Shown here one piece after another: positions 1 through 64,000 of a stretch of DNA of 64,000 nt (its first letter is position 1; the number at the start of each line of letters is the position of its first letter). A model generated the notes under the pieces. It had not been told where the DNA came from. It did not search any database and worked only from the letters and a program-made list of their open reading frames with translations. This stretch comes from a virus (lineage: Duplodnaviria; Heunggongvirae; Uroviricota; Caudoviricetes): IMG/VR virus record IMGVR_UViG_3300040801_001888; one strand, 5' to 3'. The position numbers were made by a program, and so were the translations under genes.

Positions 1-12
1 TGCACGGACGGC

Positions 13-1005
13 GTGGTGTGGACGCCAGCCATCGCGAACGACTCGGACACTTTGGCAGACGGCATCGTGGTTGCTGTGCTCGGGGAGAACGAGGCGTATA
101 TCCAGTACGCCGGCGAGGTGCCCTACTCGAACTCATTCACGCCGGGCAGCCTGCTGTACCTGAGCAGCGACGTCGCCGGCGAGATCGTCGAAACGCCGGG
201 CTCGATCCCGATGCTGATCGGCAAGGCGGTAAGCAGCTCGATGATCCTGCTGTCGCTGTCTCGCCTGGATGTGGTTCCGCGTAACGGGTTTCTGCAGGCG
301 GACTACCGGTTCAGCTTGGACGACACCGGCACCGATCCTGGCGTGGGCAACCTAGCCGTGAACAACACGGTGCCTTCCTCGGCGACGCGCTTGCTGGTCA
401 ACTCCATCGACGCGACAGGTTTTCAGCACATACTGTCGTGGAGGCACGTCTTCCCTGGCGACACCGTTACGATCGGCAGCGTCAGGGACAACGCCTACTA
501 CACCTACACCTTGACCGGGTATCCAATCAGTCACGGTTCTTGGTTGGAGCTTCCGGTACAGATCCTCGCTATCAGGGACACGCTGGGCGGCGGGCAACTG
601 GTCTCGTTGGAGTCCAGCCCAACGTCTGGCGCCGCCAAGCAGGTCTTGGTCCAGCGGCAAGTTGAGCAGCCGAACACGTTCACGGTTGGCACGCCAGTCT
701 ACAAAGATGCAGCGGGGTTATGGCAGCTAGCACAAGCCGATGACCTAAGCCGACTGGCTAACGGCTTCGTCATGAATCCGGGTCCGAAGATGTTCGACGT
801 CGCTAGCAGCGGCACTGTCTTAATCTCCGGTCACGGGTTCCCCGTTGGCAGCACGCTCTACCTGGACCCGACTATTCCCGGCGGGCTGACCGAGACCAGA
901 CCCGTCCTGAAGGGCACCTACGCCCAGGCGATCTTCGACGTGGTAGATGATCTTCGTCTCACCTACGTCAGCGAAGCAATAACAGACAACAGTTTGGAAC
1001 TCTAA
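13..1005 (+). CDS. virion fibre-like structural protein (may be 5'-truncated by the window edge)
   Basis: 330-aa ORF that opens the rightward late block, co-oriented and tightly packed with the fibre genes; no catalytic motif recognised. Confidence 0.4.
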   Translation: MVWTPAIANDSDTLADGIVVAVLGENEAYIQYAGEVPYSNSFTPGSLLYLSSDVAGEIVETPGSIPMLIGKAVSSSMILLSLSRLDVVPRNGFLQADYRFSLDDTGTDPGVGNLAVNNTVPSSATRLLVNSIDATGFQHILSWRHVFPGDTVTIGSVRDNAYYTYTLTGYPISHGSWLELPVQILAIRDTLGGGQLVSLESSPTSGAAKQVLVQRQVEQPNTFTVGTPVYKDAAGLWQLAQADDLSRLANGFVMNPGPKMFDVASSGTVLISGHGFPVGSTLYLDPTIPGGLTETRPVLKGTYAQAIFDVVDDLRLTYVSEAITDNSLEL

Positions 1006-1385
1006 TGCCGAACATCATTCCAGCGCGCGTTGCTCGCGTACTAGAACAAGCGAATCAGGCAGCGCACGGGTTCGCTGTTGGAGAAGCGGTAGCGTTCTCT
1101 GGCAATAAATTTGTCAAAGCAAAAGCCGATAGCTTTGCCATGCTTGCTTGGGGCGTTGTCAGCAAAGTCATTGACGTCGACAATTTTGAGTTCATTCGGT
1201 ACGGCAAGATGACCTGGCCTGCGCACGGGCTAACGCTCAATGCTTACTATTACGTCTCAGACGTTACTCCTGGTCTGCTGACACTTGTGCCACCGACAGA
1301 AGCCGGTAGGTTCCAACAAATGATGATGACCGCGATAACCGCTGACACCGTGTCAGTGTTCGACTATCCAGCTATCGAACTTTAA
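1005..1385 (+). CDS. hypothetical structural-module protein
   Basis: 126-aa ORF whose start overlaps the upstream stop (TAATG); same strand and spacing as the fibre genes. Confidence 0.4.
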   Translation: MPNIIPARVARVLEQANQAAHGFAVGEAVAFSGNKFVKAKADSFAMLAWGVVSKVIDVDNFEFIRYGKMTWPAHGLTLNAYYYVSDVTPGLLTLVPPTEAGRFQQMMMTAITADTVSVFDYPAIEL

Positions 1386-1399
1386 CGGAGAACAGATTC

Positions 1400-3052
1400 A
1401 TGCCGTGGGCAATCAAAGCTGGTGGTGGCGGACTTCGTCAAAAGGTGTCCAACATCGAGTTCGTCGAGAACGTGTGGGTCCGGATCGGCGTGCTCGCATC
1501 CGGGCAGGCAGTCGAGCTGGACGTCGAGTCTGGACACGGTCTCGTGGCGCACGGTATTACTCGTATTTCGCTCGGCAACTGGGGTGGCGCCAAGGGACCA
1601 TCGCTAGTGGTGCTTGGGCAATCCGGCGAGCCGATGCTCACTGGTGTTCGCTTGATCGATGGTGGGGCTGACTCGTCCCTCGTGGAATTGCGTGTCGGCG
1701 GTGCACCCAGTGGGTTGTCTGTCAAAAGCGTGGTCGTGACTGGCGAGTCTAGGATCAATGGGTTCACTTTCCAGTCGCCTGAGTTCATCGCGTCACCGGG
1801 GGGTACCGCGCTTGCTACATTCGCGGTAGCCTCGACCGACATGTTGATCAGCCAGTACAGCGGCGAACAACCGTTCCGCGTAGACGAAGAAGGTAGAGCG
1901 TGGTTCGGTAGTAAAACCCGGCAGATGCTCAATCTGTACGGGGACAGCTACAGCGCCGGCGTCCAATCCAGCACGCTCTACCAGCGATCTGGCGGAAACT
2001 TCAGCTGGCATAAAGGTGGCGTGCATAGTGATGCCTCACGCGATCCCGGAGCTGGTGGCGTCGAGCAGATGTGCTTGGACACGAATGGCGATTTGACAGT
2101 TGCTCGTCGCACATTGAACAAAGCTGCGCGTACCTCGCCTTCTGATCGCGAACTAATCGAATCGGCGTACTTGAACAGTCGTCTGCCGGTTGCTACCCCG
2201 CAACAAATAGTTCAATTCGATCTTGTCTCTGGTTCAAACAACAACTGGATCGAGGCTTTTCGGTTTAGGTCTGCGGGGTGGGGCAACTATTTCTTATTTT
2301 GGGTGTTTTCAGGTTACTACGGGAATTCTAGCTCACCTGTAGAATCGTGGTACGGTATAGGCTACCGTGGATCTAACCTATACGGGTGGGTATTATCTAC
2401 GCTTGCACATCACAGACGGGACGGTGCCTTCAGTCGCGTTGCGTTCAGCGGTGACGGTAATACTACCGGAACCAGTTATTTATCTCTCCAAAAAAGAGCA
2501 AGCGCGGGCTACCCTATAATCGCTGGAATGACCCAGCTTGGCGCGAGCAGGGTTGCCATGGACACAAGCGAGTCTGGTCGTGTCGTCGGTGGGTCTCCTC
2601 CTGGGACTCCAGTAGTACAGGTTGCACTTTCGTCCCGTGATAGTGATCGTTTCGGTTTTGCCAGCGAGAACCATTTCGACGGCGTCACTGACGGTGGCAA
2701 GCGCAAGATTCGAGGCTACCAGCGCGACCCGTGCGAGGTGCTCGGCGCGATTACCGATCCGACCGTTTACGACCGGCTGATGAAGGACGACCCCAGCGTG
2801 GAGGTAGGCTTCCCGCGTATGCGCGAGGACATCAACCGCTACAATGCCGAACGCGCATTGGAGGCGCTAGAGGATGCCCTGCTGCGCCGTATGGTCCGCA
2901 CACCAGGCGCAATCGTCGTGCCGAGGCAGCACGAGGCCGTGGAGTGGTTGGAGGACATCGTAGCGAACCCGCCGCGTGATCGGTACATCTCGCCAGCCGA
3001 CTACCTGGAGAAAGGCATCGACATTACCGATGAGCACCAGTTCTCGCTATGA
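1400..3052 (+). CDS. tail fibre / tailspike-like protein
   Basis: 550-aa Gly/Ser/Thr-rich beta-type composition; AGGAG-like RBS (ggagaacagattcATG); internal lower-GC patch around 2,200-2,520. Confidence 0.5.
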   Translation: MPWAIKAGGGGLRQKVSNIEFVENVWVRIGVLASGQAVELDVESGHGLVAHGITRISLGNWGGAKGPSLVVLGQSGEPMLTGVRLIDGGADSSLVELRVGGAPSGLSVKSVVVTGESRINGFTFQSPEFIASPGGTALATFAVASTDMLISQYSGEQPFRVDEEGRAWFGSKTRQMLNLYGDSYSAGVQSSTLYQRSGGNFSWHKGGVHSDASRDPGAGGVEQMCLDTNGDLTVARRTLNKAARTSPSDRELIESAYLNSRLPVATPQQIVQFDLVSGSNNNWIEAFRFRSAGWGNYFLFWVFSGYYGNSSSPVESWYGIGYRGSNLYGWVLSTLAHHRRDGAFSRVAFSGDGNTTGTSYLSLQKRASAGYPIIAGMTQLGASRVAMDTSESGRVVGGSPPGTPVVQVALSSRDSDRFGFASENHFDGVTDGGKRKIRGYQRDPCEVLGAITDPTVYDRLMKDDPSVEVGFPRMREDINRYNAERALEALEDALLRRMVRTPGAIVVPRQHEAVEWLEDIVANPPRDRYISPADYLEKGIDITDEHQFSL

Positions 3053-3648
3053 TCGTCAATATTCGCTTTTTCGATAACGACTCGCGCCGGGACATCCAAG
3101 GCAAGTGGTGGGCGGACCCGACGCGCGACGCTGTCGTTTATGATGGCATGGTAGTGTGGAAGAACGCGAAGCTCGATGCGGACTGCTCGCACGTCAATGG
3201 CGCCGCCATTCAAGACGACCGGCTGGTTTACGTAACAGCGGTCTCCAACAGCCGTCTAGCGCATGAGTGGCGCCAGAAGACCGAAAACGGTGGTGTCGTA
3301 TTTGATGTGGAGGGAAAGGTGATCCTCGGCGGTCTATCGATGCCACACTCACCGCGCATCTATGGCGATGACCTGTTGTTCTGCGAATCGGGCTACGGTG
3401 CTTTGCGGTCATTGGAGCATGGGTTTATCGCAGAGTTGCCAGGCTTTACGCGCGGGCTGCTGATAGCCGGCGACACTGCTTTTGTGGGGTTATCCGCGAT
3501 GCGATACGACGATGACTTCACACGCAATCTTCCGCTACGCGGATGGGTGCCGGAACCGGTCTGTGGGATTGCTGAAGTCGACATCGCAACGGGCGATTAC
3601 TCAGTTACGCCGATCTTGAACGAAACCGAAATCCTAGACATCTACTAA
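3049..3648 (+). CDS. hypothetical protein (fibre-associated)
   Basis: 199-aa ORF overlapping the upstream stop by 4 nt (translational coupling). Confidence 0.4.
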   Translation: MIVNIRFFDNDSRRDIQGKWWADPTRDAVVYDGMVVWKNAKLDADCSHVNGAAIQDDRLVYVTAVSNSRLAHEWRQKTENGGVVFDVEGKVILGGLSMPHSPRIYGDDLLFCESGYGALRSLEHGFIAELPGFTRGLLIAGDTAFVGLSAMRYDDDFTRNLPLRGWVPEPVCGIAEVDIATGDYSVTPILNETEILDIY

Positions 3649-3665
3649 TCCTTCGGTAACCAGAC

Positions 3666-6600
3666 ATGACCATCTTGAACAAGCCAACGTCTTCACTTAC
3701 CGAAGCCTTCTGCGGGTGCTATCGCGGGCGCATCGACGTGACGGTGCCCTACGTCGAGCCGGAGGGTGGGAACACGCAAGGTGAGTCATGGCTTGTAGCT
3801 GTGTCCGGATTGGCGGATGCGTCTTGGGCGGCGGTAGGTGTCGCTGGCAACATCGCAATCGATGACGTGCTGTTCTGGGAAGGCACAAAGTTTGTACTTA
3901 TCAAGACTGGACTGAGTGGTAGTGCTGGCACGACCGGTTGTGAAACCGCAGTAGGCGAGGTTGCCCCTCCGACCGTTTGCAACGGACGCTTTTGGATTCA
4001 GACGTTCCCGCCGGACGCCAACATCTGGTTGAACGTCTACGTTGACAGCACGTGGGTCACTCTGCAACAGATCGACCAGAACGGCAGGTTGGACCCGGCG
4101 TTCCTCGCTTTCATGCCAGCTACTTATCGCGGGCGAGTAGATGTCACGCAACCCTTCGCCATAACCGAGTCCACCGACGGCGAGTTTTGGTTTGTCGACA
4201 CGGACGGACTCGCCGATCCATCTTGGGCAGCGGTAGGCATCAGTGGCGATCTCACCGCAAACACGCTGCTCATTTGGGATGGCGCAGTCTTCATCCCAGC
4301 AGCGGGCGGCGGTGCTGGTACTCCTGGTCCGGAAGGACCGGAAGGCCCGGCTGGCGCGGCTGCAACGATCACAGCAGGCACGACCACGACAGGCGCCGCT
4401 GGTAGCGATGCCGACGTCACCAATAGTGGTACCAGCTCAGCAGCGGTTTTCGACTTTACGATTCCTCGGGGCAACACTGGCGCGAAGGGAGATCCAGGCG
4501 ATCCCGGTGCTGCTGCTACGATCACGGCAGGTACGACCACGACAGGACTCCCTGGCACTGACGCTGCCGTCACCAATAGCGGTACGTCTGCTGCGGCTGT
4601 CTTCGATTTTACGATTCCTCGTGGTGACAAGGGCGACCCTGGTTCTGGTGTCACTATCATCGGTACGGATACCTACACCAATATCATCGCAATCGGCGAT
4701 GCGAACCCAGGCGACATGTGGATAGTTAGCGCAGACAGCCCACCGGACGCGCTGGAGGGAGACGGACTGGTCTGGGATGGGGCGCAGTGGAACAACGTCG
4801 GACCTATTCGCGGTCCGGAGGGACCAATAGGACCAGAAGGCTCAGAGGGTCCAGAGGGTCCAGAGGGTCCAGAGGGTCCAGAGGGTCCAGAGGGTCCAGA
4901 AGGCCCTGCTGGCGTGGCTGCAACGATCGCGGTAGGCACCACCGTTACAGGCGCGGCTGGTAGCGATGCAGCTGTCTCGAACAGTGGCACCAGCGCGGCG
5001 GCGGTCTTCGACTTCACTATTCCTCGTGGAGATGACGGCGCCGCCGGTGTTAAAGGCGATACCGGCACGGCGGCTACGATCGCGGTTGGCAATACAAACA
5101 CGGGTATCGCGGGGTCTGATGCGTCCGTTACCAATAGCGGCACAAGTTCCGCCGCCGTCTTCAATTTTACAATTCCTCGCGGGCAGACGGGTGACAAGGG
5201 CGATGATGGCGACGCTGGACCTGCTGGTAGCGCAGCGACTATCACGGTAGGCACGACCACGACAGGCGCCGCTGGTAGCGATGCAGCTGTCTCGAATAGT
5301 GGCACCAGTGCGGCTGCAGTCTTTAACTTCACGATCCCTCGCGGTAATACCGGTGCGAAAGGCGACAAGGGCGATGCTGGTTCCGGCGTGACGATCGTAG
5401 GAACAGACACCTACGATAACATCATCGCTGTAGTAGACCCGACCGTTGGTGACATGTGGATCGTCAGCGCAGACAGCCCGCCAGACGCGATGGAGGGTGA
5501 CGGTATCGTGTGGGACGGTGCGCAGTGGAACAACGTTGGACCGATCCGTGGACCAGAAGGTCCAAAAGGTCCAGAAGGTCCAACTGGACCTCGCGTAACT
5601 CTTAAAGGTTCGGACACCTATGCCAACATCATTGCGATCACGGACGCCAATACGGGCGACCTGTGGCTCGCCAGCGAGGATAGCCCTGGTGATTCTGTGT
5701 TGCTAGGAGATGGTATCTCCTGGAACGGCACTGCGTGGATAAACGTTGGCCCTGTACGTGGTCCTGCCGGTCCTGCTGGTGCTGACGGTGCTGACGGGTC
5801 TGACGGGTCTGACGGAACAGCCGCCACCATTGTAGTAGGGACAACCACAACGGGGTCACCCGGCAGTGATGCAGCGGTCACGAATGCGGGAACCTCTACA
5901 TCCGCCGTCTTCAATTTCGTAATCCCACGTGGAGCTGTTGGCGCAAAAGGCGATCCTGGTGATGATGGGCAGACTGGACCGGAAGGTCCGGAAGGTCCGG
6001 AAGGTCCGGAAGGTCCTGAAGGTCCCGAAGGCGCCGAAGGTGCGGCGGCAACGATCACAGCGGGCACTACTACCACAGGCATTGCAGGAAGCGATGCAGC
6101 GGTATCCAACAGTGGCACCAGCGCGGCGGCAGTTTTCGACTTCACCATACCTCGCGGCGATAAGGGCGACACAGGTGACGCGGGTGTTAAAGGCGACCAA
6201 GGTGATGCTGGACCTGCTGGTAGCGCAGCGACGATCGCGGTAGGCACGACCACGACAGGCGCCGCCGGTAGCGATGCGGCGGTAGCGAATAGCGGCACCA
6301 GCGCGGCGGCAGTCTTCAACTTCACGATTCCGCGCGGCAACACGGGTGCGAAAGGTGATAAGGGTGACGCCGGCTCAGGTGTGACAATCGTAGGCACGGA
6401 CACCTATGCGAACATCATTGCTACCGCTGACCCGGCGGTTGGTGATATGTGGATCGTCAGCGTAGATAGCCCGCCGGACGCTTTAGCTGGTGACGGTTTG
6501 GTGTGGGACGGTGCGCAGTGGAACAACGTCGGACCGATCCGTGGCCCAGAAGGTCCAGAAGGTCCAGAAGGTCCAACTGGACCTCGCGTAACCCTTAAAG

Positions 6601-7679
6601 GCTCGGACACCTACGCCAACATCATTGCGATCACGGACGCCAATACCGGCGACCTATGGCTCGCAAGTGAAGATAGCCCAGGTGACTCTGTCTTGCTAGG
6701 AGACGGTATCTCTTGGAACGGGACTGCGTGGATAAATGTTGGCCCTGTACGTGGTCCTGCTGGACCAGTCGGTCCAGCTGGTACTGCCGCAACGATTACG
6801 GCGGGCACGACCACCACGGGCGCCGCAGGCACCGATGCGGCAGTGTCGAACAGCGGTACCAGTGCAGCGGCAGTCTTTGATTTCACCATCCCACAGGGTG
6901 ATCCGGGGTCTGCTGGTCCAGCCGGTGCCGATGGCGATGATGGCGCGAGCATCACCCTGAAAGGCACGGACACCTACGACAACATCACTGCCATAGTTGA
7001 TGCAGACCTAGGTGACCTCTGGATCGTCAGTGTTACGGATGGCAACGCCAATGAAGGCGACGGGCTCTCGTGGAACGGTACGGCGTGGATCAATATTGGA
7101 CCATTCCGTGGCCCGCAAGGCGGGGTCGGCCCGACTGGACCGGCTGGCTCTCCAGGACTTGTGTGGCGTGGTGCGTGGGCAACGTCAGTCGTCTATGAGG
7201 TCAACGATGTTGTGTCACATAACGGGTCTTCTTGGACTTGCATTGTCGCCAACACTGGGGCAGCGGGCGGAAACGAGCCGGAAGACGGCGCAACCGAGTG
7301 GGAGATTCTGGCCCAGAAAGGCGCGGACGGCACGGGCGGTGGGGGCGGGGTCGGCGTTGAGACCGTCGTCTCTATTGTTGACGCTACTGGCGATGTGACT
7401 ATCGATCTGGATGTTGCCCTGCAATATCGTATTAGCCAGGCTGATGCCGTTAACGTGATTCTACCGGACCCGACCGACACGGACGCCGGTGTGTCTCTTG
7501 TGGTGATCGTGGTACCGAACAACTTTGCCACCACGATCACCGGCAACGCAGTCTGGATGACACCGACTGGCGACCCACCACCGTTCAACATTGATCCTGG
7601 TCGGCGCAACATCGTCACCGCTATTTGGGATGTTGTTGAACTGGAGTGGCTCCTCATGTACCCGGCGCGAGAATTGTAA
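3666..7679 (+). CDS. collagen-like repeat fibre protein
   Basis: 1,337 aa with multiple Gly-X-Y tracts (GPEGPEGPEGPEGP, GPAGPAGADGADGSDG). The ~38-aa module AATITAGTTTTGAAGSDAAVSNSGTSAAAVFDFTIPRG recurs at least 8 times and ~65-aa blocks (GTDTY.NIIA..D...GD.W.VS.DSP.D...GDG..W.G..W.N.GP.RGP.GP) at least 5 times. The coding sequence shows ~1-kb nucleotide-level duplications. Confidence 0.75.
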   Translation: MTILNKPTSSLTEAFCGCYRGRIDVTVPYVEPEGGNTQGESWLVAVSGLADASWAAVGVAGNIAIDDVLFWEGTKFVLIKTGLSGSAGTTGCETAVGEVAPPTVCNGRFWIQTFPPDANIWLNVYVDSTWVTLQQIDQNGRLDPAFLAFMPATYRGRVDVTQPFAITESTDGEFWFVDTDGLADPSWAAVGISGDLTANTLLIWDGAVFIPAAGGGAGTPGPEGPEGPAGAAATITAGTTTTGAAGSDADVTNSGTSSAAVFDFTIPRGNTGAKGDPGDPGAAATITAGTTTTGLPGTDAAVTNSGTSAAAVFDFTIPRGDKGDPGSGVTIIGTDTYTNIIAIGDANPGDMWIVSADSPPDALEGDGLVWDGAQWNNVGPIRGPEGPIGPEGSEGPEGPEGPEGPEGPEGPEGPAGVAATIAVGTTVTGAAGSDAAVSNSGTSAAAVFDFTIPRGDDGAAGVKGDTGTAATIAVGNTNTGIAGSDASVTNSGTSSAAVFNFTIPRGQTGDKGDDGDAGPAGSAATITVGTTTTGAAGSDAAVSNSGTSAAAVFNFTIPRGNTGAKGDKGDAGSGVTIVGTDTYDNIIAVVDPTVGDMWIVSADSPPDAMEGDGIVWDGAQWNNVGPIRGPEGPKGPEGPTGPRVTLKGSDTYANIIAITDANTGDLWLASEDSPGDSVLLGDGISWNGTAWINVGPVRGPAGPAGADGADGSDGSDGTAATIVVGTTTTGSPGSDAAVTNAGTSTSAVFNFVIPRGAVGAKGDPGDDGQTGPEGPEGPEGPEGPEGPEGAEGAAATITAGTTTTGIAGSDAAVSNSGTSAAAVFDFTIPRGDKGDTGDAGVKGDQGDAGPAGSAATIAVGTTTTGAAGSDAAVANSGTSAAAVFNFTIPRGNTGAKGDKGDAGSGVTIVGTDTYANIIATADPAVGDMWIVSVDSPPDALAGDGLVWDGAQWNNVGPIRGPEGPEGPEGPTGPRVTLKGSDTYANIIAITDANTGDLWLASEDSPGDSVLLGDGISWNGTAWINVGPVRGPAGPVGPAGTAATITAGTTTTGAAGTDAAVSNSGTSAAAVFDFTIPQGDPGSAGPAGADGDDGASITLKGTDTYDNITAIVDADLGDLWIVSVTDGNANEGDGLSWNGTAWINIGPFRGPQGGVGPTGPAGSPGLVWRGAWATSVVYEVNDVVSHNGSSWTCIVANTGAAGGNEPEDGATEWEILAQKGADGTGGGGGVGVETVVSIVDATGDVTIDLDVALQYRISQADAVNVILPDPTDTDAGVSLVVIVVPNNFATTITGNAVWMTPTGDPPPFNIDPGRRNIVTAIWDVVELEWLLMYPAREL
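4845..4889. repeat. perfect 9-bp tandem repeat (GAGGGTCCA)x5 inside the collagen-like gene
   Basis: Encodes GPEGPEGPEG; similar tracts at 5,981-6,016 (GGAAGGTCC x4) and 6,541-6,575. Confidence 0.8.
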
Positions 7680-8266
7680 TGCTAGGTTATTTTCAAGCTA
7701 CGATGCTTCGTACCGACGTGGATGCGTCTACGGGCGGTCGCGGATTCCTGCTCGGCGGCGCCGAACTTGGACCACAGACGACTATGCGGACGCTGGAAAA
7801 CATGTTTGCTATTCGGTTGTTAGAAACGCCGTACCGGTGCTACGTCAATCGTATAGTGGCGCAGATCGACGATTTGTCCGCCGGTACAGAAGAAGGAGTG
7901 CGTTACTGCGGTGGCATTCTGACTGACGCAACTGGGAATACGATTCTAGAACAAACTGAGGTGAAGTTAATTCGCCGGTCTTTTCAGCGTACAGACTTCG
8001 TACTAGAACGTCCTGTCTTGCTAGACGCAGCGGTTCGATTTCGTGCAATGGTTATCGCTGACCTGGGTACGAGTGCGCCGCGTATTGCTCGATGTGACAA
8101 TGTCCCAGGCATGTTGGGGCAGACCACTGTAGCAGATGCTTCAAATGCTCCTGTTCCTCCGCCTGGTGTGTGGGCTCCAGTAGCCAACGCTAAGACTTCG
8201 ACGAATCTAAACCCTGACGAAGACTGCCCTATGATAGCTGTTTTGATCAATAGAGCACCGGATTGA
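7679..8266 (+). CDS. hypothetical protein
   Basis: ATG at 7,679 overlaps the TAA of the collagen-like gene (TAATG); GC is lower than the flanking genes. Confidence 0.4.
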   Translation: MLGYFQATMLRTDVDASTGGRGFLLGGAELGPQTTMRTLENMFAIRLLETPYRCYVNRIVAQIDDLSAGTEEGVRYCGGILTDATGNTILEQTEVKLIRRSFQRTDFVLERPVLLDAAVRFRAMVIADLGTSAPRIARCDNVPGMLGQTTVADASNAPVPPPGVWAPVANAKTSTNLNPDEDCPMIAVLINRAPD

Positions 8267-8473
8267 ATTTGGCAATACTGCCGATTAACCGTCCCGCTTG
8301 GCGACATTTACCTGACGAGGTACGATCTCATGAAGCGTTTTTCTACCATTATCCTGCGCTGCACAAGCCGGAGTGTTGTGCTACACGCCGCAGGTCTAGG
8401 TTGACTGCGGTCACGACTGGTAAAGCCCCCACAATGGTCCGCCGAGCGGCGGGCACAAATGCAGGAGATTTAG

Positions 8474-8767
8474 ATGAACGTAAAATCTACCGTAACCAAC
8501 GCATCCGTAGCCCTAGAGTGGGATTACACTGACGAAACCTACATCGATGGTTTTCGCATCTACGCCGACAACGAGCTGCGCTTGACCATCATGGACACCG
8601 CAAAGCGCAGCGTACCACTCGCCGACCTCGGGCTGAGCGTGGGTGTTCACATGCTCGTGGTCAAAGCATTCAACGTGGTCGGCGAGTCACATGTGAGTAA
8701 TCAAGTATTCCTCACCATCGTCGACGAGGAACCGGCTCCACCCACCAACTTTCGTGTCGCCTTTTAA
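8474..8767 (+). CDS. Ig/FN3-like domain protein
   Basis: 97 aa; strong RBS (gcaggagatttagATG). The pattern (EWDYTDETYIDGFRIY...LVVKAFNVVGES) resembles a fibronectin type III beta-sandwich. Confidence 0.45.
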   Translation: MNVKSTVTNASVALEWDYTDETYIDGFRIYADNELRLTIMDTAKRSVPLADLGLSVGVHMLVVKAFNVVGESHVSNQVFLTIVDEEPAPPTNFRVAF

Positions 8768-8800
8768 GCGATTCTTTCAATTATTCAAGAGACAACGATA

Positions 8801-9589
8801 ATGGCGGCACCTAATTCCTACACGCCCAATCTCGGGCGGGTAGTGACCGAATTCATCAAGCCGAAGCGGGACGTGAACACCGTGTTCATCCACTGTACCG
8901 CGACTGATAACCCAACGTTTGATGCAAAGGCTTGCCACAACCTTCACGTCGATAGTAACGGCTGGAGCGCGATTGGCTACCACATGATCATCACCAGCGA
9001 TGGGTACAAAGACGGCGTTCAGATTCAATACGGACGTGACCTGGAGAGAACCCCGGCATCCCAATCGGGCTACAACGAGGGTACTATCGCCATTTCGTTG
9101 AATGGTCTGACTCTGAGCAAGTTCGGTCCGAACCAGCTTGACCAGCTTCGCTGGATTTGCGGCGAGATCAACAGTGCCTACGGTGGCAGGATGGAGTTTC
9201 GCGGGCACCGCGAAGTTTCCGCTAAAGAATGCCCCGTCATTGACTACCGCAAAGAACTCGGCCTCGATTCCGCTGGCTTCATGACTGGCGCCGCAGCACC
9301 GGGCGAGCCGCCGAAATCGCACATCCCAATGGTCGACATCATGGTCGCCGCCGCCCAGATCGGTTTGCACGATCATCATCCGCATGTGATCGTCTTGCGC
9401 GCACTTCTGGTACGCTACGGTGCTAGCAAAGACGCCCTCTTCCCGATCCGCGATAAGGAGTACCTGATGAAGTTCGACGACATCGTAAACGACGCCACCA
9501 AAGGCTTTCAGCGCGAGCAAGGTCTCGTTGATGACGGCATTGTTGGGCGTTCCACATGGGAGCGACTCCTTGATGTCGGTGATGACTAA
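8801..9589 (+). CDS. endolysin: N-acetylmuramoyl-L-alanine amidase (Amidase_2/PGRP, T7-lysozyme type) with a C-terminal peptidoglycan-binding domain
   Basis: VFIHCTATDNP...GWSAIGYHMII...YNEGTIAISLNG...GHREVSAKECP is the Amidase_2 zinc-amidase signature; the C-terminus VLRALLVRYGASKD...DDGIVGRSTWERLL matches a PG_binding_1-like repeat. Confidence 0.8.
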   Translation: MAAPNSYTPNLGRVVTEFIKPKRDVNTVFIHCTATDNPTFDAKACHNLHVDSNGWSAIGYHMIITSDGYKDGVQIQYGRDLERTPASQSGYNEGTIAISLNGLTLSKFGPNQLDQLRWICGEINSAYGGRMEFRGHREVSAKECPVIDYRKELGLDSAGFMTGAAAPGEPPKSHIPMVDIMVAAAQIGLHDHHPHVIVLRALLVRYGASKDALFPIRDKEYLMKFDDIVNDATKGFQREQGLVDDGIVGRSTWERLLDVGDD

Positions 9590-9914
9590 AATGTTGTTCC
9601 CGGTCGGGCTCGCTGCCGCCATCGGGCTGTTCGCGTTGAGCAGCCAGGCTTGGCCTGAACTGGTCAAGCTGAAGGTGTGCGACGCCGTGTCCAACGAAAC
9701 ACTTGCACAGCTGTACGGCAGCGAGGCACTGAAAACGTCCGGGCGCTATTTTTGGGTCAATCCTGAAGACATCCAGCTGATGGTTCCGTCGGAGAATAAG
9801 GGATGCACTCGCGTCAATCTATCCAACGGTCGTCAACTGAAGGTGCAAGGCTCCCCGGATTTTGTTTATTGCGAGATGTATCACAGCCCACTGTGTAAGA
9901 GTGAACAACCATGA
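9582..9914 (+). CDS. signal-peptide/TM protein, possible lysis accessory (spanin- or holin-like)
   Basis: N-terminal hydrophobic segment MLFPVGLAAAIGLFALSSQAW, then a Cys-containing soluble part; overlaps the endolysin stop. The start is ambiguous (ATG at 9,573, 9,582 or 9,591). Confidence 0.4.
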   Translation: MTKMLFPVGLAAAIGLFALSSQAWPELVKLKVCDAVSNETLAQLYGSEALKTSGRYFWVNPEDIQLMVPSENKGCTRVNLSNGRQLKVQGSPDFVYCEMYHSPLCKSEQP

Positions 9915-10288
9915 TGAAATACAAACTCATTTGTGAGACCGGAACAGCGCGTGTCGTCCTGACTACCGCTAAAGGCGCCGAGGTTCTACAGGCCGGTTCC
10001 TCCGTTGAAAAGGAGGTCGATGACGAGAAGAAGGGCGGCACTTTGCAAGGCGCCTTCGGTATCGGCTCCATGCCCAACCAGGACGCGATGGTCGGCATCA
10101 CTCCACTGAGCGGCGACATGGTGGTCAGGGAGTACAAGGAAGTCAACCACTTCCTTTATCCGGAAGCCGAGGACTACGAGGACCACGTTGTCGAAGTAGG
10201 TGAGACCCTGGTGACACCGGCTATTCAGTCGAACGCCATCACGCTGGTTCCTTTGCGCCACAGCGACGAAGTCGTCGCGCGTCGTTAA
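9911..10288 (+). CDS. hypothetical protein
   Basis: 125-aa ORF, translationally coupled (ATGA overlap) to the upstream gene. Confidence 0.4.
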   Translation: MMKYKLICETGTARVVLTTAKGAEVLQAGSSVEKEVDDEKKGGTLQGAFGIGSMPNQDAMVGITPLSGDMVVREYKEVNHFLYPEAEDYEDHVVEVGETLVTPAIQSNAITLVPLRHSDEVVARR

Positions 10289-10378
10289 GTTCAATGCCTG
10301 GTCTGCGCCGTCCGACATTCTGTGGTGGTCTGGTCGTGCGTAGCGTAGACCGGGCGCCAAAATTCTAGTGGGGTTCTG

Positions 10379-11227
10379 GTGATGCCAATTTCAATCTGTT
10401 TTCGTGGTCAACGCGCGGACCTTTCCAGAATTCCGCTGTATCTGATCGTTCGCACGCCACCGGAGATGGACGACGTTGTCGTCAACCGACTGACCCGACA
10501 GGTGGTGACGCTTCCGAGTCTTCAAGACGCGATGCTCCTCGAGGGCTACGCTGTCCAGCAGGGCGAGATGGACGACATGGTTAACTACCCTCTCTGGGAG
10601 ATGCAGAACGAGGGTATCTGGTCCGATAACGGACCGCTGCGAGGACCGGATATCTTCAGCCGTCGCCCGTTCATCATGTCCGTTACGGTGACAGGTGGCG
10701 ACTTGAGTTTCCAGTGGCCGAATCGTCAAGGGTGGTTCTACGCCCTCATCACCTGGGGCGACGGCAGCGATTCTGAGTTCCATAAGGAAGCGATTCCAGC
10801 CCACACGTTCCCAGCCCCCGGAACGTACCAGGTCAGCATTACCGGCAATCTCCCCGGACCGAACTTCGATGGGGGCGGAGACCGCCTGAAGGTCGTTGAG
10901 ATCCACCAATGGGGCGAGTGCATTCGGGACTCGTGGAGCAATGGGTTGAGAGGCTGCTCCAACTTAATCGTCAGTGCCACCGATCCGCTGGCTCATGCAA
11001 CGGACATCTCTTCGATGTTCCAAGACTGCTCGTTGGCAAATCCGCAAGCAGGCAACTGGGACACGAGCACCGTCTTGGATATGGACTATGCGTTCATGAA
11101 CGCTACGGCATTTAACCAAGATCTGTCCGGCTGGTGTGTGTCGAACATCGCTGTAGAGCCGACTGATTTCGCCACCGGGTCCGCCCTGCAGGCGCAGAAC
11201 TTCCCCGTCTGGGGAACTTGCCCGTAA
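10379..11227 (+). CDS. DUF285 / BspA-type leucine-rich-repeat protein
   Basis: Repeated DUF285-like motif ...SSMFQDCSLANPQAGNWDTSTVLDMDYAFMNATAFNQDLSGWCVSNI...; an unusual moron-like gene inside the late block. Confidence 0.55.
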   Translation: MMPISICFRGQRADLSRIPLYLIVRTPPEMDDVVVNRLTRQVVTLPSLQDAMLLEGYAVQQGEMDDMVNYPLWEMQNEGIWSDNGPLRGPDIFSRRPFIMSVTVTGGDLSFQWPNRQGWFYALITWGDGSDSEFHKEAIPAHTFPAPGTYQVSITGNLPGPNFDGGGDRLKVVEIHQWGECIRDSWSNGLRGCSNLIVSATDPLAHATDISSMFQDCSLANPQAGNWDTSTVLDMDYAFMNATAFNQDLSGWCVSNIAVEPTDFATGSALQAQNFPVWGTCP

Positions 11228-11239
11228 CCGGAAACCGCC

Positions 11240-11764
11240 ATGCTAGAACTCGTGAGAGTCGACCTCGTCGTGCTACCGACCCAGATGCTGCCGGAGGTCA
11301 AGGCGCACTGCAGGGTGGAGTTCACCCGCGACGACGAGTACTTGACCAACGCAACAGCGCGGGCTATCGCGGAGGTCGAGACGCTGACCAACCTCAGCAT
11401 CAACCCGTCCACATGGAAGTGGGACACCACGGACGAGCGATGGGAGAACGCGCAGACCGGGCACGTCCCGAAGATGCCGGTGCGCAGCGTCTACCAGATC
11501 GATGCCGTCGGCGGCAAGCAGATCGTCAAGCTGGACTACTTCGGGTTCGAGGCGGCCTTGCCGTCCGACAACCGCCGGGGCGTCTTCTACATCGAAGCCG
11601 GCTATGAGAAGGCAGCGGACGTCACCCCCGCTGTCATCAATCCGATCCTGATGCGCGCCGCGACGCTCTACGAGTACCGCGAGTCGCTCCAGACGGGCAG
11701 CTACTCAGAACTGCCCGACATGTCCGAGCGGGTGCTCAGCGGTCTGTGGAGGCCTTCGGTTTGA
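11240..11764 (+). CDS. putative head-tail joining/connector protein
   Basis: 174 aa; first of three small genes just before the major tail gene, placed as in lambda-like modules; no motif-level support. Confidence 0.4.
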   Translation: MLELVRVDLVVLPTQMLPEVKAHCRVEFTRDDEYLTNATARAIAEVETLTNLSINPSTWKWDTTDERWENAQTGHVPKMPVRSVYQIDAVGGKQIVKLDYFGFEAALPSDNRRGVFYIEAGYEKAADVTPAVINPILMRAATLYEYRESLQTGSYSELPDMSERVLSGLWRPSV

Positions 11765-12096
11765 AAGCGGGACGGCTTCGCTATCGCGTTCTCATCGAAC
11801 GCCCGATCCGATCTGTCGATACCTACGGCGCGCCGACCAAGGTCTGGGAGACCGTCGCGGAAGTGCCCGCCGACATCAGCTACGTCAGCGGTCGGGAGTT
11901 CACGGCGGGCGAGCGTGACTTGGCGGAGGCGACCATGCGCGTCTACGTACGCATCGACCCGACGATCGCCCTGGACCCGTCCATGCGGCTGACCAACGTG
12001 GACAACCTAGCCGAGTTCGACATCGTCGCCGTACTGCCCGACCGCACCGACACGATGGCGACGCTGGTGTGTAAGAGTGGTTCGAGAAACTCATGA
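11746..12096 (+). CDS. putative head-tail joining / tail completion protein
   Basis: 116 aa; synteny only. Confidence 0.4.
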   Translation: MEAFGLKAGRLRYRVLIERPIRSVDTYGAPTKVWETVAEVPADISYVSGREFTAGERDLAEATMRVYVRIDPTIALDPSMRLTNVDNLAEFDIVAVLPDRTDTMATLVCKSGSRNS

Positions 12097-12479
12097 GCAC
12101 CGAAACCGAGATCATCGCCGCCATGAACGCCGCCGTTGCGCCAGCACCGGTCTACCGCCTGCACGCGCCACAGCTCGATGACGACCACCCCTCGCAGGTC
12201 CCGTTGGTCGTGTTCACGCGTGAGCTGTACGACGACCAGCAGTTCCAGGCGTTCTGCGTCACCGCTAGCGGGCAGACCCTGAATGCGTCCTACCTGATCG
12301 ACTGTCTTGCCTACGATTACGCGGAGGCGAGGCGTATGATGGCGGACATCATCGCAGGCTTCGAGCCGCTAAACATGATGCCGGAATCGGTGTTCGAAGA
12401 TTGGGAACCGACGACCAGGGTGTACCGGGTTAGCGGCTCCTTCACACTGTGGGAAACGGGCGCCCTTTCAGCCCCTTAA
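12093..12479 (+). CDS. putative tail terminator/completion protein
   Basis: 128 aa; 4-nt overlap with the upstream gene; synteny only. Confidence 0.4.
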   Translation: MSTETEIIAAMNAAVAPAPVYRLHAPQLDDDHPSQVPLVVFTRELYDDQQFQAFCVTASGQTLNASYLIDCLAYDYAEARRMMADIIAGFEPLNMMPESVFEDWEPTTRVYRVSGSFTLWETGALSAP

Positions 12480-12500
12480 GTCAGCCTGGAGATCAATCAA

Positions 12501-13136
12501 ATGGCAGCTTTTTCGACTCGTGGTCTCAAGACCTATCTACTCCACAAAGATGTCACCGTGGCGGCTGACCCCATCACGCTGACCGTCGGCAAGCCCGCGT
12601 CTATCGCCCCCGCCCCAGCGGAAGGCTCAATCGTCAAAGTCACCGGCACGGGGCTCGGCTCCATCGACAACCGGGTATTCAAGGTCGGCGCAACGGGGCA
12701 GCTACTCGGGTCCAACACGACCCACGAGACCGCGTCCCCGACGGCGGGCAGCGCTTACGAGTACAGCCCATCGACCGACTTTGCCGGGTTCTGCATCAAC
12801 AGCCTGGCCCGTGACGTGCCCGCTGGTGATACGATCTCGACCGCCACTTTCTGTAACCCTGACGCCCAGGTCGCGGGTGCTCCTGCAGGTGCGGGTACAC
12901 TGACCTGGGGTGGTCCGATCGACTTCTGCGATGCCGGCTTCCAGGAGATGCAGGATTGGCTGGACTACGGCGGCGAGGCGATCTTCTACGTCGAGTTCCC
13001 GAATGACGCCGGCAGCATGTCGATCCCCATCGAGATCAACAGCTACAGCGAGTCGTTCGAGCTGAACGCTGCCGGCACCTGGACCGGTGGTGCGGTTGTG
13101 AAAGCGAAGCCGAGCTACGCCCCGAACTGCCCGTAA
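12501..13136 (+). CDS. putative major tail (tube) protein
   Basis: 211 aa; located just upstream of the chaperone/tape-measure genes; RBS ctggagatcaatcaaATG. Confidence 0.45.
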   Translation: MAAFSTRGLKTYLLHKDVTVAADPITLTVGKPASIAPAPAEGSIVKVTGTGLGSIDNRVFKVGATGQLLGSNTTHETASPTAGSAYEYSPSTDFAGFCINSLARDVPAGDTISTATFCNPDAQVAGAPAGAGTLTWGGPIDFCDAGFQEMQDWLDYGGEAIFYVEFPNDAGSMSIPIEINSYSESFELNAAGTWTGGAVVKAKPSYAPNCP

Positions 13137-13210
13137 CCTACAGCGCAAGTTGCGCTCAACCATGAGCGAGCCGCCGGCGGACGCGCCGATCGGCTTTTTG
13201 GAGCATAAAA

Positions 13211-13543
13211 ATGTACAAAATCAAAAAGATAACCTTCGACCTTCCTGACCTCGGCAAAGTCGTCGAGCTGGTGGAGCTGAACGCCGATCAGTTTTTCGAC
13301 GCCAACGAGCAATCGGCGGCAGCGGGCGGCGGGCGGGCTTCACAGTTCGTGTGGCTGAGCTGGATGTTGTGGGTGGATGGGCAACAGTTCTCGGCGGAGG
13401 AGATCCGCTCGTGGGGCGCCAGCGTGACCGTGCCGATGCTGACGCGCATGACGGAGCTGTTCCCGAAGACCTTCCTCGAGGACGTCGAGGAGTTGGAGGA
13501 AGAAGCCGCCCTGACAGGCGAGGAGCCTGACCCAAACGTCTAA
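13211..13543 (+). CDS. tail assembly chaperone (G-like)
   Basis: 110-aa acidic protein ending ...EEEAALTGEEPDPNV; sits upstream of the tape-measure gene; strong RBS ggagcataaaaATG; slippery heptamer near its stop. Confidence 0.5.
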   Translation: MYKIKKITFDLPDLGKVVELVELNADQFFDANEQSAAAGGGRASQFVWLSWMLWVDGQQFSAEEIRSWGASVTVPMLTRMTELFPKTFLEDVEELEEEAALTGEEPDPNV

Positions 13544-13752
13544 ACCCCAGCGAGGAGTTCTTGCACTATCTCGGCTGGGAACTGAAGATGCTGGTCTGCG
13601 ATCTCGTGGAGATGCCGATCAGTGAGTACTACCGGTGGGCGGCTTTCATGAAAGAGAAGACCAGGCGCGAAAGTGGGGAAGCCGAAATCGGTGAAGGCGC
13701 CGGGCGGATCTCGCCAGAGGACTTCGCCCGCCGGTTCGGCGCGGACGTCTAG
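13534..13752 (+). CDS. -1 frameshift extension of the tail assembly chaperone (GT-like product)
   Basis: CCCAAAC (13,531-13,537) fits X_XXY_YYZ two codons before the stop; the -1 frame stays open for ~72 codons to the TAG at 13,750. Confidence 0.4.
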   Translation, partial: KRLNPSEEFLHYLGWELKMLVCDLVEMPISEYYRWAAFMKEKTRRESGEAEIGEGAGRISPEDFARRFGADV

Positions 13753-14576
13753 TGAATCGCAAGCCCCTATCGAATAAGGACTTCGCGACCGCGAAGGCAT
13801 TCCAGCGGGCGTTTTTCGACGGCGAGACCGCCTACAATTGGTTCCAGGACAGCGGGCGCGAGGTCGTCTACGAAGACGTGAAGTCCATTGAGGACGGACT
13901 CCCGGACACCATGAGTGGCGTCATCGGTAACAAGCGGGTCGACAACGCGCCACGACTCCAGGTAGCCAAACTGTTCCGCCTGAACATGCCCGTGGGCAAG
14001 ATCGCGTACATGGCGCGTCCTGGCGCTGCGGAGGACGTTAACGTCCGGGTGCAGGCCGAGGCGATCATGCGGTTCCTCAAGGTCGCGAGCCCCCCGTCGA
14101 GCGGAGAGCAGAAGCGGAACAACCCGTACCGCTACCGGGAGTGCTTCCGCTACGTCATCGGCGACCAGGCGTACATCACGCTGCCGTCGTCCGCCGATTT
14201 CACCGTGGTCGGTATCGCCAACGTGGCGCCGCACGCCTCCACGCTGGAGAACCCTGGCTGGGCGAGGCCATACAATAGGGCATGGCCCACGATCTCCAAG
14301 CAGGCCAAGGGGCGCTACGACGTCGCTTTCGGCTACCTTGGCAGCTCCAGCCTCAAGATGATCCGCAAGGGCGCCTATGACCACCTAGGTGTGGGGGTCT
14401 ACACCCCGTGGGGCGTATTCCTGCGTCGATCGGATGTCGGTCAGACTGGCCCCCGCCCCTACGCGGTGCCCATCATCTGGGTTGGACCACTGAATAGCAT
14501 GAGCCGCACGGGCAAACTCTACGCGAAGCACCGCACCAAGCGCCGGAAGAAGTTCGCCGGCGGCGGCAAAAGGTAA
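13752..14576 (+). CDS. hypothetical protein with a basic C-terminus (GTG start)
   Basis: 274 aa; lies between the chaperone and tape-measure genes; C-terminus KHRTKRRKKFAGGGKR. Confidence 0.4.
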   Translation: MNRKPLSNKDFATAKAFQRAFFDGETAYNWFQDSGREVVYEDVKSIEDGLPDTMSGVIGNKRVDNAPRLQVAKLFRLNMPVGKIAYMARPGAAEDVNVRVQAEAIMRFLKVASPPSSGEQKRNNPYRYRECFRYVIGDQAYITLPSSADFTVVGIANVAPHASTLENPGWARPYNRAWPTISKQAKGRYDVAFGYLGSSSLKMIRKGAYDHLGVGVYTPWGVFLRRSDVGQTGPRPYAVPIIWVGPLNSMSRTGKLYAKHRTKRRKKFAGGGKR

Positions 14577-14582
14577 CAGACC

Positions 14583-17500
14583 ATGGCAAAGACACAACGC
14601 GTCATTCGCTACATCGAAGTCAAGGCTGATACCAAAGACTTCATCGATCAGCTCAACAAGATCGACAAGTCGACGGCGGCAGCGGCGGCGGAGCTTACCA
14701 AGCTCAACAAGGCGACGGCGTCGGTGGAGAGGTCCGCAAAAGCGACGGCATCGTCCCTGGCCCGGTTTGAAGCGAGCGTCGCCAAAGCATCCCGGGCGAT
14801 CAAGGGCTTCGGCATCATCTTCCTTGTCACGCAACTCTACCGGGCAGCGGAAGCCGCCGTGCGCTTCGCGGTATCCATGGCGCAGGCGACCGAGCAACTG
14901 ACCCTGATGCAGACCAGGCTCTCCCGCTTGGGCACGGGGGCGGGTGCGTCGAACTTGTCGCGGACAGCGGACCTTGCCGACAAGCTCGGACTGTCGCTGG
15001 CGGACGCCGCCGACAACGTGGGTCTGCTCTCGCCTGCGTTCGAGCGTGTCGGTGGGACGTTCGGGCAGGTCGCCACTTTCGCTGAGAACCTAACGCAATC
15101 CCTGCGCGTCTTCGGCACGGACGCCCGGCGCGCGCAGATCGTGACGGTTCAGCTGGCGCAAGCACTCGGGTCCGGGAACCTGGCTGGTGATGAGCTGCGG
15201 TCTCTCAATGAGAACGCCGGCGGGCTCGGGCTCCAGCTCGAAAAAGCTGTGCAGGAGATCTTGAACACGACCGACGGCATCAAGGAACTCGGGTCAGCGG
15301 GCAAGCTGACATCTGAAGTCGTCATGAAGGCGTTCGACAAGGTCTTCAAGAACCTTGAGAAGAGCATAAACGCCCTGCCCCCGCTGTTGTCGCAGGCTGC
15401 CAAGCGATTCGAGAACGCGTGGACGAATGCGATTTCCGCGATCGATAAGAAGCTCGGTGCTACGGAGTTCCTGACCAGGTTCTTGGAGGGCGCGACCGCT
15501 ACTCTTGAGATCAACACGGTCGCTAACGCGCCCGACCTTGCCACCGTTGCGGCAGCGCCGTCATCGGTTCGTTCCGAGGCGTTCTCTCAAGCCCAGATTC
15601 AGTTGGACCAGTTGATCCCGAAAGTTCAGCAGTTGCAGGCGGAGCTGGACGTTGCCAGGGAGAAAGGCGGTAGATCGTCAAACCAGATTATCAAGAACAA
15701 TACGCGCGAACTTAAGGTTCTGGAAGAGCAGATCGCTTTGCTCCAGAAGACGCAGGCGCTCATTATCTCCGTCGAGTTCGACTACTCCCGATCGCAGATT
15801 CAAGACACGATAGCGAAAGCCCGCGCAGACGCCGAAGCGGCGATGAATAAGCCGTACGGCGCGGCAGCGGTATCTTTCTTTGATGAAAATAACTTTACCG
15901 GCTACGACGAGATCATCGATAGAATCGGCAAAGTCATAAAACTGACCAAGGAAGGTGAGAAGAACCTCAGGGATTTCCTGCCGTTCATCATTCAGTCTGC
16001 GAAAGAAGCAGGCGTCGCGGTAGAGACGATGATCTCGAAGTTCAGCTTCGAGTCGGGGAACTTCACCAATTTCGACGCTGGAAAGAAAAGCAGTGCTAAG
16101 GGTCCGGCGCAGATTATCGAGGGCACTGCGAAAGATCTCGCTGAGAAATACAAGCTCAGTTACGACCTTATCCGAAACGGCGCGGACGGCTGGGTCGAGA
16201 ACATAAAGGCAGGGACGCTTTACTTCGCCGAAAAAATGAAAGAGGCGAATGGGGATGTAAAAGAGGCCGTCGCCAGGTACTACCTCGGGTCAGGGAAAGT
16301 CGATAAGTACGGGATGGACTACACGACCGGGAATAACGGCGGGCTGACAGGGACCAAGTACGCGAACATGCAGTACGAGCGGTCGATCAAGCTCATGGAA
16401 GCCCTCGGCAAAGAGACCATGATGGTCGGGGCGATCCAGGAGGGCATCGACAAACAACGTGAGCAGGCTTTCCGCGATCGAGAGGCGGAGCAGGAACGCC
16501 TGCTCAAGCTGCGCGAGCGCGCCATGAGCGAGGAAGAGGTCTTCGCGGCGAAGATGAAGTCGCTGCAAGCGGACCTCGACTCCGGCGCCATCACCCCGGA
16601 CGTCTACGCCGCCAACCTGCTCAAGGACATGAAACCGGTGGTGGCTTTCTATGAGGATATCAACGAACAGCAGAAGAAGCTCGATGACGCGGTTCGGGAC
16701 TCCGCGCAGGCGTGGGCGGAATGGCTAGAGCAGTTCGAAGAAATCTCGCCAGAGGTAGAGAAGCTGCGCGAGGGGTATAGGATGCTGATCGCTGACCTTG
16801 ATGAAGAGGTGATTACCCCCGACGAGTTCGTACGGCGCGCCGAACAACTGAGGAAGGCAGTCGGCGAATCCCTGACCGAGGTGGACAAGCTGTCTCAGGC
16901 GATTGGCGGCGAGCTGACCTCGGCATTCGGCTCGTGGATCGATTCTGCCATCGACGGCACCTTCAACCTTCGCGATGCGCTGGTCGATTTGCTGAAGGAG
17001 ATCACCAAGGTGATGCTCCAGCTTGCCTTGATCAATACGCTCAAGGCCAACGGGCTCGGTGGCTTCTTCGGTGTCAGTGGAAATGCTGCGTCCGTGACGG
17101 CTACCGTGGACTCGCTGAACAAGCTCGCATCGCCGCGAGCGATCCGAGTCGATGTGCCGGAAGAGGTCTCCGTCCGGGCGGTGATGGAGCCCACGCCCTT
17201 CTCAGTGACGCCTGAGATCAACATGCCCACGGTCGACCCCGTGGTCTTCTCCGCCATCCCGGACGTTGCGCCGATGTCGGGGCTGCCGGACAGCGTTCAT
17301 GTGAAAGCCATCATGGAGCCGACTGAGATCACTCCGCCGCCCGTGACACCGACCTTCGAAGCTCCCAAGGACATCCACATCGCCACCATCCTCGACCCGG
17401 TGCGGGTCTCGCCGATGCCACAGGCGGTCCACATCAACGCCGTGCTCGACCCGGTACAGGTCGCCCCGTTGCCGGCGGCGATGATGCCCCGGATGGTAGC

Positions 17501-17876
17501 AGCGCCGGCGCCTGAAGCGTACAGCGGACCGTCTACCTTTGCGATGCCGAGCGCCGATGCGGTCCGCTCAGGCTATCTGCGCACGCCGACCACCGTGCCC
17601 ATGGCGACCATGGACACGACCGCGATGGCGGAGGCGTTCGCGAAGTCGGGGGCGACAACGTCCGCGCCGCCGGTCACGGTCAACATCACCGAGTCGAGCG
17701 ATAAACAGAAGCAAGGATCGGTCTCGCAACGACAAGGGCAAGGCGGAGAATCCATCATCGATATCGTGGTTGCGCAGGTGAAGTCTTCCATGAACTCAGA
17801 CATAGCCCGTGGCAGGGGCGTAGCCGCCGCGTTAGAGGCCCAGTACGGGCTCAGCCGCATACCCGGAGCTTTCTAA
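14583..17876 (+). CDS. tail tape measure protein with an internal lytic-transglycosylase (SLT-like) motif
   Basis: 1,097 aa; long Ala/Leu/Glu/Lys-rich coiled-coil composition; position after the chaperone; the SLT-like signature FESGNF...SAKGPAQIIEGTAKDL sits mid-protein. Confidence 0.8.
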   Translation: MAKTQRVIRYIEVKADTKDFIDQLNKIDKSTAAAAAELTKLNKATASVERSAKATASSLARFEASVAKASRAIKGFGIIFLVTQLYRAAEAAVRFAVSMAQATEQLTLMQTRLSRLGTGAGASNLSRTADLADKLGLSLADAADNVGLLSPAFERVGGTFGQVATFAENLTQSLRVFGTDARRAQIVTVQLAQALGSGNLAGDELRSLNENAGGLGLQLEKAVQEILNTTDGIKELGSAGKLTSEVVMKAFDKVFKNLEKSINALPPLLSQAAKRFENAWTNAISAIDKKLGATEFLTRFLEGATATLEINTVANAPDLATVAAAPSSVRSEAFSQAQIQLDQLIPKVQQLQAELDVAREKGGRSSNQIIKNNTRELKVLEEQIALLQKTQALIISVEFDYSRSQIQDTIAKARADAEAAMNKPYGAAAVSFFDENNFTGYDEIIDRIGKVIKLTKEGEKNLRDFLPFIIQSAKEAGVAVETMISKFSFESGNFTNFDAGKKSSAKGPAQIIEGTAKDLAEKYKLSYDLIRNGADGWVENIKAGTLYFAEKMKEANGDVKEAVARYYLGSGKVDKYGMDYTTGNNGGLTGTKYANMQYERSIKLMEALGKETMMVGAIQEGIDKQREQAFRDREAEQERLLKLRERAMSEEEVFAAKMKSLQADLDSGAITPDVYAANLLKDMKPVVAFYEDINEQQKKLDDAVRDSAQAWAEWLEQFEEISPEVEKLREGYRMLIADLDEEVITPDEFVRRAEQLRKAVGESLTEVDKLSQAIGGELTSAFGSWIDSAIDGTFNLRDALVDLLKEITKVMLQLALINTLKANGLGGFFGVSGNAASVTATVDSLNKLASPRAIRVDVPEEVSVRAVMEPTPFSVTPEINMPTVDPVVFSAIPDVAPMSGLPDSVHVKAIMEPTEITPPPVTPTFEAPKDIHIATILDPVRVSPMPQAVHINAVLDPVQVAPLPAAMMPRMVAAPAPEAYSGPSTFAMPSADAVRSGYLRTPTTVPMATMDTTAMAEAFAKSGATTSAPPVTVNITESSDKQKQGSVSQRQGQGGESIIDIVVAQVKSSMNSDIARGRGVAAALEAQYGLSRIPGAF

Positions 17877-18247
17877 TGGCAGTTCAATGGCCCGTAGAGT
17901 TTCCTGATGCAAGGGTCGAAGGCTGGGGACTGTCTCCCGCGCCTTTGGTCATTCGAAGCGAGATGGAGTCCGGCGCGGCGCGTGTGAGGCGCGTCTCTAC
18001 CCAGCGTAATGACACCGTAGCGGCTACGTTCACTTTCGGAACACGGCAAGCTTTCGCAGACTTCCGAGCTTGGTATAGCGCAACAGCGCGCGATGGTGCC
18101 GAGTGGATTATCATGACGATCTACACCGGTATGTCCGGGGACTGCGGCACGTCGCAGCAGGTGCGCTTCATCGATGGCTGGGAGGCATCGGCGAGCGCGT
18201 CCAATATCATCGAGTTGTCCGCTAACCTTGAGGTTCGAGACTTGTGA
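17876..18247 (+). CDS. minor tail protein (lambda M-like position)
   Basis: 123 aa immediately after the tape-measure gene (ATGA overlap). Confidence 0.45.
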   Translation: MAVQWPVEFPDARVEGWGLSPAPLVIRSEMESGAARVRRVSTQRNDTVAATFTFGTRQAFADFRAWYSATARDGAEWIIMTIYTGMSGDCGTSQQVRFIDGWEASASASNIIELSANLEVRDL

Positions 18248-18738
18248 CTGACACCACACTATCGCAAGCGATCAAAGAAGCCTATGCCAGTGCCCCGGTC
18301 GATGACATCATCTACCACACGCTCGAGTTCTATCACGCGACCTTCCCCACGCCGGTCTACGTCGTGCAGGGCTTCGACAGCATCACGACAGGCAACCCTG
18401 CGGTCACCTGGACCGCCATCCCGTTTAGTCTGACGTTGCCGGAGGTAACCCCCTCGGGACCGCCGCAACTCCAGCTCTCAGTCGACAACGTCTCGCGAGA
18501 CCTGATGGATGCGATCGACTCCGCCGCCGAGTCCGGGCAGCAGATCCGAGTGACCTACCGTGCCTTCCTGGCGTCGGATCTCAGTAGCGCGCAGAACGAC
18601 CCTCCGCTCACCCTCAACCTGCGGTCCATCAACGTGACGCCGACGGTCATCACGGCGACCGCTTCGCTCTACAACTTCACCAACCGCAAATGGCCGCGCG
18701 GGGTCTACCGGGACGAGCAGTTCCCTGGACTGATCTAA
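18244..18738 (+). CDS. minor tail protein (lambda L-like position)
   Basis: 164 aa; overlapping start/stop with neighbours; synteny only. Confidence 0.45.
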   Translation: MTDTTLSQAIKEAYASAPVDDIIYHTLEFYHATFPTPVYVVQGFDSITTGNPAVTWTAIPFSLTLPEVTPSGPPQLQLSVDNVSRDLMDAIDSAAESGQQIRVTYRAFLASDLSSAQNDPPLTLNLRSINVTPTVITATASLYNFTNRKWPRGVYRDEQFPGLI

Positions 18739-19118
18739 TGCACTGGGCGGTGAAGTACCTCGATCAGCAGTGGTCGCAACGGACCGACTGCTGGTGGTTC
18801 TTCCGCAAGGTGCAGATGGAGCAGTACGGCAGGATCATCCCGGAGATCGATGTTGATAGCCTGCACCTGCCGACCGTAATCCGCACGATCCGCGATCACG
18901 AGGAGCGCACCCGGTGGGCGGAGGTCCGCACTCCCATGGACGGTGACGGCGTCCTGCTCGGGCGTAGCGCCCGGCTCTCTCATGTCGGCATCTTCGTCGC
19001 GGTCGACGGCGGGAAAGTCCTGCACTGCGACCAGAAAGCTGGCACGCTACTTCAAGACCTACCAAGCCTCCGCCTCAACGGCTGGAACCACGTCCACTGG
19101 TACTCCCCATGCAACTGA
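18738..19118 (+). CDS. NlpC/P60-family tail protein (lambda K-like)
   Basis: Cys...His...His arrangement (DCWWFFRKV...SHVGIFV...VLHCD) typical of NlpC/P60 peptidases found in K-like tail assembly proteins; ATG at 18,738 overlaps the upstream TAA. Confidence 0.6.
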   Translation: MHWAVKYLDQQWSQRTDCWWFFRKVQMEQYGRIIPEIDVDSLHLPTVIRTIRDHEERTRWAEVRTPMDGDGVLLGRSARLSHVGIFVAVDGGKVLHCDQKAGTLLQDLPSLRLNGWNHVHWYSPCN

Positions 19119-22100
19119 TCACGCAATCGAACGTCTTCAACCCGTCTGAGCGCGAGATCGTTCTGTACGATGCCGGACAGACGCTGGCGGAGCTTGCGCC
19201 AGAGACCCATCAGCCGTTCATTCTGTTCCTGAACGGCGAGGTGATCCTGCGCGAGCAGTGGGATGATCTCGTTGCGTGCGAGGACGATATCGTCCATTGC
19301 GTCTACCTGCCGGCGGGCGGTGGCGGGGGCGGGGGCAACAAGGCGGCGGGCATCGCGATCGCCGTCATCGCCATCGCGGCGGCGGTCGTTGTCGGTCCAG
19401 CGGCTTTAGCGTTTGCAGGCACTCAGCTCGGTCTCGGCTCTGCGGGCGCTGCTGCTTTCAGTTCCGCAGCCGTTGCCGCGACCACAATGGCAGGCGCCGT
19501 GCTGGTCAACGCGGTCCTGCCCCCGCCGTCGCTTCCTCGGCAGCAGCAGCAAGCCGCACTCGCGGCGCCAAGCCCGACCTATGACCTCAATGCGCAGGGC
19601 AACTACAGCCGCCTCGGGCAGGTAATCCCGGTGCAGTACGGGCGGATGAAATTCTTCCCGGACTACGGTGCGAAGCCGATTTCTGAATACACCGGGCAGG
19701 CTATGAACTTGACCGAACTATTCGTGATCGGTCGCGGATACTACGATATTGAAGAAATACAGCTGGGTGGCGTACCGGTTCAGTCAGTAGGGAATGTGTA
19801 TTACTACATATACAACCCAGGCGAGACTGTCGACACTTTTCCAACTAACCGCATTTTCACGTCAGTCAATGAGTCGGGTCTTCCGTTGCCGAACGGAACG
19901 CCGACCAACGCCTATGAGACCAACCCGCCCGGGACTGTTCTGTCTGGTCGGGTCGTGCTCAATATGGTGTTCCCTAACGGGCTCTATGACATTTATGAGA
20001 GTAACTGGAATGGTGTTCCTGCTGGCGGTCTAGGCGCAGTAACCTTGGGGTGGGATATCCAAGGGCAGGGTATAGCAGACGATGGAACGGTAATAGCTGA
20101 CTGGGATTTGTTGAAAAAGGTATCAGTCCGGGGGGAGACACGCGACCGGCTCGGTGTTACGCACGAGGTAGAAATACCATCTAATTGGCCTCGCGCTCGT
20201 ATTCGCCTGAATTTTTTCCAGGAGACATCGAACACTTACCAGACGATGATGAATGATCTCGTTTGGGTCAGCACGACAGCTTACATCGTAGAGGACTCGG
20301 CGCAAGCTACTGCGTTCGACGACATGACAACGCTTGTTGTCAGGTCTAGCACCGGCGTTAATCAAACGTCAGCACCACAACAGAACCGGAAGGTGTCCGT
20401 CATAGCGACCCGCCGGGTGCCGATCTACGATTCGGGTAGCGGAACGTGGTCGGAACCACAAGCCACGAGAAGTGTTGCGTGGGCGTTCGCGGACGCTGTC
20501 CGCAACGGCACCTACGGCGCAGGGCTGGGCCCGAATGAGTATTCCATTGACGACGTTGTAAAGCTGGCGCAGGAAGCCCAAGGCTGGCGATTCGACGGTC
20601 GCTTCGACAATGCCACCGTGGTGTGGGAAGTCCTTACCCAGATACTCCGGGCGGCACGGGCGCAACCGTACATTCAGGGCGGCGTGCTGCGGATCGCGAA
20701 GGACCGTGACCAGACAACTCCGGTCGCGATGTTCGGTATGCGCAACATCATTAAGGATTCGTTCTCCATGGAGTTCGTCCCGCCTGGCGAAGAGACCGCT
20801 GACATTGTCGCTGTCCAGTACCTAGACGAGGATGTGTGGCTGCCGCGCGTCGTTGCTGCTGCATGGAACGCGGGAGATCCCGTTGACCCGGACGACACCG
20901 AGGTCTTGGTCGACTTGTTCGGCGTCGTGAACCGCGACTACGCCTACAACGAAGCCTACTACCTGGCGCGTGCCAACCGGTTCCGCCGCCGCCTGATCTC
21001 GTTCCGGACCGAGATGGAGGGCTTCATCCCGTCACTCGGCGATCTGATCTCGGTCAGCCACGAGCTACCCTCGTGGGGCGTATCAGGCGAGGTTGTGGGT
21101 ATCGACCCGGACAACAACGCCACGTTGATCCTGAGCGAGCCGCTGGACTGGGCGTCCAACCCGACGCAGTTCCTCGTGCTTCGGCAGCGTGACGGCGTTC
21201 CGCGCAACGTGATGCAGGCTACAAGAGGCGCCACCGACTATCATGCCGTCCTCCAAGCGCCTCAGTCGTTCATCGACACGGGAACAGACCGCGAGCGCAC
21301 GTATTTTGCTGCCGGCGGTACGACCGACAAGCTGGACCGATTGGCTATCGTTACGGGCGTTCGCCCGATCTCGGAGAAAGAGGTCGAGATCTCCGCCACG
21401 ATCGATAGTCTGATGGTGCGTACCTTGCCGCCGGTGGACGCGCCGACTCCCCCCGGACCGCCGCCGATCCAGGAGCCGTGCCTGGCGCCGGTCGTAACCG
21501 ACCTAAGTGTCTCGACCGACCGCGACTTCACAGTTCTCTACATCGCGTTCAGTGCGCCAGAGTGCGCGACGCTGTTCGACTACCAAATCGCGAACACGAT
21601 CACCAGCGACCCGAATGCGATCTTGGACGAAGAGTGGGAGACGATTTTGTGGCAGGACTCCCGGCGTGGTGTGACCGTGCCGAACACCTACGGCGTCGGC
21701 GTGTGGGTGCGCGTGCGTGCCTATGGAGCCACCGTGGGTCCATGGACAGAGCCGGAAGAACTGAAGTTCGTCGCGACGCCCCCAGGCGGCGGGTACGAGC
21801 CGAAGCCGCTATTGGAGCCGCCGACGCCTGTCGACATGGATGCGACTATAGAAGGGTTCCAGTTTCGTCCATTGGCTGCTGGCCTTGAGCCTCACTGGGT
21901 GGACACAGATTCAGAATATTTGAGAGGGGTCAACGTATGGATCAATACAATAGACGACCCTGATACCGCGTGGTTTGTCGCCACTGCTACGGCTACCGTA
22001 ATCGAGCAGGACGCGAACCCCGTCACTCCGGGCTTCTTCGAGGTCTATGGGCTTACCAGTAACACGACCTATTTCGTCTGGTTGCAGTCGGTCAATACAG

Positions 22101-25100
22101 ACGGCGTGGGTGGGCTGTTCTCGGCTCCCGTTATCACTGGCACGACCTATTACACCTGGGAAGACCTTCAAGGTGAGTTAGATGAGTCGTGGTTGACCGA
22201 AGAGCTAAACGACAGAATCGATAATATCGAAGACCTAATGCAAGAGGTCGACGATATACAACAGGAGATAGAAGATTCTAACAAGTTCCTCCAAGACCAG
22301 ATCGATGACCTGAACAATTCGATCGGAGATCTGGAAGGAATCAGCGACTACGACCCGGCTAGGGATTATACAGCTGGCGATCTTGTGGTCTATAACGGGT
22401 TCCTTTTCCGCGCTAATAAAGACATGACGGCGCCAGCTCCGGTGCCGGGGTCTGCTGCGGATGTCGACTCAAACTCGTGGCTCAAGCTGGGCGACTACGA
22501 CTACCTAGCTAGTGACTTGACCGCGCTGACCGCAGTCGTCACGCAGAACACTTCTGATATACAAGAAAACGAAGCTGGCATTGAGGCAAACGCCAGTCAG
22601 ATAACCAGCATACTCGCCAAAGTCGATGACCCAGACACGGGTAACGCTGCGCTCGGTAACGCGGTTGACGCCCTCGGTACGCGCGTCACTACGAACGAAG
22701 GTAACATCCAGGTCAACTCCGGAAAGATCACTGACATCGAGTCACTGGTCTACGATGGAGAGACTGGCAATGTCGCGTTGGCTAGCGTAACAGAACAGCT
22801 GACCACGGACGTCGCCCTGATCGACGGTGAGCTGACCGCGATGGGTGGGCGCCTCACTGTCGTCGAAGCCCAGGTTGGTTCAGGCAACCTAATTACCGAC
22901 GCTAACCTTTCAACCGGGTTCAACTCGTGGACAGAAACAGGCAACACGCCAGTCACTGTGAATTTCTACAGGGACGGCTCGTACGCGCTGATTTCTGACG
23001 GCGAAGAACAAACCGCCGTTATAGCGACTAATGGTGCACAAGGTAGCGATGTAAACTCGTATGGGGAGCTTTACAGCCTATCTATACCAGTCACTCCAGG
23101 CAAACACTATTGCGCTTCTGTTTACGCGATAGGCCAGTATGCAAACGCCAGGCTTCTGATAAAATACTATTCAGCGACCAACACGTACATATTTGCGTCG
23201 GGGACTCCCTCTGCGACTAAGTCTAACCTTAACGGCAATAGGTTGGAAGACTTCGATCGCGTCTTTGTGTTCGATACAGCGCCCATTAACGCTGTTAAAG
23301 CAGTAATCGCTCTTCGCTTATATGCCACGGGGACTGACTCAACGCGAGTGGGCACCGCGAAGTTCGTTCGTCCGATGTTCAACGAGATGTTGACGGACAC
23401 GGCTACCGAGCCACCACTTTGGACGTCAGGCGAAGCACCGGTCAGTGCTGAAATTCGTAAGGTTCAGATTGCTTATGCCGCTGCGGACAGCGCGATTGCC
23501 CAAGACGTCACTACACTAGAAGCCCAAGTAGACTACAACGGTAGCGGAGGTGGGCAGAGTTCTCCTCTTGGGCAGTACGTTGACAGCGTAAAGGTGACCG
23601 CTACTGCTGCTGATAATCTGTCAAAAGCGAATGCACAGTCAATAACGCAGCTTCAAGTTGGCGTTGGTCCTAGTGGCAACCTGCTACAAGACTCTACGTT
23701 CCAACTTAATCCACCGCCTGAAATACCGATGAATGGCGTTAGTACGAACACTCCATGGGAGCGATTTTATAGCAGCGGCACCGATAAAGCCAGCGACCTA
23801 CGATTTCTGAGGCAAAGTACAGACCCGTACAGTTGCTTGGATGGCTACGAAAATGAGGGCACATTTTATCAAGCGGTAGACGCCATCACCACAGGGGCGC
23901 CTTTACGTGTGGGTCTTAGGCAGAAGGTGCCAGCTACCGAAGGGCGTGCCTACATCGCGTCTGCCCACGTCATGATAACGTATAGTGCACAGTCTGCAGC
24001 TACCGTAACAGTCGGGATTAAGTTCTGGAGTTCAAGAACGGTAGAAATAGCGAACTCCACCAGTTTCACTGAAACTAGGCACTACAACAGCAATTTCCAG
24101 TCGCTGAGCGCCTATAAAAGAGCATCAGCTACTAGCCCCATGGTGGCTCCGTCCAATGTTAAATTCGTCAGCATAGAACTGCGCTACACAGCACTGAATA
24201 ATAATGAACCTTCTGGGTCGGCGAAGATAGTTCGTCCTATGTTGTCAGAAGCGACTGACATCAACCAGTCTGAACCTACGCCATGGGCAGCTGGTAGAGA
24301 CCCAGAGGTGTTCGCCGCTATCCAAGAGACCATGACGGTCTGGGCGGAAAAAGTATCAGGCACAGGCACCGGAAGTACTGATGCTGGTGCAACCTATGTA
24401 ATGAAGATCCGGGCTGGATCGCAGTTCAGCGAGGCGCAAGCCGGTTTCGGCATGTCGGCGCTTTACAATTCATCGACTGGTAAGTACGAGACGGACTTCC
24501 GCATAAAAGCTCAGCGGTTCGCGATTCTGGACAACAATTCAAATCTGAGTGGAACTAACTCGGATAACAACTACCCATTCGTGGTGACAGGTGGTGTTTG
24601 CTATATCAAGAATGCTGTCATCCAGAATGGCGCTATCACTACAGTGAAGATCGGTGATGCGCAGATAACAGAAGCGAAAATAGCCAACCTCGCTGTAACC
24701 ACTGCGAAAATAAAAGACGCCAACATAACCGAGGCAAAGATAGGGACCGCTGCTGTAACCAACGCGAAAATAAAAGACGCTCAGATAACCGCTGCGAAGG
24801 TTGCGACAGCGGCAATCGAGACATTGAAAGTGAAAGGCGCAGCGGTAACGTCTGTTTATTTCGCAGATATGGGACAACTTACTGTCACAAGCGCGGCGTG
24901 GGTGAACGGTTCTGGTATCGGCATAGACATGAAAGACAAAGATTCAACTTCAGCGGTGGTTATCACAGTGTCGTACAGTATGGGCGGTACTCAAACTGTG
25001 CAGTCTGAAGTGCGTGTCAGGCGGAACGATGGCTGGTACACCAAGACGAGATCCGCGCAGCTCAATGCTAACACTGGAGCCGTGGTAACCGTGATGCTGA

Positions 25101-25213
25101 TAGACCCGGCCCCTATAAATGGGGCTAACTACTACACATTGGAACTACACACACAGTCTGGTTCCATGACTAGCAACTGGAACTCAATAGCGGTACAAGG
25201 CGCAAAACGATGA
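19109..25213 (+). CDS. central tail fibre / host-specificity protein (lambda I-like N-terminus fused to a J-like body)
   Basis: 2,034 aa; the N-terminal ~100 aa carry a Gly run and hydrophobic stretch (GGGGGGGNKAAGIAIAVIAIAAAVV) like tail assembly protein I; large beta-rich body; the C-terminal third has lower GC and coiled-coil heptad repeats (AKIKDAQITEAKIANLAVTTAKI...). Confidence 0.75.
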   Translation: MQLITQSNVFNPSEREIVLYDAGQTLAELAPETHQPFILFLNGEVILREQWDDLVACEDDIVHCVYLPAGGGGGGGNKAAGIAIAVIAIAAAVVVGPAALAFAGTQLGLGSAGAAAFSSAAVAATTMAGAVLVNAVLPPPSLPRQQQQAALAAPSPTYDLNAQGNYSRLGQVIPVQYGRMKFFPDYGAKPISEYTGQAMNLTELFVIGRGYYDIEEIQLGGVPVQSVGNVYYYIYNPGETVDTFPTNRIFTSVNESGLPLPNGTPTNAYETNPPGTVLSGRVVLNMVFPNGLYDIYESNWNGVPAGGLGAVTLGWDIQGQGIADDGTVIADWDLLKKVSVRGETRDRLGVTHEVEIPSNWPRARIRLNFFQETSNTYQTMMNDLVWVSTTAYIVEDSAQATAFDDMTTLVVRSSTGVNQTSAPQQNRKVSVIATRRVPIYDSGSGTWSEPQATRSVAWAFADAVRNGTYGAGLGPNEYSIDDVVKLAQEAQGWRFDGRFDNATVVWEVLTQILRAARAQPYIQGGVLRIAKDRDQTTPVAMFGMRNIIKDSFSMEFVPPGEETADIVAVQYLDEDVWLPRVVAAAWNAGDPVDPDDTEVLVDLFGVVNRDYAYNEAYYLARANRFRRRLISFRTEMEGFIPSLGDLISVSHELPSWGVSGEVVGIDPDNNATLILSEPLDWASNPTQFLVLRQRDGVPRNVMQATRGATDYHAVLQAPQSFIDTGTDRERTYFAAGGTTDKLDRLAIVTGVRPISEKEVEISATIDSLMVRTLPPVDAPTPPGPPPIQEPCLAPVVTDLSVSTDRDFTVLYIAFSAPECATLFDYQIANTITSDPNAILDEEWETILWQDSRRGVTVPNTYGVGVWVRVRAYGATVGPWTEPEELKFVATPPGGGYEPKPLLEPPTPVDMDATIEGFQFRPLAAGLEPHWVDTDSEYLRGVNVWINTIDDPDTAWFVATATATVIEQDANPVTPGFFEVYGLTSNTTYFVWLQSVNTDGVGGLFSAPVITGTTYYTWEDLQGELDESWLTEELNDRIDNIEDLMQEVDDIQQEIEDSNKFLQDQIDDLNNSIGDLEGISDYDPARDYTAGDLVVYNGFLFRANKDMTAPAPVPGSAADVDSNSWLKLGDYDYLASDLTALTAVVTQNTSDIQENEAGIEANASQITSILAKVDDPDTGNAALGNAVDALGTRVTTNEGNIQVNSGKITDIESLVYDGETGNVALASVTEQLTTDVALIDGELTAMGGRLTVVEAQVGSGNLITDANLSTGFNSWTETGNTPVTVNFYRDGSYALISDGEEQTAVIATNGAQGSDVNSYGELYSLSIPVTPGKHYCASVYAIGQYANARLLIKYYSATNTYIFASGTPSATKSNLNGNRLEDFDRVFVFDTAPINAVKAVIALRLYATGTDSTRVGTAKFVRPMFNEMLTDTATEPPLWTSGEAPVSAEIRKVQIAYAAADSAIAQDVTTLEAQVDYNGSGGGQSSPLGQYVDSVKVTATAADNLSKANAQSITQLQVGVGPSGNLLQDSTFQLNPPPEIPMNGVSTNTPWERFYSSGTDKASDLRFLRQSTDPYSCLDGYENEGTFYQAVDAITTGAPLRVGLRQKVPATEGRAYIASAHVMITYSAQSAATVTVGIKFWSSRTVEIANSTSFTETRHYNSNFQSLSAYKRASATSPMVAPSNVKFVSIELRYTALNNNEPSGSAKIVRPMLSEATDINQSEPTPWAAGRDPEVFAAIQETMTVWAEKVSGTGTGSTDAGATYVMKIRAGSQFSEAQAGFGMSALYNSSTGKYETDFRIKAQRFAILDNNSNLSGTNSDNNYPFVVTGGVCYIKNAVIQNGAITTVKIGDAQITEAKIANLAVTTAKIKDANITEAKIGTAAVTNAKIKDAQITAAKVATAAIETLKVKGAAVTSVYFADMGQLTVTSAAWVNGSGIGIDMKDKDSTSAVVITVSYSMGGTQTVQSEVRVRRNDGWYTKTRSAQLNANTGAVVTVMLIDPAPINGANYYTLELHTQSGSMTSNWNSIAVQGAKR

Positions 25214-25644
25214 ACATACTCATACTTTACGACGATGTTGGGTATATTCGTTCTATTAACGTATTAGAGGATGAAAGAGGCGTTACCCCATTTCTCGATG
25301 TGATTCCACCAGAACTACACTCGTTAGTGGTAGAAGTTGACTCTATGCCAGATCGGTACACCAAGAGAGTTATCGGTAACGAACTCGTCAGTATACCGGA
25401 ACCACCGGCGACAGAAGGGTATGAGTTCAGCCTAGAAAGTATGGAGTGGGTTCCCGATTTACAATTCATGGATGTAAACAACAGGCTGTTTCGTAACCGG
25501 CTGCTTGGTGACTGCGACTGGACGCAGCTTCCTGACGTGCCGTCTGAGACTAGCGAACAGTGGATATCCTATAGACAAGCATTGAGAGATTTACCCGCAC
25601 AACCCGGCTGGCCCAATGACATAGACTGGCCCGAACAACCTTGA
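25210..25644 (+). CDS. tail fibre assembly protein (Tfa-like)
   Basis: The C-terminus DWTQLPDVPSETSEQWISYRQALRDLPAQPGWPNDIDWPEQP matches the conserved Tfa/Caudo_TAP C-terminal motif; low GC, ATGA overlap with the fibre gene. Confidence 0.55.
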   Translation: MNILILYDDVGYIRSINVLEDERGVTPFLDVIPPELHSLVVEVDSMPDRYTKRVIGNELVSIPEPPATEGYEFSLESMEWVPDLQFMDVNNRLFRNRLLGDCDWTQLPDVPSETSEQWISYRQALRDLPAQPGWPNDIDWPEQP

Positions 25645-25654
25645 GGAGATAACC

Positions 25655-26053
25655 ATGCACTTTTTTCTAGTTGATGAGAATGGCCGCATACAAGGATCTG
25701 GTCACAGCATTAACGACGACAAGCCGTTTAACTTCACAGAATCGATGAGCCTAACGATTCTGGACGTACCGTTAGACGCCGACCCGCACGCGCTGTACTC
25801 TATTGAAGGTAATCTGCACCCAAAAGAAGAGATGAACTTCAGCGTACAAGGGAGCCAGGTGATCGGATTGCCAGTCGCGTGCCTGGTGGCGATAACTGGC
25901 ACTGAAGAGATAACCGTCAATATGACAGCAGGAGACTCTATGCTGCCGATGAATAGGGCGGGGATTTACAAGATGGTCTTTCACCCCCATAGCCCCAAGT
26001 ATTATGAGGCTACGGTGGATTTGGAGGTTGGCGTTGCCGAACCGGCATCCTAA
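25655..26053 (+). CDS. hypothetical protein (last gene of the rightward block)
   Basis: 132 aa; RBS ggagataaccATG; low GC like the preceding two genes. Confidence 0.35.
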   Translation: MHFFLVDENGRIQGSGHSINDDKPFNFTESMSLTILDVPLDADPHALYSIEGNLHPKEEMNFSVQGSQVIGLPVACLVAITGTEEITVNMTAGDSMLPMNRAGIYKMVFHPHSPKYYEATVDLEVGVAEPAS

Positions 26054-26319
26054 TCGGCTAGGCTAACGGCAACTTTACCGTACAGCTTTTGCAGCTTGAT
26101 GTCGTCGTTCTCTACAACGAAACTGCCGTCAGGGCCTCGTCTGTAAACGACGACATACCCCTCGGATACGTTGAAAGCGACGCAGTTATCTTCTACGGGC
26201 TCGTCATCCAGTGACACCTTGATGCGCCCGATGAGTCCGGCGTACTCTCTGTGGCTGTCGTTCCAGACATAGCCTGGGTAGCCCGGATCTAGCGATAATT
26301 CGTTTGGCAGTTCAGTCAC
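26050..26319 (-). CDS. hypothetical protein
   Basis: 89 aa; last gene of a leftward 5-6 gene operon. Confidence 0.35.
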   Translation of the reverse strand: MTELPNELSLDPGYPGYVWNDSHREYAGLIGRIKVSLDDEPVEDNCVAFNVSEGYVVVYRRGPDGSFVVENDDIKLQKLYGKVAVSLAD

Positions 26320-26693
26320 AGTAGCACCACTTCTGCATCAACAGCTGTTTCTTCAAGGGTGTCGCCGTTCATGCTCCGCATTCCAGATTTTTCTATGGTC
26401 AAATCAGCAACAGCTAACCCGGTCGCTTTCTCGAATTCCTCCAGCTCCCCGGCGATCCGTTTCTCCATATCGCGTTTTCTGCTGATAATCTCTTGCATTG
26501 TCAGCTCTCCTCCCATCGGTGCGTTCTTCTCTTTGCTGGATTCGTCTACTACGCCTTTGAGAACGAAAACGGTCCTCCAAGGCTCGACGTTGATTTCGTA
26601 TTCAACGACTTTCGCTTCTCTTCCGTCGGCGAGTTGGAAGGCTATTTGCTCACCAGCCTGGATGAGGTCTCTAAGGTCATTGGTTGTATTCAT
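26316..26693 (-). CDS. hypothetical protein
   Basis: 125-aa acidic protein; overlapping stop/start with neighbours. Confidence 0.35.
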   Translation of the reverse strand: MNTTNDLRDLIQAGEQIAFQLADGREAKVVEYEINVEPWRTVFVLKGVVDESSKEKNAPMGGELTMQEIISRKRDMEKRIAGELEEFEKATGLAVADLTIEKSGMRSMNGDTLEETAVDAEVVLL

Positions 26694-27012
26694 CTTGATA
26701 CTCTTTGTTCTCGGGTTTGACGAAGTCCGGCGGTGCTGGGATAAATGCGGTGGTCCAATACAGAACGGCGGTCGCGTACTTCCCGATCGGCGTGCCGTCT
26801 GAATGAATCAGCCACACACGCGTCCCGTTACTGGCCCACACGTACCCGGCTGGCGGAGTTTCTGAACGGTCGTGCCATTCGGCGCCAACAACCACCTGGT
26901 GGTCGGGCCAAGACTGCTTCGCCTCTTCCAGCTCACGTTGCAGTTCAACCACTACCCCACCTAGTGCGGAGCAGTAGTTACTCATTCTTCTTATTGATTC
27001 GCTTAGCATCAT
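26677..27012 (-). CDS. hypothetical protein
   Basis: 111-aa ORF. Confidence 0.35.
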   Translation of the reverse strand: MMLSESIRRMSNYCSALGGVVVELQRELEEAKQSWPDHQVVVGAEWHDRSETPPAGYVWASNGTRVWLIHSDGTPIGKYATAVLYWTTAFIPAPPDFVKPENKEYQDEYNQ

Positions 27013-27023
27013 TGCCGGTCTCC

Positions 27024-27206
27024 TTACAGGATCGAAAGACCCAGGGCTGCCCCCAGCCAGAACCAGATGGAACCCACCTTTTGCGGGGCGGCGGCGGGCT
27101 CTTCGGTCTCGTCTGGGTCATCGGGCTCCTTCGGGCTTTGGTAGTCATCTTCGGGCCACGGCATCGGAAAGTCGACCCGGGGCGGGAACTTGATCACGTT
27201 GCTCAT
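27024..27206 (-). CDS. small membrane protein (C-terminal TM)
   Basis: 60 aa with an acidic N-terminus and C-terminal TM (SIWFWLGAALGLSIL); ATGA overlap with the upstream gene. Confidence 0.4.
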   Translation of the reverse strand: MSNVIKFPPRVDFPMPWPEDDYQSPKEPDDPDETEEPAAAPQKVGSIWFWLGAALGLSIL

Positions 27207-27382
27207 TTTCCGATCCTCCGGGCCTTGAGGGCCTCCATCATCATGTTTCGGCGGGTGCGTCTAAGCCGGAGGTATTTCTCGACTACCTCTGATACGCGTA
27301 CCAAGGCACCAAGCAGGAGTAGCACCCCGGAGATCATCAGGGTGGTCATGAGGAGCGCCTCGATCGGGGAAAGTTCTGTCAT
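27203..27382 (-). CDS. small single-TM protein (not in the ORF track, <60 aa)
   Basis: Hand-translated: MTELSPIEALLMTTLMISGVLLLLGALVRVSEVVEKYLRLRRTRRNMMMEALKARRIGK. RBS gagaggactttctgATG sits directly downstream of the consensus promoter at 27,414-27,442. Confidence 0.35.
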   Translation of the reverse strand: MTELSPIEALLMTTLMISGVLLLLGALVRVSEVVEKYLRLRRTRRNMMMEALKARRIGK

Positions 27383-27413
27383 CAGAAAGTCCTCTCAGGT
27401 TGTTGGAAGCCAG

Positions 27414-27442
27414 ACTATACGATAGCTAGCGTGTCAGTGCAA
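27414..27442 (-). promoter_or_regulatory. sigma70-consensus promoter (TTGCAC-N17-TATAGT) with conserved leader
   Basis: Read on the minus strand: TTGCACTGACACGCTAGCTATCGTATAGT, followed by ...caacctgagaggactttctgATG. Confidence 0.55.
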
Positions 27443-27448
27443 GTGGTT

Positions 27449-28963
27449 TTACTGCTTAGTGCCAAACCCGCGTTCTTTCTGATATTCCTTCATCGCGTCG
27501 CGCAGTGACTTTTGGTCCGCGCTCTTGTTGTCGATCGCGCGACGCACCAGCAGGTCCACGGTATCGTGGGCGAGGATGCGGTGAATGATGACGCTCTTGG
27601 CGGTCTGCCCGGGGCGGCGCAGGCGCCCGTTGATCTGCAGGTACATCTCCAGGTCGTAGGTCAGCCCGAAATGCACCAGCTGGTGCCCGCCGAACTGGAG
27701 GTTCAATCCATGCCCGCTCGATTGCGGACTGGTGCATAGCCCGTCATACCCGCCCGCGTTCCAGTCCTCGATGATCTTCAGCGAGTCGATGTCACTGACG
27801 CCCGGACCCAGGTAGGCAACGCGAAACTTGCCCTTGTAGCGCTTCAGGATGCGCTCGGCGTCGGGGCGGAATGCGTAACTGATGATCACGCCACTGCCCC
27901 CGGACTCCTCCAGGATCTCGTCGAGCGCCTCCAGCTTGGCGTCGTGGACCGGGATCAGGGTCTCGCGCTCCTCGTGGTGGCGCACCACGCCGTTGGCTAC
28001 CTGGCGGCACTTCGCCGTCAGTGCCGCAGCGTTGAAGACCTCCAGTTCCATCTCGTCGAACTCGGCGAACATGTTCGCTTCTAGCTCGTCGTACTGCGCC
28101 CGCGCCTTCGGCGGAAGGTCGATCATGATGTCGTTGGTCACGTAGGGCGGCAGGTCCAGGTAGTCGTCCGAGGTAAGCGACACGGTGATGTCGGCGATCC
28201 GTTGCTCGATCTCCTCCTTGGCGCCAGGGCGTAGCCAGAGGCGGCGCTCGTACTGGTTTTCCTCGAAGTACTGGCGCTTGTAGTCGGTAATGTCGACACC
28301 GAGGCGCTTGCCGCCGTCGACCGCGAGGTACTGCCCGAACAGGTCGATGTAGCCATTGGGCGCCGGCGTGCCGGTGAGCCCGACGCGGCGCGGGGAATAA
28401 TCCAGCATGCAGACGCCGCCCGTCTTGGCGTGCCACGGGCCGATCCTGGCGCCCGTGGGCTTCTTGATCCGCGTGATCTCGTCAAAGATCACCATGTCGA
28501 AGGGCGGGTATCGTCCCTGGTGCAGGAACATCGTGTTGAGGTGGTTGTAGAGCCACGGCAGGGACTCGAAGTTGGTAACCCAGACGTCGTAGGGGCGGGT
28601 CAGCTCGCGCGCCAGCAGCTTCTTGTTCGAGCTGCGCAGGATGCACACCTTCAGGTGCTGGGTGTGCGCCCACTGCCGCGCCTCGATGTGCCAGACCGCC
28701 TCTGCCACCCGCCGAGGGGCGATCACCAGGACGCCTCGGATCATGCCCCAGGCTAAGAGGTCAGTAATAGCGGTTAGGCTGATGCTAGTCTTGCCCAAGG
28801 CTAAATCGACCTGCAGCATACTACCCGGATGCGCCACAATGAAGTCAGCCGCCTTAGTTTGGTACGGGCGCAGCATGGAGCGCGGACGGATTTCGCTATT
28901 CATACTGGTCAATAATGCCCTTGCCGTCCTCGACCGAGTCGCAGACGTAGACTGCCTGCTCAT
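27449..28963 (-). CDS. SNF2-family DNA helicase/translocase
   Basis: Helicase motif I (DLALGKT), motif II DEITRIK (DEAH-like), a C-terminal helicase domain with (Q)xxGRxxRxGQ (LQINGRLRRPGQT). Confidence 0.85.
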   Translation of the reverse strand: MSRQSTSATRSRTARALLTSMNSEIRPRSMLRPYQTKAADFIVAHPGSMLQVDLALGKTSISLTAITDLLAWGMIRGVLVIAPRRVAEAVWHIEARQWAHTQHLKVCILRSSNKKLLARELTRPYDVWVTNFESLPWLYNHLNTMFLHQGRYPPFDMVIFDEITRIKKPTGARIGPWHAKTGGVCMLDYSPRRVGLTGTPAPNGYIDLFGQYLAVDGGKRLGVDITDYKRQYFEENQYERRLWLRPGAKEEIEQRIADITVSLTSDDYLDLPPYVTNDIMIDLPPKARAQYDELEANMFAEFDEMELEVFNAAALTAKCRQVANGVVRHHEERETLIPVHDAKLEALDEILEESGGSGVIISYAFRPDAERILKRYKGKFRVAYLGPGVSDIDSLKIIEDWNAGGYDGLCTSPQSSGHGLNLQFGGHQLVHFGLTYDLEMYLQINGRLRRPGQTAKSVIIHRILAHDTVDLLVRRAIDNKSADQKSLRDAMKEYQKERGFGTKQ

Positions 28964-29216
28964 AGCCGCGCAGCTTGGCGATCTCGCGGTTCTGCGCGTC
29001 GGTCGGTTTTTCGCCTTCCCGCTTGAACTCGATGAAGAACACCACGCCGTCGGGGCTGACGAACACCCGGTCGGGCACGCTGCGGTGGTTGGGCGACTGG
29101 AACTTGTAGACCAGGAAGTCCTTCTTCCTGGCGTACATGCACACGGCTGCCTCGATGTAGCGCTCCAGGGGGCGCTTGTCCGGGGCGCGGAGCTTCTTTG
29201 GCGCGGGTAACGCCAT
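28896..29216 (-). CDS. VRR-NUC domain nuclease
   Basis: ...VFVSPDGVVFFIEFKREGEKPTDAQ... is the D...E.K core of the VRR-NUC PD-(D/E)XK family; commonly paired with SNF2 helicases in phage replication modules. Confidence 0.7.
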   Translation of the reverse strand: MALPAPKKLRAPDKRPLERYIEAAVCMYARKKDFLVYKFQSPNHRSVPDRVFVSPDGVVFFIEFKREGEKPTDAQNREIAKLRGYEQAVYVCDSVEDGKGIIDQYE

Positions 29217-29218
29217 GG

Positions 29219-29776
29219 TCAGAACCGCTTGCCGTGCTTGTGCGGGCGCTCGGCGTTGTAGGCGAGCTTGGCTTCGATCGCCTCGCCGACCTCGTAGACG
29301 AACCCAGCGGACATGTCCATGATGCGGATGACTGCGTCCGCCAACTCCTCCTCGACGCCGCTGAAGTCCGGGATATGCTCGCTCGGCGGATTGCCGTGAC
29401 GCATCGACTCCAGCGCCTCGGACAGCTCAGAGTGGATCAGCGCGATCATCTCTCCTTTGTTTCGCTCGTCGCCTTCGCCCCAGAACCCCTTCTCAATGTT
29501 GCCGCCGTAAATCACGGTCGACAGATCGTTCCACGCGTTCACAAACTGCCTGGCGACGCTCAGCTGCACGGGAGGGTTATCCGTGAGCGTAGAAGCGGGC
29601 AGGAACTCCTCCTCTTTATCGCCGGTCATCACGCGCAGGTGACCGACCAGCAGTCCGACATCCAGCAAGGCGTCTTCGAAGGACTTATCATCGCGGGCGA
29701 GCATCGCCTGGCTCATCCGGTAGATGTTCGCCGCGAGCTGGTCGACGGTGGACTTGGTTTCGTCGTTGAAGTTCAT
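29219..29776 (-). CDS. MazG-like nucleoside triphosphate pyrophosphohydrolase
   Basis: EEELADAVIRIMDM and ELSEALE motifs typical of MazG/HisE all-alpha NTP pyrophosphatases. Confidence 0.65.
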   Translation of the reverse strand: MNFNDETKSTVDQLAANIYRMSQAMLARDDKSFEDALLDVGLLVGHLRVMTGDKEEEFLPASTLTDNPPVQLSVARQFVNAWNDLSTVIYGGNIEKGFWGEGDERNKGEMIALIHSELSEALESMRHGNPPSEHIPDFSGVEEELADAVIRIMDMSAGFVYEVGEAIEAKLAYNAERPHKHGKRF

Positions 29777-30150
29777 ACAGGGTCTCCGTTTACTTTCAGT
29801 TGTTTTTCGATCTCTTGTACGAGCTTTTTGGCGATATCTTCAGCGATCATGCGATTAGCCACCTCTGTAGACTCGAAGTACAGATCGTTGAGTATCTCTA
29901 ACCTCGAATATACCGGCGATAGCCGAACTTCGATAGACGAGGGTCTAGTGGGGTGCGCCGATACTCTTATCTCAGGCGGATCCCATAAGGACGCGATTTG
30001 TTGCGCGCGTTCAATCGCGATCTTCCGCAGATCCTGGCGTAGGCTGTAGTTTTCACTCGCGATCTTCCGCAGCTCATGGCGTAGGCGGTAGTTTTCGTCG
30101 GTTAGCCCGCCTATTTGACTGAGCAAGTCTTGTTCTCTTTCGGGTGTCAT
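29773..30150 (-). CDS. hypothetical coiled-coil protein
   Basis: 125 aa with a repeated LRHELRKIASENYSLRQDLRKIAIERAQ segment. Confidence 0.35.
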   Translation of the reverse strand: MTPEREQDLLSQIGGLTDENYRLRHELRKIASENYSLRQDLRKIAIERAQQIASLWDPPEIRVSAHPTRPSSIEVRLSPVYSRLEILNDLYFESTEVANRMIAEDIAKKLVQEIEKQLKVNGDPV

Positions 30151-30359
30151 GCGTCCATCTCCGCTGTTGGTCTGAAAACGGCGCCGAGTGTCGCTCTGTA
30201 CAGAATCCGCCCGACTTGGATTCTACCCGTAAGGCGGATACCGGCGGCAAATGCGCGATTTAAGTCTTCACGGACAAAAGGCAGCATTTCCTCGACTAGC
30301 TCGTCTTCTGAATCGCCGACCAATAAGGTGCGGTACGGCTCGCTCAGGGCTACAGGCAT
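30147..30359 (-). CDS. hypothetical protein
   Basis: 70 aa; overlapping stop/start. Confidence 0.3.
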   Translation of the reverse strand: MPVALSEPYRTLLVGDSEDELVEEMLPFVREDLNRAFAAGIRLTGRIQVGRILYRATLGAVFRPTAEMDA

Positions 30360-30452
30360 CGGGATCTCCGGTCAAAATAGGTGGCGCTCTAGGTGCTTCC
30401 GGTACGCAGATTGTTAATCGTGCAAACCCCTAGAGCGCCGTGGGAAAGGTAG

Positions 30453-31022
30453 TTAGGGAACGTACCCTCGGTCGAAGGCGCAGACCACGCGCTGCTGGAG
30501 CTGGTCCAGGGAACCGTCGTTCAGGACCACGCGGGTGCGGACGCCTCGCAGCGATATCCAAGAACGCGAGTCACCCGAAAAGTCGCATCCAGGACGCGTG
30601 ACGTGCCACAAATTGATCTCCCAGCCTGGCAGATTTTTACAGCACGCTTCGACTTCAGAAACGAACCCGGCGTCAGTCACGACCGCGAGCCGGGGCGCCG
30701 CCGTGGCGATCGATTGCCCCAGCATGTGACCAAACCAGTCCATGCCCAGGCGGGGCTTTATCAGGTCTTCTGATAGGGCGATCAACAGGTCGCGCCCGGT
30801 GGTGCCGGTGGGGGCGGAGCGCCATGCCCACAGCCGAATGGGCGTGGACTTCAACTGCTCGATCTCGCTGTCCTCGCAGCCGATCAGGGCGCTCATCGCC
30901 TGACGCAACGGCGTCGCTGCCTTAAACAGTTGCGCGCCGTACCGCTCGGCGAGCATCCTGCCGACGGTGTCTTTGCCACATCCCGGCGGACCGTTCAGGA
31001 AAACGATTTTATGCGGAGGCAT
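30453..31022 (-). CDS. P-loop deoxynucleoside monophosphate kinase-like protein
   Basis: Walker A FLNGPPGCGKDTVGRMLAE at the N-terminus, 189 aa, like T4-type dNMP kinases. Confidence 0.6.
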   Translation of the reverse strand: MPPHKIVFLNGPPGCGKDTVGRMLAERYGAQLFKAATPLRQAMSALIGCEDSEIEQLKSTPIRLWAWRSAPTGTTGRDLLIALSEDLIKPRLGMDWFGHMLGQSIATAAPRLAVVTDAGFVSEVEACCKNLPGWEINLWHVTRPGCDFSGDSRSWISLRGVRTRVVLNDGSLDQLQQRVVCAFDRGYVP

Positions 31023-31233
31023 CGTCGTCCTCCTCGAAATAGAAAGACTCGACTAAGAATTCAGTCCAGTCGTGCGATAACCATCCCCTGGGTCCATCAA
31101 GGTCGAGATTATCGAATTGGGCCAGCACTACCCCCTGGGTAGGCGTGAAGCGTACCAGCGCCGTTTCCCCTTTCAGGACTTCATCTGAGCCAATATATGT
31201 TCCGCGTTTCACTGCTTGTCCAACTCCCGCCAA
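31009..31233 (-). CDS. hypothetical acidic protein
   Basis: 74 aa, C-terminus EEDDDASA. Confidence 0.3.
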   Translation of the reverse strand: MAGVGQAVKRGTYIGSDEVLKGETALVRFTPTQGVVLAQFDNLDLDGPRGWLSHDWTEFLVESFYFEEDDDASA

Positions 31234-31418
31234 TGGCGCACGCAGACCGGTTCGTTGCCGACCAGCAGCGCCGCCGGCATGTCGCAGTGGGCACAGGATC
31301 GGTCGCGCCGCTTGGCCCGATACTCGCCCTTCTTGATGGGCACCAGATCGATCTCAGACGCCGCCAGCGCGGCGCGCAGTTGATCGGCGTAGATGTCACT
31401 ATCGAAATGTACAATCAT
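31209..31418 (-). CDS. hypothetical protein (Cys/His-containing)
   Basis: 69 aa, contains CAHCDM...CVRHW. Confidence 0.3.
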   Translation of the reverse strand: MIVHFDSDIYADQLRAALAASEIDLVPIKKGEYRAKRRDRSCAHCDMPAALLVGNEPVCVRHWRELDKQ

Positions 31419-31612
31419 CAGTCGTCGTCCAGCGGTTCGGGGTTATCCCGCGAGTTGGCGCGGGCGATTAGGTTGTTGCATCGGGCTACTGCGTCAGTGC
31501 AGGCGCACCACAGCTGGTTCGGGGCTTCGGTGAAGTGGTCGCAATCCCGTTGCTTCTTGACGCTGTTGGCAGTGCAGACCCAACGGCGGTTACGCTTGGC
31601 GCAGTAGTTCAT
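31418..31612 (-). CDS. small Cys-rich (zinc-ribbon-like) protein
   Basis: 64 aa with CAKRNRRWVC...C...C...C. Confidence 0.3.
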   Translation of the reverse strand: MNYCAKRNRRWVCTANSVKKQRDCDHFTEAPNQLWCACTDAVARCNNLIARANSRDNPEPLDDD

Positions 31613-32481
31613 ACCGCCATCTCCATCTTGATTGCTGGGTGCGGGGAGTACCCTTGAAGCGAGAACGCCTGAGCGATGTCTTCGGCGGTCCGCAGATCCC
31701 CGATGTCGTCCAGGGTCTTGATCCGGTCATCGATGATCAGTTGCGGAGGCAACAGCGGAAGCCGATTAAGCTGTTCCTCAAGGGCTTCGATGTGGTTCTC
31801 GTAGACGTGCGCGTCGAAGGCGAAGTAGTGGAGCGTGCCGGGGACGTGCCCGGTAATCTGCGCCATCAACTGCAGCAGCATGCCGTACTGCGCCAGGTTG
31901 AACGGGGCGCCAAGTCCCAGGTCGTTGGAACGGATGTAGACGCTCATATCCAGCATGTCGCCAATCGCCCCGAACTGCATCATCATGTGGCACGGCGGGA
32001 GCGACATCAGGTGAAGCTCCGCTGGGTTCCATGCCGTGACGATCTCGCGGCGGGAGCCGGTGCCGGCGGAGAGGCTGTCAACGACTCTGCGTAGTTGATC
32101 GATCGCCGTGCCGTACTGAGTCCGCCAATTGCGCCACTGAACTCCGTACACGCGTCCGAGATCGTCCGGTCCTTTCCGGTGCTCATTGGAAAGCCACTCT
32201 CGGTTGTCATTGGCGTTGGCGTTCCAGACTTGGCAGCCCAGCTTGCGGAAGTCGGCAGCGTTGTCGAGACCCTGCATGAAGCCGATCATCTCGGCGTAGG
32301 CGGACATCCACGCGACCCGCTTGGTAGTCAGCACCGGGGCGCCTGCGGCGAGGTCGGCGGTCAGGTAGGCGCCATGAACCTCTAGCGCGTCGACGCCGGT
32401 GCGGTTGGTCGTGCATACCCCTTCGGTGAGCACTCGGTTAACGAGATGCAGGTATTGATGTTCTACGGGAACGTGGATCAT
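31609..32481 (-). CDS. thyA: thymidylate synthase family enzyme (ThyA-like; dUMP methylase or hydroxymethylase)
   Basis: TNRTGVDAL...PVLTTKR...LPPCHMMMQFG (catalytic Cys)...RSNDLGLGAPFNLAQY (Asn retained at the ThyA-N177 position). Start trimmed to the MIHVPVEHQYL methionine, which aligns with the ThyA N-terminus. Confidence 0.85.
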   Translation of the reverse strand: MIHVPVEHQYLHLVNRVLTEGVCTTNRTGVDALEVHGAYLTADLAAGAPVLTTKRVAWMSAYAEMIGFMQGLDNAADFRKLGCQVWNANANDNREWLSNEHRKGPDDLGRVYGVQWRNWRTQYGTAIDQLRRVVDSLSAGTGSRREIVTAWNPAELHLMSLPPCHMMMQFGAIGDMLDMSVYIRSNDLGLGAPFNLAQYGMLLQLMAQITGHVPGTLHYFAFDAHVYENHIEALEEQLNRLPLLPPQLIIDDRIKTLDDIGDLRTAEDIAQAFSLQGYSPHPAIKMEMAV

Positions 32482-32669
32482 TTTTCTGGTCCCATCACTT
32501 TCAGAATTCGGTTTAGAAGGGCGATCCGCTCCATGTTCCAGCCCCGTTGCTTCTCCGCCATGCGGCGGTTTCCGATGCGGTCGCAACGCTCAGCGTGGCG
32601 CTCCTGCACGGAGATCATCCCTTCCAGCAGTTCGATCTCGCGTTCTGTGAGTCGGTCGGACTTTTTCAC
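32478..32669 (-). CDS. hypothetical protein
   Basis: 63 aa, ATGA overlap. Confidence 0.3.
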   Translation of the reverse strand: MKKSDRLTEREIELLEGMISVQERHAERCDRIGNRRMAEKQRGWNMERIALLNRILKVMGPEK

Positions 32670-32890
32670 CTTTTCTTCCTCATCTTGATGGACGCTGCGC
32701 CCACCACGACCAGCGTAACGACGAGCGTCGGTATAGTCGCGTCGTGCGGGCCGTTGCCGAGTAGCGTTACCGATAGCGGAAGCGTGATAGGAAGCAGCAC
32801 TAAGGCTAGCAGAAACAGTCTGATTTGGTCTTTCGGTGTCACGATCAGTCCTTCTTGTAGCGTTTTGACGTGGTTGGAGGTATTAAGCAT
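32666..32890 (-). CDS. small membrane protein
   Basis: 74 aa with two hydrophobic segments. Confidence 0.3.
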   Translation of the reverse strand: MLNTSNHVKTLQEGLIVTPKDQIRLFLLALVLLPITLPLSVTLLGNGPHDATIPTLVVTLVVVGAASIKMRKKR

Positions 32891-33489
32891 CGGCGCGTTG
32901 GCCAGCCCCGATTAACCCGCGTTCGCAGGGTCTTCTCATTGATACCGAAGGCTTTTGCGGCGTCCGTAACCGTCATACGGCCTTTCGGGGTATCAAGAAA
33001 ATTATTGTCGCGGCGGTTCCTGTTTTGCGTCTGTCGACTCACCCACCTACAGTTCTCGGGAGAGTAATCTTTGTTATTGTCGATCCTATCTATCGTCATC
33101 CCGCCCTCGTAAGAGCTGGCCATGTCCGTAAAGAACTCCGCAAAATGAGACCACCGCGCGCAAACACTGATACCCCTACCACCGTAGTCGTCAAACTGAG
33201 CGTTATTTGGGTTAAAACAGCGTTGCCTGAGCTGTTTCCACACCCATCTGAGTTTCTTTTGCGTTGATGCCGTACTGTTGGCACCATGAGCGCAGTCTGG
33301 ACACGCCGCCTTTATCCCCTTTTTCTCGTGATTCCGTAGATATGACGCCGCCCTGACTACCTCAGCGCCACATTGACATGTACACCGCCACAACACGCCT
33401 TGCCCATTTGGACACGAGCCTACTTTCTCGGTAACAGCTAATAGCCCGAATGTTTGTCCTAGAATGTCAATAGCTTCAGCCATGCTCAA
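32845..33489 (-). CDS. HNH-type homing endonuclease-like protein
   Basis: Cys cluster (CTCQCG...CPDC) plus YGGRGISVCARW...IDRIDNNKDYSPENCRWVSRQTQNRN, characteristic of phage HNH_3/AP2-type free-standing endonucleases; inserted between thyA-like and the DNA polymerase. Confidence 0.45.
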   Translation of the reverse strand: MSMAEAIDILGQTFGLLAVTEKVGSCPNGQGVLWRCTCQCGAEVVRAASYLRNHEKKGIKAACPDCAHGANSTASTQKKLRWVWKQLRQRCFNPNNAQFDDYGGRGISVCARWSHFAEFFTDMASSYEGGMTIDRIDNNKDYSPENCRWVSRQTQNRNRRDNNFLDTPKGRMTVTDAAKAFGINEKTLRTRVNRGWPTRRCLIPPTTSKRYKKD

Positions 33490-35573
33490 TCCTTACGATA
33501 TCTCTTTGATGTGTAGCCCGATGCACCCAAGAAGAAGCGGTCATCAAGCCAGTCAGGTAATGTTGTCATGTATCCGATTAGCCTGTCAAGTGCTTTAGTG
33601 TCTGTTTCATCACACATTGAGAATATTTCATCGTAGCAGTCTCCGACCACCTCCAAACCTGGATCGGCGTTCGCCTGTTTGAGACCGACCCACAGAATGT
33701 CTCGGCATAACCCCTGAACCAAATTCTCAAAAAATTTCGGCCCTCGGGTATCTACTCGCCGCCAAGCATTGCCCGGGGCGTTCTGGTCAATGCCCATGTA
33801 GCTGATCGAATCCGCTGTGAACGGGTCTTTGTCGGGTAGGTGGATGACCCGCCCATACTCAATCTCAGGCCGGTAGTAACTGAGGTAGCGCCCGGACGGC
33901 AGCTTCATGAACAGGAAAGTACCGTCATAGCGGAACGTCGTGCAGCGGTGTCTGTGATAGTCATACTCTCGATAGGTAACGCCGAAACGTCCTTCAGTCT
34001 CCCCCCGTACCGCTTTTGCGGCGAGGGCGTGGAACTCTCGACCGGGGTTCTCGATGGCGGCAATGGCCGCGCTCTGGAGTTGTTTCCAATAGTGCGGGAT
34101 CTCGTGGTAGAGGGTTCTGAAGGTGCGTATTTGTCGTTCCGCTTCTTCTAGTTCAATCTCAACGCCCATGCCGGCGCCATACCCGACAAGCCCGCGCCCA
34201 GAGAGGCCATAAGATGCGCCGAGAACACTTGGTTTATAGTAAGTCCGTTGCGCCTTGGTCACTTCTTCATAATCAATGCCTTCCGCTTCAGCGGCGAAGC
34301 TCTTGTAGGTATCCCTGCCAGCGAAGAAGATGTCCAGGATCGTGTCACAACCCGCTACCCAAGCCGCCCCCACGGACTCGATCGACGACAAGTCAGCCAC
34401 ACACCACAACTTACCCTCGGGTGCCTTAAGCATTGCCCGGATGCAGCTGGACAGCGTGTCGAGCACCGATCCTGGAAACATGATCTCCAGCAAGTCTTTG
34501 TCGCCGAACCGAAGCCATTCGGCGGTGGCTTCCGGATAAGGTATTGCGGGCCTGGGCAGGTTCGCCGGGTTCAGCGTTCGCCCGGCGACGCGCCCGGTGC
34601 GGCTGGCGCCGTAGAACTGCCAACCGCCGCGCAGGTTCCCGTCGTCGCTGGTGGCGGCGTTCAATGCAGCGTACTTCTTGACGGAGGACTTGTTCAGCGC
34701 TTGGCGCAGCTCAAGCACCTCGCGGACGGCAACGGGCGTCTCGGGATCATCGACGGCGTCGCGGACCGTTGCCTTGGTCAGATCCGGGAGCGGCGCATAG
34801 GGCATCTTCTGGTTGACCCATCCCAGCATCTGATCGCGGCTGTTCGGGTTGGGCAGGCCCGTCTTATGGCGCAGGGTCTCCATCAGCTCTTCCTGCTCCT
34901 GCGCGATGATCTCCAGCGCGCCGGTGACCGCTTGCTTATCGATCGGGATGCCCCGGCGGTTGATCTCACGATAGATCAGCTCCTGCTCGAGGACTTTCCG
35001 GACGCTCGGCACACGCCATCCCTGAGTCAACCACTGCATGCACCAGCGCAGCAGGTCGCGCTCAACGCGCACGTCATTACCGCAGTAGCGGACGAACTCG
35101 TCCCACAGATCCGGGGATTCATGCCACGCCTTTTTCAGGGAGGAGAACGTGCTGATGCACAGTGATCCCTTGGGGTTCTTCTCGACTTCCAGCGGGGTCT
35201 GCGACAGGACGTCCGCCAGGCGACCGGCAAAGCCCAGCTGGTACGCGCAGACGAGCACGTCGATCCAGCGTTCCGACGGCGTCGGGTAGCCCATGCGCGC
35301 CAGTCCCGCGCGGTCGAACTCGCAGTTGGCGGCGGCGAGCATGACGGACGGGTCAGTGAGGGCGTCCTCGACCCATGCCGGGAGGCGCTCACCCGCCGCC
35401 TCGTGGTCGAAGACGTGGACGTCATCGGTGCCGTGGAGCCAACCAACGCCAGTCATGAAGACTCGCGTGCCGGGGTCGTCCCAGTACCTGAACTGACCTT
35501 CCTTTTTGATGTCGCAGGGAGACCCCGTCTCGATGTCCACGACGAGTATGCGGGGTAGGTTGGTCGGGCTCAT
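33486..35573 (-). CDS. DNA polymerase I (family A) with 3'-5' exonuclease domain
   Basis: Exo I motif ILVVDIETGS; Pol A motifs (...RTYYKPSVLGASYG..., ...YMGIDQNAP...); 695 aa. Confidence 0.9.
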   Translation of the reverse strand: MSPTNLPRILVVDIETGSPCDIKKEGQFRYWDDPGTRVFMTGVGWLHGTDDVHVFDHEAAGERLPAWVEDALTDPSVMLAAANCEFDRAGLARMGYPTPSERWIDVLVCAYQLGFAGRLADVLSQTPLEVEKNPKGSLCISTFSSLKKAWHESPDLWDEFVRYCGNDVRVERDLLRWCMQWLTQGWRVPSVRKVLEQELIYREINRRGIPIDKQAVTGALEIIAQEQEELMETLRHKTGLPNPNSRDQMLGWVNQKMPYAPLPDLTKATVRDAVDDPETPVAVREVLELRQALNKSSVKKYAALNAATSDDGNLRGGWQFYGASRTGRVAGRTLNPANLPRPAIPYPEATAEWLRFGDKDLLEIMFPGSVLDTLSSCIRAMLKAPEGKLWCVADLSSIESVGAAWVAGCDTILDIFFAGRDTYKSFAAEAEGIDYEEVTKAQRTYYKPSVLGASYGLSGRGLVGYGAGMGVEIELEEAERQIRTFRTLYHEIPHYWKQLQSAAIAAIENPGREFHALAAKAVRGETEGRFGVTYREYDYHRHRCTTFRYDGTFLFMKLPSGRYLSYYRPEIEYGRVIHLPDKDPFTADSISYMGIDQNAPGNAWRRVDTRGPKFFENLVQGLCRDILWVGLKQANADPGLEVVGDCYDEIFSMCDETDTKALDRLIGYMTTLPDWLDDRFFLGASGYTSKRYRKD

Positions 35574-35824
35574 CGGTTGTAGTAGTAGTCCGTGCGAGAC
35601 TGGCTGCCGTCCGGATAGGTCGTCACCAGCGAGCTGGTAGGGCGATCGCCGTCGTCACTGAGGGCGGCGAGCCCGCCGACGAGAATGGCAGCGAACAAGA
35701 TGCCCACGACGGCTCGCCCGCCGTCGGTCAGTTCGGTCCGGGTGCCGCCGTTGCCATCAGGCACAGTGGCGCAACCGACCAGCGCCACGGACAGCGCCAG
35801 GGCGGGTAGAAGTCGAGATTTCAT
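35570..35824 (-). CDS. lipoprotein
   Basis: Signal peptide with lipobox MKSRLLPALALSVALVGC; 4-nt overlap with the polA start. Confidence 0.5.
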   Translation of the reverse strand: MKSRLLPALALSVALVGCATVPDGNGGTRTELTDGGRAVVGILFAAILVGGLAALSDDGDRPTSSLVTTYPDGSQSRTDYYYNR

Positions 35825-35857
35825 GTGGTGGTCCTCTCAGGTGTAGGTTCGCGTCGG

Positions 35858-36070
35858 CTACCGGTTGCCGCGATTATCGCGCGGGCGTTCCCGGTTCTCG
35901 TTTTCGGGCAGGGGGTCGCGGATGATCTTCACCGATTTGGCACAGGTGAAGTTGACTTGGCACCGAGACGCGGAGTGGAAGGCGATCTCGATCTCGATGT
36001 CTTCCTGACCGGGGATCTGCAGGTGAATCTTGTCACCCTTGCTTGCCATAATCTTTAACATTGTTTTACC
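35858..36070 (-). CDS. small beta-rich protein (weak CsrA- or AbrB/MazE-like pattern)
   Basis: MLKIMASKGDKIHLQIPGQEDIEIEIA... resembles the swapped-hairpin / CsrA N-terminal strand pattern, but the conservation is weak. Confidence 0.3.
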   Translation of the reverse strand, partial: GKTMLKIMASKGDKIHLQIPGQEDIEIEIAFHSASRCQVNFTCAKSVKIIRDPLPENENRERPRDNRGNR

Positions 36071-36176
36071 CTCTAAGGTGTGTCGTTTCGTAAGAAGCTG
36101 CAGCATCGCATATCGTAGCTACGGTGTCAACAGCTTTGATTGATCGATAGTGCCGTCCCTGGCACATACTTAGCCG

Positions 36177-36890
36177 TTAGAAGGCGTCCCAGGGCACATC
36201 AGCTGCCGCAGGAGGAGCAGCGGGCGGCGGCGGCGGGGCAGCCACGGCACCGGGCGGGGGCGGCGGGGGCGCAGCGGACATTCCCTCGAACGGGTTGGCG
36301 GCATCGTCCGCCTCGGCGATATCACCGAACGCGCCCTCAGCCGAGACGCGCGAATCGAAGCGCCCGACATCGCGCTGCGTCACGTAGACCGCGTTCAGCC
36401 CGACCGCGATGCCGCCGTCAGCGGGCGTGTTGAGGTAGGAGTACAGCGCGATCGACGCGTAGACCTCCATGCCGGAGAAGACCAGCGCCCGATCGGTATG
36501 TGGGTCGACGGGGATCGGTTTGCCCTTGATCGGACCCGCCTTGACGACGATCGGCGGCGAGGACGCGGCGCTCTTGGCGTTCAGCACAAAGCAGTCCTTG
36601 ATGTTCGCGTCTTGCGGGTACGCCCGGTTGGCGTCCTTCAGCGGGGTCTCGAACTTCATCGGCAAGACGCCGTCGGCCCATGCCTCATTCTTGACCTCCT
36701 CGATCAGGCGGTTGATCTCGGCAAGCAGTTGCGTATTGCTCGCCGGGATCACGATCCGCGCCGAGAACTTCGGATCACCGGACGGCTTCCCGTTGATCAC
36801 CGGCACGCGGGGCTCGAACAGCTCGGGGAAGCTCAAGCGGACCGGTGTGCTGGTGCGCTTGATTTGACGGTTTGCCTTCTTGTACGGCAT
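36177..36890 (-). CDS. DUF2815-like ssDNA-binding protein candidate
   Basis: N-terminus MPYKKANRQIKRTSTPVRLSFPELFEP; Pro/Ala-rich linker; acidic C-terminal tip DVPWDAF reminiscent of SSB C-terminal tails; adjacent to the DUF2800-like nuclease and polA. Confidence 0.55.
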   Translation of the reverse strand: MPYKKANRQIKRTSTPVRLSFPELFEPRVPVINGKPSGDPKFSARIVIPASNTQLLAEINRLIEEVKNEAWADGVLPMKFETPLKDANRAYPQDANIKDCFVLNAKSAASSPPIVVKAGPIKGKPIPVDPHTDRALVFSGMEVYASIALYSYLNTPADGGIAVGLNAVYVTQRDVGRFDSRVSAEGAFGDIAEADDAANPFEGMSAAPPPPPPGAVAAPPPPPAAPPAAADVPWDAF

Positions 36891-36936
36891 TCGATTTCTC
36901 CAGTTTCACAGTTTCACAGTTTTGGCTTTCGCCGTT

Positions 36937-38343
36937 CTACAGGTCGCCGAACGCATCTTCCGCGCTGGCGGTCTGATTCTTGATTGCCTCACGAGGGTCT
37001 TCGATCGGCGCGATGGTCACTTTGCCGGGTGGTTTGACGATCAACCGCTGGAACGCCTTAAAGCGCGTGCTCATGGCATCCACCCCGTTGCTCTTCAGGA
37101 TCTTCTCCACCTGCGTCGGGCTCTTGAGCTTTTCCTCGTAGAGGTCTCGCTTACCCAGCCCCCGATCCTTCCCTTTCTCGGCGTCGTGGATCTTGACCTT
37201 CTTCAACTCGGCGAACATGTCCGCCTCGTCGTCGTACATCCACTTACGGTTCGAGCGCCCGCGCACCACCTTGTACCGGGCAGCGATCTCGTCCGGGGGC
37301 GAGTCGCTCTGCAGCTTGGCGAGCGCATACGCCTCAACTGCCTGCAGCATTCCGCTGATCGCCTCACGGGCGTCCAGCAGCCCGACGATCTGCCCGTCTG
37401 TCAGCGTGCGGGTATCCTGCGCCGCGAAGTCGAAGGCGGCTTGCGCCATCTCTAGCGTGGTGGCAGGCAGGTCCGCGCCCTCGTCAACGATGCCCATGGC
37501 GGTGAGCTGACTGCGGCTGTACTCCCCGCAGATCGGGCGCTCGTCGTACCCACCTTGCCCGCCGATCGGACAGAACCGACACCAGTCGCCCGCGACGAGC
37601 ACCGGGTCGTCGGTCACGACTCGGTACTCCGCCTCCGCGACCTCCGCCAGGAACTGGTCCATCCAGACCGCTGTGTTGGGAATCTCGATCCAGCGGATGC
37701 GCGGGTCGACCTTGTCGCAGCGGGGCTGGACGATGGTCAGACGGGACTGCACTGTATTCAGGTCGAAGTCCCTGTGAAGACCTTCCGCGCAGAGGGTGCC
37801 CACCAGGTAGAACGCGTTCTGAGGATCTTCCGGCGGCACCGGTACGCCGGCGCCGTGCTTGTAATCCACATGCTCGATGAAGACCACGCGGCCACCGATG
37901 GAGAGCAGCAGCGCAATGTCGCTGGTGCCATCGCACTCGGTATGCCCCAGCACCGGCTCCAGGCTGACCGGGCGTTCAGCTCGCACATCTACCTGGGCGT
38001 TGGGCACCCCGTCCTTGATCGTCTGCGCCTTCAGCGCGACTACTCGCTCCTCGACGTAGTCGAGGCACTCCTGCACGGCGATTGCGTCGTTGTCGGTAAA
38101 GAGCACCATGCGGGGCGGCAGCGCAGGCTCGGGGTACTCCTCGGCTATCCGGACTGACGGTGCGCAGTTCATCCACCGTTTGGCGCCGGACGGACTGCGC
38201 CGGGAGTGCGGACCATCCTCGACCCTGATCATCTGCCCTTCGAAGTCACTCGCGGCGGCGTCCAGCCCGTACTCGTAGATCATCAGCAGGCACTGCTCAA
38301 GCACCCAGTGCGCCGCCGTGCCTTGATCGGCGAAAACGCTCAT
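36937..38343 (-). CDS. DUF2800-like PD-(D/E)XK (Cas4-like) nuclease
   Basis: 468 aa with a C-terminal Cys cluster (DWCRFCPIGGQGGYDERPICGEY) typical of Cas4/DUF2800 FeS nuclease domains; conserved partner of DUF2815 + family-A polymerase. Confidence 0.6.
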   Translation of the reverse strand: MSVFADQGTAAHWVLEQCLLMIYEYGLDAAASDFEGQMIRVEDGPHSRRSPSGAKRWMNCAPSVRIAEEYPEPALPPRMVLFTDNDAIAVQECLDYVEERVVALKAQTIKDGVPNAQVDVRAERPVSLEPVLGHTECDGTSDIALLLSIGGRVVFIEHVDYKHGAGVPVPPEDPQNAFYLVGTLCAEGLHRDFDLNTVQSRLTIVQPRCDKVDPRIRWIEIPNTAVWMDQFLAEVAEAEYRVVTDDPVLVAGDWCRFCPIGGQGGYDERPICGEYSRSQLTAMGIVDEGADLPATTLEMAQAAFDFAAQDTRTLTDGQIVGLLDAREAISGMLQAVEAYALAKLQSDSPPDEIAARYKVVRGRSNRKWMYDDEADMFAELKKVKIHDAEKGKDRGLGKRDLYEEKLKSPTQVEKILKSNGVDAMSTRFKAFQRLIVKPPGKVTIAPIEDPREAIKNQTASAEDAFGDL

Positions 38344-38825
38344 TACGCGGCTCCAGCAGCAGCGGCGAGGGCGTTCAGCTCATTCAGGAAGTTGCCGTAC
38401 TGAACCGGGTCGATATTCGCCGCACCACCTTTCCCGGCGGTGTAGCGCAGCATCAGCGTCTTGATCGGTGGCGCGCCATCAGGACCAGGCGTTTTCAGGT
38501 AGGCGCCAGCCGGCCCTGCGAGCACGTTGACCACCGTCGCGTTGAACTGGTCGAAGCTGAGCTGCCCAGCGGGCTGTTGCGCGGGCGGCGCGGTCTGCTG
38601 GGCAGGTTGCTCAGCGGGCGGCGGCGGGGGCGGCGGAGCAGCGGGCTCGGCAGCGGCAGCGGGCGGGGCAACAGGCTGTTCAGCCACCGGCGCGGGCGTC
38701 TCGGTCTGCGCTGGCGCGGACGTCAGCATGGTGCGCAGCGCCACGTAAGCCTCCGCCTCGGCGACCTTGGCGGCGGTCACGCGCTGGACGAAATCGGTAA
38801 TCTGTTCAGGAGTGAGATTGATCAT
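38343..38825 (-). CDS. hypothetical Pro/Ala-rich protein
   Basis: 160 aa with PPPPPPP/AAA low-complexity centre; ATGA overlap. Confidence 0.35.
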   Translation of the reverse strand: MINLTPEQITDFVQRVTAAKVAEAEAYVALRTMLTSAPAQTETPAPVAEQPVAPPAAAAEPAAPPPPPPPAEQPAQQTAPPAQQPAGQLSFDQFNATVVNVLAGPAGAYLKTPGPDGAPPIKTLMLRYTAGKGGAANIDPVQYGNFLNELNALAAAAGAA

Positions 38826-38879
38826 AGGAACCCCGTCGGGTGGTTGGTTTGAAAGTGGGGCGTCGCCGCCCCGGTTGGT

Positions 38880-40457
38880 CTACAGCACGATGGTCAGGTG
38901 CTTCTTCGCCCGCGTCATGGCGACGTAGGTCAGTGCCTGTCCCATGATGCCTCTGGTCGCGAGCAGGCTTTTCGGCGCGCAATAGGCGTAGTCGCAGGTC
39001 TGCCCCTGCGAGCGATGCACGGTGCTCGCGTAGGTGTAGGCCACGCGGACATAGTCGTTTTGCAGACGGCGCCAGTAGCCCCAATCGCCGTGCTCCTTGC
39101 CGTAGGCACGGGCAGCGGCGAGTGCTTTGCCGAACTCGGCGGCGCCTAGCTTGGACTGATCGAGCGAGGACTCAGTGGCACCGAAGATCAGACGCACCGG
39201 CATCTCGCCCTCTCTCAGGGTCGCCTGGTAGTGCGGGATCTGGAACGTCTCGCCGCCGATGTAGATCTGGTGCGTGGAGCGCTGGACGTCAGCGGCGTGA
39301 AAGCTCTGCCCTGAGTAGTATCGAATCCCGCCCATCTCGCGGGACAGGCCCGAAGGGTAGTCGGTGGTGGCGAGGATCATCAGCTGCTCGTCCTCGATGA
39401 CGACCGACTCAGCTGCCTGCTCGGCGCCGAACAGCTTCTCGCGGATCGAGTTGTTCGCCTGGACCACGCCGGCGCGCGTGAACAGCATCATGCGGTGCAG
39501 AGCACCAGGGTCAGCCTTGAACCGCATGACGAAGTCATCGATCAGGGCGTCGACGCTGGTTACCGCGCGGACCTCCGGGCTTTCCTTGACGTCGGCAGCG
39601 GACCAGCCCCAGGCGCTGTTCGGGTTGTTACGCACGGCTTGTTCATAGCTGAACAGGTGACTGTCGCGGGAGTACCGCATCGGTTCGGTCAGGGTCGCCG
39701 CCCGGTCGATGTTGCAGCAGCGGCTAATGGTCGCCTGCTTGACTGGGGGCAGCTGGTGATCGTCACCGACCAGGATCAGACGCCCGCCGCGACGCTCAGC
39801 GGTCGAGATCAGACGGTCAGCCATGGCGTCGTCGATCATACTTGCTTCGTCGACGATGAGCGCCTGCCCCTCGGTCAGCAGTTCGTTCAGCTGGTCCTGG
39901 CTATCACCGGTGAAGACGTAGGCCTCCTGGTCGTCGTTCCAGACCTTCTCCAGCTTCACGGTCCGGGCGACGGTCCCGGTCTCGACGCCGAACGGATCGA
40001 GTTGCGCCGCCAGCACCTGGCTCGCGACGTAAGAGACCGCCATGGCTCGGGTGGTGTAGCCCAGCTTCGCCAGCTCGGTAACGAGACCAGCGGTCACGTA
40101 GGACTTCCCATAGCCGGCGCCGCCGTAGAGGGCTGCCACGCGGTTGTCGTCATCGAAGTGGGAAAGCACCTCGCCAACCGCGCCCTGCTGGTGCGGGGTC
40201 AGGGTAAGAGCACGGGACGCCTCAACAGCCTTCCCAGACTTCACGTCCTGGATGACGTCGCGGATCGCGTCAGCGTTATCGGCGACCCACGGGTGCTCAG
40301 CGTTGGACAGCATCCAGGAGAGGTAGTCCGGTGCGATCTCCGCAAGCTCGCGAACGTCGGTTCCGCGATGCTTACCGAATGGCACAACAAGGCGCTCATC
40401 AGCGTTATCGAGGGAGTCAATAATGTCGAAAACGCCGGAAAAGTCGAAAGAAGGCAT
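38880..40457 (-). CDS. RecD/Pif1-like superfamily 1 DNA helicase
   Basis: Walker A ALYGGAGYGKSYV, motif II LIVDEASMI, motif III ILVGDDHQLPPV. Confidence 0.8.
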   Translation of the reverse strand: MPSFDFSGVFDIIDSLDNADERLVVPFGKHRGTDVRELAEIAPDYLSWMLSNAEHPWVADNADAIRDVIQDVKSGKAVEASRALTLTPHQQGAVGEVLSHFDDDNRVAALYGGAGYGKSYVTAGLVTELAKLGYTTRAMAVSYVASQVLAAQLDPFGVETGTVARTVKLEKVWNDDQEAYVFTGDSQDQLNELLTEGQALIVDEASMIDDAMADRLISTAERRGGRLILVGDDHQLPPVKQATISRCCNIDRAATLTEPMRYSRDSHLFSYEQAVRNNPNSAWGWSAADVKESPEVRAVTSVDALIDDFVMRFKADPGALHRMMLFTRAGVVQANNSIREKLFGAEQAAESVVIEDEQLMILATTDYPSGLSREMGGIRYYSGQSFHAADVQRSTHQIYIGGETFQIPHYQATLREGEMPVRLIFGATESSLDQSKLGAAEFGKALAAARAYGKEHGDWGYWRRLQNDYVRVAYTYASTVHRSQGQTCDYAYCAPKSLLATRGIMGQALTYVAMTRAKKHLTIVL

Positions 40458-40546
40458 TGGCGGACCTCTCAGGGTTTAATCGTTAATCTCGATTCGCAGG
40501 TATTTAAGCATCCCTGCGAATAAGGTGTCAAGCGATTTTTTGTCGC

Positions 40547-40990
40547 TTAAAGCTTGCTCAGTGCCCTGGCGCGACACTTCGGACCCATGCCGACGGCAAT
40601 CGATTCCGGCACTGTGAGCAGCCGCCCGCAAGAGGAACACTCGCCTGAGGTATAAAACGACAACTTTTCAGGCAGTTGCTCGCGTGTCTGTAACACGCCC
40701 AGGAGCCACTCGATCACCGCGTCTCTGCCGCCACCACGCGCGCACCGGTAGGCGAACTTGTGCTCGTGGGGCTGCCCGGGGACGATGCTGCCAACGTACT
40801 CGTAGTCGGTTCCGTTCTCGGGTCCGACCAGGCGGTTGACCCAGTAGATTGCTTCGCCATTGCGGCCCTCGCGCTCGATCACGCGGTAGGTCCGACGGTC
40901 GCCCGTGGCGTGCGAGACCAGGGTGAAGGTCGCCTTCTTGCCGAGCATGTAGGCAAGCCCGTCCCGGCAGTTGGTGAGTTCGGCGGTCAT
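40547..40990 (-). CDS. hypothetical protein with a C-terminal zinc-ribbon-like CxxC...C pair
   Basis: 147 aa; ...GECSSCGRLL...GPKCRA; its own consensus promoter lies upstream. Confidence 0.35.
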   Translation of the reverse strand: MTAELTNCRDGLAYMLGKKATFTLVSHATGDRRTYRVIEREGRNGEAIYWVNRLVGPENGTDYEYVGSIVPGQPHEHKFAYRCARGGGRDAVIEWLLGVLQTREQLPEKLSFYTSGECSSCGRLLTVPESIAVGMGPKCRARALSKL

Positions 40991-41019
40991 CGTGATGTCC
41001 TCTTAGGTTGCGTCGCTGC

Positions 41020-41047
41020 GATGAAGGTCATTATACGCGCCTTAGAT
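41020..41047 (-). promoter_or_regulatory. sigma70-consensus promoter (TTGCGT-N16-TATAAT)
   Basis: Minus-strand read TTGCGTGTCAATCTAAGGCGCGTATAAT, then the leader gcaacctaagaggacatcacgATG. Confidence 0.55.
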
Positions 41048-41198
41048 TGACACGCAAGCTTAAATTTAGTCGAGAGTGGCGAGGTCGTGTCTCTCGTAGT
41101 GCGTGACCATACCGCCGACGCAACCGCAACGACTGCCGAGATAACATCGGCCCTGGTTTTGCGCGCTGGGCCGGTTAGAGCCGGCCCAGGCTCCTCTA

Positions 41199-42065
41199 CT
41201 ACGGGTTGGTGATGTGGCCCATATTCATGGGCGTAGACAGGGTCTGAAACGGCATGTAGACCACGTCGGTCTCGTCCGGTCTGATGTTGTTCATCGTGCT
41301 TTCGGCTACCTGCAATCGCCGATGTTCCAGCAGCAATGGTGTCAGCGATTCTGCGATGATCTTGTTGCCGTCGGCAATGGCGTTAGCCTCGGCGATCTTG
41401 GCTTTATATTCAGCCGCCGCGACTTTTTCCCGTGCTTCTGCTTTGGTCACGTCAATCTCAGCTTGCGCCAATGCCTCCGCTACCTGCATCTGCCGCGCGG
41501 ACGCCTTGTCGATGGCGTCCTTCACCACCTGGGGGTAGTCCATTTTTCCGACAGAGACCGATTCCAGAACGATCGGCAAGTTTTCGGTGCGAGCCTTGAT
41601 CTCTTCGGTCACAGACGCGGCGAGGGCTTGGTAATTCGCCGGCACCTCCATCGCGTTGAACTTCGAGACGGCGGCGCGCGTGCCTTCGCGTATCTCCGGC
41701 AGCATGTAAATGCTGTAGATTTGGTCGTAACTCAGCACGTCGTTGTCGGGCAAGCTGATCGTATTGAACATGGCATTGAGCACGTCCTCACTGCCTTCGA
41801 TTCGCCCACGGGTGCGGACGTCCACGGTGAGGTCTTGACCGTCGCTGAGCTTTGCCGGGATGTCTTCCGTCACGGTGTTCGTACTGGTCTCCAGGAAGAC
41901 CAGCTTGCCGCGCCATCCAGGCCAATGCCGCCCGACCCCGAGGATCTCCTCGGTGTACCCACCAGGCGTCAGGACTTTCGCCTGGAATCCAGGCTGAACG
42001 ACTTCGCCGCACCCTTGCAAGGTAAATGCTGCCGCGCAGCACAACAGGACCGCTTTAATTCTCAT
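41199..42065 (-). CDS. SPFH/band-7 (prohibitin/stomatin-like) lipoprotein
   Basis: Lipobox AAAFTLQGC; SPFH-like core then a C-terminal coiled coil (AEALAQAEIDVTKAEAREKVAAAEYKAKIAEANAI). Confidence 0.65.
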   Translation of the reverse strand: MRIKAVLLCCAAAFTLQGCGEVVQPGFQAKVLTPGGYTEEILGVGRHWPGWRGKLVFLETSTNTVTEDIPAKLSDGQDLTVDVRTRGRIEGSEDVLNAMFNTISLPDNDVLSYDQIYSIYMLPEIREGTRAAVSKFNAMEVPANYQALAASVTEEIKARTENLPIVLESVSVGKMDYPQVVKDAIDKASARQMQVAEALAQAEIDVTKAEAREKVAAAEYKAKIAEANAIADGNKIIAESLTPLLLEHRRLQVAESTMNNIRPDETDVVYMPFQTLSTPMNMGHITNP

Positions 42066-42378
42066 TGATGATTCTCCAGTTTTCTTCAGTTTTGGCTTCC
42101 AGCGCCTTCATCCGGTCTTTACCGGCGGGCACATGGACGCGTTCTACGGGGGGTTCTTCTGTGAGAGGCTGCCGCCACGATGCTGCCGGGTCTGGCCTAA
42201 TTTCGGCGTACCGTAACGGTGTGAATATTAGTTGCAGAACATACAACACGATTATGAGTAGTGAAAGGTCATACCTCTTATGGTTGATGGAAAGATACAG
42301 TAATGCGATAGCTATTACTGTGATCATGACGCTGACGTATAGGTGAACGCCAGCCAGGGTGAACGGTGTATCAAGCAT
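42055..42378 (-). CDS. small integral membrane protein (possible partner of the SPFH protein)
   Basis: 107 aa with two TM helices (VHLYVSVMITVIAIALLYL / LSLLIIVLYVLQLIF); 11-nt overlap with the SPFH gene. Confidence 0.45.
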   Translation of the reverse strand: MLDTPFTLAGVHLYVSVMITVIAIALLYLSINHKRYDLSLLIIVLYVLQLIFTPLRYAEIRPDPAASWRQPLTEEPPVERVHVPAGKDRMKALEAKTEENWRIINEN

Positions 42379-42384
42379 GCTGCT

Positions 42385-42699
42385 CTACTGCCAATCCAGA
42401 CCGGGGAGATATTCCGCCGAGGTGCGCGACGCGCAGACCAAGCATCGCGAGTTATCTTGCGCTGCTTTACTCGCCAGAGCACGCAACGCGCAAGCGGGGC
42501 AGGATGCACACGCGTTGGAAACAACAGCTAAAAGGTAACGCTCCAAGAGGACGCCGGCCGATTGCTCAACAGGCAGTTCGGAAATAGCGGCGACTTGCGC
42601 CAGCGCGGTGACTTGCGCCAGCGCGGTGACGGTGACCTCCGCCATGCCGTCGATTGTGCGAAGAAGCTCTTCAGAGATATGGTCTTCTCTCTTGTTCAT
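42385..42699 (-). CDS. hypothetical Cys-rich protein
   Basis: Probable start at the MNKRED methionine; contains CASCPAC...CLVCASR. Confidence 0.3.
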   Translation of the reverse strand: MNKREDHISEELLRTIDGMAEVTVTALAQVTALAQVAAISELPVEQSAGVLLERYLLAVVSNACASCPACALRALASKAAQDNSRCLVCASRTSAEYLPGLDWQ

Positions 42700-42754
42700 G
42701 ATGGTGTCTTCTAGTAGTGGACGTGCGGGGCGTCCATTCCCCCTGAAACGGCGC

Positions 42755-43066
42755 CTAGGAAAGGAGGTTGGTTCTCGGCGGCATGCTGGTGGGTCCACCG
42801 GTGTCCCTTTCCTCCTCGAACCGGGGCTCGGGCTCTACCTCGATCAGGTTCGGCTCATCAAAGTGCTCCGTAGACATTGGCGTGCCGTCGTCCTTCAGCT
42901 TCTGCGGTTTGACGCCGTATGTGTTGCAGTTCGTCAGCCACTGCGACCGGCAGACGATGACGCCTTCGAACCCGGTTATCTGGTCTCGCACGACATGCCC
43001 CAGCTTGAACTTAAAGTCTCGGCCCGGCTCAGCATCCGTTGATTTGTTGAATAGTTTGTTCATCAT
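42755..43066 (-). CDS. hypothetical protein
   Basis: 103-aa ORF. Confidence 0.35.
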   Translation of the reverse strand: MMNKLFNKSTDAEPGRDFKFKLGHVVRDQITGFEGVIVCRSQWLTNCNTYGVKPQKLKDDGTPMSTEHFDEPNLIEVEPEPRFEEERDTGGPTSMPPRTNLLS

Positions 43067-43122
43067 TGAAATAGCCTCTCGGGGTTGAATGCGTGCGCGT
43101 TGCCGCGCACGGGTTGGGCTGA

Positions 43123-43509
43123 TTACTGCTCCAGCTCGGCGATCCGCGCTTCCAGTTGCTCAGCGGTCATGCCGCGCATCTCCTCGGCTTTCTTGTCGCG
43201 CAGGATCTCGCGCAGCTCAGCGGCTTTGCTGCGGCGCAGCTCGGCTTGCGTGCGTGCGTCCTGCTCAGCCAGGCGCACCTCGATGATGTGCTTGACGATC
43301 TCCAGCTTCTCGGCAGCCTCCGCCGCCTTTGGGTTCGGCTTGCGCCGCAGGAAGCTTGACTCGTTCAGGGTCTCAACCTCGTTGCGCAGGCGGATACCGG
43401 TCGAGTCCAGGGTCTCCAGCTGCAGTTGCCAGAGATCCTCGAGGGTGACCGAGCCCACGCCCGGGGCCATGAAGCGGTATTGCCGGCGGATTGCGTTTTC
43501 GTAGTTCAT
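43123..43509 (-). CDS. hypothetical coiled-coil protein
   Basis: 128 aa, highly charged helical composition. Confidence 0.35.
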   Translation of the reverse strand: MNYENAIRRQYRFMAPGVGSVTLEDLWQLQLETLDSTGIRLRNEVETLNESSFLRRKPNPKAAEAAEKLEIVKHIIEVRLAEQDARTQAELRRSKAAELREILRDKKAEEMRGMTAEQLEARIAELEQ

Positions 43510-43545
43510 CGTTCTCGTCTCTCGTGGTTGTGGTTAGGTAGCGGG

Positions 43546-45609
43546 CTAGACCGCTTGTTTCGGGTCGACAATGACGGTCAGCGGTCGACCATCGGTCCGC
43601 AGGTGGATCGTCGCATCACGCGTCTCGGCGAAGCCCAGTCCGCTAAGCTGCTCCGCAGTGGGCTGGATCGCCATCCGCCCGGCGAGCACCTCGAATACCT
43701 TGCGATGCTCTCGGAGGTCCGGGCGCAGGAACTCGTTATAGAATCCCGGCACGGTCTCGTCGGTCCGGCACTTGTCGATCAGCAGCATCCAGTGCTTGTT
43801 GCCACTGGCTTTCCCGCGCCAGTAGTTCGGGCTCAACGTGATGATGTTGACCTCGTGGTAGGCGTCGAGGGCGAGACCCCACTGTTCCGCTACCGCCGGA
43901 CCACTGGTCTCGGAGACGCCTCGCTCAACCCGGAAGTCCGTGACCTCACCGCCTTTGATGGTCATCACGGCTACTTTGGCGGTCGCTCCTGACGTCCTTG
44001 GCGACTCGACCATCGACAGGTGGCGCGTCTGCCCATCGATCTCGATCTCGATCTCGAAGCCGGAGTCGATGCGCTCGCGACGCGTGAAGTTGACGACCGC
44101 GATGCGGTAGTCGCCATCGGGCATGACCTTCTGCCAAGTGACGTTCTCGACAGCATTCCTGACGGGCTTGGCTACGTTCATGTCGACGTCTAACTCGCCT
44201 TTGCTCAACTCCCCCCGCTTGTCGTGGTAGAAGATGTGCTCTTGCCTCCCGGAATTATTCGCCGGAAAGTAGAGAACGTGCAGGTCCAGGTCGTCGGTGT
44301 TGTGCCACGACAAGCTGACCCGTCCCCAGCCGGTGACGTTACCTCCGGCACGCTTCACGCGCTCCTTGATCGAGTCCGTGACGCCGCCCCGGTAGGACCA
44401 CGCGATGGGCGAGCCCCATGCCAGCAGCGACGGCGCCTCCGGGTTCTGGGCGGTGGTCAACGTGACCAGGTTGCTGACCAACGGCGGTTGGAACAGCACC
44501 TCCAGCTTCCGGCACTCGCGCTCCTGGAGCACCTGCGGCAGGTGCTGGATCGGCACGATCTCTCCGTGCGTGGCAGTCGGGCGGCGCCGACGCGGAGCAG
44601 CGATATCGCCGGCGAGAATGTCATCGATCGTCTGGCGCATCTTAGGCGCGGTCGAGCGATTGACGAACAGCACGTCGGCGACGCTCAGGTCCGCCTCAGT
44701 CGCTAGGCGGCGCGGCAGGCTATCCAGCAGGCCAAGCTCGGTGATCGTGTCTTGCGCCTTGCTGACCATCATTGCGCTGATCGCTGCCGACGAGCGCTGA
44801 TAGTTGCCCGGTGCGACGATCCGCTCATAGACCCGGACGGCGTCGTCGAGGTTCACGGCTTCCGAGATGCTCACGAGCAGCGTGCCGATCGAGCTGTTGC
44901 GCAGTAGCAGACGGTGGTCGAACACGCGGCTCCAGACGTAGCGCTCACGCTGCCAAGAGCCCGACGGCAACGCCTCGTAGGCGATGCTAGCGTCGAGTAG
45001 CGCCTGCACAGAGTCTCTGTTCTGTGCGCCACGGTACAGTCCGTTGTCGATCAGCTCGAGCAGCGTGCGGATGTGCGTGCTGTTGATCTCCGCCAGCGTC
45101 CGCGCGATGACTCCAGCATTGGTCTCGATCGGCCCCTGCTTGTTGCGCGGGATAGGCGCGAACCGTGCGCGCGGGATCTCACAATGGAAGTGATGCCATG
45201 CGATCTCGCCGCCGTCGGCTGCCTCGTACGTGACCTCCGCGCCGGCCTTGCGCTCCTTCGAGAAGAACACCGTGCGGATCGCCGCCTGGGAGACGAGATC
45301 ATGCAGCGCCTTCGCGACGGTACGGTAGGGCTCGGGCAGACGATCGTAGCCGGACCAGATGGTCTCCAGGGTCAAGGCAGGCGTGATCGCAACAACGTTG
45401 CCCATCTGCTTGATGAAGCCCCTGCAGCAGGAGCAATCGTGCTCGGTACGCTCGCGGAACAGCGGGTCAGTACCGGGCGGGAACGCACCGAGGTAGGTGG
45501 TCCAAAGATCGTCACCGGACACGTCAGCGACGTAGGGCGTACCGCTCATAATGCGGTCGGCGGATCGGCGGACGTTATCGGCGAACAGCGTGAATTGATC
45601 GGTAGACAT
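43546..45609 (-). CDS. large early protein of unknown function
   Basis: 687 aa with HDCSCCRGF near the N-terminus; no P-loop or other recognisable catalytic signature; strong coding-like composition. Confidence 0.5.
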   Translation of the reverse strand: MSTDQFTLFADNVRRSADRIMSGTPYVADVSGDDLWTTYLGAFPPGTDPLFRERTEHDCSCCRGFIKQMGNVVAITPALTLETIWSGYDRLPEPYRTVAKALHDLVSQAAIRTVFFSKERKAGAEVTYEAADGGEIAWHHFHCEIPRARFAPIPRNKQGPIETNAGVIARTLAEINSTHIRTLLELIDNGLYRGAQNRDSVQALLDASIAYEALPSGSWQRERYVWSRVFDHRLLLRNSSIGTLLVSISEAVNLDDAVRVYERIVAPGNYQRSSAAISAMMVSKAQDTITELGLLDSLPRRLATEADLSVADVLFVNRSTAPKMRQTIDDILAGDIAAPRRRRPTATHGEIVPIQHLPQVLQERECRKLEVLFQPPLVSNLVTLTTAQNPEAPSLLAWGSPIAWSYRGGVTDSIKERVKRAGGNVTGWGRVSLSWHNTDDLDLHVLYFPANNSGRQEHIFYHDKRGELSKGELDVDMNVAKPVRNAVENVTWQKVMPDGDYRIAVVNFTRRERIDSGFEIEIEIDGQTRHLSMVESPRTSGATAKVAVMTIKGGEVTDFRVERGVSETSGPAVAEQWGLALDAYHEVNIITLSPNYWRGKASGNKHWMLLIDKCRTDETVPGFYNEFLRPDLREHRKVFEVLAGRMAIQPTAEQLSGLGFAETRDATIHLRTDGRPLTVIVDPKQAV

Positions 45610-45645
45610 GGGAGTCCTCTCAGGTCTGGCGGAATTGATGGGTGA

Positions 45646-45885
45646 CTACTTCAGCACCGTAGCGCTGCGCAGCTCGATGCTGAAGTTCGGGTTCGGGGCG
45701 ATCTTGACCGCTCGGGTGACGATGTCGCCGATCGCTTCGGCGACCTGCTCCGGGGTAGGACGGTCCGGTAGCTCAATCGACCCGGCGCCCACTCGGGTGA
45801 CGCCGACATCGACGGTGAAATCCAGGCGCCCGTCCTTTTGGGCGATAGTGATGTCGGTTTCGATGAAGCCGTGAAGGTTTGTCAT
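45646..45885 (-). CDS. hypothetical protein
   Basis: 79 aa. Confidence 0.35.
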   Translation of the reverse strand: MTNLHGFIETDITIAQKDGRLDFTVDVGVTRVGAGSIELPDRPTPEQVAEAIGDIVTRAVKIAPNPNFSIELRSATVLK

Positions 45886-46000
45886 TGTGGTGGTCTCGTG
45901 TGGTGGTTTTGAAAGTAGGGCGCAGCGCTAAAGGCAGTGATCACGGCTTTTCTGGTACTGCCGGGCTGATGGAGCCGAGCCCGCGCTGCGCTTTATCGTT

Positions 46001-46321
46001 TTACGCCTTCTTGGTGTGAGCCTTGACGGTCACCCGGTCAGAGACCGAAACGGTCGTGCAGGCGTCGATAAGATCCTGCGGCGCTTTGAGGTACTCGGCG
46101 ACCGTCTTCCAATTGGTTCGCGACGTCTCGACATCGTAGCTGATCGCCACCCGGAAGCGCTTGCCTTCGGCGACCTTGACGCGCTTCTCCTTGAGCATTC
46201 CTTCCAGTTCCTTCATTCGGTCTCCGATGGCTTTCGCCTTAGCGCGCAGTTCGCCGAGGCTGTCGGCGATGTCGCCGTCGGTGGTGACATCAAAAACGAC
46301 GGGGGATTGGAGCTTTAACAT
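46001..46321 (-). CDS. hypothetical protein
   Basis: 106 aa, first gene after the consensus promoter at 46,385-46,412. Confidence 0.35.
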   Translation of the reverse strand: MLKLQSPVVFDVTTDGDIADSLGELRAKAKAIGDRMKELEGMLKEKRVKVAEGKRFRVAISYDVETSRTNWKTVAEYLKAPQDLIDACTTVSVSDRVTVKAHTKKA

Positions 46322-46384
46322 GGTCTTTCCTCTCAGGTTGCGGTTGTGGTTGATGGTCCGGGTTGCTCCCTGACCATGGAAAGT

Positions 46385-46412
46385 ATTATACAGTAGCTAA
46401 CGTGTCAGTCAA
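46385..46412 (-). promoter_or_regulatory. sigma70-consensus promoter (TTGACT-N16-TATAAT) + conserved 60-nt leader
   Basis: Minus-strand TTGACTGACACGTTAGCTACTGTATAAT; leader ...ggtcagggagcaacccggaccatcaaccacaaccgcaacctgagaggaaagaccATG. Confidence 0.6.
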
Positions 46413-46520
46413 GCGTTTATTTCGATTTATTTTGCTTTCCTGTTGCGCCGCTTTTCGGCGGCGTTTCCGTTTAGTGTGGTCGGTACCCAATACCAACCGC
46501 GTTCAGGATCTCGGCGTCGA

Positions 46521-47222
46521 TCAGCGGCGGCTAATCGGAGAGGCCGCTGGCGTTGACCTGCGCTGCCCAATCATGGACTTACGTTTGTTTGAACGCTCGC
46601 GCGCTAAGCCAGGGTTGCCTTTCCAGGAGGATTCGTAGCTCTCCGGCAAACGGGCTTTTTTGACCTTTATGGCGTAAATCAGCTTCGGAACCACTGTCTT
46701 GCGCGTGTGCTTAGCTTTTAGCCCGCCGCTCCCTTTCTCCTGGGCGTGTTGTTTCGTGTTCCCCTTGGTGACCCCGAGAAAGGTCCAGTTGTCCGCGAGG
46801 TAGAGCGTACCTAGTCGATCGGATTGCCCGTCGCGGCGTTCCTCAATAATGAAGGTCTCGAACCCGGCGACCTTCACGCCGTAAAGGTACTCCCAGTCCC
46901 ACGCGATCCGCTTGCGCCAAGCGGACAAGATGCGCGTGGCTCTGTTTGGCGCGGGCACCTCGAGCCTGAAAACGTTGTTACTGATGATCCCGTTCAGCTG
47001 CACTTGCTTGACCGCTTTGCTTTTGCTGAGACCGAAAAAACGATCGCGCGGACCGACGTCGTACGTTGCGCTGGCGCCGCTGATGATGCCGACCAGCTCG
47101 CCGCTGTCAAACGCCAGGTAATGCAGTTGCTGACCGTGGCATCCGCTGTTAGGGATGTAGTGTCGGTCTCGGATCGACTTATAGCGCGGGTCGGTGCGCT
47201 TAACACATTCAAGTTCAATCAT
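46521..47222 (-). CDS. R-M-operon-associated protein of unknown function (basic C-terminal tail)
   Basis: 233 aa; 4-nt overlap with the REase-like gene; C-terminal ~80 aa are Lys/Arg-rich; no DPPY/NPPY motif. Confidence 0.45.
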   Translation of the reverse strand: MIELECVKRTDPRYKSIRDRHYIPNSGCHGQQLHYLAFDSGELVGIISGASATYDVGPRDRFFGLSKSKAVKQVQLNGIISNNVFRLEVPAPNRATRILSAWRKRIAWDWEYLYGVKVAGFETFIIEERRDGQSDRLGTLYLADNWTFLGVTKGNTKQHAQEKGSGGLKAKHTRKTVVPKLIYAIKVKKARLPESYESSWKGNPGLARERSNKRKSMIGQRRSTPAASPISRR

Positions 47223-48100
47223 TGTTGCTCTCGATAGAACCCTGTCGGTACGCTCCTAACTGTCAGCGACCCACCAAACGCGCCGGGTTTTATATTGCTT
47301 TTCATGTGGCTACGCCACTGCAACGTAAACCCAGAGGAGGTCAAAGAGATAATGTGCAACGGCTTCTGAACGCTGCCGCGCGTCTCTATAACTACGTCCT
47401 GTTGCGGCAGGGGGATTTTGCGGCAGTTGAGGGAGCCGTGAAAGTTGTACCCGTCTATCATAGCGCCGTCGCTTCCCCCTATGAGTAGGTAGTGGTCGGT
47501 ATGCCCTAACGCGGCACGGAATATCTGAATGAGGTCTTGGCGCCTCCTCAGTTCTTTCTCTATGATAGTGACCGCTACGATCTCCGCTATCGTGCGTTGG
47601 GGCGGGACGTTTTTGGAGTAGCGCCCCTTTTGGTCTTCCAAGAACCAGAGAATCGACTGTATGTCGTTTCGATATTGGGGGCTGGTTTCCAACTCGCCAG
47701 GGAACGGGAGATAATCAATGTTCTCTTGACGTATTCGGTGCCCCGCCACTTCGCGGCTGTTGTGCTTGACCGAGCACGGTACTTCGCGTCCCCCGCTGCC
47801 GTAGCAAGTGATGTCGGCGAAATTGTGGTTTTGCCCTGTCAGCTTCACAGTGTGAATATCAGGCTCTTTATTCAATAGCTTTTCAGCAAGCCATTTCGCC
47901 TGTTCACGCATCCGTCTACGGCGAGCAAACGCCGCCTTGACGCCCTTGTCGTCTTTTGCCAACCCTGGCATTGATCTCACGGCGTAAAGAACCGACGATA
48001 GCCTAGCATCGCGGATTAGCTTGACCCCGGGTTGCTTGCTAATTGCAAACGCTACTGCGTACTCCATTGCCAGTCCGTTCGATACTCTTATCTGGTTCAT
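47219..48100 (-). CDS. candidate type II restriction endonuclease
   Basis: ~293 aa from MNQIRV; its ATG overlaps the TGA of the Dam-like MTase (ATGA); lower GC than neighbours; size and position consistent with a DpnII/MboI-like partner of a GATC methylase, but no motif proves nuclease identity. Confidence 0.5.
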   Translation of the reverse strand: MNQIRVSNGLAMEYAVAFAISKQPGVKLIRDARLSSVLYAVRSMPGLAKDDKGVKAAFARRRRMREQAKWLAEKLLNKEPDIHTVKLTGQNHNFADITCYGSGGREVPCSVKHNSREVAGHRIRQENIDYLPFPGELETSPQYRNDIQSILWFLEDQKGRYSKNVPPQRTIAEIVAVTIIEKELRRRQDLIQIFRAALGHTDHYLLIGGSDGAMIDGYNFHGSLNCRKIPLPQQDVVIETRGSVQKPLHIISLTSSGFTLQWRSHMKSNIKPGAFGGSLTVRSVPTGFYREQQ

Positions 48101-48903
48101 TCTTCTGCGCCTCTGCTGAGGATGATAACCTCGGCGCCGTCTTTCTCCGCGCTCATGCCGTACTTCCACTCCTTCGGGATCGAACGCAGACCCGCGTACA
48201 GCTTACGGACTTGCTCGCAGTCGTTGTAGCTCAGCACCCAACGCACGCCGTGCATGTCGAGCTTGCGCAAGATGTTGCTGAGCTTTAGGTGGTTGAAGTC
48301 GTCCCCGTGGGCGCTGCCCTTGTCACCATACAGCTTGTTCTTGCCGTTGGTCAGCAGATAGGGCGGGTCCAGGTAGATCGTCGCTGGGGCGGCGAACCGA
48401 AGCGGGCGGCGGCGCAGGCTATCGAACGCATCGGCTGACCCGAACGACAACCCCGGCGGCGGGACAAAGTCGGCGAGGCGCTCCAGCGCGCTTTCGGTAT
48501 AACGGTCAGCAGACCCCATGCCGCCTGATAGCGTCGTGCCGGAAAAGGAACTGCGGTTGACGGCGTAGAACCAGCACGCTTGCTGGAATGGCGTCCCGTA
48601 TCCAGCGCGCAGTTGATTCTGCGCCAATGCGAACATGTCCTTGTCCATGGGGAAGAAGCGCCGGCGCAGGTAGCTCGCCATCGCCGGTCCCTGCCCAGCG
48701 AAGACCTGCTTCCAGAAGTTGACGAGGGGCTGGAAGGCGTCGCGAGCGACAACCTTGCCGTTGGGGTTTGCCGCAAGCCAGGCAAACTCAACCGCGCCGC
48801 CACCAAAGAAGGGGCTGTAGAGCGTCGTCGTGTCTACGGGAATCAGTGGTAGGATCTTGGTCGTGGCGCGTTGCTTGCCGCCGGGGTAGCGTAGAAGGCA
48901 CAT
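48097..48903 (-). CDS. Dam-like (D12-class) DNA N6-adenine methyltransferase
   Basis: N-terminus MCLLRYPGGKQR (RYPGGK AdoMet motif of the Dam/DpnM family) and catalytic DPPY (IYLDPPYLL); 268 aa. Confidence 0.85.
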   Translation of the reverse strand: MCLLRYPGGKQRATTKILPLIPVDTTTLYSPFFGGGAVEFAWLAANPNGKVVARDAFQPLVNFWKQVFAGQGPAMASYLRRRFFPMDKDMFALAQNQLRAGYGTPFQQACWFYAVNRSSFSGTTLSGGMGSADRYTESALERLADFVPPPGLSFGSADAFDSLRRRPLRFAAPATIYLDPPYLLTNGKNKLYGDKGSAHGDDFNHLKLSNILRKLDMHGVRWVLSYNDCEQVRKLYAGLRSIPKEWKYGMSAEKDGAEVIILSRGAEE

Positions 48904-48969
48904 AGTGCGGAATCCTCTCAGGTTGCGGTTGTGGTTGATGGTCCGGGTTGCTCCCTGACCATGGAGAGT

Positions 48970-48997
48970 ATTATACAGTAGCTAGCGTGTCAGTCAA
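48970..48997 (-). promoter_or_regulatory. sigma70-consensus promoter (TTGACT-N16-TATAAT) driving the MTase/REase operon
   Basis: Near-identical copy of the 46,385 element, including the same long leader and the RBS gagaggattccgcactATG. Confidence 0.6.
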
Positions 48998-49167
48998 GCC
49001 TCTTTTTTTTTCTTTTTTACCTTATCGTAAGCTTCCAGAGCTTGCGGCATTGTCGTGTTGATACCTTCACGCGCTTGCGTCGCGACAATGGCTCTCGCGA
49101 ACAGTTCGCGCCGCAATTGGGCGCTTTTAAGGATTCTCGGTAAGAGTGCGCGCCGGCTGCTCTTCAC

Positions 49168-49371
49168 CTAGGTCATCCTCTCATTGTGCGGGTTGACTCC
49201 TGGAACGGGGACAGCGCCGTTGTTGCGGATATCTGCCCATGACCACGACTCCGCGCCGTCGACGTGCAACAGGAAAGAGATCTCGCCCTCGGGCAGTTCC
49301 GGGTGCGCCGTGTCCCGGAGGATCTTCTGCACCGCTTCGGAGATCTCGCGTTTTTGTCTTACTGAAAACAT
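49168..49371 (-). CDS. hypothetical protein
   Basis: 67 aa. Confidence 0.3.
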   Translation of the reverse strand: MFSVRQKREISEAVQKILRDTAHPELPEGEISFLLHVDGAESWSWADIRNNGAVPVPGVNPHNERMT

Positions 49372-49381
49372 TGATCTAGTC

Positions 49382-49768
49382 CTATCGCTTGGACGCCCAG
49401 ATGGCGTCGCTGAGCTGCTTGTGGATAGGGTCCGAAGGCGCGTACCAGTTCAGGGCGCGCTGAGCCTGGACGCCGTTGCAATCCAGCTTGCCATCGCTCA
49501 GAGTGCAGTTCTCGACCTCGATGGCGTACTCGATCAGCTCGGCGCGCTCGGCGGCGGTGTGCTCTGGCCAGCCGCACTGCAGGGCGGTGTACTCGCCTTG
49601 GTTCATCCACTGACCGTTGTGCTCGATGTAGCAGGCCGATGCGCCGCAGTTGCCGCCGGCATACAGGAAGGACTCGACGTTGTCGCGGCACTCCTCCCAC
49701 TGGCCGGCTACGGCGACGTTGGCGACAAGGGCGAAAGCGAGCGGGGCGATGATGGTGGTGATCTTCAT
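49382..49768 (-). CDS. secreted Cys-rich protein
   Basis: Signal peptide MKITTIIAPLAFALVANVAVAGQ then 8 Cys in ~100 aa. Confidence 0.45.
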   Translation of the reverse strand: MKITTIIAPLAFALVANVAVAGQWEECRDNVESFLYAGGNCGASACYIEHNGQWMNQGEYTALQCGWPEHTAAERAELIEYAIEVENCTLSDGKLDCNGVQAQRALNWYAPSDPIHKQLSDAIWASKR

Positions 49769-49857
49769 GGCGTCCTCAGTAGGCTAGGTTAGGTTGCGGT
49801 GCTTGGTCTCGCCGCGCTTGGCGGCGCGCTTGCGGTCCCGGTGGACCGCCGCCCGGT

Positions 49858-50154
49858 TTACTCGCCGAGCGTGCTTTGCGACTGGGTTTCGCATTGGTTC
49901 AGTGCTCCTAAGATCTTGAAGGCGGTCTGCTGGCTCCACGTCATCACGCCGGGGTTGAAGGTCGCGATCATGGCGTTGCTCGTAGTGCGGGTGGGTCCGC
50001 GCAGGACCATCTGGTGGACGTCGCCGTTGCGGTCGTTCTCCAGGTAGTACGGACCCGGCGGCACCGTGTCGATGCGATCGACGTGGAAGCGTGCGACGCT
50101 GGCTTCCAGATCGATGCCTTCAGGGGCGTAGTAGTTCAGTGTTTCGGATGACAT
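49858..50154 (-). CDS. hypothetical protein
   Basis: 98 aa. Confidence 0.35.
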   Translation of the reverse strand: MSSETLNYYAPEGIDLEASVARFHVDRIDTVPPGPYYLENDRNGDVHQMVLRGPTRTTSNAMIATFNPGVMTWSQQTAFKILGALNQCETQSQSTLGE

Positions 50155-50199
50155 GGTCGTTCCTCTTAGGTTGCGCCCAGCCGAGACCGGGCGTCTGGG

Positions 50200-50493
50200 T
50201 TAAATGCTCGTGTAAAGTCCGGTCTTGTCGGTGAAGATTTCCTGCAGCTGGTCGCAGTAGACTCTTTCGATCACCGGCTGGGGCTTGTAAGTCGTGCCGC
50301 GAATGTAGCCGAACTCGAGGTTATAGGTATCGCTCGGGTCGAGCGTGACCTTGAGATAATTCAGCTTGTTGCTGGTCGGGAAGCGAAAGCTTAGCCCGTC
50401 GCCATGGCTGACGAAGTTCTTGGCGCCAGTCATGGCGCGGAAGCGGTTACCGCCAAGCTGCTCTAGGATAGTGGTGGCGATTGTCATGGACAT
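50200..50493 (-). CDS. hypothetical protein
   Basis: Start set at the MSMTIATT methionine, which has the RBS gaggaacgcatcATG; a 32-bp palindrome lies just upstream. Confidence 0.4.
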   Translation of the reverse strand: MSMTIATTILEQLGGNRFRAMTGAKNFVSHGDGLSFRFPTSNKLNYLKVTLDPSDTYNLEFGYIRGTTYKPQPVIERVYCDQLQEIFTDKTGLYTSI

Positions 50494-50522
50494 GATGCGT
50501 TCCTCATTAGGTTGCGGTGTCT

Positions 50523-50554
50523 GTGTCAGTGAGGATATTCTCTCACACTGACAC
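50523..50554. promoter_or_regulatory. 32-bp imperfect palindrome (operator-like) in the leader of the 50,493 gene
   Basis: GTGTCAGTGAGgatattctCTCACACTGACAC. Confidence 0.4.
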
Positions 50555-50579
50555 TTTAGGGTATAGTACCGTTCGTCGG

Positions 50580-50807
50580 TTAGCTTTCGGCGCAGTAGAC
50601 CGCGCCCAGCTCTGGCATCTCGAGCCGCTCGACGGCGTAGCGCGCCAGCGCTCGACCGGTGGCAGGGTCGTGGTCTTCGATCTCGCCCAGCTTGGTATCG
50701 GGCGTGATCAGCATGCCCTGGAAGCTGTTCGGGACGCCGCAACCGTTGAGCACCTTCCAGGTGCCCCAGTCGACGGCGCGACCGTAAGTTGAGAGTTGAT
50801 AAATCAT
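50580..50807 (-). CDS. hypothetical protein
   Basis: 75 aa from MIYQLSTYG. Confidence 0.35.
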   Translation of the reverse strand: MIYQLSTYGRAVDWGTWKVLNGCGVPNSFQGMLITPDTKLGEIEDHDPATGRALARYAVERLEMPELGAVYCAES

Positions 50808-51001
50808 TGGTCTGCTCCGGAGGCGATGCGAAGGCGGTTCTTGTTGAAGTCGTGACGCAGTTGGGTCAGCCTGGACATCATGAAGTAGTCGGTCCATGCC
50901 GGGTTGGAAAGACGACTTTCCTCGGTGCTGGTGGTCTCTCGCAGGCGCCGGGACTGCCCCAGGATGATTCGGGCGTCCTCGTCGGTGAGCATGATTCTCA
51001 T
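50804..51001 (-). CDS. hypothetical protein
   Basis: 65 aa, first gene after the promoter at 51,046-51,073. Confidence 0.35.
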   Translation of the reverse strand: MRIMLTDEDARIILGQSRRLRETTSTEESRLSNPAWTDYFMMSRLTQLRHDFNKNRLRIASGADQ

Positions 51002-51045
51002 ATCGGCGTTCCTCTTAGGTTGCGTTTGTTGCTGCGATGGAGAGT

Positions 51046-51073
51046 ATTATACATGGCTTGCGTGTCAGTGCAA
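51046..51073 (-). promoter_or_regulatory. sigma70-consensus promoter (TTGCAC-N16-TATAAT)
   Basis: Minus-strand TTGCACTGACACGCAAGCCATGTATAAT + leader catcgcagcaacaaacgcaacctaagaggaacgccgatATG. Confidence 0.6.
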
Positions 51074-51107
51074 GCCTTTTTAGCTCTCTTATCGACTAAC
51101 GAGTGAT

Positions 51108-51572
51108 CTACTCGGCGAGCACCAGGCGCAGCTTTCCGAGGGTGCCTTCGCGGTCGCTTTGGAGATAGCGCTTCGGCAGCGACGCAACGAACGCCTGCCC
51201 TGGGTGGCGATGGTACGCCCGGATGACCCGCTCACCGACTTTGAGCAAGTACTTCGGCTTCGGGGGCTCGCCCGTGAACGCCCGGCGCGACGCCGGACGC
51301 CGGACACCGATTGATCGGGCTATCGATTGCCACACGCGGTCGTGCTTGTGCTCCGGTCCGGCGATGGCGTGCGCTATTTCGTGCAGGATGGTCTGCTCGG
51401 TGGCGTCGCCCGACTCGGTGGCGGTGAGAACGCGGGAGAGCTGGATCTCGCGCGTAACGTAGCGGCACAGTCCGAAGCTGGTCTTGCGGTTGTTCCAGCT
51501 GAAGGCCCAGCTGGAGTCCAGGTGCTTAGCGATCAGGGCGCGGGCCAGGGTCTGGGCGGCGTTCAGGTCCAT
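51108..51572 (-). CDS. SprT-like zinc metalloprotease domain protein
   Basis: HEIAHAIAGPEHKHDRVW (HExxH) in a SprT-like context (WAFSWNNRKTSFGLC). Confidence 0.6.
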   Translation of the reverse strand: MDLNAAQTLARALIAKHLDSSWAFSWNNRKTSFGLCRYVTREIQLSRVLTATESGDATEQTILHEIAHAIAGPEHKHDRVWQSIARSIGVRRPASRRAFTGEPPKPKYLLKVGERVIRAYHRHPGQAFVASLPKRYLQSDREGTLGKLRLVLAE

Positions 51573-51653
51573 GGGCGTTCCTCTCAGGAGGCTGTTGGGT
51601 TGGCTGGTTGGTGGGTTGGTAGGTTGGCGCCCGGCTGCCCCGGGCGGCGCTGG

Positions 51654-51884
51654 CTACATCGTAGCGTTGATCACGGGAGCCATGCTGTACCGTCCCAGGG
51701 GCATCGCCCACTCGCGTCCCGTGGTCCGTTCGGTGTGGATGCCGACGCGCTTGGTCTTGCCGCCGTACTCGACGGTGATGAACTTCGCCGTCCGCTTGGT
51801 GACCTTGAACGAGAAGACGCACGAGTAGTCGCAGATGCTGCGGGTGGTGTAGGTCTCGCCGACTTTGAAGGTTGCGGTGTTCAT
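51654..51884 (-). CDS. hypothetical protein
   Basis: 76 aa, first gene after the promoter at 51,928-51,955. Confidence 0.35.
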   Translation of the reverse strand: MNTATFKVGETYTTRSICDYSCVFSFKVTKRTAKFITVEYGGKTKRVGIHTERTTGREWAMPLGRYSMAPVINATM

Positions 51885-51927
51885 GATGCGTTCCTCTTAG
51901 GTTGCGTTCGTTGCTGCGATGGAGAGT

Positions 51928-51955
51928 ATTATACAGGGCTTGCGTGTCAGTGCAA
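51928..51955 (-). promoter_or_regulatory. sigma70-consensus promoter (TTGCAC-N16-TATAAT)
   Basis: Identical core to 51,046 and 54,876; same CATCGCAGCAACGAACGCAACCTAAGAGGAACG leader. Confidence 0.6.
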
Positions 51956-52014
51956 GCCCTTTCTTCGATTTATTTTGATTCTTTCAGGGCGCCGTCCATG
52001 GCGTGGCGCGGCGG

Positions 52015-52239
52015 TTAGTCGAGGCGGGCCGCGTCGCGTGGGACTTTACGCGGACCTCCGAGGCCGACCTGCTCGTTACGGATCTTGACCTCGCGCGGGG
52101 CGCTGAACAGCAGCTGAAGATGACCGCGCTCGGCCATGCGGACATAGACGCCGACGGGGTCCGCTTGACCGGGGATGTCCATGCGGACGTAGTCCCAACC
52201 AGCGGGGCGGCGGTAAAGGTCGACTTTCAAGTTACCCAT
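52015..52239 (-). CDS. hypothetical protein
   Basis: 74 aa. Confidence 0.35.
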   Translation of the reverse strand: MGNLKVDLYRRPAGWDYVRMDIPGQADPVGVYVRMAERGHLQLLFSAPREVKIRNEQVGLGGPRKVPRDAARLD

Positions 52240-53368
52240 GTGCGTTCTCCTGGAAAGGGTTAGCCGCTCGTGGTATCGGTTTCGGGGTACGGTTCAGACA
52301 AGGCGACACGTACTGCCGCAGGATCTGCACAGCTTCGTTGAGCCGAGCCTGGAACTCCTCCGGGTAGCGATCCGGGTGTATCAAGCGGATCAGTTTACTG
52401 AACGTCTCCACCGGCATGATCGCGGTCATGCCCTCACGGATCTGGCGCGCTCGGCGAGCCTCGGCCATCCTTTGCCGTTCGAGATCCGACGCAGCGTCGA
52501 GCTTCACCTGCCACTGGGCGCGGAGCTTTTCCATCTCGACGCGCAGTTCGGCGTTACCGACCGCGCGGATGCGGGCGACCTCCTTCTGCACGAGCTGGTC
52601 GAACTCGCGCTGCTTACGCTGGCTCAGCGTTTCCTTCTGCTGTTGGATCTCCGCCTTAACAGTATCGGGCTCGCGCGCGGCTTTAAGCTGGTAGGCGATC
52701 TCTTGGTGCCGCTGGATTTGTTCCGGCGTGCAGCCTCCTTGCGGGAACTGCGCGTCAGGAGCGATCTCCAGGATGGATTGCTTCAGGGCGGTCTTCTGTA
52801 CCGAGCTTAGGTTCGATCGCGGGCACAGTTCGGCGTCGCCATAGGGCAGCGTCCAGGACTGGCGCACGGGCTTGCTTTCCGTCTTCGGCTTGCTCTCGGT
52901 CTTCAGCTTGCTCTCGGTCTTCAGCTTGCTCTCGGTCTTCGGCTTGCTCTCGGTCTTCGGCTTGCGTGCCTTCACCTCCTTACGTACTTGGTTCACGGTC
53001 CAGTCCTCTTTAGCGGCTCGCTCCAGTACCTCGGCGCGTTCCTCGGGGGTGGGCAGGCTGGCGGCGACTTCGTGAGCCCTAAAGCAGATGTCAGTCCGAA
53101 CTGACATTTGGTATTTCTGGCTTACGCTTGCGTAATTACGGGCTACTGCGTAGTTCAGCCCCGCCTTCTCACACGCCGCCTTCTTGTCGCCCCAGGGGAT
53201 GCCGTTGTACCAGTCGCCGATCAGCCACTGGAGGGACTTGTCCGCGCGTCCGAGTGCGGTGCCCATGTCGAGCCACTCTTGCTCGGTTGGGTCGCCATGG
53301 ACCTCCAACCCCGTCAGGGTTGCGCGCAGGTTCGGGGTTGAGTCGATTTCGATCATTTCGTTATCCAT
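52232..53368 (-). CDS. J-domain (DnaJ-like) protein with a central KPKTES tandem-repeat tract
   Basis: C-terminal FSKLIRLIHPDRYPEEFQARLNEAVQIL carries the HPD tripeptide in J-domain helix context; the centre has (KPKTES)n encoded by an 18-bp tandem repeat. Confidence 0.5.
   Translation of the reverse strand: MDNEMIEIDSTPNLRATLTGLEVHGDPTEQEWLDMGTALGRADKSLQWLIGDWYNGIPWGDKKAACEKAGLNYAVARNYASVSQKYQMSVRTDICFRAHEVAASLPTPEERAEVLERAAKEDWTVNQVRKEVKARKPKTESKPKTESKLKTESKLKTESKPKTESKPVRQSWTLPYGDAELCPRSNLSSVQKTALKQSILEIAPDAQFPQGGCTPEQIQRHQEIAYQLKAAREPDTVKAEIQQQKETLSQRKQREFDQLVQKEVARIRAVGNAELRVEMEKLRAQWQVKLDAASDLERQRMAEARRARQIREGMTAIMPVETFSKLIRLIHPDRYPEEFQARLNEAVQILRQYVSPCLNRTPKPIPRAANPFQENAHG
52871..52960. 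repeat. 18-bp tandem repeat x5 (cttgctctcggtcttcRg) encoding (KPKTES)n on the minus strand
   Basis: Direct reading of the sequence; four perfect and one degenerate copies. Confidence 0.8.
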
Positions 53369-53411
53369 CGTTCTTGCCTCTTAGGTCGTAGCCGTCCCTG
53401 GCTTGTGCTGA

Positions 53412-53909
53412 CTATTCCGTGCGCTGGCGCTGTCCGGTGACGACCATGGAACGCGGCGCGAACGTCATGCCCTCGCTCAGCACGTCGCGGATCGTCTTAC
53501 CCACCAACTGCGCGGTGATGCCGTCCACCCGTGCGTGCTTCGGCACGCGGGTGCGCAGCAACAGGTTGTCGCCGTTGGGTCCACTGTCCATCTGGATGAA
53601 GCGGTCGCCGATGATGGCCTCGTTCGCGGCCAGGTTGCCGTGGGTCACGTGACCGTCCAAGACCGGGCGGATGACGTCCGAGTACAAGGTGGCGTAGCCG
53701 TTGCGCAGTCCCACCTTAACGGCGGTGCGCAGGGGCATCAGTCCGCCGTCACCCGTGGGGCGCAAAGCCTCGAACTCGGCGAAGGTGCCGGGCGCGTGAA
53801 AGCCGACCTCCTGCCCGGTGCCCTCGACGGGCGTGTCGTCGACCTCGTAGTCGGCGTCGGTGAGCGGCTCGTCGTGGATGGGGTTCTGGGTGTTGGTCTC
53901 GTCGTTCAT
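53412..53909 (-). CDS. hypothetical protein with an acidic N-terminus
   Basis: 165 aa. Confidence 0.35.
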   Translation of the reverse strand: MNDETNTQNPIHDEPLTDADYEVDDTPVEGTGQEVGFHAPGTFAEFEALRPTGDGGLMPLRTAVKVGLRNGYATLYSDVIRPVLDGHVTHGNLAANEAIIGDRFIQMDSGPNGDNLLLRTRVPKHARVDGITAQLVGKTIRDVLSEGMTFAPRSMVVTGQRQRTE

Positions 53910-54112
53910 TGTGATGTATGCCTCGATTGATCCGCTGCGGTGATGTAGCGCTCGAGCTGTTCAGCGGTATAGCCAGCATCGAGCAGACGTCGCGCCAGTA
54001 GCGCGAACAGGTCTCGGTCGAGGGTCTCCCGATGGGCGTCGAGCCCCGGGAATACCGTGCGAAAGAGGAAGTCTTGCTCCTCAGTAGTCAATGGTTGCGG
54101 GGTGCGTGACAT
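53906..54112 (-). CDS. hypothetical protein
   Basis: 68 aa. Confidence 0.3.
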   Translation of the reverse strand: MSRTPQPLTTEEQDFLFRTVFPGLDAHRETLDRDLFALLARRLLDAGYTAEQLERYITAADQSRHTSQ

Positions 54113-54395
54113 AGTTGCCGTCTCCGATGTGCTCCATCAGCTCGCCCATGTCCGGCTCGAAGAAGGTCGGCGCACGCATCTGAACCTGCTCCATCAGCGC
54201 GTAGATCTCGTCGAGCGCGGTTGCCTGCGCGGCGTTGCCGCCAGCGGCGTGTGCGTTCATCCTCTGGACCCTGTAGGCGTGTTCCGTGAGCAGGTCCATG
54301 GTGGCTTCGTAGTCGCTACCGCCAAGGTGGAACCTAGAGACGGCGTTGCGTGCGCGATTGACGAACTGAGTGGAGCGGTTGATCGTGGTGGTCAT
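54081..54395 (-). CDS. hypothetical protein
   Basis: 104 aa. Confidence 0.35.
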   Translation of the reverse strand: MTTTINRSTQFVNRARNAVSRFHLGGSDYEATMDLLTEHAYRVQRMNAHAAGGNAAQATALDEIYALMEQVQMRAPTFFEPDMGELMEHIGDGNYVTHPATIDY

Positions 54396-54580
54396 TGGTT
54401 TGCCTCATGTTGTGTTTCGGCCCTGCTAGGCCATCATCAGCACCGCAGCGTTAGCGGTGGACACTGCGCAGGTGGTACTCCCCTGCGCTTTGCCCCGGTT
54501 TACGGTCGTGGGTACTTGACGTCCGACCGAGAGATTGTTGGTCTCTCACCCTTATAGCGTTTCTGGCCTAAAGCCTTGAT

Positions 54581-54826
54581 TCAAAAGAAGGGTTTGATGC
54601 CCCTGGCATGACACTCGATGCAGTGCGCAATCTTCAAGTCGGTCTCGAAGTGCCGCACCGGCGCATCTCCACGTGCCATGCCGTGCACGTAGGTGAACAC
54701 GTTCCCACCGATCTCGTAGGTGTGCTTCACTTCTTTGCCGCTGGTGTCCGGCTGACGCGAGACTTTGGCCCCATGCGAGGTCAGCACGTGGATAACGTGT
54801 TTTTGTTCTGCTGTTCGTTTGCTCAT
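54581..54826 (-). CDS. hypothetical protein (Cys/His-containing)
   Basis: 81 aa, first gene after the promoter at 54,876-54,903; contains HCIECHARG. Confidence 0.35.
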   Translation of the reverse strand: MSKRTAEQKHVIHVLTSHGAKVSRQPDTSGKEVKHTYEIGGNVFTYVHGMARGDAPVRHFETDLKIAHCIECHARGIKPFF

Positions 54827-54875
54827 GTCGTTTTACCTCATGTTTGCCGCAGCGGTTGTTGCTGCGATGGAGAGT

Positions 54876-54903
54876 ATTATACAGGGCTTGCGTGTCAGTG
54901 CAA
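54876..54903 (-). promoter_or_regulatory. sigma70-consensus promoter (TTGCAC-N16-TATAAT)
   Basis: Identical core; located between the terminator at 54,936-54,972 and the gene starting at 54,826. Confidence 0.6.
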
Positions 54904-54935
54904 GCCTTTTTCGATACTATTTTTCTTCAGACAAA

Positions 54936-54972
54936 GAAAAAGCCCCCGCCAGTTTCCCGGTGGGGGCTTTCT
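54936..54972 (-). terminator. rho-independent terminator (leftward)
   Basis: GCCCCCGCC...GGTGGGGGC hairpin followed on the minus strand by TTTTTCTTTGTCT; sits between the gene ending at 55,000 and the next promoter. Confidence 0.55.
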
Positions 54973-54999
54973 ATCGGGTCGCGCTCTATCTAACGAGCG

Positions 55000-55419
55000 T
55001 TACGCCATGCCAGCAAACTGGGTTGGGGCCGGCGGCGGCGGGGGAGGAGGGGCTGCCTGGACTGCCGGGGCTGCCTGGGCGGCGGCTGCCTGGGCGGCTG
55101 CCTTGGCTGCCTGCTTCTCCTGCTCAGCCTTGGCGGCTTCGTCGGCATAGAACTGATCGGACAGTTGCCTGGCAGCCGGCGACAGCAGGCCCTCGGCTTC
55201 CAGCCAGCTGAGCAGCGGCAGGCCGATGGTTTCGACGCGTGTCATCTGAGCACGCACGGCGCGGTCGGACATGTCAGCCGGATACTCGACAGTCTGCAGG
55301 AACAGCTGAATAAGTCCGCCGTGGGAAGCTCGGGCCTCGTGGGCGATCATCGCGGACTGACTCAGGAACTCGGTGCCGTCGGCGGCAATCCAGACTTCGC
55401 GTTGTACTTTCTGACCCAT
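55000..55419 (-). CDS. hypothetical protein with an Ala/Pro-rich C-terminus
   Basis: 139 aa, followed by the terminator at 54,936-54,972. Confidence 0.35.
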   Translation of the reverse strand: MGQKVQREVWIAADGTEFLSQSAMIAHEARASHGGLIQLFLQTVEYPADMSDRAVRAQMTRVETIGLPLLSWLEAEGLLSPAARQLSDQFYADEAAKAEQEKQAAKAAAQAAAAQAAPAVQAAPPPPPPPAPTQFAGMA

Positions 55420-55666
55420 AGTGGGATTCTCCGTGGTGTGTTGTGGGGGTTTAGCGGGGTTAACGTGTCTGCACTAGCGCACACCGGTTAGTATACGGCG
55501 CGCCGTGAGATTGTCAAACCGTTGATTCTACTGGTACGCCGTTCCAGACCGACGAACGGCTGTCTGGTGCGCTTGTGCCGACTTATCTGGTGCGGCTATC
55601 CTGGAAAGTCCGGCTGCCGTTCGGGCGGTCCTTAACCACAATGAGAATCAGTTATGAAACTACCAA

Positions 55667-55710
55667 CAAAAAAAACCCCGGGGCAGGGTATGACTGCGCC
55701 GGGGCTTGGT
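55667..55710 (-). terminator. rho-independent terminator (leftward), upstream of the rightward primase gene
   Basis: CCCCGGGGC...GCGCCGGGG hairpin; on the minus strand it is followed by T8. Confidence 0.5.
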
Positions 55711-55771
55711 TCATCCATCAACCGAGGGTACTACGCTACAGGCACTCGAAACACGCTAGGAGACGTGCAAG

Positions 55772-58700
55772 GTGGATAATATAGACAACACATCACCCGC
55801 GCAACCCCCTTTTTCCTTTGTCCCGCCAAACGGTCCGATCTCGAATCGCTCCTTCCTTGAAACCATTGCCCGATTCGTGCCTGAGAGGACCGAGAGCGGG
55901 GAAGTTATCTATCTCTGGATGACATCCTTCTTCGGCGATCCTAACGACGCCGGGCGGACTGAGTGGCGCGGTCGACCTCTCTTCCGCCCGCTGAGCAAGA
56001 GCATCACCGAGATCGATGAACGGGCGGTGTCGAATCGGTTCTTCACCGTCTCGGCCTTCGCGCCGTCTGACCGGGGGTCCATGACCCGATCGCAGGCAAC
56101 GTTCCGCCTGTGGTTCGTGCTGGTGATCGATGATGTCGGCGACGGGCTTGGTGCGAAGGTGCCTTGGTCGAAGCTGCAGGGTCATAGTGAGCCGACCTAC
56201 GTGATGGAGACCTCGCCGGGTAACTTCCAGGTCGGGTACGTGCTGAGTGAGCCCGTGGAAGATCGGGCAACAGCGGACGCCGCGCTCGATGCGATGATCT
56301 ACCAGGGGCTCGGGCTCGAGTCAGACCCCGGGATGATCAGCGTGACGCGCAACGTGCGCCTGCAGGGCTACAACGGCAAGGCGAAGTATCGGGCGGATGA
56401 CATGGGGCTCGGTTTCACGCTGCCGCTGTCCGAGGCGCCACGCGTTCGGCTGGTCCACTGGCGTCCGGAGGTTTGCTACGCCTTGGATGAGATCGTTGAT
56501 GGCTTCGGGCTCGACCTGGAGAAGGCGCGGGTCGGGGCTGGTGCTGGCGCCGGGAACATGGGTAGACCGGGGATGGCTGTCGAGGACGATCCCTGGGTCG
56601 AGGTGTGGCACCGTGCCGGCTTTGTTAAGGGCGGCGTTGTGGACAAGGGGCATGGCGGGTCATGGCTGGAGGTGACATGTCCGCAGGTGGCGGAGCATAC
56701 GGGCGGGGTGGACGATGGGTCCGCCTACGCCATCGGCGGCGGCATGCGCTGCCATCACGGTCACTGCGAGACGCTGAACTGGCCCCAGGTGCGGGACATG
56801 TTCCTGCGGGGCGAGCACGGCGAGGATGCCCGGCGGGCGGCGATCGATGCCTACGCGGTCGAGTTGCTCGGTGGTGGCGGCGATGGTGGGCGCGAGGGTT
56901 TGGTTGCGCTCGAGAATGAGATCGAGCGGCTGAAGGACGAGCCGCTGGAGCGCCCTAAGATGGTCATTGCGGACCGGGGGGACGGTGGGGGCTCCGGGGA
57001 TGGTGGGGGCGGGCTCGCTGGTGCCGGCGGGGAGGGCGGGGTCGCGGGGATTGTGGTGGACGTGCCGCAGGCGTTCAGCTTCGAGACACTGCTCAAGCGA
57101 GCCTCAGAGTTCAAGCATCCCACCGGGGATAGTGCCGCCATAGCGGAGGCACACCGGGAGATCCAAGCCTTCCTGCGGGACGTGGCGATGTCCGGCTTTG
57201 GTCCCGGGCGTCTGACCAAGTCGGAAGACAAGGCGGTCATCGATGAGCTTGCGGACAAGCTCGGGGACGGCTTTGGCTCGCGGCAGCTTGCCAGCGACCT
57301 CAAGGCCGCGCGCGAGAAGATCCAGAACGAACTGGAACGGGCGCAGCGGGAGCAGCACCGGGCCGAGTTGCTGGCGGAGACCGAGGCCCTGGCGGCAGCG
57401 GGGGAAGTTGGCGCCTGGAAGCCGCGCGCGGTCGTCCAGGACACGGACCTGTTCAAGGATAACTCCGGCGATCCTGATAACCCTACCTACCTGCTCACCG
57501 CCAACAACACCAAGGTGATCCTGGACGCCATGCGGGTGTCGGTCTGGTTCGACTTGATGGTGAAGACGGAACGGTTCGACAACATCCCGGAAGGGACGTC
57601 GGCCATGGAGGTGCTGAACCATATCCACGACAACTGCATGCTCAACGAGCTGAACAAGGGCAAGGTCTCGCTCGGGCAGGTGCGGGAGAAGGTCCGGGCG
57701 ATCGGCGCCAGGAACGCCCGGCACCCGTTCGAGGAGTACCTCAAGCAGCTGCCCGCCTGGGATGGCGACGATCGCATGCCCAAGCTGTTCAACGCGATCA
57801 AGGTGCCCAGCGGCGACGACGCCGAGATCAAACGGCGGAACCTGATCCTGGAGCGGTGGCTGTTCAGCATCATCGGCGCGGCGCTGTTCCTTTATAAGGG
57901 CGTGCCAGGCGCTCAGCCGAGGCTGGTGCTGGCGCTGAGCGGCGGGCAGCACATCGGCAAGACTACCTGGGCGGCGAAGCTGTTCCGGGGGATCTTTCCC
58001 GGAAGCGACCAGTGCTATATGGGCGGCAGCCGGTTCGGCACGGACAAGGACTCGATCGAGAAGCTGATCAAGCACCTTGTCTGCGAGCTGGGCGAGCTGG
58101 AGACCAGCACGGGCAAGACCGGGGAGCTGAAGCAGTTCCTGTCCGCTGACGTCGATGAGTACCGCCGGCCTTACGATGCGGAGGTGTCGACGTTCTATCG
58201 GCGCTCGGTTTATCTCGGCACCGTCAACCCGGACGGGAATGGCTTCCTACCCGACCAGACGGGCAACAGCCGGTTCGGCGTGGTCAACGTCTCCAAGGTC
58301 GACCTCAACGCCATCGACGACCTGCTGGAAGGCGAGGGAGTCCATCAGCTGTGGTCGGAGATCCAGACCAAGTGCCTGGAGGCGTGGCGGGAGTGCCATG
58401 CCTACGTGGGCAAGGTGGTCCCGGGGAAGCCCTACGCGCCGTGGCTGCTGACTGCGGAGGAGATTGAGCTGATCGGAGTGGGTAATGAGGCGCATCGGGA
58501 GGTGCCGGAGATCGAGGAACTGCTCGACGACGTCTTCGACTGGGATGACGAGTTCTGGAGAAAGGCGTTAGACGACGACGATCATCTGCTGGCGCTACGG
58601 TTCAACCCGATGACGCGGGCGCAGGTCGTCGGGCATCTGCGCTCCTACACGACAGGGGCGCCGCGCGGGCTCAGCCTGATGCTGCGTAAGCGTATCGGTT

Positions 58701-58870
58701 GCGGAACGCCGGTACCGACCGAGGTGAAGGCATTATCCGGCATCGTTCACAAGGGGCGCCTTTGGCCGATGCCGCCGTTCACCGCGAACACGCAACGGGC
58801 TACAGCTGAGGAGATCGCGGCGGCGGTGACGCCTCCGGAGGACTCTCCCGGAAGCGTCAAACCGAACTAA
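55772..58870 (+). CDS. prim-pol / P4-type primase-helicase (D5-like NTPase)
   Basis: 1,032 aa; the N-terminal prim-pol-like domain includes the VLVIDDVGDG acidic motif; C-terminal Walker A LALSGGQHIGKTTWAAKLF typical of P4-alpha/D5 family helicases; the only large rightward gene inside the leftward early block. Confidence 0.8.
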   Translation: MDNIDNTSPAQPPFSFVPPNGPISNRSFLETIARFVPERTESGEVIYLWMTSFFGDPNDAGRTEWRGRPLFRPLSKSITEIDERAVSNRFFTVSAFAPSDRGSMTRSQATFRLWFVLVIDDVGDGLGAKVPWSKLQGHSEPTYVMETSPGNFQVGYVLSEPVEDRATADAALDAMIYQGLGLESDPGMISVTRNVRLQGYNGKAKYRADDMGLGFTLPLSEAPRVRLVHWRPEVCYALDEIVDGFGLDLEKARVGAGAGAGNMGRPGMAVEDDPWVEVWHRAGFVKGGVVDKGHGGSWLEVTCPQVAEHTGGVDDGSAYAIGGGMRCHHGHCETLNWPQVRDMFLRGEHGEDARRAAIDAYAVELLGGGGDGGREGLVALENEIERLKDEPLERPKMVIADRGDGGGSGDGGGGLAGAGGEGGVAGIVVDVPQAFSFETLLKRASEFKHPTGDSAAIAEAHREIQAFLRDVAMSGFGPGRLTKSEDKAVIDELADKLGDGFGSRQLASDLKAAREKIQNELERAQREQHRAELLAETEALAAAGEVGAWKPRAVVQDTDLFKDNSGDPDNPTYLLTANNTKVILDAMRVSVWFDLMVKTERFDNIPEGTSAMEVLNHIHDNCMLNELNKGKVSLGQVREKVRAIGARNARHPFEEYLKQLPAWDGDDRMPKLFNAIKVPSGDDAEIKRRNLILERWLFSIIGAALFLYKGVPGAQPRLVLALSGGQHIGKTTWAAKLFRGIFPGSDQCYMGGSRFGTDKDSIEKLIKHLVCELGELETSTGKTGELKQFLSADVDEYRRPYDAEVSTFYRRSVYLGTVNPDGNGFLPDQTGNSRFGVVNVSKVDLNAIDDLLEGEGVHQLWSEIQTKCLEAWRECHAYVGKVVPGKPYAPWLLTAEEIELIGVGNEAHREVPEIEELLDDVFDWDDEFWRKALDDDDHLLALRFNPMTRAQVVGHLRSYTTGAPRGLSLMLRKRIGCGTPVPTEVKALSGIVHKGRLWPMPPFTANTQRATAEEIAAAVTPPEDSPGSVKPN

Positions 58871-58909
58871 AAGCGTAGTGGCGACTTAGCCCCCTGAAAC
58901 GTAGGGACA

Positions 58910-58950
58910 GGCGAGACTTTCGGGGAGATCCCGGGTCTCGCCTTTTTTTT
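58910..58950 (+). terminator. rho-independent terminator of the primase-helicase gene
   Basis: GGCGAGAC...GTCTCGCC 8-bp stem (with inner GAGATCCCGGGTCTC palindrome) followed by T9. Confidence 0.7.
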
Positions 58951-58967
58951 TCAGCGCAATTTTTTTC

Positions 58968-59038
58968 TTGCGAAAGTTTTTTTGCGAAAGTTTTTTTTGC
59001 GAAAGTTTTTCGCGCTGTTTCTTTTGCGAAAATTTTTT
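58968..59038. repeat. four direct iterons TTGCGAAAGTTTTT, origin-like
   Basis: cttgcgaaagttttttt / ttgcgaaagttttttt / ttgcgaaagttttt / ttgcgaaaatttttt at 14-15-bp (then 27-bp) spacing immediately after the primase terminator. Confidence 0.6.
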
Positions 59039-59039
59039 G

Positions 59040-59300
59040 TACGAGAAAAAAAGCGTGAAGGCCCCGACGTTTTGGAACGCCATTTTCAAAACGTATGGTA
59101 AAACGTAGGGGAGAAAAATATGCCTATTTTCAATGCTTTAACTGTCTATAAACTACATAACTACGTTACTACGTTTAGTTTGGAAAACTCTATATAGGAA
59201 TTCTCTTTTTGGAATGTGTATGAATTAGGGCAAAAGTACACGTTCCCAAAATACAAACTGAAATGTATATAATGTTTGGGAGGGCCACGTAGGGCGTAGA
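59040..59300. other. AT-rich island (about 30-35% GC against ~60% background) with repeated AACGTAGGG / ACTACGTT motifs
   Basis: Visibly A/T-dominated sequence with no convincing ORF; motifs aaacgtaggga, aaacgtatgg, aaacgtagggg, cacgtagggcgtagaaacgttgg. Confidence 0.55.
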
Positions 59301-59377
59301 AACGTTGGTTCAGCCGCCTTGCGGCGGTCTGTTCCGGGAGGGCGCGATTTGTACACGAAAGCGCGGTGCTTGACAAC

Positions 59378-59416
59378 GAAAAGCCCCGACCGCATCGCTG
59401 CGGTCGGGGCTTGGTT
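59378..59416 (-). terminator. hairpin terminator downstream of the MTase-nuclease cassette
   Basis: GCCCCGACCGCATCGCTGCGGTCGGGGC perfect 11-bp stem; minus-strand tail TTTTCGTT. Confidence 0.5.
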
Positions 59417-59423
59417 TGGTGCG

Positions 59424-59924
59424 TTAGATTGTGGACATGTACGCGCGGAGGGATTTTGTTGATGTCAGGACGCGGACCTCGCGTTTCGTGGTGTGGCACC
59501 ACGTTAACGCGCCATCGCGCACGCCATCCCCCAGAACTACCAAAACAGGCTCCATTGTCGGCGCGATGGCTTCCAGTGACAGTAGCCAGAACGGGAGCTT
59601 CTCATCAACGCTTCCCGATGTCCCCTGGTACTTCATTTCGATCAGCACTGGGCGGTTCCCCGCCTTGAACGGCGCGACGACGAAGTCCGCCTTGAACGGC
59701 GCTTTGTAGATCGATTGGTATGCTGGGATTTGCGTGTAGAAGAAACCCGGCTTGACTAGTAGCACCGGGTCAGCGCCGGCGTTGCACGCCAGAACCACGC
59801 TGGTGCGGTCTTTTCCCTCCGCCTCTTGGTACCCTCGGGCAAGCAGGTGGTCGTGGATGATCTGCTCGCCGAGGCGCCCTGATGTGTTGGCATGCACGCC
59901 TCCGTCTGGTTTTTGGCGGCTCAT
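59424..59924 (-). CDS. small PD-(D/E)XK-like nuclease candidate
   Basis: ...KADFVVAPFKAGNRPVLIEMKYQ... fits the D-x(n)-E-x-K core; 4-nt overlap with the upstream MTase gene. Confidence 0.45.
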   Translation of the reverse strand: MSRQKPDGGVHANTSGRLGEQIIHDHLLARGYQEAEGKDRTSVVLACNAGADPVLLVKPGFFYTQIPAYQSIYKAPFKADFVVAPFKAGNRPVLIEMKYQGTSGSVDEKLPFWLLSLEAIAPTMEPVLVVLGDGVRDGALTWCHTTKREVRVLTSTKSLRAYMSTI

Positions 59925-60574
59925 CGGTTGGCGCTCCTGTCGCGCTTCTGGATTGAGTCCACGTAACCCATGAATGGGAAGTGGGCTTTGCCCCGCGTGC
60001 CTGTTGCACCCTCAAACGCTTCGCGGGCGCGTCGTTGCGAGTCCCTTCTGTCAAGGCTTCTGTCGAAGAACAGTATCGATTGGCCCCTCGTGTTGCCCGA
60101 GACCTTTTTGCCGTCGACGTTCTCGAAAGCGATGCGTCCGAAGGGCATACAAACCGCAGTCAGGTACTCACAGTCGCGCAAGGATTTGTACCAAACCGTT
60201 TCCGTAGCGTTGTTGACTAGGACCACACCACGTTCGAAGTGTCCTGATTCCAGGTGTGCTACGAACGCCTGGATGGCGCCGTGCACCACGCCCCGCCCAT
60301 AAGGAGGGTTCATAAAGACGGTCCGCGCATGCGGCCATGGGGTGCGGATGGCGTCGTCGTCCTTGGTGTAGAACTGTTCAGCGTGAACGCCCCCTGGACG
60401 ATTGTTGGCGGCGATGCTGGAGAACGGGTCGAAGTCAATCGACCCGCGCTTCCTATCCAGCGCCCACCGAACGCGGGCGATGATGTCGGCTGGCGTGAAC
60501 CAGGAGTCGCTGTCCCGATTTTCGCCAGGCTTAGCGCCGATGTAGGCGAGTTTGTTTTTGTCTGCGATGTTCAA
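59921..60574 (-). CDS. phage-type DNA N6-adenine methyltransferase (T1/Dam PF05869-like), TTG start
   Basis: SWFTP and NPPYG (motif IV) in a 217-aa protein; RBS aagagg 8 nt upstream of the TTG. Confidence 0.7.
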   Translation of the reverse strand: MNIADKNKLAYIGAKPGENRDSDSWFTPADIIARVRWALDRKRGSIDFDPFSSIAANNRPGGVHAEQFYTKDDDAIRTPWPHARTVFMNPPYGRGVVHGAIQAFVAHLESGHFERGVVLVNNATETVWYKSLRDCEYLTAVCMPFGRIAFENVDGKKVSGNTRGQSILFFDRSLDRRDSQRRAREAFEGATGTRGKAHFPFMGYVDSIQKRDRSANR

Positions 60575-60597
60575 TGGCTAACCTCTTGAAAAGTAAA

Positions 60598-60632
60598 GTT
60601 CACATTTGTGAACAGACACAAACTGATGTGTC
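60598..60632. promoter_or_regulatory. two adjacent palindromic operator-like sites upstream of the TTG start of the phage Dam gene
   Basis: GTTCACATTTGTGAAC (perfect 7-2-7) and GACACAaactgatGTGTC (6-6-6). Confidence 0.45.
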
Positions 60633-60671
60633 GAGACAAGCATAGTGTAACGAAGACAAAGAACGCAAGCA

Positions 60672-60708
60672 GCAAAAAAGCCCCGATCGCATCGCTGCGA
60701 TCGGGGCT
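60672..60708 (-). terminator. rho-independent terminator (leftward) upstream of the MTase-nuclease cassette
   Basis: GCCCCGATCGCATCGCTGCGATCGGGGC (near-identical to the 59,383-59,410 hairpin) followed on the minus strand by T6; a second hairpin (CCCCGGTGC...GCGACCGGGG) lies at 60,731-60,760. Confidence 0.55.
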
Positions 60709-60793
60709 TGATCTGGTGCTACAATGCGAAACCCCGGTGCACTACGAATGCGACCGGGGCTTCTCCCTCAACACCTCACAGACAGGTATCAAG

Positions 60794-61459
60794 ATGCTTC
60801 CCATCTTAGCAGACACGTCAGTCTCCATGAACAGCCGCGAGATCGCGGAGCTGGTCGATTCTCGCCATGACAGCGTTAAGCGTGCTGTTGAGCGCCTCGC
60901 CGAAAGAGGAGTTATCACCCAGCCACCGACGGTGGATGGGATGAAATCAGCAAACGGCGTGATCGAAAAGCTCTACGTCTTCGACCAGGCGCACAAACGC
61001 GATTCCATCGTGGTGGTGGCACAGCTAAGCCCTGAGTTCACCGGCAAGCTGGTGGATCGCTGGCAAGAGTTAGAGGCGGGGGCTAAGCCGGTCGCCCTCT
61101 CAACCGGCGCTTTTCTGCTCCAGCAGGCGCAGATGCTCTACGAGATGGAACAGCGCCAGGCAGCAGCTGAGCAGCGCCAGGCGGCGACCGAGCAGCAGGT
61201 TGCGAAGATCACGGAGCGGGTCCAGCAGACGGAGACGGCGGTCGACTACTTCAGCGTGATTGGTTACCACCGTTACGTGCGGCGTGACGGTGATCTGACG
61301 CTGCCCCAGGCACAAGCCATGGGTAAGACGGCGACCGGATATTGCCGGGACCACGGCGTGCCTATGGCCGAGACCCCGGACCCCCGCTTCGGACGGGTCA
61401 ATACCTATCCGAAGTGGGTTCTTGACCACCTGTTCGGACCTGAGCAGTCCGCGCTGTAG
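60794..61459 (+). CDS. Rha-family phage regulatory protein
   Basis: MNSREIAELVDSRHDSVKRAVERL matches the conserved Rha N-terminal motif; start chosen downstream of the tandem minus-strand terminators that lie in the annotated 5' extension. Confidence 0.5.
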   Translation: MLPILADTSVSMNSREIAELVDSRHDSVKRAVERLAERGVITQPPTVDGMKSANGVIEKLYVFDQAHKRDSIVVVAQLSPEFTGKLVDRWQELEAGAKPVALSTGAFLLQQAQMLYEMEQRQAAAEQRQAATEQQVAKITERVQQTETAVDYFSVIGYHRYVRRDGDLTLPQAQAMGKTATGYCRDHGVPMAETPDPRFGRVNTYPKWVLDHLFGPEQSAL

Positions 61460-61461
61460 CC

Positions 61462-61488
61462 ACAAAAAAAGCCCCGCATCGCGGGGCT
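61462..61488 (-). terminator. rho-independent terminator of the 61,517-62,101 gene
   Basis: GCCCCGCGATGCGGGGC hairpin + T7 on the minus strand. Confidence 0.6.
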
Positions 61489-61516
61489 CAGCCATCCCTC
61501 CCTCGGACCCTTCCGG

Positions 61517-62101
61517 CTAGATCCTGGTCGGCATCAGCAGGCTGTGGATGTCGGCGCAGCCCTTGCCGCACCACTCGACCTTGATCGGGTCACTCGCGTC
61601 CCTCGCGAAGTGCAAGATCGACGTGGCGTTCAGTGCCTCGGCAACGCCGGACAGCTTGGTGAAGTCAAGCCCGACCCGGTCGATGGCGCCAGCTCGGTGC
61701 ACCTGCATGGCGATTCGGCGCCAGTCGGGGAACGCATGCACTCCCCTATCCTCCACGCGCGGCAGGACCACTTGTCGCGCCTTGCGGTTGCTCAGGATGT
61801 CAGCCTTGCCCGTCGCGGTGTCCAGGCGCACCAAGACATTGTGCGGGTCTACACGGGGCGCCAGGTTGATCGGCGCAAAGTTGGTCGACTCGTGCGCGGC
61901 GTCACTTAAGTCGACAATGCCGCTGATGAATACCTCTGCCCAGGTCATCTGGGAGCCGTCGGTGGCGACGAGCGTAACCTTGCCGTCTGCGGCCGTAGTC
62001 GTGTCGACGTGCAGGTTGTGCAGGTACGGGCGCACATCGCCCGGGGCGGCGCAAGCGGCGAACAGGGCACGCAGGATGTGGTAGTGGACTTCAATGATCA
62101 T
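61517..62101 (-). CDS. small protein with sliding-clamp (DnaN N-terminal domain)-like pattern
   Basis: MIIEVHYHILRALFAACAAPGDVRPYLHNLHVD...DGKVTLVATDG loosely parallels the beta-clamp domain I pattern; weak evidence. Confidence 0.35.
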   Translation of the reverse strand: MIIEVHYHILRALFAACAAPGDVRPYLHNLHVDTTTAADGKVTLVATDGSQMTWAEVFISGIVDLSDAAHESTNFAPINLAPRVDPHNVLVRLDTATGKADILSNRKARQVVLPRVEDRGVHAFPDWRRIAMQVHRAGAIDRVGLDFTKLSGVAEALNATSILHFARDASDPIKVEWCGKGCADIHSLLMPTRI

Positions 62102-62130
62102 TTGAAAAGCCTCTCAGGTTAAGTGGGCAG

Positions 62131-62193
62131 GATAGGTTGACACCTAAGCTCAAGCCCTTGATAGTCAAAGATAGGTTGGTGCCTAAGCTCAAG
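62131..62193. repeat. two 24-bp direct repeats (GATAGGTTGACACCTAAGCTCAAG / GATAGGTTGGTGCCTAAGCTCAAG) upstream of the clamp-like gene
   Basis: 21/24 identical, 39-bp periodicity, in the promoter region of the 62,101 start. Confidence 0.5.
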
Positions 62194-62305
62194 GCACCCG
62201 CCGCGATCTCGGTTGTGGGATAATAGGACTCCGGACCTTGGCCTGGCGCTGAGATGAGGACGGGTAGTCATCTCGCCTGAGCGCCGGACCGGGGTCCGAC
62301 CAGTT

Positions 62306-62488
62306 TTAGAGGGGGCCGAGCAGCTCGCCCTCTTCGTCGAAGCACTCGACGACCCAGCGCGGCGGGTTCAGGTTCGAGCGGCGGACCTCGAAGGCCCAGC
62401 CGTCGGCGTCGCGGTTGTTGGCATCGGCGCAGGCTTGCGCTTCATTCCGGTCGGTGAACTGCGTTGCGGGAATGTTGTCGATCGTCAT
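62306..62488 (-). CDS. hypothetical small protein
   Basis: 60 aa, directly downstream of the promoter at 62,524-62,551. Confidence 0.3.
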   Translation of the reverse strand: MTIDNIPATQFTDRNEAQACADANNRDADGWAFEVRRSNLNPPRWVVECFDEEGELLGPL

Positions 62489-62523
62489 CTAAGTATCTCC
62501 GGGCTGGCTAGACTGTGAAAACG

Positions 62524-62551
62524 ATTATACAGGGCTAGCGTGTCAATGCAA
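62524..62551 (-). promoter_or_regulatory. sigma70-consensus promoter (TTGCAT-N16-TATAAT)
   Basis: Minus-strand TTGCATTGACACGCTAGCCCTGTATAAT upstream of the 62,488 start. Confidence 0.55.
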
Positions 62552-62763
62552 GCACTTTTTCGATAGATTCAAGAAATGCGTAACGACTGCAACACCGACA
62601 AGCCACAGAAGCACCCCTGGCACCCGATCGCCGATGTGGCGTGCGGCTACGATGAACGGATGACGGCAGCGGGCTGTTCCGGTTGCCATCGGCAGCGCGA
62701 GGAGTCGGCACTTGAGCAGTTGCAGCGGCTGGACGCCCGGCACACCGTCGATGGAATCGTGAA

Positions 62764-63102
62764 GTGACATCGAGATGGCAGGCCCAGCGCTCCCAGAAGC
62801 GCGTTGACCCGTTCTACCGGTCGAGTTCATGGGCACGACTGCGCAACGCGGTCCTGCGGGCGCAGGGGCGCCGCTGTAGCGTCTGCGGGGCGACTGAAGG
62901 GCAGATGCACGTCGACCACATCATCAGCCGCAAGACGCGCCCAGACCTCGCCCTAGCGGCGGACAATTGCGTGGTGCTCTGCCACGCGTGCCATTCGCGC
63001 AAGACGGCGCGTCATGATGGTGGCTTCGGGAACAGGCAGCGGGCTGGACCGCTCGGATGTGATGCCTCCGGCGAGCCGGAAGGAGAACGGGAAGGATGGT
63101 GA
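62764..63102 (+). CDS. HNH endonuclease
   Basis: CSVCG...HVDHIISRK...NCVVLCHACHSRK is a canonical HNH ββα-Me motif with two CxxC pairs. Confidence 0.6.
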   Translation: MTSRWQAQRSQKRVDPFYRSSSWARLRNAVLRAQGRRCSVCGATEGQMHVDHIISRKTRPDLALAADNCVVLCHACHSRKTARHDGGFGNRQRAGPLGCDASGEPEGEREGW

Positions 63103-63111
63103 GGCAGCCGG

Positions 63112-63375
63112 TCAGGCGTTAACGCGTCGATAGTTGCGTATCTTACTCGGTCCTTTTGCGAAGACTTCCCGGATATTCAACGGACGACCCACCTTGGTCA
63201 TAGCATCCAGGAAAAGGGCATAGTCCCGATCTTCCTCTAAATAGACGAAACGTCCGTTTTCGTAGGAGAAAGAGGAAATATTCTCGTAAATTCCGAGGCT
63301 CAAAACCAGCGTTTTAGAGACTCTGAGCCAACCGTGCGATGGATCAGAGAAAGCAGTGCAATTGTAAGTCTTCAT
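63112..63375 (-). CDS. hypothetical protein (first leftward early gene)
   Basis: 87 aa, immediately downstream of the rightmost consensus promoter. Confidence 0.35.
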   Translation of the reverse strand: MKTYNCTAFSDPSHGWLRVSKTLVLSLGIYENISSFSYENGRFVYLEEDRDYALFLDAMTKVGRPLNIREVFAKGPSKIRNYRRVNA

Positions 63376-63426
63376 GGGGATACCTCTCAGGATTTGGCTG
63401 TTGTTGCGAACTGCGACGATGGATGC

Positions 63427-63455
63427 ATTATGCGGGAGTGTAGCTAGCGTGTCAA
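63427..63455 (-). promoter_or_regulatory. sigma70-like promoter (TTGACA-N17-CATAAT), rightmost early promoter
   Basis: Minus-strand TTGACACGCTAGCTACACTCCCGCATAATG upstream of the 63,375 start. Confidence 0.5.
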
Positions 63456-63479
63456 GCTTTTATTTCATCGATTTGAAAG

Positions 63480-64000
63480 AAAAAGATCGAAAGATAGGAT
63501 GGTCCCACCCTTCAGGTGGTTGCGGTAGGTTTTTGTATTGCCTCAGACGGTTGTAGCGGCAAAGCCGTAAGATAAGTTGGTTCCAGACCTTGACACCCTA
63601 GGGTAGATTTTTCGGTAGAATTTCGGGTTGCCTCAGGTGGATGTTCGCTAAGTCGTTGAAAACAAAGTCGAACGATAAGACGACCTTTACCCTCAAGAGG
63701 TTGCGGTAGAATTTTCGGTAGATTCGAGGCTTCGTTCGCTAAGTCGTTGATTTCAAAGGCGAACGATAAGACGACCTTTACCCTCAAGAGGTTGCGGTAG
63801 GTTTTCGCAAAGCCTCGAGCCGATCTATGGGGTCGTCCACGATTTGGCGTGTCCACATTTCGTGACCTTGACTGAGAAGCAGTCGCATTTGCAAGTGCTT
63901 GATTTTTGGTAGAATTTTCTGAAACCACGGGAAGCCGAGCCCGCTGTTCCGTCTCGCAGACGGCATCGGGAAGCCGAGCCCGCTGTTCCGTCTCGCAGAC
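63480..64000. repeat. non-coding repeat-rich region to the right of the early block
   Basis: Perfect 41-bp direct repeat cgaacgataagacgacctttaccctcaagaggttgcggtag at 63,669-63,709 and 63,760-63,800; at least 6 copies of GGTAG(A/G)(A/T)TTT(T/C)G; a 33-bp duplicate gggaagccgagcccgctgttccgtctcgcagac at 63,929-63,961 and 63,968-64,000. Confidence 0.6.

Follow-up and report, generated by a model that had tools for sequence, protein, structure and literature searches.

A phage adenine methyltransferase-nuclease pair between terminator-like hairpins: a probable Type II restriction-modification module

Two minus-strand genes of a tailed phage, one for an adenine methyltransferase (M) and one for a small nuclease (R), lie between two near-identical hairpins in the window, as the whole 64-kb stretch of DNA analysed here is called. 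The layout raises the question of whether the genes form a restriction-modification (R-M) system, and whether the hairpins mark the ends of a mobile cassette. The reading to which we give a probability of about two in three is that the pair is a phage-borne Type II R-M module with GATC as the predicted site, and that the hairpins are duplicated terminators.

The upstream gene (59921-60574) encodes a T1-Dam-like N6-adenine DNA methyltransferase of 217 aa. The downstream gene (59424-59924) encodes a PD-(D/E)XK protein of 166 aa, predicted to be a GATC-specific restriction endonuclease. The open reading frames overlap by 4 nt (ATGA), in agreement with the translational coupling put forward in the original prediction. 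Profile searches bear out the family assignment of both proteins, the methyltransferase matching PF05869 Dam (E 1.6e-15, 57.7 bits; Pfam cut-off 28.1) and the nuclease PF20472 PDDEXK_11 (E 3.3e-20, 72.8 bits; gathering cut-off 23.7). The methyltransferase scores 55.9 against the NCBIfam equivalog TIGR01712, below the cut-off of 97.05, and is therefore a member of the family rather than an equivalog. Its AdoMet-binding (DPFSS) and catalytic (FMNPPYG) motifs are invariant in an alignment of 11 partner methyltransferases. The TTG start also holds, because the N-terminus MNIADKNKLAYIG matches ATG-started homologues residue for residue and a Shine-Dalgarno sequence, AAGAGG (60582-60587), is found 7 nt 5' of the TTG. 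The Shine-Dalgarno sequence of the nuclease gene, AGGAG, sits within the 3' end of the methyltransferase gene.

The nuclease has a restriction-enzyme-like fold, and its active-site residues, predicted to be E20, D80, E96 and K98, are intact in the window protein. The motif GSVDEKLPFW is invariant; among 84 members of the family, E20, E96 and GSVDEK are invariant, K98 is nearly so, and D80 is the consensus residue. Structural matches in BFVD are weak (TM about 0.5). The protein has no match in PADLOC, PHROGs or NCBIfam, no sequence match in PDB, and no Pfam match to the DpnII/MboI (PF04556) or MutH/Sau3AI families, even at E up to 1. Two family members carry a precomputed RE_XamI (PF09572) tag, which was dropped as insignificant (E 0.066). 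PDDEXK_11 is rare, a profile search retrieving 639 clusters (50% identity) among 1.84 billion, and almost every member retrieved is a stand-alone protein, 145-200 aa in length. The module would be of a known kind, Type II R-M, built on a nuclease family which is uncharacterised and rare.

In the clade to which the nuclease itself belongs, represented by some ten further contigs of viral or metagenomic origin, a T1-Dam-like gene is found directly upstream of the nuclease gene at every locus. In this clade the two genes overlap, or nearly so, at 39-58% nuclease identity and across differing genomic contexts. The same M-R pair was found in L005, L006, L009-L013, L016, L017, L022, L107, L108 and L111. 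At other loci of the nuclease family a DpnM/EcoDam-like D12 methyltransferase, or a CcrM-like N6_N4 one, takes the partner's place, and genes are arranged as M then R, R then M, or convergently, bacterial chromosomes included (L018 from Anabaena, L019). Cyanobacterial D12 methyltransferase genes lie tail-to-tail with a PDDEXK_11 gene in L018 and in seven related loci. Partners drawn from three methyltransferase families, with no fixed order of the genes, are what marks a Type II restriction enzyme. Roughly half of the nuclease-family loci sampled have no adjacent methyltransferase gene, and some of these reside within replication modules, between DNA polymerase exonuclease and polymerase genes. 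Some candidates did not stand. The methyltransferase gene of L017 is split by a scaffold gap of Ns, and is no pseudogene. A Smithella ABC permease carrying VDEKLPFW is a false positive, as was all else that a scan of genome contigs gave. A cyanobacterial family member adjoining hetZ was rejected as PatU3, since PatU3 is longer than 170 aa (PMC9457339).

The site is best read from carriers in which the methyltransferase is missing. In the one methyltransferase-less clade, of marine phage contigs, GATC occurs 2 times over 136 kb against ~414 expected (2 vs 167 and 0 vs 247 in the two parts of the count), and 34 of the 35 loci are GATC-free. By contrast, among 76 viral loci with an orphan Dam, 1983 sites were observed against 2239 expected, and no locus is GATC-free. 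The purge in carriers devoid of a methyltransferase makes GATC the likely cut site. In the window GATC content is normal (434 sites, 440 expected); it follows that this phage needs its methyltransferase, and that the window alone is uninformative on specificity. Two GATC enzymes, DpnM (E 2.8e-78) and E. coli Dam (E 3.7e-80), are close matches of the D12-type partners. T1, VT-2 and HP1 Dam, characterised members of the T1-Dam type, are specific for GATC, and by extrapolation GATC is most likely the target of the window enzyme too. The nuclease most likely cuts unmethylated GATC. Since the GATC-free contigs without a methyltransferase fall into a single monophyletic clade of marine phages, the avoidance could be a trait of that lineage, driven by enzymes of the host rather than by the phages' own nuclease. 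The occurrence of CcrM-like partners suggests that the nuclease family does not share a single specificity. In the marine phages the nuclease gene lies between two halves of DNA polymerase A.

The hairpins are GCCCCGACCGCATCGCTGCGGTCGGGGC (59383-59410, left) and GCCCCGATCGCATCGCTGCGATCGGGGC (60680-60707, right). They had been described as 28-bp sequences, 26/28 identical and in the same orientation, reading as leftward terminators, and all of this was confirmed. Both mismatches are compensatory (C8/G21 in one copy, T8/A21 in the other), leaving a perfect 14-bp stem and a 4-nt loop in each. No further copy is found in the 64 kb, and 0 of 100 shuffles had any match. Folded as RNA, the hairpins reach -30.8 and -35.1 kcal/mol (z -5.5 and -6.4), and both score as minus-strand intrinsic terminators with 14 pairs. 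The full repeat measures 44 bp, the copies being 91% identical. The left repeat (59379-59422) contains no GATC; its hairpin (59381-59412) begins 11 nt past the nuclease stop codon and is followed by TTTT. The right repeat (60676-60719), situated between divergent genes, has its hairpin at 60678-60709, followed by TTTTTT, and contains three GATC sites. The cluster of three was set aside as not unusual (12 such clusters observed, ~10 expected at random). Complete terminators with compensatory changes in the stem imply selection for RNA structure. The left repeat is read as the putative intrinsic terminator of the M-R operon. The right repeat is read as a putative leftward terminator which would shield the M-R promoter. 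Both appear to be Rho-independent terminators derived from one 44-bp element duplicated in this phage and lying outside the module. Rfam and tRNA scans of the window gave nothing.

The right repeat faces a divergent neighbour external to the module, a Rha/anti-repressor-like gene (plus strand, 60794-61459; 221 aa from the ATG at 60794). The public call of this gene, 277 aa from a start at 60626, reads through the hairpin and is probably too long. Minus-strand RNA from 60665-60795 folds at -74.1 kcal/mol (z -9.0), the plus strand at -59 (z -6.7). The body of a candidate antisense RNA of ~120 nt is placed on the minus strand at 60710-60797. Its hairpins (~60728-60762 and 60766-60794) span the 5' leader, ribosome-binding site and start codon of the Rha/Ant-like gene, over which the right 44-bp repeat may end a structured antisense RNA.

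Between the right repeat and the methyltransferase gene extends the leader and control region of the operon (60575-60675, minus strand), which includes the Shine-Dalgarno sequence. Both palindromes previously noted here are present. The one of 16 bp, GTTCACATTTGTGAAC (60598-60613; GTTCACAAATGTGAAC in the minus-strand leader), is unique in the window; GACAC-N8-GTGTC (60615-60632) is, alone, not above chance. The 8-mer TTTGTCTT (60653-60660) is shared with the regions upstream of the homologous modules in L005, L013 and L016. The 16-bp palindrome and the conserved 8-mer probably constitute an autoregulatory operator. A scan with the sigma-70 consensus found no promoter for the M-R operon. The hairpins enclose no ORF besides M and R, and hence no C-protein gene and no helix-turn-helix controller gene.

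From the predicted enzymatic activities, GATC specificity, operator, terminators and antisense RNA a mechanism may be proposed. The T1-Dam-like enzyme would methylate adenine, most likely in GATC, and so shield the phage's own 434 sites, while the coupled nuclease, a small restriction endonuclease, would cleave the same site when unmethylated, in the host chromosome and in competing phage DNA. Translation would begin with the methyltransferase, at a weak TTG start, and only ribosomes that have read its gene would go on to make the nuclease, which is the safe order for establishing an R-M system. The module would be controlled through its own region, the unique palindrome and the 8-mer probably serving as operator. 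The left hairpin would end the M-R transcript; the right hairpin would block leftward transcription into the M-R promoter and probably end the antisense RNA directed against the Rha/Ant-like gene.

Other readings of the pair have to be weighed. An R-M system was one of several possibilities raised for the locus in the original prediction, and is now favoured by the conserved linkage, the three partner families, the fold and the GATC purge; a methylation-dependent system, raised alongside it, is disfavoured. It is unlikely that the methyltransferase is an orphan of the T1/VT-2 type, serving in anti-restriction or regulation, with a nuclease merely co-transcribed for recombination, junction resolution, repair or homing. 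The linkage of the nuclease with adenine methyltransferases spans three families of the latter, all orders of the genes, and phages as well as chromosomes. The nuclease-coupled arrangement occurs in 4 of the 80 viral methyltransferase loci most similar to that of the window, and these four enzymes rank 1, 2, 3 and 6 by similarity to the window enzyme. Carriers lacking a methyltransferase have purged one 4-bp palindrome, something that a structure-specific or homing nuclease would not need, and a RusA-like candidate resolvase is already encoded by the phage. Least probable of the readings is a decayed or non-catalytic remnant, such as a nuclease-fold protein acting as DNA-binding regulator of the methyltransferase only. 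Operator-like palindromes upstream of a module lacking a C-protein gene do suggest that some module protein may bind DNA as a regulator, but the window protein has kept all four catalytic residues, which the family conserves, and the two ORFs run to full length with no difference between five samples of the same phage.

Somewhat more doubtful than the orphan methyltransferase is the view that the hairpin-to-hairpin block is a mobile cassette gained and lost as a unit, the 44-bp repeats being recombination or insertion sites, or a target duplication. The direct repeats bracket the promoter-M-R unit exactly, recombination between them could remove the block, and M-R pairs are found in unrelated contexts elsewhere. 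Against this, related genomes retain both genes with no flanking hairpins or repeats (L013, L016, L107, L108, L111, L022, L012), an outcome which the original prediction had itself named as counting against it, and the hairpin sequence has no match in IMG/VR. Nine contigs of this phage, drawn from five samples, do not differ in the region and include no empty site, and the block has no recombinase gene beside it. Each repeat makes a complete terminator, the stem changes being compensatory, and the block has the GC content of the rest of the genome. The phage also reuses other intergenic elements (five copies of the D2/D3 family, two of D4). Neither as cassette boundaries nor as recombination sites were the hairpins upheld. 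Close relatives of the phage are absent from 50,697 phage records searched by megablast, blastn and tblastn, and scans of IMG/VR by nuclease, primase and hairpin pattern recovered the same phage only. The suggestion of an insulated moron or mobile cassette survives in part: the promoter/operator-M-R unit is portable across unrelated phage contexts, but the hairpins are probably not its ends.

The Type II R-M module predicted here may be compared with known systems. Those of the DpnII/MboI type include a D12 methyltransferase (DpnM or M.MboIA), an N6_N4 methyltransferase (DpnA) and a PF04556 endonuclease. Shared features are the predicted GATC site, a nuclease predicted to be blocked by Dam-type m6A, and the pairing of same-family nucleases with DpnM-like and EcoDam-like D12 methyltransferases; at one locus (L048) T1-Dam-like, Dam-like and nuclease genes are consecutive, two methyltransferases followed by a nuclease as in dpnM-dpnA-dpnB. 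In contrast to DpnII, which is about twice as large, the nuclease belongs to a family of ~160 aa proteins, PDDEXK_11, unmatched in Pfam to DpnII or MutH/Sau3AI; moreover, the methyltransferase is of the compact T1-Dam type, and the system resides in a phage. The orphan Dam enzymes of T1, VT-2 and HP1 (PF05869, TIGR01712) are of the same family as the window methyltransferase, but are solitary, whereas the latter is coupled to a nuclease and falls below the TIGR01712 cut-off. Phage Dam enzymes are reviewed in PMC7556043. Like phage morons, the module is an autonomous accessory that brings a control region and a putative terminator with it, and it is set in varied neighbourhoods in different phages. 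It differs from them in that the sigma-70 scan gave no promoter and that the terminator on its upstream side is part of the adjoining transcription unit. R.CviAI and M.CviAI of chlorovirus PBCV-1 act on GATC. In both cases a lytic-type virus has a genome-protecting methyltransferase and an endonuclease able to shred unmethylated host DNA; the phage differs in having a bacterial host instead of an algal one and proteins of unrelated families, and a role in host takeover is only presumed. R-M systems of chloroviruses are described in PMC7248222.

A broader reading, for and against which the odds seem to us evenly balanced, is that PDDEXK_11 is an unrecognised family of minimal (~160 aa) GATC-specific endonucleases, from which phages protect themselves either by a Dam-like methyltransferase or by purging GATC. 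In cyanobacteria, Dam-like GATC methyltransferases have been reported to be orphan enzymes that the cell cannot do without (PMC4390886, PMC6105098). Should they be identical with the D12 methyltransferases of the L018 type, the reason for this may be that they hold a cognate nuclease in check.

As far as the window is concerned, the hairpins are seen as reused terminators rather than cassette ends. Should the prediction be borne out, a function and a recognition site would be assigned to an uncharacterised Pfam family, and a very small GATC endonuclease would be added to the enzyme toolbox. Some of the supposedly orphan T1-type Dam enzymes of phages would be halves of R-M systems. The two kinds of carriers would offer a natural comparison of how a virus lives with its own nuclease, methylating the site or deleting it, and there would be a testable reason why certain 'orphan' Dam-like methyltransferases resist deletion.

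The gene for a methyltransferase of 217 aa (59921-60574; TTG start) and that for a nuclease of 166 aa (59424-59924) are both on the minus strand and have the four bases ATGA in common. Direct reading of the region and the ORF listing confirmed the pair, its coordinates and its coupling as described in the original prediction. The assignments to adenine methyltransferases of the Dam type and to PD-(D/E)XK nucleases were borne out by Pfam, as the two products match PF05869 (Dam, T1 type) and PF20472 (PDDEXK_11), respectively, with scores well above gathering. The methyltransferase also matches PHROG 111 and the PADLOC orphan-methyltransferase models, and scores below the TIGR01712 equivalog cut-off (NCBIfam). 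The nuclease has no match in PHROGs, PADLOC and NCBIfam. GATC does not occur in the methyltransferase gene.

Relatives of the nuclease are few: 7 came from 5.8 billion proteins by a word-indexed search, 665 from a profile search, and 639 from 1.84 billion representatives searched exhaustively by HMM, with only 5 of these at E<=1e-30; tblastn against 50,697 phage records gave no match, either for the window nuclease or for a distant member. Nearly all members are stand-alone proteins of 145–200 aa. The family has a generic Pfam name only, and its members are labelled 'PD-(D/E)XK nuclease superfamily protein' or hypothetical in the naming sources. Close homologues (39–58% identity) have a methyltransferase of the same type upstream wherever the contig reaches that far, overlapping or nearly overlapping the nuclease gene (homologous loci L005, L006, L009-L011, L012, L013, L016, L017, L022), and the remaining genes of these contigs are unrelated. 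The pair is a conserved module. Among the 80 IMG/VR loci with T1-Dam-like genes most similar to that of the window, only 4 carry the nuclease downstream, and they rank 1, 2, 3 and 6 by methyltransferase similarity; the nuclease-paired form is thus a small, coherent subset of a family of mostly orphan T1-Dam-like methyltransferases.

Eighty further loci of the nuclease family were taken from metagenomes, ORFs were called, and neighbours were sorted by purpose-built HMMs; neighbours of no known class were compared with Pfam, and the nuclease tree was made by neighbour-joining. An adenine methyltransferase resides within 450 nt in about half of 97 nuclease loci, and is T1-Dam-like in 18, of the D12 class in 26, and of the N6_N4 (CcrM-like) class in about 5. 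The methyltransferase may precede the nuclease, follow it, as in a 4.2-Mb bacterial chromosome (L019), or be convergent with it, with overlapping ends in an Anabaena chromosome (L018). In the clade of the window nuclease, every member has a T1-Dam-like partner. Type II restriction enzymes classically leave such a footprint, in which one nuclease family repeatedly changes its methyltransferase partner and the order of the genes, and on the ground of this swapping the nuclease is predicted to be one of them.

The identity of the partners leads to a predicted site. The D12 partner in L018 matches DpnM (E 2.8e-78), and that in L048 matches E. coli Dam (E 3.7e-80), both enzymes being specific for GATC; in L048 a T1-Dam-like gene, the Dam-like gene and the nuclease gene form a row resembling dpnM-dpnA-dpnB. 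GATC is predicted as the site from both likenesses. Some branches of the family may have shifted specificity, since their partners are CcrM-like.

One derived nuclease clade, which offers an independent check of the site, lacks the methyltransferase, and all its members are found in marine phage-like contigs (within L024-L100; e.g. L025, L027, L049, L093). In this clade the nuclease gene is flanked either by the polymerase half of DNA polymerase A and a UDG-exonuclease (or Thy1) gene, or by unknown ORFs of 161 and 120 aa. A genome carrying an unopposed restriction enzyme must be free of its site. GATC is by far the most depleted palindrome in these contigs, with 2 occurrences against 167 expected in 56 kb, and none against 247 expected in 80 kb (combined, 2 against about 414 in 136 kb), and 34 of 35 loci have no GATC. 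All GATC contexts have been purged, which argues for the tetranucleotide itself as the site, not for a longer word around it. The chief caveat is the kinship of the GATC-free contigs, which means that host enzymes could have imposed the depletion as a trait of the lineage. Observed and expected GATC numbers are 182 and 296 for T1-Dam-like pairs, 342 and 403 for D12 pairs, 1983 and 2239 for 76 viral loci with orphan Dam genes (none GATC-free), and 434 and 440 for the window. Given that the nuclease is a restriction enzyme, GATC specificity is assigned a probability of about 0.7. The suggestion that the cassette may be a miniature R-M system is favoured by the conserved linkage, the swapping of partners and the GATC purge where the methyltransferase is missing.

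Some loci are GATC-poor despite carrying the pair (observed vs expected: L016, 3 vs 28; L107, 1 vs 20.5; L017, 7 vs 30; L012, 20 vs 46), consistent with leftover selection against the site despite the methyltransferase. The window itself strongly avoids GGCC (112 observed vs 387 expected), and lacks CCGCGG (31 expected) and GAGCTC (13 expected), presumably reflecting host restriction systems.

The window phage encodes DNA polymerase A, helicases, primase and thymidylate synthase, as well as another methyltransferase, unrelated and of class D12; the window ORFs examined included no integrase. Since the GATC content of the window is normal, the phage would need the methyltransferase as protection from its own nuclease. 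The methyltransferase gene has an AAGAGG Shine-Dalgarno and the weak TTG start, and the ATGA coupling is accompanied by an internal AGGAG, an arrangement by which synthesis of the nuclease would always follow that of the methyltransferase and be proportional to it. The nuclease would cut unmethylated GATC DNA, such as the chromosome of a host that is Dam-negative, or the DNA of a co-infecting phage. The control region features a 16-bp palindrome unique in the window. In L005, the nearest informative homologue, a perfect 32-bp palindrome whose core is reckoned the same (TCAACA-AA-TGTTGA against TTCACA-AA-TGTGAA) is equally far from the start codon. The 8-mer TTTGTCTT is found upstream of the methyltransferase in the window, L005 and L013, where it abuts a perfect TTGACA-17-TATAAT promoter, and is inverted in L016. 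It is expected 0.87 times across the window, and the chance of such sharing is estimated at about 1e-3, post-hoc choice allowed for. This sharing suggests that a promoter/operator travels with the two genes.

The 28-bp hairpins reside at 59383-59410 and 60680-60707, exactly as originally given, and with up to 3 mismatches allowed the window has no further match (none in 100 shuffles). They differ at two stem positions that pair with each other, C/G in one copy and T/A in the other, and hence the 14-bp stem is perfect in both. Each was called as a minus-strand terminator and folds with much greater stability than shuffled sequence (z -5.5 and -6.4), in line with the earlier reading of both as leftward terminators, and the two are predicted to function as such. 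The left one starts 11 nt past the nuclease stop codon, the right one is placed between divergent genes. Each is part of a 44-bp repeat (59379-59422 and 60676-60719, 91% identical), beyond which alignment found no similarity. The view that the hairpins are cassette ends is not supported: in seven other loci of the pair whose flanks are long enough, neither hairpins nor direct repeats >10 nt border the genes, and the hairpin pattern was not found in IMG/VR. By the criterion of the original prediction, this places the hairpins outside the module. The right copy owes three GATC sites (60685, 60699, 60710) to the four differences between the 44-bp copies, all of which create the site there, and the left copy has none; curious as this is for the predicted specificity, equally dense GATC clusters are no rarity in the window (12 observed vs about 10 expected).

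Duplicated regulatory DNA seems a habit of this genome rather than the sign of a cassette, as two other repeats are present. A 35–75-nt intergenic element, containing TATTATAC followed by the hairpin GGGCTTGCGTGTCAGTGCAAGCCC, occurs in five copies (27415, 51006-51080, 51888-51962, 54836-54910, 62524-62558), and is probably a repeated promoter/terminator unit. A 111-nt direct repeat (46328-46438 and 48913-49023, 89% identical), in appearance a promoter/leader element put to use again, encloses the other methyltransferase block, which consists of a DruA-like ORF (46521-47222), a 316-aa ORF with no family match (47219-48169) and the D12-class methyltransferase (48097-48903). An AT-rich island (58900-59350; GC 0.39–0.42 vs 0.59 overall) follows closely downstream of the primase gene with its terminator and contains about five tandem TTGCGAAAGTTTTTTT units (58950-59044). 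It may act as an origin or as a control region of bent DNA; a 65-aa gene publicly annotated in it is low-complexity and doubtful. Tandem repeats mark the window end (63488-64000), as 91-nt units (63605-63786) and a 34-nt repeat (63928-63961 and 63967-64000). An 18-nt coding tandem repeat is found in 6 copies (52852-52983) within a 378-aa ORF.

On the minus strand, RNA spanning the right hairpin (60665-60795) forms three hairpins (-74.1 kcal/mol, z -9.0; plus strand, -59, z -6.7); without the terminator hairpin, values fall to -38 (z -3.6) and -25 (z -1.5). Minus-strand RNA 60678-60797, ending at the right-hand terminator, is a candidate antisense RNA that would pair with the start codon (ATG at 60794), ribosome-binding site and leader of a Rha/anti-repressor-like gene, and would be reminiscent of the sar RNA which controls ant in phage P22. 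No promoter was identified for it, and no homologues exist for covariation. The publicly called Rha-like gene (60626-61459, plus strand, 277 aa) reads through the terminator hairpin, and is probably too long, as homology begins only near ATG 60794 (221 aa).

In kind, the window feature would be a Type II R-M system, enzymatic activity being predicted. DpnII/MboI are the closest functional analogues of the pair; by Pfam, the nuclease falls outside the DpnII and MutH/Sau3AI endonuclease families. The methyltransferase is most closely related to the orphan Dam enzymes of T1, VT-2 and HP1, and chlorovirus R-M pairs are possibly the closest biological analogue. The module differs from R-M systems controlled by C proteins, and the ORF listing revealed no C-protein gene in it. 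In the chromosome of Anabaena sp. WFMT (L018, 3989-5304) the PDDEXK_11 gene is convergent with, and touches, a DpnM-like D12 GATC methyltransferase gene, an arrangement found also in L044, L053, L056, L073, L074, L087 and L092. Cyanobacterial Dam-like enzymes have been described as orphan and essential (PMC4390886, PMC6105098). In a wider reading, these data may point to a minimal family of GATC endonucleases, to GATC-free phages, and to cyanobacterial 'orphan' Dam enzymes that have a partner nuclease.
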